Source: Octopus vulgaris (Eukaryota). From it: a stretch of DNA of 64,000 nucleotides. Position numbers and translations under genes: made by a program. This document shows, one piece after another, positions 1-64,000 of this stretch. Location of the stretch: assembly GCA_951406725.2 (NCBI GenBank), contig OX597814.1, forward strand, positions 38,254,001 through 38,318,000, in the 5' to 3' direction. Every line of letters begins with the position of its first letter. Position 1 is the stretch's first letter. The notes below the pieces were generated by a model that did not search any database, was not told the origin of the DNA, and saw nothing but the letters and a program-made list of their open reading frames with translations.

Positions 1-432
1 AATAATTACTTATAGTTTGGCACCCTTCAGTTTTGTATTCCCAAAACGACGAACGCCTCATATAGGTTAAACATATTTTATAAACTATATATATCTATCG
101 ATATTTTAGATGTAGTAAGTATACGTAGCAATAACTTGCTGTCTCGAAAATAATTTAGAAATATATGAGGATATTTGATGGGATGAACCGATTTCTATAT
201 TAATATTTCTTGTAAATATATAAATAATCTTAGTTTATTATACGACGTATGATGTGATTGCCTATTATGCTTGGAGACACAACAGAACATAACTTGTGCC
301 ATTAAGATATTAGCATCGATTAAAGTTTTAACTCGGTTCATACAATATTATACTTCAAACTAAACATAGGAAATCGATATTGCTTAAAGGAAATGTAATT
401 TAGTCATTGAGGGATATTACATTTTCATTATC

Positions 433-436
<4 letters not shown>

Positions 437-500
<64 letters not shown>
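437..500. repeat. (TA)n(TG)n compound microsatellite
   Basis: Directly visible. Similar arrays recur throughout, e.g. 1760-1870, 13655-13960, 19742-19900, 20560-20795, 38255-38305, 38885-38970, 40010-40160, 47800-47872, 49245-49360, 60990-61105, 61620-61700, 62060-62157. Confidence 0.97.
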
Positions 501-506
<6 letters not shown>

Positions 507-600
507 TCTCATTTACGGATATTATAAACATGCATACATATTCGCACAGACACACGCATCCTTACATACGCAGCCATGTATATCATAATTATATATACTA

Positions 601-730
601 AGGGCTGCTTTCATTTACCGTCCAATAAATCGAGTCACAAGTTTTGATGGGCCGGAGGCTTTAGTAGAAGTAATTTGCCCTAAATGCACTTGGTTCGAAG
701 GCAACCTTCCTGTCTTACACTCAGCACTGC
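601..730 (-). mobile_element. Degenerate tRNA-derived SINE fragment
   Basis: gggctgctttcatttaccgtccaataaatcgagtcacaag...ggaggctttagtagaagtaatttgccc resembles a remembered abundant octopus SINE; the minus strand carries a CORE-like gggcaaattacttctact motif. Heavily decayed. Confidence 0.55.
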
Positions 731-1829
731 AGCTCTATATCTTTTTTATGCAAAAAGTTCACGCACTTTCACACACAGTCACACACTCACATGTATGAGT
801 GTGTGTGCGTGTCTGTGAGTGTCTGTGCGGGTATGCCCTTGGATGGTTATAAAGCAGTCAGGCTCAAGTTTATACGAAAGAGCGTTGTGTCATTTATCAT
901 AAACACTACTCCGACTTATTTTAATCGATTCAAATGTAATAAGTAGATAGAAGAAGATGGGGTGGGATTAGTTGTCGGCGGAAGCGGTCCTCTTTCTATC
1001 CAAATTCCTCATCTAGGATATATTCTGGATCCGTTATAAGCTGTCAGAAAGTTTATTCGTGCATGCCCGAGAATATACAGCCAATTAAATTATGAAAGAT
1101 AAAACATGTAACGTTTTGCAAACAATAATAATAAATGAGTAACAAGTACAAAAGTGATCACAATACCTGCGTCCTATGACAAAGAATTAGAAAAATTAAA
1201 GACGATGACAATTTGTTGATTGGACATGAAATTGTAAAAACGCAATCAGGAATATAACCCTTTTCCATTATCTGTTAACTGAATAAAAGTGCCTGGTAGC
1301 ATTTGCCGTGACCATCAAATTTATAACCAATGCTACCATACAATGCAGTTGGGAAGATAGGATAAGGGGCAATATTTTGCGAATATTTATGAAACATGCG
1401 TAACTATTCATAAAGACAGTGTGTGTAAATCTTCCTACTGAATTGAAAAATAGGACAAAAATCAGGGAAAAAATGACGATAGTGAACATACATAGCGGTA
1501 TTTTCCAAAAGATTGTAGATTGTTGGATGTCAATTCGTGATAAAAACAAATAATGTAGGAATAGTGATTACACTAACGAAGCCAAATTCGAAAAGAAAGC
1601 ATGCGTAAGATGTAGCAATGAAATTACGGAAAGGTAAACAGGCAGTGCACGAAAGTGTGGAGTCAGAGAAAAATTCTTGGAAAGGAGATTTTGTACATAG
1701 ATACGCATTCACATACACACACATATGTATGAATACAGCCATGGAGACATATGTGTATTTATATATATATATATATATATAATAACTGTATTTAAAAACA
1801 CACACGTATATCTTAATCTATCTATGTAT

Positions 1830-1875
<46 letters not shown>

Positions 1876-4800
1876 CTATATATTTGTGTGAGAGTGCGAA
1901 AATGTACGTGTTTCGATGCACGTTTTGATCTGTAAATTGTGACGCAAATTGTAACATCGTATCATCGTGGAAAACAACTTCTAATATTTTAGGAGCACAC
2001 AAGCTACTTTAATACTCTGTGGCTTTTTTCTTTTTGTTTCAAGATCCTTATCTGTTATAGAAAAAAAGCCTCGTTTCATATTTTCGATATGGTCTGAAAT
2101 GCAATATATCTTGGAGTTCAAAAACTTCCGACCTTAACGTGTTTTAGCTGAGTAGGTAGTAAAATTTACATGTTTGTATCTATAACTTTACATGGTAGTA
2201 AATTCTTTGAATGTATTAACTTAGGAAATGTGAGAATATTGGTAGTATGGCAAGGCTTACATGCTGCCGCTCAGAATTTCTTTCGACCGGCAAGAGGAGT
2301 TCTAAGAATTGCAATCTGTATAATTTGCGAGCCATAAATTAAAATATACATTATAAGTATATAAGTGGGTTGAAAAAACGACATGCCTTTTTCTATTGAA
2401 TATTTGTAAGGACTACCTTTTCAGCCTGTTCTAAGATCCACATAATCAGATAGGGCAACCCCAGAAAGCCATTGGAAAACAAGATATGTAATGATGCAGC
2501 ATTTTATACACTCATTAATTAGATGGAAGCGATGTGCAAATGATCATATTCTGAAACGTTATTTGATAGCTCACGATAACCCTATTTAGCCCATCACATC
2601 ACGCTCTGAATCAGTTTCTCTCCCTTTTAAGTATATTACTTGTCACTTCCACATGAGTCTTTCGATCTTGGAAGCCTTTTACCTTCCATCTTTCAAGATG
2701 ATCTCACTTGTACCGGGGCCGCCAGATTAAAATATGTAAACTGATTGACGAATCCACAAGAAACGATTTAGTATTCAGAAAATTTTTAACGCCTAATTTA
2801 CATCAACTGTGCTACTTCCATGAAAAATTCATCCACAATACTCAGTTAACTGATTAATTCAGAGCAGAAAGTAAAACATAATGAAATGTAAATGCAAGAT
2901 GTGTTCTTCCCACTAGTAGCAAATGAGGAAAGTTCAGCTTATGCTATGTGGCATTGGGTATAAAATTAATATTTCAGAATATCTTGCTGAGCTATATACA
3001 TATTTGTGTATGCCTGTGTGTATTGCTGATTGTTTGCATTTGTCTCGAGGCAGTGAGATAAACAACGAGAATGATTCAAAACAAACAATCTATATATAAA
3101 ATAAAATTGTGCTAAATGATTTTTGCAAATAGATTAGCAATTTATGTATGTAGGTAAGAAAAAGTATTTAGACATTTCCAGTCGCATTTTTTCATCGGTA
3201 GCAGAGAAGCAATATAGAAAAGTGGAACGCAGGTGAAAGATCTTCTATTTAATCAGACTATAGCACTAAAATTAGTATAAGCCCTACTTCAAACGATGCG
3301 TCGGACCGCACCTATGCTAATGTGATCCGATGATATCAGCACATTTTTTGATAGCGTATCAGGAGTATGATAGCATTCATGGACGTGTAGCAACGTTAAG
3401 TAGCAACGTTGTTTGTAGTTTTATTGGTAGAAGTACTAATGGCAGAAGTGATGCTAGCTATGTCAGTGACGGAAGTTATTGCATATTTTTCTTCGCAGTG
3501 TTGCTGGTTGGAGTGGTGTTGGCGGCGGTGTGGATTTCATATTTGTGATTTATTTGTAGCATTACAAATAATAATCGTTTTTATAGTCATGGCAGCGTTA
3601 CAGTCGTTGATTGTAACACGTAGCAAAAGTGGTCATGAAAGTCGATGTAATTATAGTAGTGGTTTTGTCATTTAGAGTTGTCTTGTTTCTAAATATTGGG
3701 GTTGTGAATCAGAATGTCGTTGGCTGTAATAATGGTGCTAATGATCTTGTTTGGAATATTGATGGTAATAATACTAGTAACACTATTTGTGTTGGTTTTG
3801 TTATAATGATAGTTTGTCGTAATACTGGCGTCAATAGTTGTTGCGCCAACATAAGGTGACAATGATGACGTTAATTTTTATGACGTAAAATATATGTAAA
3901 ATTTACAAAATCTCAGCAGTATAGTCATTTAACTAATTTAAAAAATACTTCTGCTTTGCGGCACATATGAATTCCGTATGAAATATATTTATTTAAATGT
4001 TAGCATGTTTGAGTACATCGTAATAACAACACAAAAAAAACTCTCTATTTTCACTAGGTTCTGAATCACATATATAGCTTGTAATCATTGTGGAGAATTG
4101 TACATGGGTGATTAGCCTTGCAGTTGAGACCCAGATTGTGTTGAAAATTGGCGAACACTCCAAGCAACTTTTAAACTGCTCTAGAACACATTATTCACTA
4201 TTCTAATTCCACTGCTCAATTCCACAGCTACGCCTATGATATTCTATACTTTGAATGTAATGTGACTTACACTCTACAAATAAGCCGTCCAGCATTTGAC
4301 CTACAATTATATCCGCTTATGATGAACATGTTTAATTCCGTTTACCCTATTCAAAAATCTTTGATACTGATTCAAAATTAATTCTCATCCAGGCTTCTTA
4401 TATTTCTATGATGTGTATTTTTTCCGAATCTTTGGAAGATAGGTGATTACAAGATTATGTATTCATTAATTCTTCTTTCTATGTTGTATGCTGCTATGGG
4501 AAGCATAGAGCGCATGTTTCTGCATGCATTTTGTGACATGTATGTACTGCTAAGTGTTGTATTGCAGCTGTTCCTTACCTGTTAATCCCAGTTTCTTCAC
4601 TTTCCCACATCATTTCATCCATTACTTTAGATTTCTCTCCGTTACAGTTGTCATTATTCAATAACATTCTTTACAATTCCGACCATATTTAGTCATCTCA
4701 GTCCTTTGCAAACACTCTCGACTGTCCCTGTTTACTCCACCGCATCGCCTTCTTGAGTATTTAGGTGACGGTTTTCTCGTGTATTTGGCGATGGATTTAA

Positions 4801-5326
4801 TTTTGTTCAGTTGTTTCCCTCGCAGTGTTTGTGTTACTATCAATGATGATACTTCATCGGAACTATCAGCTTCTCGCTTTAAAATCCTCTGTACTCATTC
4901 TAGTCGCAAATATTACTCACTCTCTTCCCAATCACACGAGTCACATTTCGGATTGTTTATTTCATTTTCTTCTGCTTCCCCATAACAAAGCCGAAAATAT
5001 ATTCCTTTTCTTATTATTAGTTAAAAAAAAAAAATTTTAGTCGTTCGTAATCTTCCAATCAAGTACAAAAGACGTGTGTATATTATCTGTCTTGGGAAAA
5101 GTATATGTTCAGAAGGTTAAATTAGCTCAAATCTCGTAAAAGAAACCACCTCTGCTTTAACATAAATTTAGATGAGGTAGGTCACTATTAGTTTCCTCGG
5201 ATAGTTGACTTCGAAGAATTTCAGTTATAAATATATGTGTCTGTGTTTAAGTTATACATAAAATACAAAGATATATCACACATTGAAGTATATACATCCA
5301 CAAAATGCCAATCATTGGTTACATAC

Positions 5327-5423
5327 CGAGTGAAATAAAGGAGAGAATGTAAAATTGGAACGGAATCAGCATCGTAATGGAATTTCTTTTTATGCTGCCC
5401 GAGATATGTCTTCATTTATGTCA
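5327..5423 (-). CDS. Candidate exon containing a start codon and signal-peptide-like MLIPFQFYILSFISL (ATG at 5372, phase-1 donor)
   Basis: Minus-strand acceptor ccgtttacag| and donor tcg|gtatgt. The 15 hydrophobic codons ending in phase 1 are typical of signal-peptide exons. No homology support. Confidence 0.25.
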
Positions 5424-5904
5424 CTGTAAACGGTTATATAAATTATGTTAATTACAACTACTTCTAGAGAACTGTACAGGTAGCCGTATGGTTATGGAAT
5501 GAACTTGCTAACGACGCCATGCTCCCATGATAACAGAAATATAATTACGTAATTAGATGCTTGGCTTTCTCATGAAAAGCACATAATTTAGGAACTGTTC
5601 GATACGTTTGAAGCAGATATCTCATACCAGAACAAAGCTGTGGAAAATATAGTAAGTTAACAGCAAATTTAGTTTCTGTTGCATATTGAGTAGAAGTAGT
5701 GTGTGTTTTCGTAACTATACCATCATGCTATACAAAAGGAATTCTGGAAAGAAGCTCCGATAAATTACATATGCATAGTACGACAGTCACAATACAATTT
5801 TAAAGAAAAGCATATTAGATTACTTTTATAGTCGGACTAGAATGGAGTCGTTCTGGATAAAAATAGTAAACAGGATATCGAATAATACGTAGTTTTTATT
5901 TTAC

Positions 5905-6025
5905 CTCATATATTTTTTCATTAGTTTACTCATGAGAAATCCTCTCCGCAAGTCCATTTCAGGTCATTTAAAATGAGCAGTTTCAGCACAATTAATATTC
6001 TACTCCAGGTGTTGCCTGGTGACAG
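5905..6025 (-). other. Candidate 5'UTR exon (121 nt)
   Basis: Strong minus-strand acceptor ttattttattttatttttccctttag| and donor gag|gtaaaa. Signal-based only. Confidence 0.2.
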
Positions 6026-7059
6026 CTAAAGGGAAAAATAAAATAAAATAACCATGTGTGTTAAGTGAATAGTAGGTCTCGTCTTCTGAAAAAAAAAGAG
6101 GTGGGATTATGTAATTAGTGTGCAGCATAGACAGAATGGATAAGCGAGGTATGAGTGGGAAATGCAAATTGTTCATGGCAATACAAGGCATTTGGATCGT
6201 CATTCTTCCCTCTAATGATAGAGAGGGAAAAAAACGAACTATTATCAAGTTTAGGCTGAAATTGTTGTGTTGCTACATGCCAATCGTTGGGTTGTTGGTG
6301 ATATCTTAGGATTGCTATTTAAGATACATTTGTGCGTGTGCGTGCGTGTATGTATGCGTGTGCACGTGAAAAAAGAATGAATGAAATAAAAAAAGAGAGG
6401 AAGTAAAAAAAGGGTTTGATTATGAAGAAGTCGTCATTGATATTGACTGCGTCAGCGAATACATTTCAGGTGTTTATTCATAGAAAGAGCGCATGTTTTT
6501 TGTGAGGTGTTTTGGTTCCATGTGGATGACCATTAGGAGCAGAAGATTATCGAGTAGTGAACCATAAGTATACAATTGCTGCTAGTTACAAACGATAGCA
6601 AGATCTACATTCATATGCAGAAAGAAAAGCCGTATTCATAAGGAATCGTGTGTCACACCTGATTCGATAGTAAGGTCGCCGTGTGCTCCATGAAAATAAG
6701 GGACTATTGTGTTATTTGGAAGGAAGCTATTTTTCTAATAGGCGAGAGAGAGAGAACTCATGGATGGGCACATTTGTTAAAACACAGTCATGCCAAATAT
6801 GTTCGGCAATTTTACACATAACGGTAATAGCGTATCAAATAATTACTCCTCTTATTTCGAATCAATCAACTTTTATACAAATCCTCCAGCAAATGTTTTA
6901 AACTTGATGTTGTAAAAATGATATAAGAAAATGCATGCTAAATAAAGGGTAATATCCATTTGTGATTAACAGCATTATGTCAGTTGTTTTTCAGTTTTAG
7001 GAAGAAGGAAAATACATAAACGAATATTAACCGATTTTTAGAAGATATTCTGACGTGAT

Positions 7060-7123
7060 AGCAAATAATGATAATAATAATAATAAAACTGATGCAAATA
7101 ATGATGATAATAATAATAATAGT

Positions 7124-7182
<59 letters not shown>

Positions 7183-7272
7183 CAGCAGCAGCAGCAGCAT
7201 CATCATCAGCAGCAGCAGCAACAACAACAACAACAAAAACATCAACATCAACATCAACATCAACAACAACGA
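7060..7272. repeat. Compound trinucleotide/hexanucleotide microsatellite (AAT, AGC, AGT, ATC, AAC, AACATC)
   Basis: Directly visible; explains the four homopolymeric ORFs here. Confidence 0.97.
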
Positions 7273-8024
7273 ACATACTTGATTTTATTTGATTATCGAA
7301 AGTCTAGTTAATGTAATGCTCCCCCTGCTAGTACTTTCTGAATGCATAAAATTTCGTTAAGGAAACTATGTTCTCTTTCGTTGCTGTTTAATTCCTCCAC
7401 TATACACAGTAAAGTCTCTTAATTGACAACGTAAATGCGTTTTAATAACCATTTATTTCAATTCAACTGAATTTTATTCATCTTTTGGCTTTATATACTC
7501 TTATATACTCATCATTTTCACTGAGTTAATGTACTGATTAGCATTCTACAAATGAAACGGTATTAACACTTTTGACACGGTTCTCTATTAAATGGAAGAA
7601 CTGTAAAGAATTATAAAATATTTGCCTTTAATAGAAAGACACATATCAATTTAAGACATGATGTATCACAATCTTAGTTTTATCCCATTTTACTTCCCCA
7701 TATATATATATTTCCTCCATCTTCTTTAATATATAATTAATGGCTTTCCGTGGAGTAGAGTAGCTTTCCTATAAATGCAATCTAGTGAAATGAAAATTAA
7801 TGATAAACCACAAACAAAATTTTGAAGCAGTAATAAAAGTATTAACTAGAAAGTGAATCATCAGGTAATAATAAATCTGTCGAAGAAGTTATAAAAGTAA
7901 ACATGCTTGTCCCAAAGTTTTATGCATCATCGCTTTCCTTCTTTATTTCGAATCACAGAAAGCAACGTTTAAAGCAATGTGTAAGTTACGAACTAGTATA
8001 TCTTTGTTGTCCAATGATTTAAGT

Positions 8025-8600
8025 ATTTACTTGTACTTGTGGCGACATTCACCCTGGGCGGGTTGAGTCGGCTTCTTCTACCACCCTCGAGGCATCTCGA
8101 ACCATGGCAGCCCACGCTCGACGGTCCTTCGCTAGTTCACTGGAGATAGCTAGCCAGTCACGGTTCCATCGGCGCAGGCCGACCACCTGCGGTCCCGTGA
8201 GTACAGTGAGGTCCTCCTTGATTGTCGTAACCCAGGTCTTCAGCTGCCCACTCGCGCGTTTCCGCCAGTTGGGAAGTGGAGTTGGGCGAAGGACATCACG
8301 GCTCAGTTCACGCACCGGGCGCCTACATGCATGGCCAAACCACCGCAAGCGCCGTTGCAGAAGGACAGATGGAAGGGGCCGCAGAAACAGGCGAAGTCGG
8401 TGATTGGCGAAGGGAACTCGATCCACCCGACGGCAGCGAAGAATGCACCGGACGCAGTCATTGTTGAAGACTTCTAGCTTTCGTTGATCGACCACCCGCA
8501 AAGGCCACGTTTCACAGCCATAGAGAAGTACTGTACGAACGACGGCCTGATATATTCGCCCTTTGGTAACCGATGAGATCTCCCTTCGGTCCCAAACTTC
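8025..8600 (-). mobile_element. 5'-truncated RTE-clade LINE, C-terminal part of the RT ORF
   Basis: Uninterrupted frame 8600-8049: WDRREISSVTKGRIYQAVVRTVLLYGCETWPLR...RRLRWFGHACRR...GQLKTWVTTIKEDL...AKDRRAW, which are RTE motifs. Short 3' tail (CAAGTA)2. 12-bp TSD aatgatttaagt at 8013-8024 and 8646-8657. Much more GC-rich than the flanks. Confidence 0.93.
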
Positions 8601-11486
8601 ACGTACTGATTAGCATTCTACATATGTAAACGCTATTAAAATTTTAATGATTTAAGTGACACTATAAGGCAAACATGTTCGTGATGTTTCCTCTAAATAG
8701 AGCTTATGCAACCCAGTCATAGGTTAGTACAAGAACTAATACCTAACAATATTTTGCTGAAATATACTCTATGAGGTGTTATAATCTCAGGTGCTTTGGA
8801 CAATATATATCTAAATCTATAATGTATGCAGTAAATACTGCAATCGTATTCAATAATTAATGAGAACCAGGGAAAACATGAAATCATTTCCTCTACTCTG
8901 ACGAACAGTGCTAGAGCAATTTAGCAACTGAAAGTTTATGAAACAAAGTTTGTAGTATCTTATGTGAGCCTTGGTACTTTTCACTCTTTCATTAGTCAAC
9001 TAGTTAGGCATTTAACTAATGAACTTATTGCTTGTTTGATTAATCAAGTAGGTTCATCAATGTCATAATGTTGCAATTACGGATCTCACCAATGACATCT
9101 TATTGCTTTTCTATGTCTTTCTATCTCAGTCGCCTATTGGTCCTACCAAATCTAAGAAAATCTGTTTCAATTCTCAAATTTGCCAAAAAAAATGCGAAAC
9201 CGAAATATTCTTCAACACAACAGACAATACGATATTTTCCTTTCTTGTTTTTGTACTTAATTACATAAATGGATTCAACAGGTTAGACTGTAAAACATTT
9301 AAGTCTATAAACAACTTCTAAATACCACATTACTGTATTTAAATGAATCGACATTAAAGTATATGATACATACTTGCATCGGAAGCAATTTACATAACAA
9401 ACACTTAATATATGTTTGGTTAATTAAAAGTGAAATAACTAATTTGCATCTATAGAATGGTATAAGATTTAATCGAAAGAATGTAAATAGTCAACTTATA
9501 AACTGCATAGTAGACTTGTAAATGTTCGCATTATTTGGTGAAAAAGAAAAAAATATTACAAATAAAATAGTGAACAGACAGTATGAATTGTTGAGAACAA
9601 TGTAATTAATTAGCCACTGTAAATAATGAACGCATATTAGTTTATATTAAATAATTATGCTTCTTTTTACAATCTGTTTCGTGAAGTTGGTATTATAATT
9701 TCGCATATTGATTGCTAATAAATTTGATATTGGTAAGTCTTAATAAGGAAAATAAGTGAAACTGTGTCCCTGACGTCATTTTATCTTGCAAATGTGCATG
9801 AGCAATTGTTTATATGCCTTTACTCTTTAACCTTAACATATCTCCATGTTTATGCTCATTTTCAACCGACGTTCGTTTATTTTATTATAAAGTAGAATGT
9901 ATTTTTCAGTATGATAACGTTTAAATTTATGGCAAATTCTATTCACATATTTTTATTAATGCACTTATACATTTTCTTTGGTGTATTGTGAGCCATATGA
10001 ATTAAATACGCTCCTTTGTACAAATACACAGCCACAGACAAAAAGGATTATATTAATGCAATTACTTCTGAAATCCATATACAAAATGTAGCATCCAAGT
10101 ACAAAATGATTATCGCTATTGAACTATTTTTATATCTTACAATACGAATACATATAATGAATATAAAAATCAGTGACTGTTAAGTTCGATCTAAAAATAA
10201 CATATACTCCGATATCCAGTTACTCTAAATGAACGTTAGGAGTAGATGTTGTATAAATGTAATTCAAATTCTATTTCTTTTTTTTCTTTTTCATAAAAAT
10301 TGGTAGTAGTATATAGCGTGATGCAATTTCATTGTTTATAAATTCTTCAACTGAACTCCATGTTCTCCAAACATTAATAAGTTCTTCCATTTATCTAAGT
10401 TTATAACGAGCTCTAACGAGGCATTTGTGCTATTCAAATGGTTTGCTTGAAAATAGTGCTTAAGAAATATTTGTAAAATGCACACGATAAAGATACCCTA
10501 AAGAGAAATCAGAGTTGCACTGAATTTGAACTGATTTATCTCCTTAGTTTCGTCATTAGACAAATTTATAATGTGGAAAATAAGACATAGGAATATGAAT
10601 GAAGTTATTGTGTACAGAAGAAAATATGATAATCGTGTGCTATTGCCATTTTTGAAATGAAAGGAAAGGCAAACTATTTGAATTGTGATAAAAATCAAAA
10701 CAAATCAAAATAAAGTTATTGAAACAAATAACGGAATTAGTTCACTACATTTTCTAAACGAAAAACGGGGAATATTGAATGTATTGTTTAGAATTCAATT
10801 AATAATTTTGCATTACTTCCAAAGTGAAACTAATGGTTATCTCTATTTTTATATAATATCTAAAGTTACAAAGATTCTGTAATTATAGTAACATCCATTA
10901 ATATATTTGCATTTTGATTTCGCAAATCTTTCTAACAGATTTCACATGATGGCTCTACTACATAACGCATTACGACATGGCAGACATAAATTATGAATAC
11001 AAGAGTAAAAGACATAAAAGCAGTTCTACATTATTATACTGCAGGTGGATATTTTGTTTTTCTTTCGCAAATTTGTAATCTCACGTTTTACAATACTATG
11101 AAATTGATTTCAGAATCTTAGTGTTACTTATTATATCCACCATACATTAATGAAACATAAATTCGACCCTAAAAGGATTTTAACTCAGAATATACGATTG
11201 AAAATAATACAAACATTTGGCAGTTAACCCATCAATCTATAGTTTATTTCAAATTCTGAGTTACATGTTTTGAATTTTTTTTTAAAGAATCATCATGTTA
11301 TATACACACAGTAGGATTAATTTAATATCTCATTCAGTTAGAGAGTTTCAGATGTTGGAATTTCAGATTCGGTGTTTAAACTTCATTTCACTCTTGCTCT
11401 GTATTCCCGTTCAGTCTATTCATGTTGTTATTTTATATAACGATAATGAATTCTTGTTACAACTGTACACCATTTCTCCCAAATAA

Positions 11487-11573
11487 CTAAATATTGATAT
11501 GGATATTCCATGTAGATAAGAGATCTGCTTCATCGTCAATTGATTTCTCGGTTCCTTGGGCAAACTGTTTTAC
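11487..11573 (-). CDS. Candidate terminal coding exon VKQFAQGTEKSIDDEADLLSTWNIHINI*
   Basis: Acceptor tttttgtttgaactgacacacag|; phase 0 matches the candidate exon at 17936-18029. No homology support. Confidence 0.3.
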   Translation of the reverse strand, partial: VKQFAQGTEKSIDDEADLLSTWNIHINI

Positions 11574-12259
11574 CTGTGTGTCAGTTCAAACAAAAATGCT
11601 AAAATAACGAACCACACAGAAACAGTAAAGACATTTATTCTAAGGATATTTTCTTGTATACTCAGTCCGATGCGATAGTGAGCTTTTGAGGTTGTTCTTG
11701 ATGTTTTATTGCCAACAATACAGAGAATTCAAAAACAGAGAGAAATTGTACTTTGCAGGATGAGGTATTGATATAACCATGCAAAAAAACCGGCGTTAAA
11801 TATTTGTACTTTTTATACATAACTGTAGAGATTATTGTGAGATTGATTAGCTGATTGAGAGAGAGACAGAGATTTAAAATCATTTAAATAAAACATTTCC
11901 ATTGAAAATGCGGTGCTCGTTTAGATGGTCAAGAGATTATACTTTGGTACAGTTTCATTCGGATTGAAAGAGGGGCTCTAATGTTTTACACCGTATGGTA
12001 ACGCTTAATAAAATGGGATTAATAAAGGCCGTACAGAAGCATCGAGTCTCGTAACGAAACCTATCTTGTGTTACTTAAATTCAACAATGTGGGATAAAAT
12101 GATTTATTACGAAAAAGAAGAGATGATAGCTCTGTGATGCCTTTGTATTGTAAACACAGTAGTTGCACTTCATAGAGCCTTGATGTGCTTTGACTAAATT
12201 ATGTGGTTATTGCTTACATATTGTCTATTACGTTTATCCTTAGATAGACATAATACTAC

Positions 12260-12428
12260 TGGTGGCAGACGAGGCCTTTAATTTTGGGAGAGGGAATTAA
12301 ATGATTACATCCACTGCCTTCTTTCACTGGTACTTATTTTATCGACTCAGAAAGAACGAAAGACGAAGGTGACTACAGCGGAATTCGAATATAGAACTTA
12401 AAGACAGAAAAAAGGCCGCTATGAATTT
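12260..12428 (-). mobile_element. Degenerate tRNA-derived SINE (Nin/Deu-type core)
   Basis: ctggtacttattttatcgactcagaaagaacgaaagacgaaggtgactacagcggaattcgaa aligns to the copies at 35679-35893 and 46199-46432. Confidence 0.8.
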
Positions 12429-13787
12429 TTATGAAAATATAAATATTAAAAAAAGAAATGTGCATTAACTGTTGACATGAAAGAAAAGATTATGTCGGAA
12501 TCTTTAAAAGAAATAAATTCATTGATGAATTTTATTTTAAGATGCTTGAACCATTGCTAATGTCAATAGCTACATTCTTTTCTTCCGTGTCAAATTATAA
12601 TAACCAATAATTTGGGCTTTCATGTGATGGCACAACTAGTTGAAGCGTACTTCGCTACTCACAAATTCTAGATAGGATAATGTCAATTTAGCATATGCTC
12701 TGAATGATAGCCCATTATATTATCTCCTATTGTTGAGTGTAAAGCTTCTCTATAATTAAATCGATTCTTTCATAAACTGACAAGGAACAGTTGTATAAAA
12801 TATTTTATATAGTGTGTTCATTTTTAGTTAGAAAAATGTTTTGTACATCAAAGTTAAACAGAAATTAAGGACACGTGCGAATTTATAATCATAACTGCTT
12901 GTAATATGTCAACACACTATTGTTCGAATTCTTATATATACATATATATACACATTCATACATACATAATACATAAATACACACACAGACGCATACATAT
13001 ATGTATGCATATATATAGTTAAAATAACAATGAGCTTTGCATTGGAATTTATAAACATTTAATGCACCACTACACGCGTTTCCATAAATCATGTCTCTTA
13101 AATACGATGCATTAAATGTTTATACATTTATACTGCATTGCTATTAATATAATATATTAAGGTATATTGTTATTATTACTATATTAAGTTATATTGCTAT
13201 AATTTACATGTTTAGTATTAACAGTTCTGTGATAGCCATTTTATATGATTTTTCTGTAGTTCATGTTCTTCTAGTGTTCTTTGTATTTTATTCTCAAGCA
13301 GCATTTAGGAAGAACTTTGATGTTGTCCATGCGTCAAATTAAATTGTAGTGCTGAGGTGTCGAAAGTATTCGAATTTCTGGTAAACAAGTGAAGATAGGA
13401 TGTCGCTATTTACGAATTCTTTATAGTTATGTATTTTGTGTGACCATCTTTTCATCATTTTACTGTCATCTTCTATCCTGATCCCAGTTTCCATGGGCTT
13501 ATTTTGCTGTTTTAGACAGACTTCAGTGAAGGTTTCAAATTTCTTTGTAAGCGAACGGTACATGCATTGTATGTTATGGTAGAAATTGTGTCATCTCTTT
13601 CGGATTTTGAAATTGTTTACGGTTAGTATTAACCATAACTGTTATAATATTGTTGTATGTATGTATATATGTGTGTGTGCGCGCGCGTGTGTGTATGTAT
13701 ATATAATATATATATTTATCTCTCTCTCTATATATATATATATGTGTGTGTATTCATATTTGTATATGTATATATACATATATATTT

Positions 13788-13823
<36 letters not shown>

Positions 13824-15584
13824 GTGTATATATACACGCACATTCCTGCACACTCTCACATATATTTACCTCTCTCTCTATATATTTATCTACTATGTGG
13901 CTAATAAAGAAACATATCTATCTATCAATATATATAAATACGTGTGTGTGTGTGTGTGCGTGTAAGCATATACGGATGATGTATGAAAGGATCATGGAGG
14001 TACAGTTATACTCAATTGCTTTCCGCAAATTGAAATGAATTCTTGTGAATTTATATATATTTTACTACATTCGACTTGATGCAAAATGAGAGATATTTAT
14101 GCAATTTATGGTAGAATATATAGAATCTATCCTATGCTAACCTGCACTGCACAAAGAACTACAGTCGATAATAAATTAAATCGATCATTGTATACCTATA
14201 AAACATCATGAACAAGTAACTGCTTGCTTTAGAAAATAGCTCATTTGTATTCGCTATACTAGCTTTCCTACACATAAATGCACGGAGTAATTCTTCAATG
14301 TACATGTATCAATCAAATGAAATTTCGTGTAAATAAAAATTATATTTTTATGTTTTGATGTTATTAATGTAAAAATTGAACAGAGATTTAAACAAAATCA
14401 CATTCCTAACAGAAGAAATCATGAAAATATTCTAACGCAATTTGTAAATGCAAATGTCTGCATCTCCCTGTTCTGATATTTGCTGTAACAACAGAAACAA
14501 GGTATAGGGAATGTAAATAATACATATATAAATGTGTATATGTGTGTGTGTGTGTGTAAGCTTGAATGTGTGTGCGTGTGTGTGCCTATGTGTGTGTGTG
14601 ATTGTGTGCGTATAGGTGTGTGTGTTTGTGTGTAGGCATATATTTACATTCAATTATAATTGGAATTTGAACATATAATATAGCATGCAAAGAAAACGAG
14701 CACAAAATGATATAAAAAAACAGGCATTTAAGTATCCTTTCACATATAATGCACACTTACATAACGAAACACAATGTGCATTTCATACATGACAAGAACG
14801 AAAGAAATTCAATATACTATCCCAATAAATGTAAACGTAAACATTTCGATTCTCCTATAAATAAATAAAAAAAACATCTTATTGAAAAACAAATATTAAA
14901 CATAAGAACATTTATTACAACAAAAAATCAAATATCAACGATCACTGCCGTGAATAATGGTGTGTTACAGCTAGGTTGCAACGTTATTTCTAGTTATAGA
15001 ATCATTTTAAAATCAGTGAATATGTTATAAATAATATTTTGTCCTTTTTTTTCTCTCTTTTGGTAAACTTATTTACGTGCAACTTGATTAAAATGGAATA
15101 TAAACAATTGTATCGAAATCTTGGAAATAAAATGCAACGCTAACCGTAAATAAATATTGGTAATGCCTTAATTTGTGTGAGTTTGGTTTAGAATTAATGC
15201 TACGAGATGGACCGACTGAAGGAAATCCTTCTAAGAAACTATGTGACGGAACCCAAATATACATTTGTTTCAAAACGATAACCATATCATTTGTCTTTCA
15301 AGGTTTTATAAAACATTCTCACAAATAATCAAAAACATTACTGACCTGAAACCTATTTGGATCATTTGGATTCGTCAACACATAGAAAAAACACACACAC
15401 ACATATATATATATATTTATATATATATTGGCAGGGCTAGACTGCTAGGTAGTCGGCCGTATGCTAGACATAGATCATGAACGATCAAACTACAAAGAAA
15501 GTTCTCTGGAGGAAAAATTCAGCGAACACCAGAACCAAATTTGGCGGGCAGGACAAATGAAAATGTATATAAAAAACATAATTA

Positions 15585-15661
15585 ATTGCATACCTCAGTT
15601 TTGGCCTTTAACAAAATAATTACTTACATAATTCAAATATCCGTGGCTTCATCAGTGGAAT
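15585..15661 (-). ncRNA. Degenerate type I hammerhead ribozyme copy
   Basis: Minus strand attcca CTGATGA agcc...ggcc AAAAC tgag GTA tgcaat. G12 is lost (CpG-type change) and stem I has a mismatch, so it is probably inactive. Confidence 0.6.
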
Positions 15662-16167
15662 CGTTCAGTGTAAATGCAATTTGTAAAAACTAACCCCAGT
15701 TTTCTGTGCCAAGAGAGACACGTGCTTAGTTTTACCGATTACATTAGGGATAAAATTTCAAATGTCTTAGTACCGGCGTGCTAAGAAATTCCTGAAGCGA
15801 AGAACTGCAGTAAATAATTCACTGCGGTTTGTGCTTGCTACTAGAGGACGTATTTATTTCAATATTTAAATAATGAGGGAGATAAATTAATATTAATTTT
15901 AATATCAATTTAGAAACCAGTAGTCCAGCATACAAAAAATCTGAGAAGTCAGAGAAAATTCTAATATATGTGTATATTGGCAGGGAAACACTGCTAGGTA
16001 GTCTGCCGTAGGCTAGAAATAGATCATCAACGATCAAACTACAAAGAAAGTTCTCTAGAGGAAAAATTCAGCGAACACCAGAACCAAATTTGGCGGGCAG
16101 GACAGATGAAAATTTATATAAAAAACAGAAGTAATTGCATACTTCAGTTTGCAATATACACTGAACG

Positions 16168-16244
16168 ATTGCACTGATGAAGCCACGGACATTTGAATTA
16201 TGTAAGTAATTATTTCGTTAAAGGCCGAAACCGAGGTATGCAAT
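16168..16244 (+). ncRNA. Type I hammerhead ribozyme motif (minimal stem III)
   Basis: Stem I attgca 16168-73 / tgcaat 16239-44; core CTGATGA 16174-80; stem II agcc/ggcc with 38-nt loop; GAAA 16227-30; stem III AC-CGAG-GT; cleavage triplet GTA 16236-38. There is an A-C mismatch at the 10.1-11.1 pair. Confidence 0.78.
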
Positions 16245-16327
16245 TAATTCTGTTTTTTTATATAAATGTTCATCTGTCCTGCCCGCCAAATTTGGTTCTG
16301 GTGTTCGCTGAATTTTTCCTCTAGAGA

Positions 16328-17396
16328 TCTTTCAAAATGACATGCTGTACTGCTTTGTGTTTTATCTGTAATCTCCAATACGAACAATTCAGAGTGTTTG
16401 GGTATCAATCTGAGGACAGTGCAGAGGATTTTGAAAGAGTTGGATGAGTCTAATGAAGATTAAGAAGGTACAGCAGCTCAGAAAGATCACTCTGATTGTT
16501 CTGATGAGAAAAGAACTCGTTTGTGAGATCCAGGCCGTGACTGACAACGATCTATCCGAGTCAATGTGGTCCGTCGCCAGAGACACGGGAGTCGCTGACG
16601 TTTATATCAGTCAGGTACTGCAATATGACATTCGGTATTCCTCAGATAAAATGAGAAATGGCTAATTTTTTTTATTTCAAGCCATCAAGGACAATAGGAG
16701 AGACCATGCTACCAAGCTTTGGATCACACTCATGCATCTTCTCCAACTGAACATGCTTTGGTTTTTCACAGGCGAGAAAAAACCTGCCAGCATGAGATGG
16801 TACCGAGAGTGATAAAAATCAAGCATCTAGTCAATATCATGTTGTTTGGAGTGATTACTAGTGATAGCAAATTTATGCCTCCATTCATCTTCCCATACGG
16901 TCTCTGACTTAACAGAGTGCCTGGAGGAGTTATTACTGCCCTGAAGGAATAGGGTTGCTGCTGGAAGACCCTATGTTTGGCGAAATGACTCTGCACCATG
17001 CCACACGAGCAGGAGACCCCAGTCAAGGCAGTCAGACAATTTCTGCTAGCATATCATCCCTAACATCTTGCCAAATAACACCATTGATTACAGCCCCCTT
17101 AATTAATATGTGTGGGGTGCAATTGAGTGGGAGGCCAAGAGAACTCTTTTTAACACTAAAGAATAACTGAAGGAAATGATTATAGCTTAAACAAGGAGAC
17201 CACCCAGAAGATTTGCAGGAGTTTCCAAAGACTTCTGGAGATCGTAGTTGAAGGCAATAACGATTTTTTTGGAATAAATTTACTCTAGTATTTCAAGATA
17301 GTTTATGTTATATTGGCAGAAATATCTATTAAAATGAGATATCAGTGTTATTTTCATTGTTGCATAATTTAGACAATTTATTCAACGCACCTTGTA
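16328..17396 (+). mobile_element. Decayed Tc1/mariner-superfamily DD37D (maT-like) transposon, 5' end missing
   Basis: Broken frames give KHLVNIMLFGVITSDSKFMPPFIFPYGL and GRPYVWRNDSAPCHTSRR...IDYSPLN*YVWGAIE, with 37 residues between the second and (decayed) third catalytic Asp. Right end ...ttcaacgcaccttg followed by TA. Confidence 0.88.
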
Positions 17397-17935
17397 TAAA
17401 TATGTATTACACACACACATCCACACACTCACACAAACACACACACATACATACATATAAATATATATGTGTGTGTGTGTGTACGAGCGTGTGTGTAAGA
17501 GACAGAGATAACCAATATCAAGACATTCGATTTGTGTTTCATTGTTTTTGATAAGTGACCTTGGAACAAGAAATTTAACATTTTCAGGGTATGATTTTAC
17601 AATAATAACCTTCCATATAATAAATATTCTTATTTGAACAGCTTATTAGGATGAGGGATCGAATTTCGAGAAAGCACAATTCCAAGAAATTAAATATATT
17701 GAGAACAATTTTCCGCGCGCTACATATTGATTACTAACATTATACAGAATTTATCCTAATCTTTAAATAATCAGGTTGAATTCGAAATATAATAACGCTG
17801 AGTGTTTATGTGAGAATATGCATAACCGTTATCGAAAATGTATTATCCAGTGTGTTGTATTATTGATTTCATACTATCATTTGCTTATACAGCAATACTC
17901 AAACGGATTATTTTTCTGGATAAGCTATGAGTTAC

Positions 17936-18029
17936 CTTCTGGCTATCACTTGCAGCCCTTGTATTGTTGAGAAGCGGTGCACGAAGTTCAGAATAATGCA
18001 TGACCTTCCTTGTTCCATATGTGGAATTG
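17936..18029 (-). CDS. Candidate internal exon (94 nt) NSTYGTRKVMHYSELRAPLLNNTRAASDSQK
   Basis: Acceptor cattgttttacacag| and donor aag|gtaact; locally raised GC; phase-compatible with neighbouring candidates. No homology support. Confidence 0.35.
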
Positions 18030-18500
18030 CTGTGTAAAACAATGTTTTACATATCATTTTCAAATAGTGGATAAACTGTCTGTCGGCGATTTTGATTATC
18101 ATTAGGAAAGTATTAATGCATAAATGCATAAATGCATTAATGATTTTTAGTTGCTTATACACTCCTATTATTTATCTGATATATAACAGCTTTATCCGAC
18201 TCAAAAGTACTCAAATAGATGAGGAATTGCGTCTGTAAATTAGCAGATATAGGACATTAATCAGTGACGCTAACAGAATATACCTAAACACATATTTCTA
18301 AAACAAGGACAGAATATTCATTCCACTTAAGGCTTATAAAGATTTTTCATCACAATGGACGCAGTTATATAAAAGTTATACGAAATTTCAATGGAGTAAC
18401 TCTAGGACTGAGGGTGTCTTAATCATCTGATCAAGAAGGAACGTTGCTTTGCGTGACTGTGCAGGGTTAGATTCTCACTAGGTATAAAATTCCACTTTAC

Positions 18501-18566
18501 CAAGTTGCATTTTGCCTGTTAGAAGTATGATGAGCTCTGCTGTATATTGGCAGACCTCGGCGATTA
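18501..18566 (-). CDS. Candidate internal symmetric exon (66 nt) NRRGLPIYSRAHHTSNRQNAT
   Basis: Acceptor gttattttcacag| and donor ttg|gtaaag; phase 2-2 joins in frame to 17936-18029. No homology support. Confidence 0.3.
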
Positions 18567-19738
18567 CTGTGAAAATAACTCAATATAGTGGTTGTATAGC
18601 AAATTGTAGTGTAAACTATCAATGACTATGCGAATAAACGTTGTTTTGTTCTGATTCCCACTAAAAGTGAACTCGTGAAATTACCTCTCTTTGACATCAT
18701 AGCACATCTCTCTGTTGATCTTGGTACATTAATTCACTCTATGTTGTTCTCCTATGTACGGACTCTTCACATTTTCCTACAATATATTGCTATTCAAGGC
18801 GAAGTAAATTTCTCCATCATACCTATTTGTGAATTATTGCAATAACAGAGTCGTACATGATAATTAATATTTGTTTGCGCCGCACCTATTAAGTTTTACT
18901 TGTAATATTCCGTATTGAACAATAATGTGCATACAAGTCTTTGCACAATGGATTTATAATCAACTAAATGCTGGAAAATCTTGCTCAAATATGATCAGTG
19001 TTCAACAAAAATAGAAATGAAAGAGCTCAAACAAAAATATTAAGTCGTTTGGTTTAGCATAGTCTTCCTTTTAGGATTTATTCAACTTTTAATTGAGACG
19101 TATTTCATGAAAATAGAACTACACCCGATGTTTATATCTATGAAAAATAGCATTTCTTTATTTGTGGATATCCGATACATTTATATATTTTTGCTAATAT
19201 TAGATCACTACCTGTAGAGGGATATTTAAGTGCTTTTAGTCCTCTCATTCTATAATCTGTCACTACGACTTTTTTATAACATAAATCAAACTTTGCAGAC
19301 CATGAGCTTCAAAAGGTTCAAATATTTATCCCAACAAAGATAACATTTTATCATATGTTTCCATGATTATGTTCCATTAAGTACGCATTGACTGACAGCA
19401 GTTGAATACATAGTACTCTTCCAGACACAATGCATTTTAATGTAAGTGGACATTAAATGTAGCTACATATGCATTCGGCATAAAATATTGAATATCAAAA
19501 TATAAACTAGGCATACACTTGTCTTTCGTTATAAAAGAAAACATGTCAATTTAAAGACGGTTTTGGCTACAACATAGGATTAAAATGAGACTTGCAATCT
19601 AATCGTGTTTCATCTCTCCATAGTTATGTAATCCATATGGTAAATACACTTGAACTAGATTTCAATATTTTCTGCATACGTCACTTCATTTTTATGCTAC
19701 TTTGATAAGTCAACTTATCTTGCTTACATTTTATTTCT

Positions 19739-19797
<59 letters not shown>

Positions 19798-19846
19798 AAT
19801 ACAAACACAGACATCCGTAAACAACTACACATATATATAGATACAC

Positions 19847-19895
<49 letters not shown>

Positions 19896-20558
19896 TTGTG
19901 TGTGTGTATATACATATGAGTTTACATACACATACATCACATACCTTTAATTATATATGTCTGTTTGTGGTCAACCTCAGTCTCGCTAGTGTACATTTCC
20001 TCCTGTATATTCTTTCGAACAGAGTTACTAGTTGATAATCATACTGTTTGGATTAAAGATACCAATTTTCTGCGTTGTAGTCTCTGTGGATTCAAGTAAG
20101 TCTTTACGAAAGAAAAGGATGAAGGATAAAAAAACCAAAACAAAAAAAATTGATGTAGTTTCTTGCACATGGAATACTCAACAGAAATATGACGATCGTT
20201 GCTCAAAACACTTAAAGTTATTCTTACACACAAGCACGGTAAATATTTTAACAATTCAACTGGAGATGAAATATCGCATGAAAAATGTATGAATACAATA
20301 TTACGGTATTTGCATTTCAATCCCAGAGACAAGAGATTATTAAATATGTACTCAAGCAATAAAAATCATCTAATGTTGTATGTATCGGTGAACAGATGTC
20401 TACAACATCCTCTCTCTATTTCCTCTCTCTTCCCCTCTGTCTTTTTCTCTCTCTCTCTCTTACTGTATATATATATGTATGTATATGTATGTGTGTATGT
20501 ATGTATATGCGTGTAACTATAGCTTTTAATATGTAAATAAATAAATGGTTTCTCTCAG

Positions 20559-20608
<50 letters not shown>

Positions 20609-20630
20609 TGTAAAATGAAAACATACATTA

Positions 20631-20665
<35 letters not shown>

Positions 20666-20714
20666 AGAGAGAGAGGGAGGGAGAGATAATAGGATATGAG
20701 TTTATACGTTTGTG

Positions 20715-20798
<84 letters not shown>

Positions 20799-21445
20799 CA
20801 CTAAGATTGGTTGAATATGGTCTGGATGTGAAGTATTGTCACGTGATGTATGTTCATTTGGCTTTGTGTTCTTTTGAATAAATGTTTTGCTAAAGTGTAA
20901 GTCTTTCTCATTTTAAAAATATGTGCCGGTTAACATTCATTTAATATAGAACAACAATTGGGTGTGATGTCCAGGTATTATTGTCACGTGAAAATATGAA
21001 TATGTGCCACAATATGTTATGCGATAATATGTACAAAAAAAATGTCAGAAATAGATTGATTGCTTATATAAAAATGACAATAAGCTATGAGTGTGTATGC
21101 ATTTGCGAATGATCCTTTACAATCTTGTGTGCGAATGTGAACAAGTAGTGTTCACACTCCAACACTCAGAAAGATAGTTATATGCATAGATAATAGCTGA
21201 AAAGGAAATACAAACGCAGCTCATCTTTAAGCTTACATAATACATTCTTAAGATGAAAATGAACAGGAAGCGTCGACGGAAGACCATAGAATGCTTTTAG
21301 GATATTTTTCCAGTTCTGCTTCTCTGCACTCTAAAGCGAGATTTTACTGAAACGCTTTCTGTAATTCTACCCCTTACAGTTTCATTCAGTTACTGTGATT
21401 TAATACGTTTAACTGTGCAAGTCTCTGTCTGTGTGTCTGACCATA

Positions 21446-21476
<31 letters not shown>

Positions 21477-21824
21477 ATTTCTCTCTTTCTCTCCTTCTGG
21501 CTTTCTTACATTAAGTGTCCAATAAACGAAGATTCATATCGCGGCCCCAGGAATCTTTCCGAAGCAACATAATGCATATAACAAAAAGAAAGCACGAAAA
21601 TTCGTACGGATGCGTATGCTATCCGTTCCACTTCTGTATTCTTAGAAATATTCGTTTTATTCCACGAAATATCCCGATTAACAGACATTATTAAAATATG
21701 TCCTTAATTGACCTACAGTAAACTTCATTTCTTAGTTGGTATAAAACTATTATATCAAACATCAGCAGTTTCTGTCAGAAAATACCACACTGATGTTTTA
21801 GGGATATAATAGATATATATCACT

Positions 21825-22201
21825 AAAGAAGAGCACTCAGACAGCGCAATCCTCCGCCAAGGCAACACCAACGTCTTCTCAACGATGAGCCAGAGATTAT
21901 TTTTAAAGTGAAAATATCTGAAATAGACTCGACTGTTCTCACAAACGAGAATACCAAAAACGAACCCGACAGCTCACAAAAATTAAGTAAAAAACAGAAA
22001 ATATGAAAAAATAATACAGAATCCTTGTCAGGTACCAGATCGATCCCAAAATTTAACCAATTCGTGCCAGTTACCATGTCAAAAATCCCTGAATGTTTCC
22101 TCCGAAACCATCCAACGGTTCTTGAGATATCTTGTCCACGGACAAACAAGCAAATACGAGTGAAAGCAATACCTCTGCCTTCCCTAACGCGGGGGTAATA
22201 A
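21825..22201 (-). mobile_element. Non-autonomous Helentron/HINE (DINE-1-like) element
   Basis: Minus strand 5' ttattacccccgcgttagggaaggcagaggtatt (subTIR plus nearby inverted copy), a GTTT/GTCC tract, then 3' subTIR ggcggagg followed by hairpin gcgctgtctgagtgc and a T-rich end. Second copy at 42811-43457. Confidence 0.72.
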
Positions 22202-22425
22202 CAAATCACATGTCTGATTGATTTCAATTGTTAACCCCCCCCCCAAAAAAAAAAAACGAACAAAAAAGAACACTAGTTTATTATAAAGTAGTAGTTATGA
22301 ATTGTGATAAATTGTAATCAAATGCTATTTAAATATTTAAAATATTTGATTTATATTTTCTAGTATTATAATTATTAAATTAATGTTCACCATTATACAA
22401 TGGGCTTTATAGATTTTGGATAAAA

Positions 22426-23052
22426 TTATCCGGTCGTAAATTAGTATAAAATATCTGGATTTGTAAACTACGATATGAATACACTGGTCAACAAAGAATT
22501 TGCCTCAAGGAAAAGAATACCTCTATCTTACTCGTTTTTGCATGCAGAATTCAAAAACAATGTAATATTATTTGTATCACCCACAGATTCTCGGTTCCTC
22601 AATATCCCTCTCAGTTCCTGTTACGTGGGCTAAATTTCAGTTAATCTGTTGAAATGTGAAGCGAACGGTTTAAGAAATACTCCTAATTTAATTTTTTTAT
22701 GAATAAAATTAACCTAGTGAATTCGGAAATCATGAGTTTCAAAAATATTTGAAATAAAAAAAAAAATATGTAAAAATACTAACACAGAGGGAAAAAAAGC
22801 ACAGAAACTACCAACACACAGAAGCACAGAAAAATATGTTATATACTAACTCAGAAAAAATAAAACAAATCACGCGGTTGAAAATAATCTCATGCTGTGA
22901 AGAATTGTGTAAAATCAACGTAGGCAACAGCGGCACAGACAACAGTGAGCCACAACACAGCGTGTGGTTATCATAGTAACAAGATGCTAATGCCACGCTG
23001 TCTGTTGATTGGCTAAATTTATCCGGTCACAAATTAGTACAAAATATCTGGA
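22426..23052. repeat. ~560-bp DNA-transposon-like remnant bracketed by 34-bp direct repeats
   Basis: ttatccggtcgtaaattagtataaaatatctgga (22426-22459) vs ttatccggtcacaaattagtacaaaatatctgga (23019-23052), 3 mismatches. The transposon nature of the interior is an impression only. Confidence 0.5.
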
Positions 23053-26000
23053 AATGAATGCATGACATTCTTATTCTAAAGCCACATTAATCACTACAGA
23101 TTTGCTTTGATTATATTTGTAGTTTTCCGAAGAATTCACATGATATTTTTCTCTGTCATTTACATGTGTAGAAGTGTTTGCATAAAAGTTGGTTCTCTGG
23201 ATTTAATTTTAATAAGCACATATACGTAGATTATTGAATCTGATGGCTACTTTATATATTACAAGTCCTTATCTATGTATAAGATGCTAGACGTTAAGAA
23301 TTTCATTATTTACTGATGTCCGTAATGTTATCACCTAAACATGGGTGTATTGGAAAAAAATTATTAAATTTGAACGGGTGGTTATTCTTCACCAAATCTA
23401 GTATAGTTGATTATTGATGACTAAGTAATATCACGAGAGATAATAAAATAGAGCTACTTGTGTATGACAGCAACATTATAGAAAAACGCCTTTTGAGAGG
23501 AAAATCCCGCTCCATAATTTATTACCTTTTAATATCTTCATTATTGAAAAACCAAGTTTTACAAGCTGTATACATGACAACATTTTTACAAATATCGTAA
23601 GGTTAATGACTTTCAACATACATAAGGCATCATTATTCATATCCTAAAAAGCGATATCGTTATTCTCCTCCTCCTCATCATCATCATAACAATAACAACA
23701 ACAACAACAACAACATGGAATTGCTAGAATCGGTTGAGTTACGGAAATGGTAAATTGCTCTTTTTAGTTAACTACTATTAGATTTTCAGTGCGAACTTCA
23801 CTGACAGTGAGTTAACATTTCTACATTTCTTATTCTATAATATAAAAATCAGTTGATTATTTAGTTCCATCTAACCGGATTTGTAAGTTTCTATAGCTTA
23901 AGACCTTGTGCTTTGGTTAGAAATTAATACAGTAATAGAATTGTTTCTTATTGTACTTATATTAGACTAAGCTTACAAACCGATAGTGTTTCTTTCTGTC
24001 GTTAGTTTCAAATCTTACCAAAAGATTAAAGAACCGAGCAACTATATAAAATTGAACAGAATGAAAATAAAATCATGAGACCACAAAGTATATAGGGATA
24101 ACAAAGATGGCAGTGATAATAACGTTTTAGATGTTTATAACATGCTTCTCTTTACGCAATTCATAGATCAACCAAACATTTCACTTTTAACGTGGACAGC
24201 TATTTGAAAGGATTGCCTTGTTTAGAATGGAGATAAATCTTTATTGATTTCTGTTAACTTCTCAAGATCGTAACAGTATGGTTGAGGTAATTATGTGCGT
24301 CTGTACATATGAGTGTCACTAGAGAGTATGTGTGTTTATGTAAATCCCTCCAGGTAACTACGCTTGGTTATTTCTTTCTACGTGTATGGCTGTCTCTCTC
24401 GATTCCCTCACGCAATATTGATAGGACGTCTGTTGTTATAGAACAATAAGTAGATGTCTGAAACGCAGCTAGTGCAAGATAAACTGTTGATGGGGTTTAT
24501 CGTCGAAAATTTCATTCGTAAACTTTGCGTCGGAATGAAATAATAGATTGATTTATTTAAATCTCCGACATTTCAATGAATGTGACAGCCATTAGAATAC
24601 GTGTAATATACACATCGCATATATATAAATCTACGCTAACATACTCACTCACACTCACATAATGCACACACACACTCACGCATGCACACACGCTCTCACA
24701 TACCCAACATATGTGTGTGTGTATTTATAATTATATAGACACGTGTGTTTGTAGTTTATGCGTCTGTGTGTGTATGGTTGTGTGTATTTCAACACCCGGA
24801 CACAAATGATTTATGCGTATATATGTATATGATGGCGGATCCACTTGTGTTTAAACTTGTGCGCTTGTATGTATATTCAGAACGGAACATACAAATAAAG
24901 AATGAACGTACGTCATCTGAGGGTTCTAACTGAAAGCTAAAGGTAATTAAATTGTTAAATGAAGAGTAAAAACCAGTTAAGAAAGCTAACTTAAGTAAAC
25001 TCCAACTAAGTCTATGCTAAAAGCAATTCGTATTTTAAATAAATCAATTAGACTATTGGAAATGATAGATATTAATACCATACAAACAACGGAACAATAG
25101 ATTTTTATTTATTAAGTCATTCTGTAGACGTCTCAAAGATTCTGTGACCCTACACTTTAGTCTGTATATCTAATTTACTAATTAGTTTTATCAAACTAAA
25201 ATCTCTCTTTTCCAATAGTTATATAGCTCATTTATTTTCTTTAATCATAAGATGTGTACGTATGCATGATTGACTATGTATCTAGAGCACTAAATTTCGA
25301 AATATATATGATCATTTGATTGGTTTTAAAACAGAGTGCTATACCAAAGTCTTTTCAACATCAAATTGTTAGACGATGGCGTCGATTAGTATAAATGGCT
25401 TGCTGGATTTAGCTACTTCTCTGTGTACTCACTTCTAGTCATCCTATGATTAACTCTATTGTTCCCAAATGATGTGTCTATAAAAGTAATATCACTCATT
25501 CAATGTACAGCCTCTACCAAGCTTTTAAGCCTTCCGTATGTCACCATTAATTATAACCATAAATTCCTCTTCTGAGAGTTAAAATTCGGCTGCCATAGGC
25601 ACTTAAGATCATAAATAGCTCTAACTGATGTAGAAAAGACCAGTGTACGGTAAATATATGTAAATGTGAGTATATTTATATGTGTGTGCATCTGTGTGTG
25701 TGTGTGTAAGTTTTCTCTTTGTGTGTCTACGTTTACTAATCATTTGCAGTTTAAAATGTGTATACAGAAATTATCCAATGCATCATATACAAGTGCGTAT
25801 AACAGATTACAGACTATAATATAAGCGTATTTATTCATCATCACTTTCAAACCAAATACTAAGTTTTCTTTTTACAGTAAAGAAAGCGCTGAAAGTCTAG
25901 GACTGAATAATGCCCATATATATGTTGATATAAAAATAACATTGTGAAGTCAGATTAGCTTCACTTTAACATAATTAAGATTTATATCAAATATAACGCA

Positions 26001-27237
26001 AAGGATATTGTCATTCGGGACACTAAGCCTTTTATTTTGATTTGGAATTAAAACATATAATGTTACCAATTATATTTCATATTAGTAATCGCTTTCAGAT
26101 TATGAATGGTATAATTATTAATGACTAAACATTATAATCTACGTCAAATCAAATGTTACTGTTGTAGCAAAAACAATGCTAAAGGAATATAATCAAGATT
26201 ATTATAACGTATATCGTCGCTTTTAATCTTATTAGTCTTGATGCATTATCTAAAGCTATTTAAGATGACGTCACTATCATAATACCGTTTATTATCTTGA
26301 TAATAATCTTCATCAACATCATCCTCGTAATCCCATTTAAGTAAGATATCGACTACAATATACTCTATAAAAATATATTCGTAGCATCATCTATTTCAGA
26401 ATGTATCTATATGTTATCTAGAAAGTAGCCGATAACTATTCTTATAGTAACACAAGAGGCATTATGTCCAATAGTGGTTACTCAAATATCGGTTTAATAT
26501 TTAAGAAGAGATATAGAATTCTGAACACGTACTCGGTTTGAAATTCTATGACAATTCCCTTGTTAATCTGTTAGACTAGTACGTATTCTACAGGATGATT
26601 GAAACAGTTTGCCTATTGAATCCAATATTAAATATAATGGATCATGTTTGCTTCAATGGACTAGCTTTCATAATATCTTATCCGTATCAAAGAGTAGCGT
26701 TCGATGATAGATTCCATATTTCCAACAGAATGTACATTATATTTGCTAAATTCTATAGAACACTGGCCTTCTTGACAGTAAAATAAATAATATCTGTCAT
26801 TTATAGGATTTATGTGCACATGCATCATTGTGTATACCAAGGCCTTATGACTCACATATAATTATCAGATTAATAAAATGCCTCAAATAAAGCATTCTGC
26901 TGAATGTTTATTACGCCATGGAATGGTATTTACTAGATAGCAGTCAATGAGTCCAAAATTTAAAATACGGAATTATTACTCATGTAATAAAGACCAATAA
27001 TCATCTCGTATTATGTGTGATAATTTTCAATTATTTTGAATATATGTTACTGACTGACTAGAAAATACTAAAAATGCTTAGATTGGTACTTTTCATAAGC
27101 ATCTAGATATTTTAAATGTTAATATTTGTGGTAACATATATTAATAACTGAAGCTTAAAATGTTATTACTTCAGTTTCTGTTTTGAGGTTGTATTTACCT
27201 TTTGGTATATGAATTGTTTAGAATGTTATATACTGAT

Positions 27238-27430
27238 TTCAAACTTTGGCAGAAGGCTAATAATTTCGGGGTAGAGTGTAAGTCGATTAGTTCGGATCCA
27301 ATAGTCAACTGGTACTTGAACGATGAAAGGTAAATGCCACTCACCGGCACCATTTAAACTCAGAACGTAGTATCGGAAGAAATAATCATTTTGTCCGACG
27401 CGGTAATAGTTCTACGATGTCACTGCCTTC
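27238..27430 (-). mobile_element. Degenerate tRNA-derived SINE with internal deletion
   Basis: aagtcgattag...caactggtactt...gatgaaagg...tttaaactcagaacgtag...cattttgtccgacgcggtaa...ctgcctt aligns to 35679-35893. Confidence 0.8.
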
Positions 27431-28305
27431 TGATGGTACATATTGAAATGAAAAGGTGAGTATAAAATAATATATTAAATTCTTGTTAAAAATTGTTTGT
27501 CGGTGGGTTTCATGGCAGAATGTTAGAATATTCAATTCATCTGTCAATAAGAAAAGAAAAATAACAATGTTTTCTATCTTCTATACGGATTTTGTGTCAT
27601 ACTTGTATTGTTCGCGTTCAGTTATTTTACTACTGGTGCTTAATAAGCGATCAAATTTGATTGCACAAGCCTATACTCAAAGTAATACTAGCTTTAGTAA
27701 TTTCTCGCTGACACAGCAGCTAGATTGAAACATATTGTCATGATGTTACATTTTTTTTTCAGTGAAGCTGATTAGCGAGTGATATTAGACATAATTATAC
27801 AGTCTTTGGTATATGCCGTTCGTAAAAAATCTATACGTTCTTATCACACAAAGTGAGCTGATGGTAATAGTTTTCGGTTTCGTGGAGATATGGTACGTAA
27901 GAAATATCTGTTGAACTGAAAGAAATATGTTCCTACGTTATTGTTAACAATCTTAATGCCTTCATATTTGTATATTTGTATATTACATATCCTATGTAGT
28001 CTTTTCCAGATGTATGTTGTTTTGCTAGCTCATCTAGTTTCATTGACTCAATTGAAAACATTGAGTTTACCCAAGAATTTCAGTCACTGGGACAATGTGT
28101 AAAACCCTTCAGAGATTTTGACAATTTCGAAAATATTTCAAATATTCGTTGTTACTGTTTTTAAGATAGTTGAATGTAACACAAAGAAAGTTTTACACCG
28201 GGTGATCTTATTTATTCGAAGGTGGAGAATCTCCTATATTTTGCGATAAATTTAATAGATATAAAGATTAGAAAAATTGTTTTAAGCTCTGACTCGCATT
28301 TTCTC

Positions 28306-29404
28306 ATCTGTTTGGAATGAATGTAGAATACTGATAATCTCATAGGACACCAAGTGTTATTAAGGATTGTAATCAGGCCATCACTGATCAAAAGGATTTT
28401 GAAAATGGTTGATGGAGTTTTGATGCACATTCTCAAATGTATATTTATGCATATATGTATATTTTAACATTTTTGATCTAACACGTATCTGACGTAAGAA
28501 CAGGAAAATAGAGTAGTCGCTTAACTCATGACGTACATCATCACAGTCTACTTGAGAAGGGAGTCCTTGTGTGCTGAGATATATCTGAGTCTAGTTAAAT
28601 TATTTAGAATTTGCTGGAGGACATTTTCCAGAAAAAAATTTGAATGTTATGTTTGGAGTCTATCTGAAGCAGCATTGAAATATTGTCGTAAGTTATCGCT
28701 CTTTTCTGAATTAAGTTCTCTATATCCCATTATCAAAATGCATGGTGCTGAGAAGATATATTTTGTATCAACATATTTTACATATTCTATATCAACCTTT
28801 ACATATTTATATCAACCTTTAGCATACCGTTCACCGAAACTCTTTTCGTCAACGTAGGTAGGTCAAGGAGCACTTGCAATAACTCAGATTCAAATGTGAG
28901 TTTGTCCATGACGATGGTACTAACGTATTGCTTCTAGCTAACAATTGTTGATGGTGTTGCGTGGAAAGTGCTTAACAGCTTCACTTAGCACATTTATTTC
29001 CTTCAGACCTGAAAAAGTTTTTGTGTATCTTCATTATATCTACAAACATCATGTGTCTGATGGATATTTTGCGTATCTTGACTTTCACCAGCAATCGAGA
29101 CAAACTGAACCGTCGATGACAAAAGGGCGGACAAACAAAAAGGAATGCTAAACGAGATAAGAGTGAGAACACAACAATGTTTAACTTCGATGTGAATTAC
29201 GAAAGATTCCTAGGAGTAGCCATCAAATTGAATGATCCATTCATATCTGTTTGAAATGAATGAAGAATACATATACTCTCATAGGACACCAAGTGTTCAT
29301 CAGGATTGTAATGAGGCCATCACTGATCATAAGGATTTATGAGTTCGTGAGGTAAATCAGGCTATCACTGATCATACGGATTTATGAGTTCGTGAGGTAA
29401 ATTA
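28306..29404 (+). repeat. Local duplication: ~95-bp direct repeat (28306-28402 / 29245-29341) plus ~46-bp tandem duplication (29311-29404)
   Basis: Shared tctcataggacaccaagtgtt...aggattgtaat.aggccatcactgatca.aaggattt; atcactgatcata.ggatttatgagttcgtgaggtaaat occurs twice in tandem. Confidence 0.88.
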
Positions 29405-29559
29405 AAGAGATATAGAGTAGTTATTTCAGTATGAAATTTTTCTCGTGAAAATCGAAAGGAGAGAATTCAGTCAATCATGCACTAATATTCGGATAATACA
29501 AATTCAGCGAGTTTATGTAGTCCTTCCCAACAATGTTCGGCTGACATATTCCTCTGTAA

Positions 29560-29880
29560 GTGTTGTAAAAGCGTCTGTCCCGTTGTTCTTGTTCAAGGTA
29601 AAAATATTGTAATCTTTCATAGTATGTGATACTGGTCCTTCTTTATTGCAGCGCGTTACGTTTAACATAGTTGAGAACATCTTCTAGACTTCCGTTATAA
29701 CAAGGTACCTTGTCAGTGGAATCTCGATCAACGTTTTTACCCAGATAGCTAACAGGCGACATACTTTCAAGTATATCCACCACTGGCTGACATTTCAAGG
29801 CGTCCGCCACAGTGTCTGAGATAGTATTTTCTGTGAGAATAATTTTTAGTAATAGTAATCGTAGCTGTGAACGCATTTGC
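29560..29880 (-). pseudogene. Possible decayed Ty3/Gypsy gag remnant
   Basis: Reading through one stop gives GSLEDVLNYVKRNALQ*RRTSITYYERLQYFYLEQEQRDR, reminiscent of the gag ER..F....Q motif. Weak resemblance only. Confidence 0.25.
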
Positions 29881-31936
29881 CTGTGATTATCTTACTTGCA
29901 TTGATTTTCAGTTATTTTGCTCATGGCTAGAATGACGTATTTCTTTATCTCAGTACACACTCAACATATATTACATCTGCTAAATGATGATTGAATAACT
30001 TTGCCAATCTCTACCGAATAGCTATATACATATATCTGACTGGTTATTGACCTTGTATGCTATTGCTCTTAATGCTTCCAAATTTTTTGGGGGGTGGGTT
30101 GGGGGGACTATTATGTATGAGTAAATCGCCACGCTTTTCTTCGGTGGCAGCAGTGAACGTACATAATCTTGCTTTAAGCAATCATGTGCAAAGCAACGTT
30201 TCTTCTCAAATGCCTGACAATGATTGCTAAATTAGTGTTTAATCCCATTTTTAATAATCACAGTAAATTTATCAAATTTGAAAGGATAGATTCTAAATAT
30301 CTCCATCTGGATATTCTTTTAACCTCGCTACATCACTTACTGTGATGTGTTGATGTGGCATTCAGAGTAACTTTGACTATTGACATTATACTGTATGGAA
30401 AAAGTTATGCAATTTTCAGGAGAATGTTCTTTCTTAAATGAAAATTCGGTGATATGCAGCTGCTGCTGCCACTACTGCTACTACCGCTGTTGCTGCTGCT
30501 GATGACGATGATGATGATGACGGTGCTGATGATACACTAACAATGTTAGATACAAAAGTGAGCGTTATAATAAGTAGTAACAAATTATTAATGAAAGATA
30601 AATGCACGAAGCCAATTTGTTACGGTTCATTCGTTTAATATTGACACGTAAAGAAATAATGCAAAATGGGAATATAAAATTTATGGAATTAACATTATGA
30701 AAGTACATTCTATTCAGAAATAAATAAGGAAAATAAAAGATAATTTCTCTATGCTTTTGTTTTATATGACATTATTAATAACGAAAATTAACAAAACGCA
30801 TCAAAACAAACTTCGATACACGTGATGGACGTTCTCTTGTGTATTGATTTACACCAATTGACATAAAATAACATGTTCACAAATTAAAAGAAATACAAAC
30901 GAAAGAATATACGGTACTTGACTGGAGGGAGATTTTTATTATGTAATGTTTTTTTGTAACGTCTCTGTGAATATGTTAAGAAAATGCACAGTTTGAATGA
31001 TTCATTATACTTGTTAACTGTATAATTTTCTTATTTTATTAATCACACTGAAACTCGTAGACACTATACCAACGGCACAATTTCTGTTTAATCATTTAAT
31101 TATTCTTTCTGCATATTATGTGTTTAAAAACAAATACTGGTTATTAAATATAAGAATATTAAATAAAAAAATTATTCGTTCTTGAGATTGCCTTGAGAAA
31201 TAATTGACAAAGTATAGCCACAGAAATACATATAGCAACAGAACTAACATGCATTTTCTGTGACCCAATATTCAGGATGAAAATATATAGCTCTAAAAAA
31301 CGAGAAAAAAAAGCATTTACTTTTACTTCCTCTCTAGTTATGTTCTTTCCTCTTCAAGAAACTTGTTCCACATACTTGCGAAATAACACACACAAAAACA
31401 CACACAAACATATACACACGCACGCATATATACACTCATGAAATTTATCTTTGTAGAACATGCTTTTCTGTGACCGCGACTGGTGATGATAAGCATATAT
31501 ATGTATATAAATTTCTAATAACCAAAAATACATATATTTTTGAAAGATATATGAAAGCACATTGTATCCTAAACTAGATGTTTTACTGAATTCAATATAT
31601 CCGTACATCTCGAACAATAATGAACCGCGGATTTAACTGGGGAATTACTCCAGTTAATACATTCCAACGCAAAACACTTAGCCAAGATCTACACTTAACA
31701 TCGGCTGCGAAATCTCAACCATTTAGTTCCATATCTTTTGAGAAGATATGTAATAATTACGATATGTAATATATTTATTAAGAAATCCAAAGGAATGTTT
31801 CGCTCTTCGAAATACCTCTAATATACAGAAAATCAAACTTGAATCTATGCGTGTGTGTTTACATACATACATGCATACACGCATATGTGTGTGTGTGTGT
31901 GTGTATGTATACACGGACACGTATATATATATATAT

Positions 31937-31968
<32 letters not shown>

Positions 31969-34651
31969 TGAGTGAGAGACCGAAAGACAGAAACATACAC
32001 ACACATACATTCAGAGACACATATATATTGTATACATGATTACAGACTTAAAGGAAAGAGGAATCAATAACAAATGGTTTGCTACTTACATATCTAAACA
32101 ATATTTAATCAGATATTTTGATGATTTTATATCTCTTACGATTAAGCAATTAATAATCTTCAAATTCCATTATAACTATGTATTATTAAAGCATTGGGTT
32201 TTCCTCTTGAGTGTTATATTTGAAAATGTTCTCATTTTAAAATCCAAACACTGCAATACCGTGATTCACAGAGTCTTGAATATATCATGCAGTTTAAGAT
32301 CGTTCTATATGCAGGAAAATTATATTATAGTAGGCTATACCTAGCATATCTTGAAAAATGCAACCCCGATCATTATTTTTATATTTTTATTTTGTCCGCA
32401 TCTAGATACTATTAACATGTAGTATATGATATGACATGTGGCTTATTAAAATGTAATGTAATAGAACTGTTATTCGCGCTTTTGTGCTAGAATAATGATT
32501 CATATATTTAGGCAGGGAAGCAAAGATATATTTTGTTACGTGTACCTCTGATTGTCTCTTGACAAATATAGTATCACTAGAGCCATGTCTTGTTATGAAT
32601 ATAGTATAACGTTCATTATTTGATATAATCTTTGCTCAACATTCCCAGACTCTTATTTACCAACGTGATATGATTCAATATTCAATCATTAAATGTACTG
32701 GAATGATTGAATCAAAAAGTAAAGCGAACTTGCATATCTGGTTCATCATATCACAACAATCAATGTACAGAAATGCTATTCTGTTCTCAGTCGAATCTAA
32801 CATTATATTGCAAACCAAAGGAAGTATCCATCAACCTTGATTAGCTGAGTCGGAGTAGTTTACATAATTTATAAATATTTATAGAATTGTTCTTCAAGTG
32901 CATTGGTAGACTAATCGATGTTCTGGTATTTAAATATGTATAATACACAAAATTTACATATCGGGAAATTAGCTGTTCGGAATGGTAACATACATCATAA
33001 TAATGAATATAGATAATGCAATATTTATATCAGGGAATTGTAAATCGACAGCATTGCGGGACCACCGCTTGCAAAAACCATTTTGAGAAATATGAAATAT
33101 GCTACTTAAAATGTAAAATTGTGTACTAGGAAAGAAATCTTAAATGTTTAACCATATAGTTTTTTGCTCGATTATCTGTTTAGTGACGCGATTAAATGAA
33201 GAGAGATAATAAGTATTACGGCTACGTATTACTGCGCTTTTTACATGTTATTTATATATTATTTTGAGTATATAAGAATGATTGCATGTATAGCTTTATT
33301 AGGCAGTTTTTATGTGGGAGATGCGCCTATACTATATATTAGCAAAATATTTTCTCGTACAATTTACACCAAATTACTCTAGATTGAAATAAACACATGG
33401 AAATATTGCATCAACTTAGTGAATTTTATTCGTGAACATGTGCTATTTTGCATCCAAAAATATATTTTGACTTGGTAATTTGCATTATAATATCATAACG
33501 TATATATTAGCATTGGTATCTCATAATTTTCCAAGAACTTATCACTATTTTTAGAGCAAATATCAATGATCGTTATTGGAAAATATTGAGGGCCCCTTTG
33601 TAATGCCCCCATCAAATTAGCAGCTTAAATCCTAAAATAGAAGATTCTGGAATATCCAATATTCCCTAATCATTACATCTCCATAAATGCCAATTAACCG
33701 AATGGAAGTCTTCTGAAATTGGTATAAATTCCTGTTATCAACGAGTCATGAGAAAGGTTACGAAATTCAAAACCACCACACACCTTGTTACACATATATG
33801 TGTGGTGTGTTTGTGTGTTTATGTGTGTGTGTGTGTGTGTGTGTGTGAATGTGTGTATGAGTGTGTGCATGTGGGTAAGTTAGCATGTGTGTACGTGTCA
33901 CCTCAGTTTGTCTTATATCATGATTCGATATGTTTTAAGATAATTCTATTATACAGTGAGGCAGACTAATAAAAGACAGAAGAAAAACCAAATAGGACAG
34001 GTTAGAACTGTAATTTTAAGTTGAATTCTTACATGAAGACCAATTACTTCACTATTACCGATTCTAAAATTCCAATTGGTGTAATATATTCCTAACAGAT
34101 TGAATTACTTTGAATATTTATTTCAGTTTTTGTGGGGAAAATATAAATTCCATTCATGATAAACATGGCAATTTAGTTTAGTTTCGTATAATGCTTGAAA
34201 ATAATTGTTTCTGGAATGACAATTGCAACGTAGTCAGACATAAGTAATAGAAAGTGATTCTTATCTATTTTATGTGAAAATAACCATTCGTAACAAAGTC
34301 TAGTCACCCAGCTTATCAAACGGAGGGACACACATTCTTTCTTTTTTAATATTCATTTGAGATTAACATAAAAACGTGACATTTGTTCCTGACATGCGCC
34401 ACTTAAATACGCTACTGAGTTTCATAGTAACCTTCACAATTTTTTATCTGATATAACAAAATAGCAAAGATAGTTATGATAATGCAAGTAAACACAAATA
34501 CGGGTTTAATGAATAGCATGATGTTAACCTACCATCAGACCTTATAGAGAATACAGATACAATCTAGGCGACTTAATGCTTTTATGTTATAATACGAATA
34601 ATGTAAAAAAATATTATTTGATGCGAACAAGAAATGGATTGTATCCCGTTG

Positions 34652-34701
34652 TTTAGGGATGTCACGTCATACACCTTAGTGTATGACGTGACATCCCTAA
34701 A
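34652..34701. repeat. Perfect palindrome, 23-bp arms, 4-nt spacer
   Basis: tttagggatgtcacgtcatacac-ctta-gtgtatgacgtgacatccctaaa. Confidence 0.97.
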
Positions 34702-35678
34702 TGTTCTTAGTTGGTAGTTATAAGTTGTTGTTTTTTAACTGGCAATAAATAAGCTCGAGAGAAAACTGTAAAGGTTTTGGTCGTGCATGAGACAGAATAT
34801 GGGATCTTAGTGAATATTGAAAAAAGTGACTGGTTTAAACTATAAATACATATGTTGCTTTGTCTTCTATACTGGAATATCTGGATACTTCAGAGAAAAG
34901 GTAACAGATATACAATAGGAGGAGTGATTGCAGGAATTGAACGCTAGCCAATGTGCATGGTAAATTGAGATTAAGAACACAGGAGTGAAAAGTGAAATAT
35001 TTGTAATAATTCCCACACACACACACACAAAAATTCAGCGTTAAGGAATTACTGATAGGACGGCAGATTTGGTTTGAGAGAGATGGGATATACGCTGCAA
35101 AACTACTCTACATGAAATCAAATGTTCCATGTGTCCATTGTCATTATCAAGCACAGTATTTATACATAATTTCTTATACCGTCAAATATATGAGCCCATA
35201 AATCATTGTACACTCCATTGAAAACAGTATTTATTTTCCGTAATGTTGTGGCAAATGAAATTATTAATTAATGAAGGTAAACTTGGATTTCCCATTATTA
35301 CGAATGTCGAAAAAGACTGTCGCAGAATCATGTAAGATACGACAATTTCTTGATAAAATATAAAGCGAACTACCCCAATTATCAATACGGAATACAAATG
35401 TTCAGGATTCTGTTACACATCATGTAAAAATATATTGCCGTTTACAAATATCTCGGAATGTAATATGTATATATACGTGCGCACGGGAGTGTGCGTGTCT
35501 AAATGTATATTTATATTCAGTTTTATACATTTATATTTGCATTTATAGTATGTTGATTGTTATAGCTGGTCAGAGGGTAACCATTCGTTTTTTACTTATT
35601 CTGCTAAGCGCTCCATAGGTGCGAAAATAAGGGTCAACGTCTGACCGCTCACGACTATCAAACTGCCATAAATATATT

Positions 35679-35893
35679 CTTTTCTACTCCAGACAAAAGG
35701 CCCAAAATTGTTAGGGGCGGGGGCCAGTCGATTATATCGACCCCAGTACGCAGCTGGTACTAAATTCATAGACCTGAAATGGATGAAGGCCAAAGTCGAC
35801 CTCGGCAGAATTTAAACTCAGAACGTAAAGACAGATGAAATACCGCTAAGCATTTTGTCCGGCGTGCTAACGTTTCTACCTGCTCGGCGCCTT
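35679..35893 (-). mobile_element. Full-length tRNA-derived SINE (Nin/Deu-type core) with TSD
   Basis: Minus-strand head ggcgccgagcaggtagaaacgttagcacgccgg, B-box-like gagtttaaattc, core gccttcatccatttcaggtctatgaatttagtaccag. 17-bp TSD actgccataaatatatt (35662-78) / actgctatacatatatt (35894-910). Confidence 0.9.
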
Positions 35894-36555
35894 ACTGCTA
35901 TACATATATTACTGCTGTAATGTTTGAGAGTGTGCTTCTTTTGCAGATATTTGAAATACCACCTATATACATACATATACATACATACATACATTATATT
36001 ATATTGCCTTATATTATATTAAAAATGAACTTCAATCTTACTTGTTTGCTTCCAATGTTACACAGCCAAACTGGAAAATACTATATATTAAGACCTCCTG
36101 AAATGTGAATGCAAACGGAATAAAGCAAGTTTCATGTAAATCGGATAATAGATTCTAAATATATTAGGGTGTTGGGGTATAAATACCCAAAGGCTCCATA
36201 ATGTGAAAATACTCCGGAAATGACTTAACCCTGAAATTGAAGAACCTATAACCTTTCGATTAGACCTATTAGTGAATAACTTGCCAACTAAAACATACGA
36301 GTTGCCTATCATAGAGTATGATTCTATTTTCTCTTCTGTTAAACACAATAGTTTAGTCATTTAGAAATATATCGAATTGAATGCGATATCAAAATATAAG
36401 TTGTTTTTGCAGCAAGTATTTATATATTAGTTTAAGCTTTCTTTAAACAGGCAATATTTTAATGCTATCTTAAAGTATTTTCAAGTGAATACCTTTACAA
36501 AAATTTTTTTGGCATATTTTTTAAATATTTTAAAGTGAAAATGACTTTAAAAAAA

Positions 36556-37197
36556 TTACGGAAAACATTTCGTAAAAGACCGGTTTGTAACCTCGGTGTG
36601 AAATAATATATTTTCCATAGGTATTTTCCGAGTGCATTTAACGTATCTCACATCGAAAGACCTGCCTGCTATTTCTGCTGAAAAAAATAATAAACCGGTG
36701 GAAAAAATAATTTCACACCGAAGTAGGAACATGTCATTTACGATATATTTACCTAATAGCGAGGTACGCATACGAATACAAAGATCAATGAGACTGATAA
36801 AGCAAGGTCTGCGAATGTCTTGGCTTAGAGAGAAAGAGACAGATGCAGGATAGATCAAGAATTGGATGCTCAGAGACCTGGGCGTCTGGGGAAAAATAGG
36901 AAAAGAAATAAAAGCAAGAGACGTCATGAATCGAATGTTCATGTGAATACAAAGGGAATAAAATTTTTGCGTAAATGGGACGACGGGTTGCCCAGATACG
37001 TGGTTGTTCGGGTATCTGTATAAATAGCCAAACCGGTGTTTAATGGGGAAAAGACTTTGAAAATAAGGTACCAATGAAGTGTGAATACTCCTGGAATAAA
37101 AGATGTTTTGCGTAAATTGGACCACGGATTCTCGAAATACGTATTTATTTCGGGTACCTTGAACTATTGGTGACCCAAGCTGCCACGGTTAATCTAC
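36556..37197 (+). mobile_element. Structured non-coding repeat, possibly non-autonomous Helitron
   Basis: GC raised; inverted repeat 36593-36617 / 36699-36721; ~77-bp direct repeats 36942-37017 / 37080-37159; 3' end gccacggttaatctac resembles a decayed hairpin plus CTRR. Confidence 0.4.
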
Positions 37198-38251
37198 ATA
37201 CATGAATATATATATAGAGATAGACAGATAGATTGATATTCATAATTTACACAAAATTTGTCCAATGTGTTTAATCATTTTACGTACAACTGTAGGACGC
37301 TTTCTATTTCGAAGTTTTTCTTTACTGGATAAGAGGCTTGGATTGTTATTCCTTTTAACAGCACAAACAAAGAGATTACATAACATTAGAGAAGACAAAA
37401 GAGTTAAAAACATTCAGGCCTAGTCTCCGATTGAAAACTTATTTGTTCCCGTTCTCTAATCAGTCTTGGATAATATGAAAATATTAGCCTTGTACTTTAC
37501 GCCTACTAGTGTACAATGTATTGTATTACTGAATTGCATACAATTAATTATCTGAGATTATGAACGCATCGCACCACAAATTAAGCATCATATTCTTGAG
37601 TTTATGACAATATATGTGAACATAAAATAACATTCATGGTGTGATAACATGTGATATGATAATATTCAATGCTAATCTAATAAAAGTCTCTAGCAATATG
37701 GTGTTGTAGGATAATAAAAAAATAATCATGGACATCCACACAAAAATAATGAATTTGCGTTTTTAACTCTGGCATATTAGATTAATTTTCCATCGAATAG
37801 TAAATATCATCGCATGCTTACACACTGGGAAAATATTTTAAATGCATTTTGCAAAAAAATTATATAGAAAGATTTTGTTAAATATATAGGTCGATTTTAC
37901 GTGATGTTTTATAATCTAATGCAATAGTTTGATGGCATATTATATGCTAACACTGGAGAAAAGGACAATGTTAGATTAACTGATGCTAATTTCACCTTGC
38001 AAATTGACCTTGCTCAAAGGGGTTATACACAAACTAATATTTAACTTGCAATACTTGTTAAGATATAAATTACAAAATATGTGTAAAACTTGCTGCCGAT
38101 TAACTGTTCAATATTCCACACCTGTGTATGTTGATTTGCCATTCCTTTAAAAAAAAGAAGAAGAAGAAAAGAAAGAAATGAACTAGTATGCCTGTATGTG
38201 TCTGTACATGTGTTCGTGTGTAAATATATGTGCCGGTGTGTATGCACCGAA

Positions 38252-38311
<60 letters not shown>

Positions 38312-38880
38312 ACATTCATGTCAAATTTTCTCCTTAGTTAAGCAAAATATTGGAGAGATATTGGATTGTAAAAGAAAACCAATATTAAATTATATTTGTT
38401 TTCATTTCATATCACTTCCAGGCAGGTGGGTTTCTCAATTTCAAAGATTGCATACAGAAAGGATAAGCGTAGCACATATCCCTTGCTGATGCAGTTCTCT
38501 ACTTTGTTTTTGTTGATTTTGCTGCTCTTGTTGCTGCCGCGGTTGCTGTAGTGGCGATAGTAGTAGTAGCATTTGTTGTTGTTGTTGTTGCTGCTTAGCA
38601 TCACATCCGCTCTGATCTGAGTGATCTACAATCAAAGATTTTTCTAGTCGCCAACAACCCATCTTTTTCTAATTTTCAGGAAGCCCGGAAGCAATTTAAT
38701 AAATGTGTTGCTTTCTTAGTTGCTAAGTGTTATTTGGCTACTATTTCCAGGTGATTGATTTCACACGGTGTTGGTCTTGCATGCGTTCGTATTATATAAT
38801 GTTAATTTTCAGAGTTAGTCCTCTATATTTGTCAATCATGAATTGTATATCTCGGTATATTGTACGAACATATTTATGCT

Positions 38881-38953
<73 letters not shown>

Positions 38954-40023
38954 ATATATATATATATTTATAGATATACATAGATAGATAGATACATGTA
39001 CATGCATACACGAAAACGCATTAATTACATAGAATATTCATACAAAAATAAAAGAATATAATAAATGTACAATCATTCAGAAATCATTTATATTATTTTC
39101 GGCTTTAAATTCAGATATATAATAATTGACCATGTTTTGCAGCAATCAAATATTTATTCCATTTATCCTCATTTGTTTCAATAACAATTTAGACGAATAT
39201 TCCACAATTACATTATATTATGCAAGGAACTATTCAACAGCGTTATCATCACACTTATATGCATATAAATGTGATACGCTAAATTTACTTGAATTGTCTG
39301 TGAAATACAAATTTATCTTCCGTGTTTGTCATTAGTTCATTTAAAGTAAATAAATTATTTCAATACCTATTTGAATAAAACGATATTTGGCCAATAGACA
39401 ACGAACCATTAAAATAACTATTTATGTAGAGAAAATTAGATGATCAAATAAAAATTATATATTTCAGTCTGAATATATATTCCGGACAAATAGTGAAGTT
39501 TAGTTCGAAATTCTATTAAAATGGTTCATTTTTATATCAATGTCTTTGATGTTTATTTACAATAAAGAACACGTTTTAAAAGGTAAAGAAATCAGTACTT
39601 GATAATCGATCGACTTCAAAAATAACTATGTAAGTGTATTTGCGTGCTACTATTTGCGTGCATAAAACTCTACCCCTTTCAACCCTCTCTTCCTCTTTCT
39701 ATCTATGTGTATATATATATTTATGTAAGAGGTATGAATGTATTTATTTTTAATTACAATTTATTACCAAAATTATCATTATTCCAGCATAATCTTCAAT
39801 ATATATTATTGCTAATTATAAATGATGTCTTGAAAAAAATTATCAAATTCTGAAAAAGAATTAATAAATAAAGTACCGAGATTACGTAACTATAGTGTTT
39901 GGATGGCTTTCACTGGCGGGAAATATCATGGGAATGTGGAAACATGAAACTGAGAGTGAGAAATTTATTTTCTCAACGGATATACATATGAAGGTGTCGT
40001 GTGTCTGTATATAAATATATATA

Positions 40024-40097
<74 letters not shown>

Positions 40098-40125
40098 CTG
40101 TATATCTCTTTATGTACACATGAAT

Positions 40126-40159
<34 letters not shown>

Positions 40160-40188
40160 CATGGCTGCTTCATTATTTAGAAATGGTA

Positions 40189-40348
40189 CTTAATTTGAAA
40201 GTTCTGATTTCAATTCTGCCGAGGTATACTTTGCTATTCATCATTTCGGGGGTTGATAAATTAAGCACCTGTTGCGTACTGGACTCGTTTTAATCGATTG
40301 CTTCCATCCCACCAAAAATTTCAGGCTCTGTGCCTATAGTAGAAAGGT
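40189..40348 (+). mobile_element. 5'-truncated SINE with TSD
   Basis: Core ctttgctattcatcatttcgggggttgataaattaagcacc and tail tgtgcctatagtagaaagg. 16-bp TSD ttatttagaaatggta (40173-88) / ttattaagaaatggta (40349-64). Confidence 0.87.
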
Positions 40349-41830
40349 TTATTAAGAAATGGTATTTTGATACTATGAATATACCGATAATTGTATAATA
40401 TTTTAAGAACTTAAACAAACATACCAAACTGAAAGATGTTTGCTATAAATTATAACATAATACAATACTTTGAGATTGTTCGAGTGACGTGTTTTGCATT
40501 TTATATGTAGAATAAATATGATTCAATGAGTATACGTATGAAATAAATCTTTTGCTATGAATAAATATCGAACCATGTTTTAAAAACTGATTGCAAGATG
40601 AATGACATAATATTGGTTTTTGTCATAGTTGACTTCCAGTGATTTCTATTCGCTAAAATATGTTAGTAGGACTATTTCCAAATTGAATAAGAAAATAATT
40701 TTTGTGACTGTTTGATATGCTAGTAATTGCAACAGTTTTAACCTGAAAGAATACCGTGCAATCATTGAACCTGAAAAATACACGCATGGAATCCAAATAA
40801 TGTTTTGTGTTAAGAAATTTTTTGGTGATAATTTTACTCAATAATGGGGTATCAGAGACTAAACAACAGCAACTTCTACAAAGATAACAAGATTATTTGC
40901 AGCCAATGATCTCACAAATACAAGTTTCACTCAAGGCATACATTGTTTACAAGAACATATATTATGAATACTTTATTAAATATTTCTAATATATATGAAT
41001 TGAATCATAATTTTCCCAGCATTTGAATTAAATATATTGATTGCACAGTTTCAAAAGAAGTAGAATTGTAACGAAAGCTTATTGGTTTCAAAATTGATAC
41101 AACTTTACCAACAATTTTTTTATAATTTGAGTTTTATGTTGTTATTTCGTCCTGGGTGAATTTCAAATAATCACTTTTAGATTAGTTGTGAGTGAAATAT
41201 TTCCTTTTACTCCATTTCACATTTTACACACACACAGCTTAATTATGTAATGTTTGAAGTCACTAGTGATTTTAAGGTAAATATACTATAAATTTCAAGG
41301 TATATATCAACATTCATAGAATACTAACATTCGGAAATCGTTTTATAGATGAAAACAGATATGATATATGCTTCCTTTTTTTTAAACATTAGCATCTATA
41401 TATTACTTATTTCTAAAGTGCCATGATTTTAATTTTCGAATGATTAAACGTTGTGCTTATATGAAAGCTAAAACTAAATTCAGTAGAAAGAAAACAAAAT
41501 TAGTATAACACGAATAGAGAAAATATACGAATAAAATATACACAAACAGTTTGATTTAATTTCATGATACGAACTTACGTTATTTTTTAATGTTTGAGAA
41601 ATAACTTCATAAATAGACATTTGTGATAAGGTTTACTTAGGCTATGTATATACACGTATGTTTGTGTGTATTTGTGTGTTTTGTGTGTTTGTCTGTGCGT
41701 GTGTGAGTAAATGCATATATTTTTTTGTGTGTTAATGTATATATAAATACATATATATGCGTGTGTGTACGCATACACATATATAGATCTATATATATTA
41801 TATATATATGTGTGTGTGTATATATATGTT

Positions 41831-41895
<65 letters not shown>

Positions 41896-42481
41896 GCATG
41901 TGCGTATGCAATAAAAAGAAATATTCAATAATGGTCTTTCAGTTTAATTAATTAAAAGTTTGTTTTAATCAATAATTTATAGACTGGTATTGACGCTACA
42001 GATTTCATCAAAAATTTTAAATCGATAATTTCATGCAAAGGATTCGTGAATGCACCTACAGATAAGGCAAATATTTGAAAATTTGATATTTATTGAATCT
42101 AGGAATAGTGAGATTGTTCGAATTTTTTTAAATAGTACTATATCCCATATTTGATTAAATGTTTTGAACGTAAATATATACTTCGAGCATATTTAACAGG
42201 AATGTTGTGTGTATGTACACACACAAATACTCTCACACATACACACACATATACATGAAGGATATAATCTATATAAATTTTTTATCAAGTAGCTTTAATG
42301 GAATAAACCATGTAGTTGAAAATTAATACAAAGTATATCATTTTAATATTTTATTTATAAGAAGGACAAGTACTGAATAACGTCACATGTTAGAACTAGA
42401 TGACATATGGCTCAGAAACTACCATATTTATCACACAGACACGGGTTGAATGCGAGGGACATTTAGAAAAAGGATTTTTTA

Positions 42482-42538
42482 GCCATAGACCGATTTCAAG
42501 TTTAGGGATTCAATAGCCTTCATCATCATCAGTATGAC
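42482..42538 (-). ncRNA. Degenerate type I hammerhead motif (second family); more decayed inverted copy at 43602-43657 (+)
   Basis: Minus strand gtcata CTGATGA ... GAAA T CG GTC tatggc, with a 6-bp stem I (one G-U) and near-palindromic stem III. Stem II is eroded. Confidence 0.55.
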
Positions 42539-42810
42539 ATAACTCAGAGTTCATAATTATAAACATTTATACATACCATACGAACACAATACATCCGCAG
42601 TGCATATGCAAATATTCACATTTATATAAAAGTTAAATCTAGTTCGTTCATTTCAAAACAATTCAGCAGTGAATGAATTGATTGAAGTGGTTCATATTTA
42701 TCATTAAAATCAAGGATGAAATCTTTATATAATTCTCTCAAGTAGCTAGCATGTAATAATTCATTTAAGTAAAAATTGATACAAAGTATATATATTTAGA
42801 AATGCAATTA

Positions 42811-43457
42811 TAACAAAAGCACTCAGAGAGCGTAAATCTCCGCTAAGGCAACACCAACATCCTCTCATCGATTAGCCAGAGATGATTTTTGGAATGAGAA
42901 TATCTGAAATAAACTTGACTGCTCTCACAAACGAGAATACTAAAAATAAAACCAACTTCTCTCTAAAATAATGAAAGAAAAAAACCGGTAAATAATTCAA
43001 CATCCTTATAGTAGAGTGACCCAAAAGTAGATTTACATTTATCACGTAGGCACTTTAAATACCTTTTAAAACATTCTATTACATTTAAATTTCTGCCTTA
43101 CACTTAACTAAATTTGCATAGAATTATGGTTTCATATGTTTTTATAATTAAGCTCGAAACTTTTATTATCTGAATACGAAAGATTTAGTTGAATATCTAT
43201 AAACCTACTTTTGGGACACCCTATGTAATATAAGGGAGATAATCGCAGAAATCCTGAAATACTTTATGTAAATTAACGTAAATATATAAATAAACCAGTT
43301 CGGTACTGGATCGATCCCAAATTATATGGAGCTGATGCCAGTAACGAGGCCGAACATCCCTGAAAGTTTCATGAGAATTCATCCATTGGTTCTTGACATA
43401 ACTTGTTTATAGAGAAGCAAACAAACACGAGTGAAAATAATACCTTGGCCTTCGCTA
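42811..43457 (-). mobile_element. Second Helentron/HINE-type copy, interrupted by a MITE
   Basis: 42811-43007 and 43300-43457 align to the two halves of 21825-22201. Confidence 0.75.
43011..43225. mobile_element. Tc1/mariner-type MITE (~215 bp)
   Basis: TIRs tagagtgacccaaaagtagattt / aaacctacttttgggacacccta, flanked by TA; AT-rich interior. Confidence 0.8.
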
Positions 43458-43789
43458 TATACACCGGCTGAAACTGGATTTAACTTGTATACACGAATTA
43501 CATTGAACTTGTATCTAAATGTGAGAATTTGCATACGCTGACTAGATGCGTAATGTTCGTATGATATGTATAAATTATTATAATTTTGCACTTTGAGTTA
43601 TGTCATACTGTTGATATAAAGGGATTTATATTCCTAAACTAGAAATTTATTTGTGGCTAAACCTTTTTCAAATACTTTTTGTTCAATTGCCTCACATTCA
43701 GACCCTGTCTATGTGCTAATTAAATAGTTTTAGAAACATTTGGAGTCTACTTCTAACATGTGGAGGTACTCAGTAGTTGCCTTTATTAT

Positions 43790-43814
43790 ATACGTATGTA
43801 TTATATATGTATGT

Positions 43815-43861
<47 letters not shown>

Positions 43862-43896
43862 AATATAAATATGCATACATATATATATGCATATAT

Positions 43897-43959
<63 letters not shown>

Positions 43960-44250
43960 CATATATATATATATGTATATGTATATATATACATACATAT
44001 ATATATACATACATATATACATACATATATATACTTACATATATATATATATATGCATACCCATATATATATATACATACATACATATATACATACATAT
44101 ATACATACATACATATATACATACATATATATATATACATACATATATACATACATATATATAGACATACATATATATAAATATATACATATATACATAC
44201 ATACAAACATATATATATATATTCATATATATATATATATATATATATAT
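43790..44250. repeat. Long (TA)n/(TACA)n microsatellite array
   Basis: Directly visible; source of seven Y/I-rich ORFs. Confidence 0.97.
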
Positions 44251-44489
44251 GACTTTGCTATTATGTAAAATGTCCAAAACGTTTCTTGTTCAGCAAACGA
44301 TAAAATGTGTCTCACCATTGCATAGCAAAACCGTTGTACTACACTTTCACAATTTTCAATGTCTTGACATCTAAAGCAGCAAGAGATATGATAGTTTGAC
44401 CAAAAGAACCAGCTATTGCAAGCAAATATATATATATTGCACATACGAAATTTTAACATAATAGGAACGATATATATGCACACACACAT

Positions 44490-44573
<84 letters not shown>

Positions 44574-44578
<5 letters not shown>

Positions 44579-44738
44579 TAATCCAAACGGGAAAACAGAA
44601 AAAACTGCAACACGTGGAACAATTAAAGTATTATTATTATTAGGCGCTCATGAAAATGGGAAGAAGGAGGGTATGACGTTTCGAGTGGAGCTCTTCGTCG
44701 GAAACATAAGAGAAGGAAGAAAGAAGAAAGAAAGATCC

Positions 44739-44741
<3 letters not shown>
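44574..44741 (-). mobile_element. Short Penelope-terminal-like fragment in (TA)n with atypical minimal hammerhead-like motif (44671-44705)
   Basis: Minus strand gttt CCGACGA a gag-ctcca-ctc GAAAC GTC atac; flanked on both sides by (TA)n. Confidence 0.5.
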
Positions 44742-44781
<40 letters not shown>

Positions 44782-45094
44782 CATGTCATTGTTCAATTTT
44801 ATTTCAATATTTCATCCCAGTCGTGAAAGAACCACTTTCTAACCTGGATCCATTGTTCTTTCAGTGGAAATTCAACATCAACAACACAGTATTTTTGTTT
44901 GTCTGTCTTTCTGTATGTATGTATGTATGCATGTATGTATGTATGTATGTATGTATGGCTAGATGGATGGATGGATGGTTGTATGGATCAATGTAAGTAT
45001 GTATGGGTGGATTGATATGTGCGGATTTGTATATTTTTCTTTATGCACGTATCCTCATGCATATAGTTGCATATCTAGACTTGCTCATATATAT

Positions 45095-45500
45095 GTAGAT
45101 GATAAACTTCTGGAAAATTTTCCAGATTTTTATAGCTCCAGTGAAGGATTGACTTTGTAGTATTCGAACAAGCTTTCTCCTGTCTGGTTTTGTGGAGCCT
45201 GATTTCTGAAGATTGGCATTTAGGCAGCGTGTTACATATCCCTGAGCCCCAATAATTACAGGTATAAACTTAATCCTGTAATGCTGATAGACTAATCGCA
45301 GATTTCTCAGTAGTTCAACGTTGGTATTCTCATTTACGTTTATATCCGCTGGTTAGCTTAATTTTCACAACTGTACAAAATTTCTCTTCTTTATCCCAAA
45401 TCCTTATATCAGGTCTATTGTACTAACATCTTATTCAGGTCTTCATTGGAACATTCCATCATTATGCCTTTTTATTAAGAGTGGCTATACTGTGGGTTTT
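45095..45500 (-). mobile_element. 3' fragment of RLE-type non-LTR retrotransposon (R4/Dong-like)
   Basis: Broken frames give YNRPDIRIWDKEEKFCTVV...PADINV...ELLRNLRLVYQHYRIKFIPVIIGAQGYVT...KIFQKFII*, i.e. the PD-(D/E) restriction-like endonuclease tail. Confidence 0.82.
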
Positions 45501-45879
45501 ATTTCTTTGATCTCGTATGTATATATATATATATATTGGAATAGGAAAAATCAACAAAAGTTTATAATTAGTATGTAATTTATTCACACGTGCAGCTACA
45601 TAAAACAACCGATACAATATTTTAGCCTTGACAGCTGTCATTACAAAATATCATATTAACCAATAAGTTTGCCATATAAATTGTAGTCGTTAGTATGATT
45701 GTAGAAAACACTTCGAAAAGTAGGCCGAGAGAAATTTGATAAAAGGAAGAAAATATAGGTATGGAAAGGGAAGGAAGAAATACATCATAGGCAGTGCAAG
45801 GAGTAGAGATGATTAAGTACAAAACGATTAAACAGGCATAAACCTCATTGGTATAGAATATCAAAAAAGATAAAGACAG

Positions 45880-46016
45880 AAGCAACAGCAGCAGTAGCAG
45901 CAGCAGAAGAAGAGGACAAAGTAAAAGATGACGACAACGACGACGAAGACGAGGAAGAAGAAAAAGCAGAAGAAAAAGAAGAAGAAGAAGAAGAAGAAGA
46001 AGAAGAAGAAGAAGAG
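45880..46016. repeat. (AGC)n/(GAC)n/(GAA)n purine-rich trinucleotide array
   Basis: Directly visible; explains the poly-Leu ORF 45622-46068. Confidence 0.93.
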
Positions 46017-46198
46017 GATAAAACAAAACCAGCGAGCGATAAAAAATAGGTGCCGAGAAGGAAAACAAATTATAGATTAATAGGGTTCCAATACAAGATC
46101 AAGTTAAAGACAGATTAGAGTCCCGGCCATTTTCAGTGGACCGTAACATCAGTAACAAAGCTTTTGGTACCACTAACTTGCTACTATATGAAAATAAA

Positions 46199-46432
46199 AA
46201 AAGCGGCGAGCTGGCAGACACGTTAGCGCGCCGGGCAAAATGCTTAGCGTATTTCGTCTGTCGTTACGTTCTGAGTTCAAATTCCGACGAAGTCAACTTT
46301 GCCTTTCATCCTTTTGGGGTCGATAAATAAAGTACCAGTTTCGCACTGGGGGCGATATAATCAACTCAATCCCTTCGTCTGTTCTTGTTTGTCTCCTCTA
46401 TGTTTAGCCCCTTCTGGGCTGAAAAGAAATAG
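46199..46432 (+). mobile_element. Full-length tRNA-derived SINE (Nin/Deu-type core, alternative 3' tail) with TSD
   Basis: Head gcggcgagctggcagacacgttagcgcgccggg, B box gagttcaaattc, core gcctttcatccttttggggtcgataaataaagtaccag. 13-bp TSD atatgaaaataaa at 46186-98 and 46433-45. Confidence 0.92.
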
Positions 46433-47060
46433 ATATGAAAATAAACAAGGAAGCAGATCAGCACGCAGATTCATTTACACACTCAAACACATACACACAC
46501 TCATATGTAGACTAAGTTACAAGTTGGTACATTAGTATGAATGTGTTAATTTTTTTTTTTTTTTACATTTTGTGGTTTTAGTAGCAGTAGCGCTATTATG
46601 CTGGAGCACCGTCTTGATTTATTTTCTTTCAATTTCGTTGTCGCTTTATCTCTGAAAGTTACTCTTCGACTGAGTTTGTATCATTGAATGGTTGGCTGGT
46701 CCGGTATTGTCGTTAGATGATTATCCAATTTTCTTTTTTTTTAATTCTTCATCAGCGATGCCTTTTATTTTTCCTGATTTTTTTAGATAGGTAGTTGAAC
46801 AATTGAGAAACTCTAAATATCAGGATTTTCATACATAAATTATAGTATGTTAATCTCTTTGGAGAGAGTAGAGATGCTGAGCTTTCAGACGTTCTCAGTA
46901 ATTAAGTCTTTTAACGCAAATTATTTTGCTTATTTTAACCATTCTGTTAGGCAGGACGAGTTCAGAGACATAAACTGTTGAATATATATGTATATATTTG
47001 CGTCTGTGTATACGCGCTTACATATATACCTTTGAAAATATATATAAATGCGTGTGTAGA

Positions 47061-47061
47061 G

Positions 47062-47148
<87 letters not shown>
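47061..47148. repeat. (GATA)n tetranucleotide microsatellite
   Basis: Directly visible. Confidence 0.97.
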
Positions 47149-47480
47149 AAGATATGTAAACCTATAAGCTTACGCAGTTGCGCATATCAATAGATATACA
47201 CGAAATATTGAGAAAAGAGACCCATAAGCAAAGAAGTTCCCAAATTATCAGCCTTACCTAAAAAAAAAAGTTATTAGATATAACTATTGAACGTAACTTA
47301 TTCGGCGTTATATATAAATCATGTTTGGGGGACCTCTCCAAGAATTTAATAAATATATGATTTACTTCGTTTTATGGGTTAACTAAATATATGTGAAGTG
47401 TGAAAAGAAAATTATAAAAAATTAGAATTAAATAACATCCATTGAGAAGGTAATAGTTAGAGAAATGTTTGTATGTTTGT

Positions 47481-47795
47481 GTAGTTGCTTGGCTTAGAGG
47501 GTAGTCTATTCGGCTCACGTTCATATGGTCACGAGTTCGATTCTCGGAAGCGCATTGTGTCCTTGAGCAAGACACTTTATTTCACGTTGCTCCCGTCCAC
47601 TCAGCTTAGTGTAGTGTATGTATTTCAAAGGGCCAGCCTTGTCACATTCTGCGTTACACTGAATCTCTCAGAATTACGTTAAAGATACACGTGACTGTGG
47701 AGTGCTGAGCCACTGTCATGTTAATTTCACGAGCAGAGTATTTCTTTGATCAGATCACCTGGAACCCTCGTCGTCGTAAGCAAAGTAATGCCAGT
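47481..47795 (+). mobile_element. tRNA-derived SINE of a second family (CORE/V/Meta-like core)
   Basis: A box tggcttagaggg and B box gagttcgattc, followed by tgtgtccttgagcaagacacttta. Confidence 0.82.
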
Positions 47796-47796
47796 G

Positions 47797-47878
<82 letters not shown>

Positions 47879-47977
47879 GAAAGATACTTACGTACAAAGA
47901 AAACCATATCTTTATTTTAGATCTTACCTTAAAAATCCCCAAACAGTTTCAATTGAATTAAAGTTTACATATATATG

Positions 47978-48039
<62 letters not shown>

Positions 48040-49254
48040 TATACATACATACACACACATACATATATGTGCGTATATAATTTCAATATGTATGTGTAAG
48101 TCAGCAGATAGATATATAGATAAATAAAAAAATATTTTTATATATATGTGTGTGTGTATGCGAGTGCATATACTATTTTATGCATATCTACATATAATAC
48201 ATATAAAATGTTACTTAATTGCAGCCACCTCAAAATGTTGTTCCTTGTGGTTTATTCTAAGAAGGTGTGATCGGTGAGACACTGGTGTTAGTGAAAGCAG
48301 GATTATATTAGCTTCTATCCTTGTGTTGTAAATTTGACTACTTTTTTCACGTGAGTAAAGGGCATGGGATATACTTATGACAGTTAGATTACTTTGCATA
48401 GTCTCTGTGAACAATGGTAAAAACAATAGCGGGAAGTTATTGTCTAACCGCATACCCCAAAACATGTTAGAACTAAGGACTCAATGAGTCAGGCGTCACT
48501 ACTAATCTGGGGAACCGATGAAATCTACCTTCCAAATAAGCCAAACCAGGGTTTAGGATAGGAGCACAAAGTACTGACTTAACACAGCTAATATGGTTGG
48601 ATGTCGTTTTAAAATAAACACATTGTATCAATTCAACACCTTGTAATTGCTCTGCCAGGTGGGAGAATTTGTTCAATGTAACAACCAGTGAAATCAAATT
48701 ATAGTTATATTAATAGGAACCAGATACTTTCCGGGCAATATTGAAGGAAAAATTTGGCGTTCTTTCTGATTTTGGTACAACTATTGTTGCTATTGTTGCT
48801 TCTGGTTGTGATATCGTTTTTATATTTGTTATTGTTGTTGTGGCTTCGCTCAACTGGGCAATGACTGAACAGTTTTGTGACTATCTATTTCAACGTATAT
48901 CAAGAATTTTATTGACCAATGAGGTTTAACTTCTGACTATAGAGACGTGATTTGAAGGTGTTTTTTTCTTTTCATTTGTTGTTGCCATTCCAGCGACAAC
49001 TTGGAGACAAATTTATCAGATCGATAATTTCTCAGATTCTTTGTAAATGTAAAGATACATCATTGATTCAACGTAGTTGCGTTTCCATAGATATATAACA
49101 AGGAAGTTAAATATCTAACACTGGACTACTAATGCTTACATATATATACACTCATACATATAGATATATTCATAAACACATATATATTTATACATATAAA
49201 TATATACAAGTATATATACACGTACAAATTCATATAAATACACACACACACACA

Positions 49255-49318
<64 letters not shown>

Positions 49319-49673
49319 CGTATATATATGTGTGTGTGTATGTGTGTGTGTGTGTGTGGTTGTATGTACTTAAATATGTACGTATGTATGTTTGTATATT
49401 CATTTTTAGAAATAAAGTTTTATAGAACGTCGAAATTTCGCGGGCTTTATTAGCTGTCATTAGAGAATCAGATCAGAGTTAATAAGCCGAAACCTTTAGT
49501 TACTGTCAGCTTGTAAGAGGTAATAAATATAATACACTCCTGAAATACTATTGAGTGAACCTTCAATATATTGTTGAAATATATTTATAAATAGCACTAG
49601 AACGAACAGTATACATATACATACACGCACACACACACACACACATATACATATAATCCTATTATTGTTACTA

Positions 49674-50162
49674 TTGCGTGAGAGTAGAGTGCATGCCATG
49701 AAAATGACACTGGGGTACAAATGTACGAAACCCAATATAACCACCAGGACTACTCATCTAATAAGTGTACATTAGGCACATTCATAGCAATCATGGGGAT
49801 CTTATGTCAAGATAATTGGCGCATGATCTTACAATTGTGATCCCGTCAGAATATTTTCATGTCGTGTAATAAACCCCGCTCAAAATGTCTCTGAATACGG
49901 TTTGGTGAAGGAGGATGAACAAAACATCCATGTTTCTTGAGGTAAAATATTCAGACCGCAAAGAATTTCTCCCAACACATATGGTCAGTCACTAAGGAAC
50001 ATGCTCAACTGGTTGTGGTCAAGCATTGCACATGGGAATCTTTGGTATTGAACAGTGTTTGCTGTAGCCAATCTTTCATGTCATAACAAAACTTGTATAT
50101 AAAATTTACTGTCAGTTAAGATCAATAACCATGAGAGCCACTACCTGGTACGGCATCAGAGC
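49674..50162. mobile_element. Unclassified ~0.5-kb interspersed repeat, diverged inverted copy of 56076-56631
   Basis: Colinear reverse-complement match from gtgagagtagagtgcatgccat to gagagccactacctggtacggcatcagagc; flanked by ATT/ATC trinucleotide runs. Confidence 0.8.
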
Positions 50163-52797
50163 ATACATCATTAACATCATCATCATCATCATCAATGATA
50201 ATATCATCTGTATATTATAGTTTCATGATAGACACTGACTCTCAATGTTCCATGCGAAATCGGAAGGTAAATTTACCAGGCATCGGCCGATATGCTGTAG
50301 AATAGAATCATGGAGGATAGAAAACAACCATAACTCTGTGGCCGTCAGTTTGCAAGTAGTGCTTTCAGACCTCAAGTACCAAAGAGACCAGGTCATGCTC
50401 TTCTATTCAGACATGGTATTCATGGCTAAATTGACACATCCATTTTTTTATATGAATATGTACGTGAATAGTGACTGGCTCGCGTAAGGTATTATATTAT
50501 ATATGTAATAATAATGAACTATCCTTGTCACTACCTTATATATAAGTGCCTGTTTATTTTCTTCTGGTGTATTAAAAATTATTGGGCATCAACCGCAAAT
50601 ACATACAAACGCGCACATACTGTCATATAAAGAGAGATAGGTGGGTGTCTGTGCATTATCACCAAAAAACTAACATACATTCTCTTGTATCGTGTTTTGT
50701 GCATTTATGATACCAACAAAAATCTGATTCGTACACATTCAACGCTTCAATTTATAGCATCACCTCAATGCTTACATATATTCTTCTAAGATAGAGCTTA
50801 CTAGTATAATAGGATTCTCTGCTGAGATCTAAGTGAGTCGTCGTATTCATGAACCTCCACCCTCATCAATATCTTGTCTTAATTCTCTTAATAAAATTAT
50901 GTGCTTTATCCGTTCGTCTCCCTCAAAAGATATTGTTAGGATTAAATTTCTTCCAGTGCCATGTGTGACTTGATATGCTGTTTATTTCAATTTTATACAT
51001 ATCCGGAGTTGGACATACCATTAAATTACAAGGAAATTGTAACTGCTCCCAAATGTATTGTTTTTTACAATAGAAGGCACTTGGGTGTTCCTAGGACTAG
51101 CACTCGGACTTCGTAGATTTAGGAATTACCATAAACTTTCCGTGTGATACAACTCTTATCTTACCATTTAGAGTTATCTCTCAAGTTTATAGTTTTCTCA
51201 CGTAACTGTCCAACAATATTTCTTCTTATGCTCTTGAGTTAGTTATTTCTAGTAATTTCCGGAAGCTGCTTCCATTAGGACACAAATTCGCTGATGTAAA
51301 TGGCAATATTTAAATGATAGTTATGGTTGCATGCCTAAAATAGAAAACATCACGGTGATTAAAGTCAGCTCGAGCTACTGACTATCAAATAAATATTTCG
51401 ATTACGAAATATGACCTACAGGCAGGTGTAATATTTGAATCACGGAAAGAAATTGAGAACAAGGATTCTAGCACTTCCTTCATTCAGTCTTCTCAAACAA
51501 ATGCCGAAAAAGACAATCAAGGAATAGTTTCTCTTCCTCTCTCACACCCATATAAATACACACGCACATATAAATATATGACAATGTGCTTGTGTGCATA
51601 TATATGTATGTGTCTGTGCCTGTGTGCGTATGGATTAATTCTGACGCTCTTATTTATTTAATATGCATAAATCTATAAAAAGGAGAACACAAAACTGAAT
51701 GTACGAAATAATTTAATTTTTGAACCGTTGTAATATGAACATATCCTGTAAGCTGGAAGTTTGAATTTGCAATCATCATATAAAGAAAAAAATATTGGTA
51801 ACTTCACCAGCCATGTATGAAATGAGAACTGGTGAGTTCTTGTAGGAATGTGCAATTTTAAAGAAGAGGTGCAACGGAATCATAGAGAGTCTGGTGTTGA
51901 AATGGTGCTGTAAAAAGTAAAGGTCGTATTATCGGTGGGAATGATAGGTATGTATATTGATGTGTTCGTTGCTCAGGGTTTGTGGTGTATGGCAGTGAAA
52001 CACAAATAAGTTTATACAATTTGACATATTATCAACAATGGAAAAAAAGAAACTAAATCAAGCTGAGTAAACATAACAACGGCTTCAAATATGTAAGACA
52101 TTGCTTCTGTGAGTATCTAGTTGATAATTAGTAAATGACTATAGATATGAATATATTGGTGTATGAATTTCTGGACTCGGTGAGCGGCTGTGAAAGAATA
52201 TCATATTGCTGATTAATGACAACATTGAAATATTGTTCTGAATTGGAATAGATATATAGTTACATATGACTATGTATGTAACTACACGCCAAGAAGCAGA
52301 CAGGTTTAAGCATATAAGAACATACGTAGATATAGAAGAACAGATATACGCGTATGCATGCATACATAAAAAAATAGATACAAGGTTTGTTAATGATACA
52401 TAAATATATATATACACACACAAAAAGAAGAAACAAGGTTAGTTATTGATACATGAATATATGAAGATAGATTTACACATAATCCCTTATGAAGATCCGT
52501 ATATATGTAAACGTATATGCCGAAGGTGGAAATGTATAGCTTAGAAGATGTTATCGCCAACACAAACGCAGATCTACATATAGATGTGGGTATACACAAA
52601 AATTCACAATCATATATGACTATATACGGAAACTCAGGCAGCTTCTCCAAACTACTCTTCTCTTGTCTTTCGTAAATTCATTTTATTTTTTTACATTCAG
52701 AAGTATGTTGTCTTCGTTTGCTACATTACATACTTGCAGGATACTTTTCCATTTTGCATTATCAGCTGTTATCCGTTATTCTCTTACGTTGACTATA

Positions 52798-52933
52798 TAC
52801 AGTAGAACCTCAGTTTTCGAAAAACTCTGATCAAGAATAAATCGTACTTTATCTCCTACCTTTTTCATATTCATTTAATACAGTTATACCTCGGTTTACG
52901 AACGCCTCTGATCACGAATAAATCGTGCTTTAT
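52798..52933 (+). mobile_element. Two direct copies of a pogo/Tigger-like left end
   Basis: TA-cagtagaacctcagttttcgaa...gaataaatcgtacttta (52798-52852) and TA-cagttatacctcggtttacgaac...gaataaatcgtgcttta (52879-52933); no right TIR seen. Confidence 0.55.
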
Positions 52934-55900
52934 ATACAATGCAAAAGAAAATTGTCTGATATAACAACCTTCGTTAACATTATCTTAATCTTGTGTCTCA
53001 CGGAATATATTTCCCTTTTATAATGTCGCTGTTGGGAATTATTTGTATTTTAAACTTCTGGCGAATTTTTCCTCTAACCATGGTATGATATGATCCTACA
53101 TCAGCTCCTACGTAGGTACGCACATGCCAGTGCCAAACAGAAAAAAACACCACTTCGGACTTGTACAACGACAATTAATTTCATTTATGATACTGCTATA
53201 TGCAGTTATCAACTTAACATTCTGTCTGCACAAAGTATTTCCAATACTCATGATACAGAACTTGCTTCCTTAAAGCAACCTCACTCCATTATCATTGTTC
53301 ATGCTTGATTTTACTCCGGATCTATCATCATCTAGTTTGTCACTGGTATCAAATATTACTAGATTAATATCATAACTCATGTACCATCTCAGAGACTTTA
53401 CGTCTGATTTTAGTAACCACTTTTATTAACAGCGATATCAGCTTTGGTTGATGAACAAAATTCAATTGCAATGGAATTCGTAAATAGAACATAGCTTATC
53501 TCTAATAAATTGGCGTGTAACTTGGTCTTATCCATCGGATCCTTTGATAATTTATTCAATATTATTAAAACAACATAGACATGATTTTGTTCAAAATTGT
53601 TTATTTTACTTCCTGTACAAACTAACTATCATTTTAGCCTATCATCGGATTTCCTTAATTATGAAAATACCAACACAATAAAGTATCATTTCTTTCTAAT
53701 TCTAATCTATTTTCTAATTAGGAATAGTGTGACTACACTCCAGGGAATATTTTGGTGTTTGTTTACCAATAAAAATTTGATTCGTCATCTATTTACATTT
53801 CTTTCAATTTCGACAAAATTCCGTCTCACAACGAACATTTCTTGTCTTCATGATAGGAATGATTCCTTGTCATCGTATATTTAGCTGAATTTGTTGTTTC
53901 GACACTAAATGTGTATATATGTGAAGGTGTGAGTGTGTGTGGCGTGCGTGCGTGTGCGAAGGCGTTTAAATACAAAGAGAAAGTGAAAGAGAAGTAGAGA
54001 GTCAGAGAAGCAGAAAGAAAGGAATGACTACTATTTCTGCAGGTTGTAATTATGACATTGAAAAGTGTTCATGTTTGATGATCCAATATAAATAATTGCA
54101 TACTTTTATATCTAAGGTTGTGTACGAAATATATTTATACTTATTTGACGTTATAACATGTTTACGAAAAAACAAACTTTCTTTGATATTGAAAGGGAAA
54201 ATTATTCAAGAAGGACATAAGTTTGGGCACTCCACATATTTCCACAAGCCAAATGCGTTCTCATTATAATTGCAGCTTTTTAATCGTTATTTTCGACTGA
54301 TAAGAATCTTCATGATAACCAGGTGTTATTTTACTGCCTCAAAATCCAAATATTAGTTTAATTTGATTAAGCAGGTACGAATGTTTAATATTTGTGTACA
54401 TGAATGGGTATTTGAATATATTCGTATGTCAATTGTAATGCATGTTAGAGTTAAAAACTATTTACCACCACACTAAGATTCTGGATAAAAAGCATAACAT
54501 GTAAGTTTGCGAGGTGAGAGCTGAAGTTCACGAGACATATATTTCGAGCTCATCAGCATAAGAGCTTATATTTTCTTTTAAATTCATCACAGAAAAATCG
54601 AAATTGACTCGTCTGGGAGATGTTATAAATTGAGGCAGCGTAATATTTGTTAATACCTACCCACACAATTTCTAACAAGTGAAACCTATTCACACACACA
54701 TACATACGCACACACACACACACATATATATACACACACATATGCAAAAACACACACATATCTTTAATGCATGAGCGTACATAGATTCGTTTTGATTTGT
54801 TATACGAAACGTTACTGTAAAGAAAATCTCATACATATACGGACATAAGACTAAACGAATATACCCAGACGCGCATACACACACACACACACGCATACAT
54901 ACGCAAAGACACATATTCGCACGAACACACACATACTCGCACGCACACACATTTTCAAAACACATAAAAGGCGGAGAGGTAAATAGATAAGGAAAGAAAT
55001 GAGGAAAAGAAAATGAAATACGGCAATCAGAAATTGGATAATGATAAAAAAAAAATAAAAGTACATAAACCGCTAAGCGTAACACCAAATGTAACTCACA
55101 GCTGAATGAATAGTTAAATCTTATGAACATATTCTTGGGAGTGTCCTTCTCTTTCCATGTGTATGTCTGTATGACGATTACACTGATATCCTTTTATCGC
55201 CACATTCATTTACAAATACCTAGAGAACATGACACATGTACATACATTTCCTGAACAAGATTACTGAAGCATGTCTAGATATTTATTCATAAAATATAGG
55301 AAATAGTTCATCCGTACATGCGTTTAATTGCGTGTCTTTTACTTCTTACTTCATAAGAATTGATAATTTGTAGTCAACAAATGTACTCTATAGATTTCCC
55401 ATAATCCTCTGTGTAAAAGTTTCGGAGAAGCAATATATATTTTCCTACAAACGAACGCTAGCGAAATCCATTTGGCTGTCTTTCCTTTGCTTACATGATC
55501 TCATGCCAGTTATACAGACGTATATTAATTCAAATGGTTACATCAGCCAACGGAGAAAAAGCAAGCAGCTAGGGAAATCAGAATGATATTCTGATAAGGT
55601 TGAACTTTTCTTAGAATTAAGATGAGAAAATCAATGTAAAGTCTCCGTGCGAAATTTAATATTTTTATCTATGTATCTCACAAAGAGATAATCTTATAAA
55701 ACTAGTTCAAGCGAAATATTTCGTCTAACGGCAATTAAATGTTGCAAGATTCATCTCATGCCTGTTTGAATATTTAATATGAATTATAGATCCTTATAAA
55801 AGGGAAAGTGTAGAAGAGAGTACAAAAAATGTTCGAAGATTTCGTGCAAAGGTGTATGCGTGAGTTTGTGTCTTATTATTTAGTGTCTATCCGTATTTGA

Positions 55901-56075
55901 TTAAGTATGTAGGTATATGCATTATATGGAATTGTGCAAGTATACGTATGTATGTATGCTTAACGAATAAACATAAAGATGAAAGTTATTATTTTCTGAA
56001 AGATCGAAATTTAACCAAATTCACAGACCTGAACATAGAGAGATTAATAATAATAAAAAAAAAATAATAATAATA

Positions 56076-56631
56076 GCCCTGATGCAGTAATAGGCAGTGG
56101 CTCTCGTGCTTTCAGATCTAAACTGATTGGAAGTGTTATCATGTACATTGTTTTCTCTTGGTATAAAAGATGGGCTACAGCAAATATACTGCTCAATACC
56201 ACAGATTTGCTTGTCAGTTGTTTGACCTTAGCCAGTTGAGCATGCACCTTAATGAATGACGATATGTACATGTCTGATAACGAGCAGAATTAGTGGAGGA
56301 GCATCATGGCCGTATGCTCAAAGGAATTTTTGAAGGTCTAGATGATTCACCTGTGGAAACATGGATGGTTCTTTCAACATCCTTAAACAATCTTTATTCA
56401 GGGACCTTTTGAGTGGGATGGGCTACTCGACCAGAAGAAAATTCTAACTGGGCGCCACCTGCAAGGTCATGTGCTGTTTATCTTGATATGACATCACCAT
56501 GTCGCGCAAATATGGTTGTGATGCATGTGCCTAGTGTATTCTTATCGGACGGATAGTTATGATGGGTTATACTGGGCTTCGTATATTTTAGCCCAGAGTC
56601 ATTATGATGGCATACACTGCTCTCTCACTTA
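56076..56631. mobile_element. Unclassified ~556-bp interspersed repeat embedded in (AAT)n
   Basis: Sharp boundaries gccctgatgcag...ctctctcactta between AAT arrays; second copy at 49674-50162. Confidence 0.8.
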
Positions 56632-56719
56632 GTAATAATAATCATAATAATTGTAATAATAATAATATTGATGATGATGATGATGATGGTGATGGTGTTA
56701 TTGAGAGTCAGACTTAGGA

Positions 56720-57115
56720 ATGGGCAAGCGTCTCGTTGAACCGCATCGGGAACAGAGTGGATAAAATCATTGTCCATATCACGATGACATCCTCTAGACT
56801 TGCACAAAACAACTACGATTAGGTAGCGAAAGTGCTACATTGGGAACTGTGCGGAAAGTGGGGCATAGAGAAGAGGTAAGACTTGTTATGAGCACAAACT
56901 GCCGAAAGTGGGAGAGTCGCAGACTAGCAAATCCCTCTGGGATTTTCCAATCCAACTGATCAGTGTGAGAGCATAACAAACCTAATGATGGAGGAAAAGA
57001 TGCAACACATGTACTGTATAGTTGATGTTGCATACCCCTTTGACTCATTAATAGTCAAATAGAAAGACGAAAAACTAGATAAATGCCTGGCTCTTCAGTG
57101 ACAAATAGCCCGGTA
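56720..57115 (+). mobile_element. 3' fragment (RLE domain) of an R4/Dong-like non-LTR element
   Basis: VAKVLHWELCGKWG...YEHKLPKVGESQTSKSLWDFPIQ...VDVAYPFDSLIVK*KDEKLDK in broken frames. Confidence 0.8.
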
Positions 57116-57117
57116 AA

Positions 57118-59305
57118 TAGCTCGTTGCAAAGAAACCAAAGATGGTAAAATACGACCGAAGAATGAAGGGTTACTACCAGAATAGTTATTCAGGGTAGAT
57201 CAGAGGAGATTCTATAAAGAAATAGATGGAGTATGTACGAATGAAATGATGATAGCAGATAACATTGAAAGTAAAAGGTTTTGAAGTGACATCTGGAGCA
57301 AATACAAGGAGCACTAGAAGGATGTCGAATGGTTGCAAGAATTGAAACAGGAAGAACTAGTGATTTCAGTTAGGGAAGTAAAAGAAATTAGCAGAAGAAT
57401 TCGCAACTGGAAGGCCCCGGGACTAGCTGGAGTTCAAGGCTACTGGATCAAAATATTTGGTGAATGACACCTTGTTAAATGCCGACGAAGCAACACCAGA
57501 GTGGTTGACATTGGGTAGGGCAGCACTGTACCTGTAAATCATCAAAAAAGGCAATACGGTAAACAATTACAGGCCGATATCCTGTTTGCCACTTCTGTGG
57601 AGGTTATTGGCTGAAATACACGCAGTTAATATACGAACATCTAGAAAAAAATAGAATCCTGCCACGAACAGTAGGGCAGTGGTACCAAGGATGGACACCT
57701 GATAGATAAAACTGTATTGAGAGACTGCAAGAGAAGGAAAAGTAACATAGCCATGCCATGGATCGACTATCGAAAGGCGTACGATATAATCCCACATTCT
57801 TGGATTATGGAGTGTATGAACCTGTTTGGGATTGCCTCTAATGTTGAGCGATTGCTTGGTAAAAAATATGGAGAATTAGAAGACGGACATCACAGCAGAA
57901 ATTAGGAGGGGCAACTATCGAGAGGACTGCTTCTCCCCACTGATCTTTGTATTGTGCTTGATAACACTAACACTGATTCTGAGGAAAGCAAAAGCTGTGT
58001 ATGTATTAAAAAGCCGCCAACAAAAACTCAACTATTTGCTATTCATTGATGACTTCAAACTTTATCGCAAAGATCAAGCCCAAGTCAGTTCTCTCGTTGA
58101 TACGGTTTATACCTTCGGTACTGTTATCAGAATGGAGTTCCCACTGAGAAAGTGTGTTGTGTTAGTATTGAAATGAGGCAAAATCAAATGTATAATCGGA
58201 ATAACGACACCGTCGGCGGACGTTATGAAGCGGATTGAAGAGACGGGCTATAAGTACTTGGGGATTTTGGAAATGGATAAATAATGGTGAAAGAAATGAC
58301 AGAAAATTTTAAGGCGGAGTACTTGCGCAGACAGAGACTGATCCTAATGTCGAAAGTAAACGGAAGGAATAAGATCGAAGCTATCAACTCCTGAACAGTT
58401 TCACTCCTTAGATATGGAGCAGGGGTAATTGAATGGATACTAGACGAACTAAACAGCTTAGACAGAAAGATAAGGAAGTTGCTAACTAGATATGGTTCAC
58501 TGCACCCAAAACGTGACAGAGACAGACTGTAGGCAACAAGAAAAAGAAGGGAAAGAGGACTTACGGGATGCGAACACAGTCAAAAATGCCACACAACCAC
58601 TATTATTAGCAGTAGGAAGGTCAGGCTTGTGTAGGATAAAAAATTGTAAAGATAACGCACTATAGAAGAAATTGAAAACGAATGATACTGAAAATAAATG
58701 GGTGAAGAAAATAATGCATGGTCAATTTCATAGGGAGGTTGAAGATAAGAAAGTCGGAGAAAAAAGATGAGTGTGGATGACTAAAAGTTATTTAAACACG
58801 GAAACTGAGGCCCTAATCTGTGCTGCCCAAGAGCAAGCACTAACGAAAAAACTACATAAAATACAAAGTAGACAACACATCAGAAGGTATAAGTGCAAAA
58901 ACGGTTGACAAAACGGTGTCGCCTTATGGCATATTACCAGCCAATGTACGCCAATAGGTCAGAAGGAGTATAAGAGACGCCACGACAATATAGCCAGGTT
59001 TGTCCACTGGACACTTTGCAACAAGCATGGACTTGATAGAGGATAACCTTGGTACAATCACAGACCTGAAGGCATTGTCGAAAAAAAAATGCAAAGATCT
59101 TCTGGGATTTTATAATTTAGTACGACCATGAGATTGAAAATAGGAAGCCGGACATAGTCTTAATTGAGAAAGAAAACAAACTATGCTGGATCACAGATAT
59201 AGCATGCCCAGCTGGCAACAAGGTATGTGATGATGAAGAAAGTAAAGCTGAGAGATATGGCAGGTTAGCTTGGGGAGTTAAGCAGTTGAAAATTGGAAAA
59301 ATGTA
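57118..59305 (+). mobile_element. Decayed R4/Dong-clade non-LTR retrotransposon (RT plus RLE)
   Basis: Motifs [117 protein letters not shown]...DIACP. Many stops and frameshifts. Confidence 0.93.
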
Positions 59306-60745
59306 GCAGAGAAAGAAGAAGGAGGAGGAGGTGGAGGAAACAGAGGAGATGGAGGGAGTGCAATGATAGTAGTAGGATGTTAAATGATCAAAAGCCTTGA
59401 AAGTTACTTGTAGATGGTAGTAGTGATTGGATTCTTGGGATATCTCTTTTGAATATATTGTTTATAATATTTGCGTAGGTGTTCTTCTAAACAGCAGTAG
59501 TAGCCAGGTAAGGCAGGAGGTGTGTATGTGTGTGTGAGAGAGAGAGTGAGGAAGAAGACGAAGAAGAAAGAGAAGAGAGAATAATAAGGGAATGCGGGTC
59601 GTATGATAGTAGTAGAAAGTTAAATGGTCGAGTGCCTAGAAGTGATTCGTTGTGGATTAAAACTGATTGGGACTGCTTTTTAATGAATTCTTGGGTATCT
59701 CTGGAATGTATCATTTTAATATTTGCGAGTGTGTTATTCTAAGACCGTGGTGGATATGTCGTTTGTTGTAAATCCGTTCAAAATTGATCTGTATTTTGTA
59801 ATAAAGAGAGTCTCTTTACTAATTTATTGGCTATAGATTGTATCGTCCCTGAATTGGTGGAGGGGAAAATTCTGAAACTTGGATTTTTGTTATTGGCGCA
59901 TATGTCGAGGTGTTGGCTGAATGCTATATTTCTGTTTTGGTGAATTTTGATATGGGATTTGTGCAGAGCCATCATTTCACGTAGGCTGTTTTTCGTTTGG
60001 CCTCTATATAGCTATTGACACCCAGAGTAGGTTAGTGTGTATATCAGGTTCTCCGAAGCACATGTGAAGCTGCTTTTCACTTTGAAACGCTGTCCCTCTT
60101 TGAAGGTGAACTCTGATCTCTAAATTAAATTCACGCATATCCCACAGTTGGATCTTCCGCAATTTTTTACTGACGGCTTCAATGTTGTTGTTGAGCGTAT
60201 TCGGGCTTGTGTTAGGAGATTTTTTCATAGATTTGGGCTGCCTCTTGCTTTTCATGTTAATGTGTGTTTTTCAGGATTTAATTTATTCTGTGGTCCTTCT
60301 TAAGAAGGGGAATGTTTTGAAGGAGGGTGTCGAAGGCTTCATTATTAAGAGGGTTGTGTGTACCCAAGGAATCGTTAAAGAACTGTCCCAATCACTGCTA
60401 TAATCCACAACGCATCACTACTAGGTCATCAGCCCATTAAACATCCTACTACTATCATACCATTCCTTTTTTATACTCTCTTCTCTTGTTCGTTTTCTTC
60501 CTCTCCGCTACCTCCTTCCTTACTTTACTGCTATTGTTGTTTAGGATAACACCTACGCAAATATAATAAACAATACATTCAAAAGAGATGTCTCAAGACT
60601 TGAATCCTTACTTCCGTCAGGGCACATGACCATTTAAAAATCTTATTACTATCGTCTTTTTCTTCTTCTCCTCCTCCTCCTCTTTCTTGTTCTTCTCCTT
60701 CTTTTTCCTCTTATTCTTCTCTTTCTTTTTCTTCTTCTTCTTCAT
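59305..60745 (-). mobile_element. 5'-truncated Penelope-like element (Neptune-type Cys linker plus GIY-YIG endonuclease) with inverted pseudo-LTRs
   Basis: Minus strand KSKRQPKS...CGRSNCGIC...FTFKEGQRFKVKSSFTCASENLIYTLTYSGCQ*LYRGQTKNSLREMMALHKSHI...FSQHLDIC...ETLFITKYRSILNG. 60360-60745 is an inverted copy of 59305-59700. Confidence 0.88.
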
Positions 60746-61002
60746 CTCTGCCAAGAATTCACAATGACCTCGAACCAAGAAGAGTAAACAAGAGAGACAG
60801 AGACAGGCAGAAACAAAGAAATTACCCCTTGAATTTAAATACTATGCAAATATTCTTTTAAAAATTTTTACTTTTAATTTTTCCAAAATTTAATTGTTTT
60901 CCATAGAGTTGAAAAATTGTCATTGACTGCAACCTTTACTGAAATGTCTTTTATAAAATTAGTTTTGTATTTTCTACCTTGAGTCTTTTCAACACACACA
61001 CA

Positions 61003-61108
<106 letters not shown>

Positions 61109-61620
61109 TATGTACATATATACACGTACATACCAACACACACATGTATATAAATACATATACATAGTATTTGGCAGAGGTAAGAGCACTAACGTCCACA
61201 CTCCCTCCATCTCTCTCTCTCTTTCTCTCATTTTCTCATTCTCTTTCTCCCTTAAACTTCGTAATTTCACACACACATGCCCACAGGCACATGCAAATAT
61301 ATTTCTATATACTGTTTGTGTATCTTAGATGTGTATGTCCGGGGAAATACACGTACATCTATAAGCAAAAGCAAATTGTATTCAATACGTTCTGAAGAGT
61401 GTATAGCACACATAAAAGTTGAGAAAACATCACATTGTTACTCCGCTTTTTACATTTTGTCTATGCATTCCATAAAATAATATTGATCCACACTATAATG
61501 GATAATTATCCCCCCTTACAGGAATTTTACTCGAATCCAAAATATGACACATAGACTACATGTGCTCTTTTATTCATGTGTGTGTATGTGAGTGTAGGAT
61601 TGTGAATCTGTGGAAGAGTG

Positions 61621-61694
<74 letters not shown>

Positions 61695-62057
61695 CGTGTG
61701 TTTCCTCAGGCTTTAGATGTAGTAGATTGTATATGAGTGTTTCTTACGAAATAAAATTAGAATATTTGAAGATATGAAAGACTGGAATAGTCTTTCCTTT
61801 TCAATATTTGCATTCGTTTCACATTTGTAAATATTTGTTACGTTAAGATAAACACGCACTGTTTGCAAGTTTATTTTAAATGGTTACTATACAAAGTTTC
61901 AACAAATGTACAGGTATACAACATTCAATTAATTGTGTAATTTTATTATTATCAATAAATATGTGTAATATCAATCTGAAAATGTTAAATATATTACTTA
62001 ATCCTATAACTACAATTATTGATGTAAATACTCCCACATAGAAAATATACAATTATG

Positions 62058-62158
<101 letters not shown>

Positions 62159-62159
62159 C

Positions 62160-62720
62160 TGACATTCAGAGAAAAACAAATTACGAAGACAGGTGTATAA
62201 ACAAATTCAGGTGTATTAATTTAACGCTCGGGAAGGTGAGAAAGTCTCTTATGTTTCCAGCCTACGCTCTTCAACAGAAAGAAATGCGAAGGAATATACA
62301 AAGAGTGAATAAAAGAAGCTTTTGGAACCAGAGGTCTATCATGGCGGCTGGCTGGACAGAGGTAGACAGGAGAGTTAGGAAGGAGAAAAGATAAAATAGT
62401 GATAATTTCAAAACGGAGGTGTGCGTGCATGTGTATGTGAAAGCATGTATGTGCGTGTAGATAGGGGCTGGTGACTTTGACGTTTGGATGTGTACGTGTG
62501 TGAATGTGTTCGTTTGTAATGTATGGGTGTTTGGATAATGGTGTGAGTGTTCTGAAGTGATCGGTGCTAGTTTGTGCGGGGTTGTATGATGTGGTTTGGT
62601 AGTGTGTGGTCTGGTGTGGCGGTGTTGGTGTGGGGAAGTGAGGGTAGGGTGTGGCTTTGTGGTGAGGATGTAGGGGAAAAAGGTGGGATATGTGGGACTC
62701 TGCTTTATGCATTTCTTGTT
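62160..62720 (-). mobile_element. Penelope-terminal-like remnant with atypical minimal hammerhead-like motif (62246-62281)
   Basis: Minus strand cttt CTGTTGA ag agc-gtag-gct g GAAAC ATA agag; layout parallels 44574-44741; abuts (TA)n. Confidence 0.5.
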
Positions 62721-64000
62721 TTCTTTCTTTCTCTATGTGCGTTTGTTTGTTTGTATGTGTGTGCGCACGCGTGTGTGCTTGAGTGTATGTATATACAAAG
62801 TTGAGCACGTGGGATTCTGTAACGCTGTGTAAGTTTCATATATGTAAATGTAACGCTTTACTGAGTAAAAGATATTTTCAATTACTGGTGCATTGATGTA
62901 TAAATAATGAAATGTTCCTCGTAGTTATACGATATGTTAAGTTTGACTAATTCGGACAAAGTTGTACCGTTATTTATCTTAATGTTAGGTTGAACGGCAA
63001 CGACTTATTCATCAGGAGATCTATCGAGAGCATGGAAACACAAAATTGAATTTCATGAATAAAACATAAATGTCATCCTATGGGTAAATAAAAACCCCTC
63101 TGTTAATACTGAAAAATAAATAAGAATTCCATTGACAATGAAATCAAGTAACCAAATCAATGACCTTTTTGTATCACACAGAGGACACCATGTTATGTCT
63201 AGTATTCGAAATGTAGAATGGTTTTAAATATTTGCAATTCAAATGGAGAGAACTTTGGCGTTAACATTGTCAGAAACTTTACGTTAACAAAAGCGGAGGA
63301 AACTATATTCTTGCTTCCTATAGAAATTCAAGACTGAAATAATGATCGTATCTCCTTCTGAGACAACATATTAAAGTAGCTGCAATAATTTAAGTTTATT
63401 CAAGAAAATATCTGCAACTATTTCCATTCCATTTATTTCATTCTTTCTCAATCTCAATGCAATTTCTAAATAACTTTTAGACAATCTGTTCAATACAGAT
63501 GGTTAAAGTTAAATTCTCAGCATATTATTTTTTATAGTTTTATAGATAATTTAATAAAATCGAGCTACTTTTATTATTTATTACAAAATTCGGTGATAAC
63601 TTAGAAACATTTATTTGCTTTGGGATTTCTGCAGAAGTTAGTAAAGCAGCTACGTGTTCGCGCATGTCATTCACACAAAAATATACACACGCCCCCTTAC
63701 CTGGTGGAAAACTTTGAATGGCAGAAATAATGGGATAATTGTTAAAGAAAGAATTGATTTGTCTTGTTTAAATAATTGCTAGTGGTGTTCTGATCCACAG
63801 AATTATATTTTCGGCTTTCCTTGTTTTTGGAGAAACTTCTTAAGATTGCTACAGGCAGCAATATAAAATATCGATGAGTTGCGCTGCAGGTGAAGAAATG
63901 AAACTGAAGTATATAATCAACAATCCCCTGTCGATAATACCGGGTAAAAGCAGAATTAAAATACTTGGACATGAAAATATTTGAGAGAAACTAAAAGAAG

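Follow-up and report, generated by a model that had tools for sequence, protein, structure and literature searches.

An ORF-less hammerhead ribozyme repeat in Octopus vulgaris bearing the insertion footprint of Penelope-like elements

We describe an insertion in the Octopus vulgaris genome which is probably a dead copy of a multi-copy, ORF-less 549-nt hammerhead family, likely written into a (TA)n tract in trans by a Penelope-like element (PLE). With good though incomplete confidence we place the unit among the non-autonomous, hammerhead-bearing derivatives of PLEs; as far as we found, the family has not previously been described.

Layout of the element

The window, i.e. the whole stretch of DNA that was analysed (64,000 nt), was compared with itself. 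This revealed a direct repeat (15415-15601 and 15964-16150, spacing 549, 91% identity) and an inverted repeat (15497-15679 and 16333-16149, 92% identity). The element thus extends over 549 + 176 nt, which is 1.32 units, plus an inverted piece of 185 nt, and no copy of the unit beyond these three (A, B and C) was located in the 64 kb. The features discussed below are the following.

15392..15428, no strand: (CA)n/(TA)n microsatellite bordering the element's 3' end, the likely insertion target (sequence; loose (TA)n ends in run X3)
15426..15974, minus strand: copy A, one full non-coding unit of 549 nt (repeat comparison and family contigs)
15585..15661, minus strand: decayed hammerhead of copy A (copy comparison and family majority)
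15680..15850, minus strand: upstream arm of the predicted rod (fold of the majority version)
15963..15978, minus strand: AT-only/CA-rich head-to-tail B-A junction (sequence; joint in four of four contig runs)
15975..16150, minus strand: copy B, a 5'-truncated tandem copy of 176 nt in pseudo-LTR position (repeat comparison)
16149..16333, plus strand: copy C, inverted and 5'-truncated, 185 nt (repeat comparison)
16168..16244, plus strand: type I hammerhead with a complete core, in copy C (sequence, descriptor and folding)
16334..17398, plus strand: right flank, outside the element, a decayed Tc1/mariner-like fragment without its left end (translations)

Taken in the direction of the ribozyme, A spans 15974 to 15426 and B 16150 to 15975, both on the minus strand, and C lies on the plus strand from 16149 to 16333; B and C stand back to back with a 2-nt overlap at 16149-16150. 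Copy A has a GC content of 34.8% and differs from the family majority by 15 substitutions and one extra letter. Copy B lacks the core, since it begins within the hammerhead at a point 11 nt ahead of the cut site, and in copy C the outer 71 nt at the unit's 3' end are missing. Over the 105 nt common to all copies, A and B agree in 99 letters, A and C in 98, and B and C in 100, a divergence given as 5-7%. Since the copies differ within this shared segment, they do not represent an assembly duplication.

A sequence-only reading of the same DNA had proposed a non-coding unit of about 549 bp, present as 1.3 tandem copies plus an inverted segment, ending at 16327 and resembling a Penelope insertion. 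The architecture is confirmed (1.32 units plus 185 nt, no ORF), as is the footprint, with its partial tandem, inverted 5' piece and (TA)n at the 3' end; repeat comparison moves the end of the inverted piece to 16333. The window as a whole is AT-rich and crowded with (TA)n, (CA)n and (GA)n runs, consistent with an animal genome.

A target-site duplication was sought, and the longest word common to the two flanks was 5 nt, lying away from the ends. No 30-40-nt tail was seen, the left end being situated inside the microsatellite and the right end being lost. The right flank (16334-17398), which we take to be Tc1/mariner-like from motifs recognised in its translations, gave no match in Pfam and protein searches, and its putative terminal repeat has no partner within the 64-kb window. 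It is likely that a deletion removed the last 71 nt of copy C together with the left end of this neighbouring transposon.

The hammerhead at the locus

The hammerhead of copy C possesses a stem I of 6 bp (16168-16173 with 16239-16244), a core comprising CTGATGA (16174-16180) and GAAA (16227-16230), and a pseudo-palindromic helix III, ACC-GA-GGT (16230-16237). Position 17 is an A at 16238, and the predicted cut falls after it. Helix II is a domain of 46 nt (16181-16226) in three segments, capped by a GUAA tetraloop, which differs from the canonical 4 bp with a short loop, and 10.1·11.1 is an A·C mismatch. What had been called near-canonical is therefore so in its complete core and in its cut site, but not in helix II or at 10.1·11.1.

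A strict hammerhead descriptor, its thresholds fixed after the motif had been seen, matched a single site in the 64-kb window, that of copy C, and none of 100 dinucleotide shuffles. With looser settings 3, 6, 10 and 58 of 100 whole-window shuffles matched, equivalent to 0.0006-0.011 expected matches per 908 nt, and the loosest setting added one more site in the window (42532, minus strand). Rfam returned no match at the gathering score over the 64 kb, and no hammerhead model was among the seven matches with E<=10 for 15300-16500; the miRNA models matching at this level reflect only the B-C fold-back. Of the two routes by which the sequence-only reading expected the motif to be recognised, the descriptor finds it, in copy C alone, and the Rfam models do not.

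The decayed copy reported at 15585-15661 is indeed present with a mutated core; its strand, previously unstated, is the minus strand, opposite to the hammerhead of copy C. The damage consists of an A in place of G12 (15602), a C·C mismatch in stem I (15658) and a weakened helix III pair (15597); at each of these sites the letter of the family majority is the intact one.

Consecutive same-strand units with two complete ribozymes are absent from the locus. Because there is one CTGATGA per strand, the minus strand is without GAAAC, and stem I of copy C has a predicted pairing probability of 0.0 in its context, with or without B, the locus should release nothing. The circles or monomers formerly envisaged are thus not to be expected from it. 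A B-C hairpin is predicted to sequester the hammerhead of copy C, and both A and C are predicted not to cut; a cleavage test on copy C would probably fail for reasons uninformative about the family.

The family in sequencing contigs

Twenty of the 24 listed sequencing runs, from nine studies and with four organism labels, contain part of the stretch, none of them with half of its words. For four runs (X1, X3, X9 and X8, from four studies and with three organism labels) all contigs were placed on the monomer at 80% likeness, giving 990, 696, 230 and 92 contigs on the unit, respectively. All 29 of 29 bins are covered in each of the four, with no fading toward the 5' end. Contig depth is not equivalent to copy number here, and the contigs carry no information on strand, ends or level. 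Run X8 is RNA by guess only and carries no weight for transcription.

The head-to-tail joint, from 15974 to 15426, was discovered in all four runs, its short side measuring 33 (X1), 36 (X3) and, in X9 and X8, just 18 letters each. A variant joint is present in two of the four, and seven further spacer variants occur in X1 and X3. The contigs are short and none spans the whole unit, so that the tandem is seen as a joint and not as a full dimer with two ribozymes. The share of placed contigs continuing into unlike sequence is 0, 0, 0.01 and 0.1 (X1, X3, X9 and X8). Among the loose ends listed, to which a further 177 are additional, those of X3 at the 3' end of the unit are either (TA)n or the tandem junction; 57, 52, 16 and 9 contigs overrun the ends, their outer sequence lying outside the listed set.

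Thirty-nine substitution sites were listed, of which 15 are nearly fixed against copy A (at least 90% in X1, X3 and X9) and 24 are polymorphic. Five of the near-fixed sites lie in the ribozyme, where the majority letters restore G12, a stem I G-C and a helix III C-G and strengthen helix II; at four of these five the majority letter is that of copy C. Copies A and C carry the same letter at 15617, one that is almost absent from the family, and this common rare letter points to a single template, as expected. The type I hammerhead core is intact in the majority letters of all four runs, in agreement with the sequence-only reading, which required it of the family consensus.

Position 10.1 is an A, giving the A·C mismatch, in 63-76% of the depth in X1, X3 and X9. 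The canonical G is in the minority (25%, 37% and 24% of the depth, respectively) and is also present in the single X8 contig. No other core position is variable at the 20% level, which is not significant for 13 positions given 24 polymorphic sites in 549 nt. An intron was also considered: acceptor-like letters occur at 15681-15688 and donor-like ones in the tetraloop, and no joint skipping the intervening sequence was found in the four runs.

Predicted folding of the majority unit

The version that was folded is copy A carrying the 15 majority letters and one deletion. Its ribozyme region is predicted to form stems I and II unconstrained, with probabilities of 0.98-1.0 for five of the six stem I pairs; stem I of copy A is at 0.05 or less. 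The G10.1 subtype is predicted to close the full 4-bp stem, the hairpin being capped by GUAA. In the cut-to-cut monomer the corresponding stem I values are 0.97-0.99, again for five of six pairs. Helix III has p<=0.05 in the monomer, and two copies of it are predicted to pair with each other at -6.6 kcal/mol. From these values helix III is predicted to form only between two copies, which would make cleavage dimer-dependent.

Folded as a circle, the majority unit scores -135.2, compared with -106.0 +/- 6.5 for shuffles (0 of 100 as good; z -4.5); the z values of 11 control stretches (15 sampled, four skipped as microsatellite; 14 shuffles each) ranged from -2.3 to +1.7. Another circle test with 30 shuffles gave z values of -5.8 for the majority sense strand, -3.7 for the antisense and -2.95 for copy A. 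The ribozyme region by itself is unremarkable (z -1.5, 13 of 200 shuffles; antisense z -2.2; G10.1 type -2.95).

The majority unit is predicted to adopt a long rod in which one pole is a free hammerhead and the opposite pole is the AU-rich junction. Here 15750-15850 pairs with 15500-15570, 15673-15745 folds upon itself leaving the hammerhead free, and a helix at 15429/15963 closes the unit exactly at its two ends. Eleven of the 15 near-fixed sites are paired in the rod and copy A breaks nine of these; two of the other four are G12 and the helix III site. Since the rod was predicted from the majority letters, the pairing of those letters is partly by construction. The change from copy A to the majority gains -12.3 kcal/mol, the best of 60 random sets of 15-letter changes reaching -7.0. 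Compensatory stem changes, the other mark anticipated for the family consensus, did not turn up: there is no two-sided change among the 24 polymorphic sites, 12 of which are paired (six keep and six break the pair), and none of the paired ones has a variable partner. The gain in folding shows a structured parent that has been eroded in the local copy, without proving selection.

Coding capacity and possible partner element

No ORF for a reverse transcriptase (RT) and GIY-YIG endonuclease was detected in the element by inspection of frames, Pfam or phmmer. In a dimer of the majority unit no sense frame is longer than 53 aa from stop to stop. None of the nine frames over the element reached the Pfam cut-off (41 frames scanned), and phmmer located no relatives of a 45-aa antisense frame among 1.84 billion proteins. 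A GIY-YIG remnant on the plus strand (15449-15619 and 15998-16177) was entertained and rejected, Pfam showing no such family and phmmer no hits. Nor does the unit contain a tRNA head of the kind found in SINEs.

The supplement files for Naiad, Chlamys and Hydra elements in PMC8557442, in the portion available, are without the 10-letter 3'-end motif of the unit, although line breaks could hide matches. Naiad_Ovul, which is listed as preferring (TA)n and as having 35-50 nt between the two parts of its core, was considered as a partner and discarded, its 3' end being unlike the unit by eye; comparison by eye likewise revealed no likeness to the 3' end of Naiad_Obim or to the ribozyme listed for Hydra-1_Obim. 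A hammerhead pattern scan produced no matches in a viral collection, none in prokaryote genomes and two in metagenomes. The latter (L001 and L002, 60% and 71% GC) resemble the unit only in 13-14 pattern letters and were dismissed as unrelated.

Proposed mechanism of insertion

We propose that the RT and endonuclease of an autonomous PLE, acting in trans, would have nicked a (TA)n target, and that the nicked DNA would have primed at the AU-rich head-to-tail junction. The resulting cDNA would cover 1.32 units, first A and then B. The second target strand may have primed a second cDNA, C, the two cDNAs being joined over 2 nt, and the copies would later have decayed by about 3%. Since a linear cut-to-cut monomer has just 165 nt upstream of the junction, the template would have been longer than one unit, and the locus is compatible both with a circle and with a multimer that had been cut incompletely. 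Cleavage is predicted for tandem transcripts alone; it would free a monomer of 549 nt, running from cut to cut, which may then be circularised by ligation. The end of copy B lies 11 nt beyond the cut site, a single observation which may be due to chance.

Perhaps the template is a 549-nt rod-shaped circular RNA, shared by several related species, possibly cephalopods, within which the PLE primes and rolls for more than one round; we regard this as a speculative extension with a rather low chance of being correct. If it were true, a (TA)n-targeting PLE priming at the AU-rich pole would explain the footprint of 1.3 units plus an inversion, and with this family the model in which Penelope tandems arise from a circular template could be tested directly. 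Hammerheads with a long helix II and A·C would then escape Rfam and short-loop descriptors, constituting an uncounted and abundant class.

Alternative explanations

The unit might be only the 5'-truncated 3' end (a long 3' UTR plus pseudo-LTR) of an ordinary autonomous PLE, the ORF residing elsewhere in the family, an explanation that we consider improbable. Autonomous PLEs leave the same footprint with the ribozyme in the same position, and minimal hammerheads in genomes are described as mostly solo remains of truncated PLEs (PMC4209133). In the octopus Naiads (Naiad_Obim and Naiad_Ovul) the non-coding 3' end measures about 1 kb (PMC8557442), 190 PLE families account for 6.83% of the O. vulgaris genome (PMC13282606, the available part of which makes no mention of ribozymes), and the sequence past 15974 in the overrunning contigs lies outside that listed. 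However, 5' truncation is random, whereas the 5' end here is fixed, joining 15426 in four of four runs with three labels. Furthermore, cover does not fade toward that end, almost no contigs of X1, X3 and X9 pass into unlike sequence, the predicted rod closes exactly at the two ends of the unit, and there is no coding remnant.

It is quite improbable that the family goes back to a single minisatellite, derived from an old pseudo-LTR and propagated as DNA, with the hammerhead and rod as non-cutting relics. Such a route was proposed by Li, Clavereau & Pollet (2026 preprint, 10.64898/2026.07.22.740005), who observed cleavage in only one of nine predicted retrozyme dimers, the other eight being inactive. 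The majority A·C at 10.1·11.1 and the lack of observed compensatory pairs would fit it as well. Yet unequal crossover does not produce a dispersed 1.32-unit copy with an inverted 5' piece, a 2-nt join and a (TA)n end, and under three organism labels several subtypes occur side by side with an intact core in their majority letters.

An assembly fold-back or chance local duplication with a chance ribozyme motif, for which one might cite the 58 of 100 shuffled windows matched by the loosest descriptor and the missing Rfam hammerhead match, is refuted by the family contigs and can practically be discarded, as the copies differ by 5-7%, the family and its tandem joint recur in four separate studies, and the majority restores the core where copy A is broken.

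Our preferred reading, insertion of an ORF-less unit by a PLE in trans, bears on a concept already in print, and the locus itself is dead. The case for Penelope mobilisation of animal retrozymes has so far been built on shared ribozymes, co-occurrence and homology (PMC7229834; 10.64898/2026.07.22.740005). An ORF-less hammerhead unit with the full Penelope footprint lends footprint-level support to retrotransposition in trans, as against the growth of a satellite as DNA. With its two natural subtypes (G-C versus A·C at 10.1·11.1) and a long helix II missed by standard models, the family makes the ideas of dimer cleavage and of a circular template testable.

Comparison with known systems

Our literature search located no paper describing a cephalopod retrozyme family, although the supplement of PMC7229834 could list one. 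Hammerheads as such have been recorded in cephalopods, 235 Hammerhead_1 matches being given for giant squid (PMC6962438). PMC7229834 defines the non-LTR retrozymes, with units of about 170-400 nt, and names PLEs as their likely mobilisers. In their preprint, Li et al. report units of 51-972 nt, with no mollusc among the classes sampled in the part available, and argue that animal retrozymes are non-autonomous PLE derivatives. Given this argument, the choice between retrozyme and pseudo-LTR posed by the sequence-only reading is largely no real split.

Like the non-LTR retrozymes, the unit is non-coding, low in GC, arranged head to tail and present in many copies with one type I hammerhead, and it is predicted to be highly self-paired with a free ribozyme and a short palindromic helix III of the dimer type. 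At 549 nt it is longer than the range in PMC7229834 but within that of Li et al. It differs from retrozymes in its extended 46-nt helix II domain, in place of 4 bp and a short loop contacting helix I, and in the majority A·C at 10.1·11.1. Li et al. call an element 'active' when a complete ribozyme is present in both of two consecutive units; this locus, which has no two ribozymes on the same strand, falls outside that definition. Its inverted 5' piece and (TA)n end were not seen described for retrozymes in the available portions of these sources. Of the retrozyme features that sequence comparison and folding can address, the unit shows or is predicted to show all except the canonical helix II and, at the locus, the two same-strand ribozymes.

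The second system for comparison is the pseudo-LTRs of PLEs, the hammerheads of which have a dimer-dependent design and low activity (PMC4209133). According to PMC8557442, PLE insertions take the form of partial tandems, to whose 5' end an inverted and 5'-truncated copy is often attached, and (TA)n is the favoured target of several clades. This target is listed there for all 21 Repbase and six novel Hydra families with a stated preference (one row is blank), and five of five cephalopod Naiads are listed as (TA)n inserters. The endonuclease-bearing (EN+) PLEs of the Hydra clade share with our locus the partial tandem with an inverted 5'-truncated copy and the (TA)n target. They also share with the unit a sense-strand ribozyme about 100-250 nt from the 3' end, A at position 17, and an AC..GT pseudo-palindromic helix III. 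An unpaired 10.1·11.1 is common in their rows: by eye, 15 of the 26 Hydra-clade rows in File S2 of PMC8557442 have it, as U·U or U·C. The unit differs from EN+ PLEs in having no RT/GIY-YIG ORF, and no 30-40-nt tail was seen at its ends as preserved here. Its long helix II has precedent, in the PLE rows available, only in two spike-moss PLE-X rows with a loop 2 of 28 and 35 nt, so that both this feature and the unpaired 10.1·11.1 are foreshadowed in that data set. The effect of A·C at 10.1·11.1 on activity is not settled in the available parts of PMC2837043 and PMC544870.

A third parallel is provided by the non-autonomous Chlamys PLEs (MRC1; PMC8557442), which are also ORF-less, carry pseudo-LTRs, occur head to tail and belong to a clade with a microsatellite bias. 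In contrast to the unit, for which no autonomous partner was found among the elements compared, these elements of green algae are mostly without hammerheads and have 3' ends in common with known autonomous partners. The unit probably functions in the manner of a non-LTR retrozyme carried by Penelope machinery; it is not an autonomous PLE.

Subfamilies and copy structure

Contigs from run X8, one of four sequencing runs aligned to the 549-nt hammerhead-bearing unit at 80% likeness, have loose ends at 15608 and 15689; the unit family contains at least one sister subfamily. One of these contigs has GCAA rather than GUAA as its helix II tetraloop (both GNRA). A second departs from the unit at 15689, where its sequence upstream of stem I is diverged, and has linked variants at 15709, 15731 and 15736.

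At positions 15556 / 16105 / 16274, copy B and the inverted copy C carry the same letter, which is absent from copy A and from the listed family variant. This common letter may reflect gene conversion across the fold-back hairpin formed by B and C. The unit also includes an AT-rich near-perfect palindrome (15883–15912) with a predicted 13-bp hairpin (p 0.98).

Other elements in the window

The stretch at 16334–17398 is presumably a decayed Tc1/mariner-like fragment; it lacks the left end, has one putative terminal repeat, and gave no match in Pfam and protein searches. Two old inverted repeats, each of ~290 nt, 73% alike and with arms ~1 kb apart, are possibly the ends of DNA transposons:

42356–42647 / 43493–43790, old inverted repeat
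59413–59697 / 60361–60618, old inverted repeat

A second hammerhead match, at 42532 (-), was obtained with the loosest descriptor only and is within chance.

Two Pfam matches fell under the cut-off. A reverse-transcriptase fragment at 57880–58173 (+) (RVT_1, E 2.9e-5), for which protein search found no relatives, lies 41 kb from the hammerhead element and has no link to it. The weak DUF6451 match at 8052–8609 (-) (E 2.8e-4) is probably another retroelement remnant.

Splice-like letters

In the family majority, a splice-acceptor-like T-run and CAG at 15680–15688 (-) coincides exactly with the start of inverted copy C, and a donor-like GUAAGU overlaps the helix II tetraloop. None of the four runs showed a skipping joint. 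The Drosophila Penelope element contains an intron that ends at helix I (PMC4209133).
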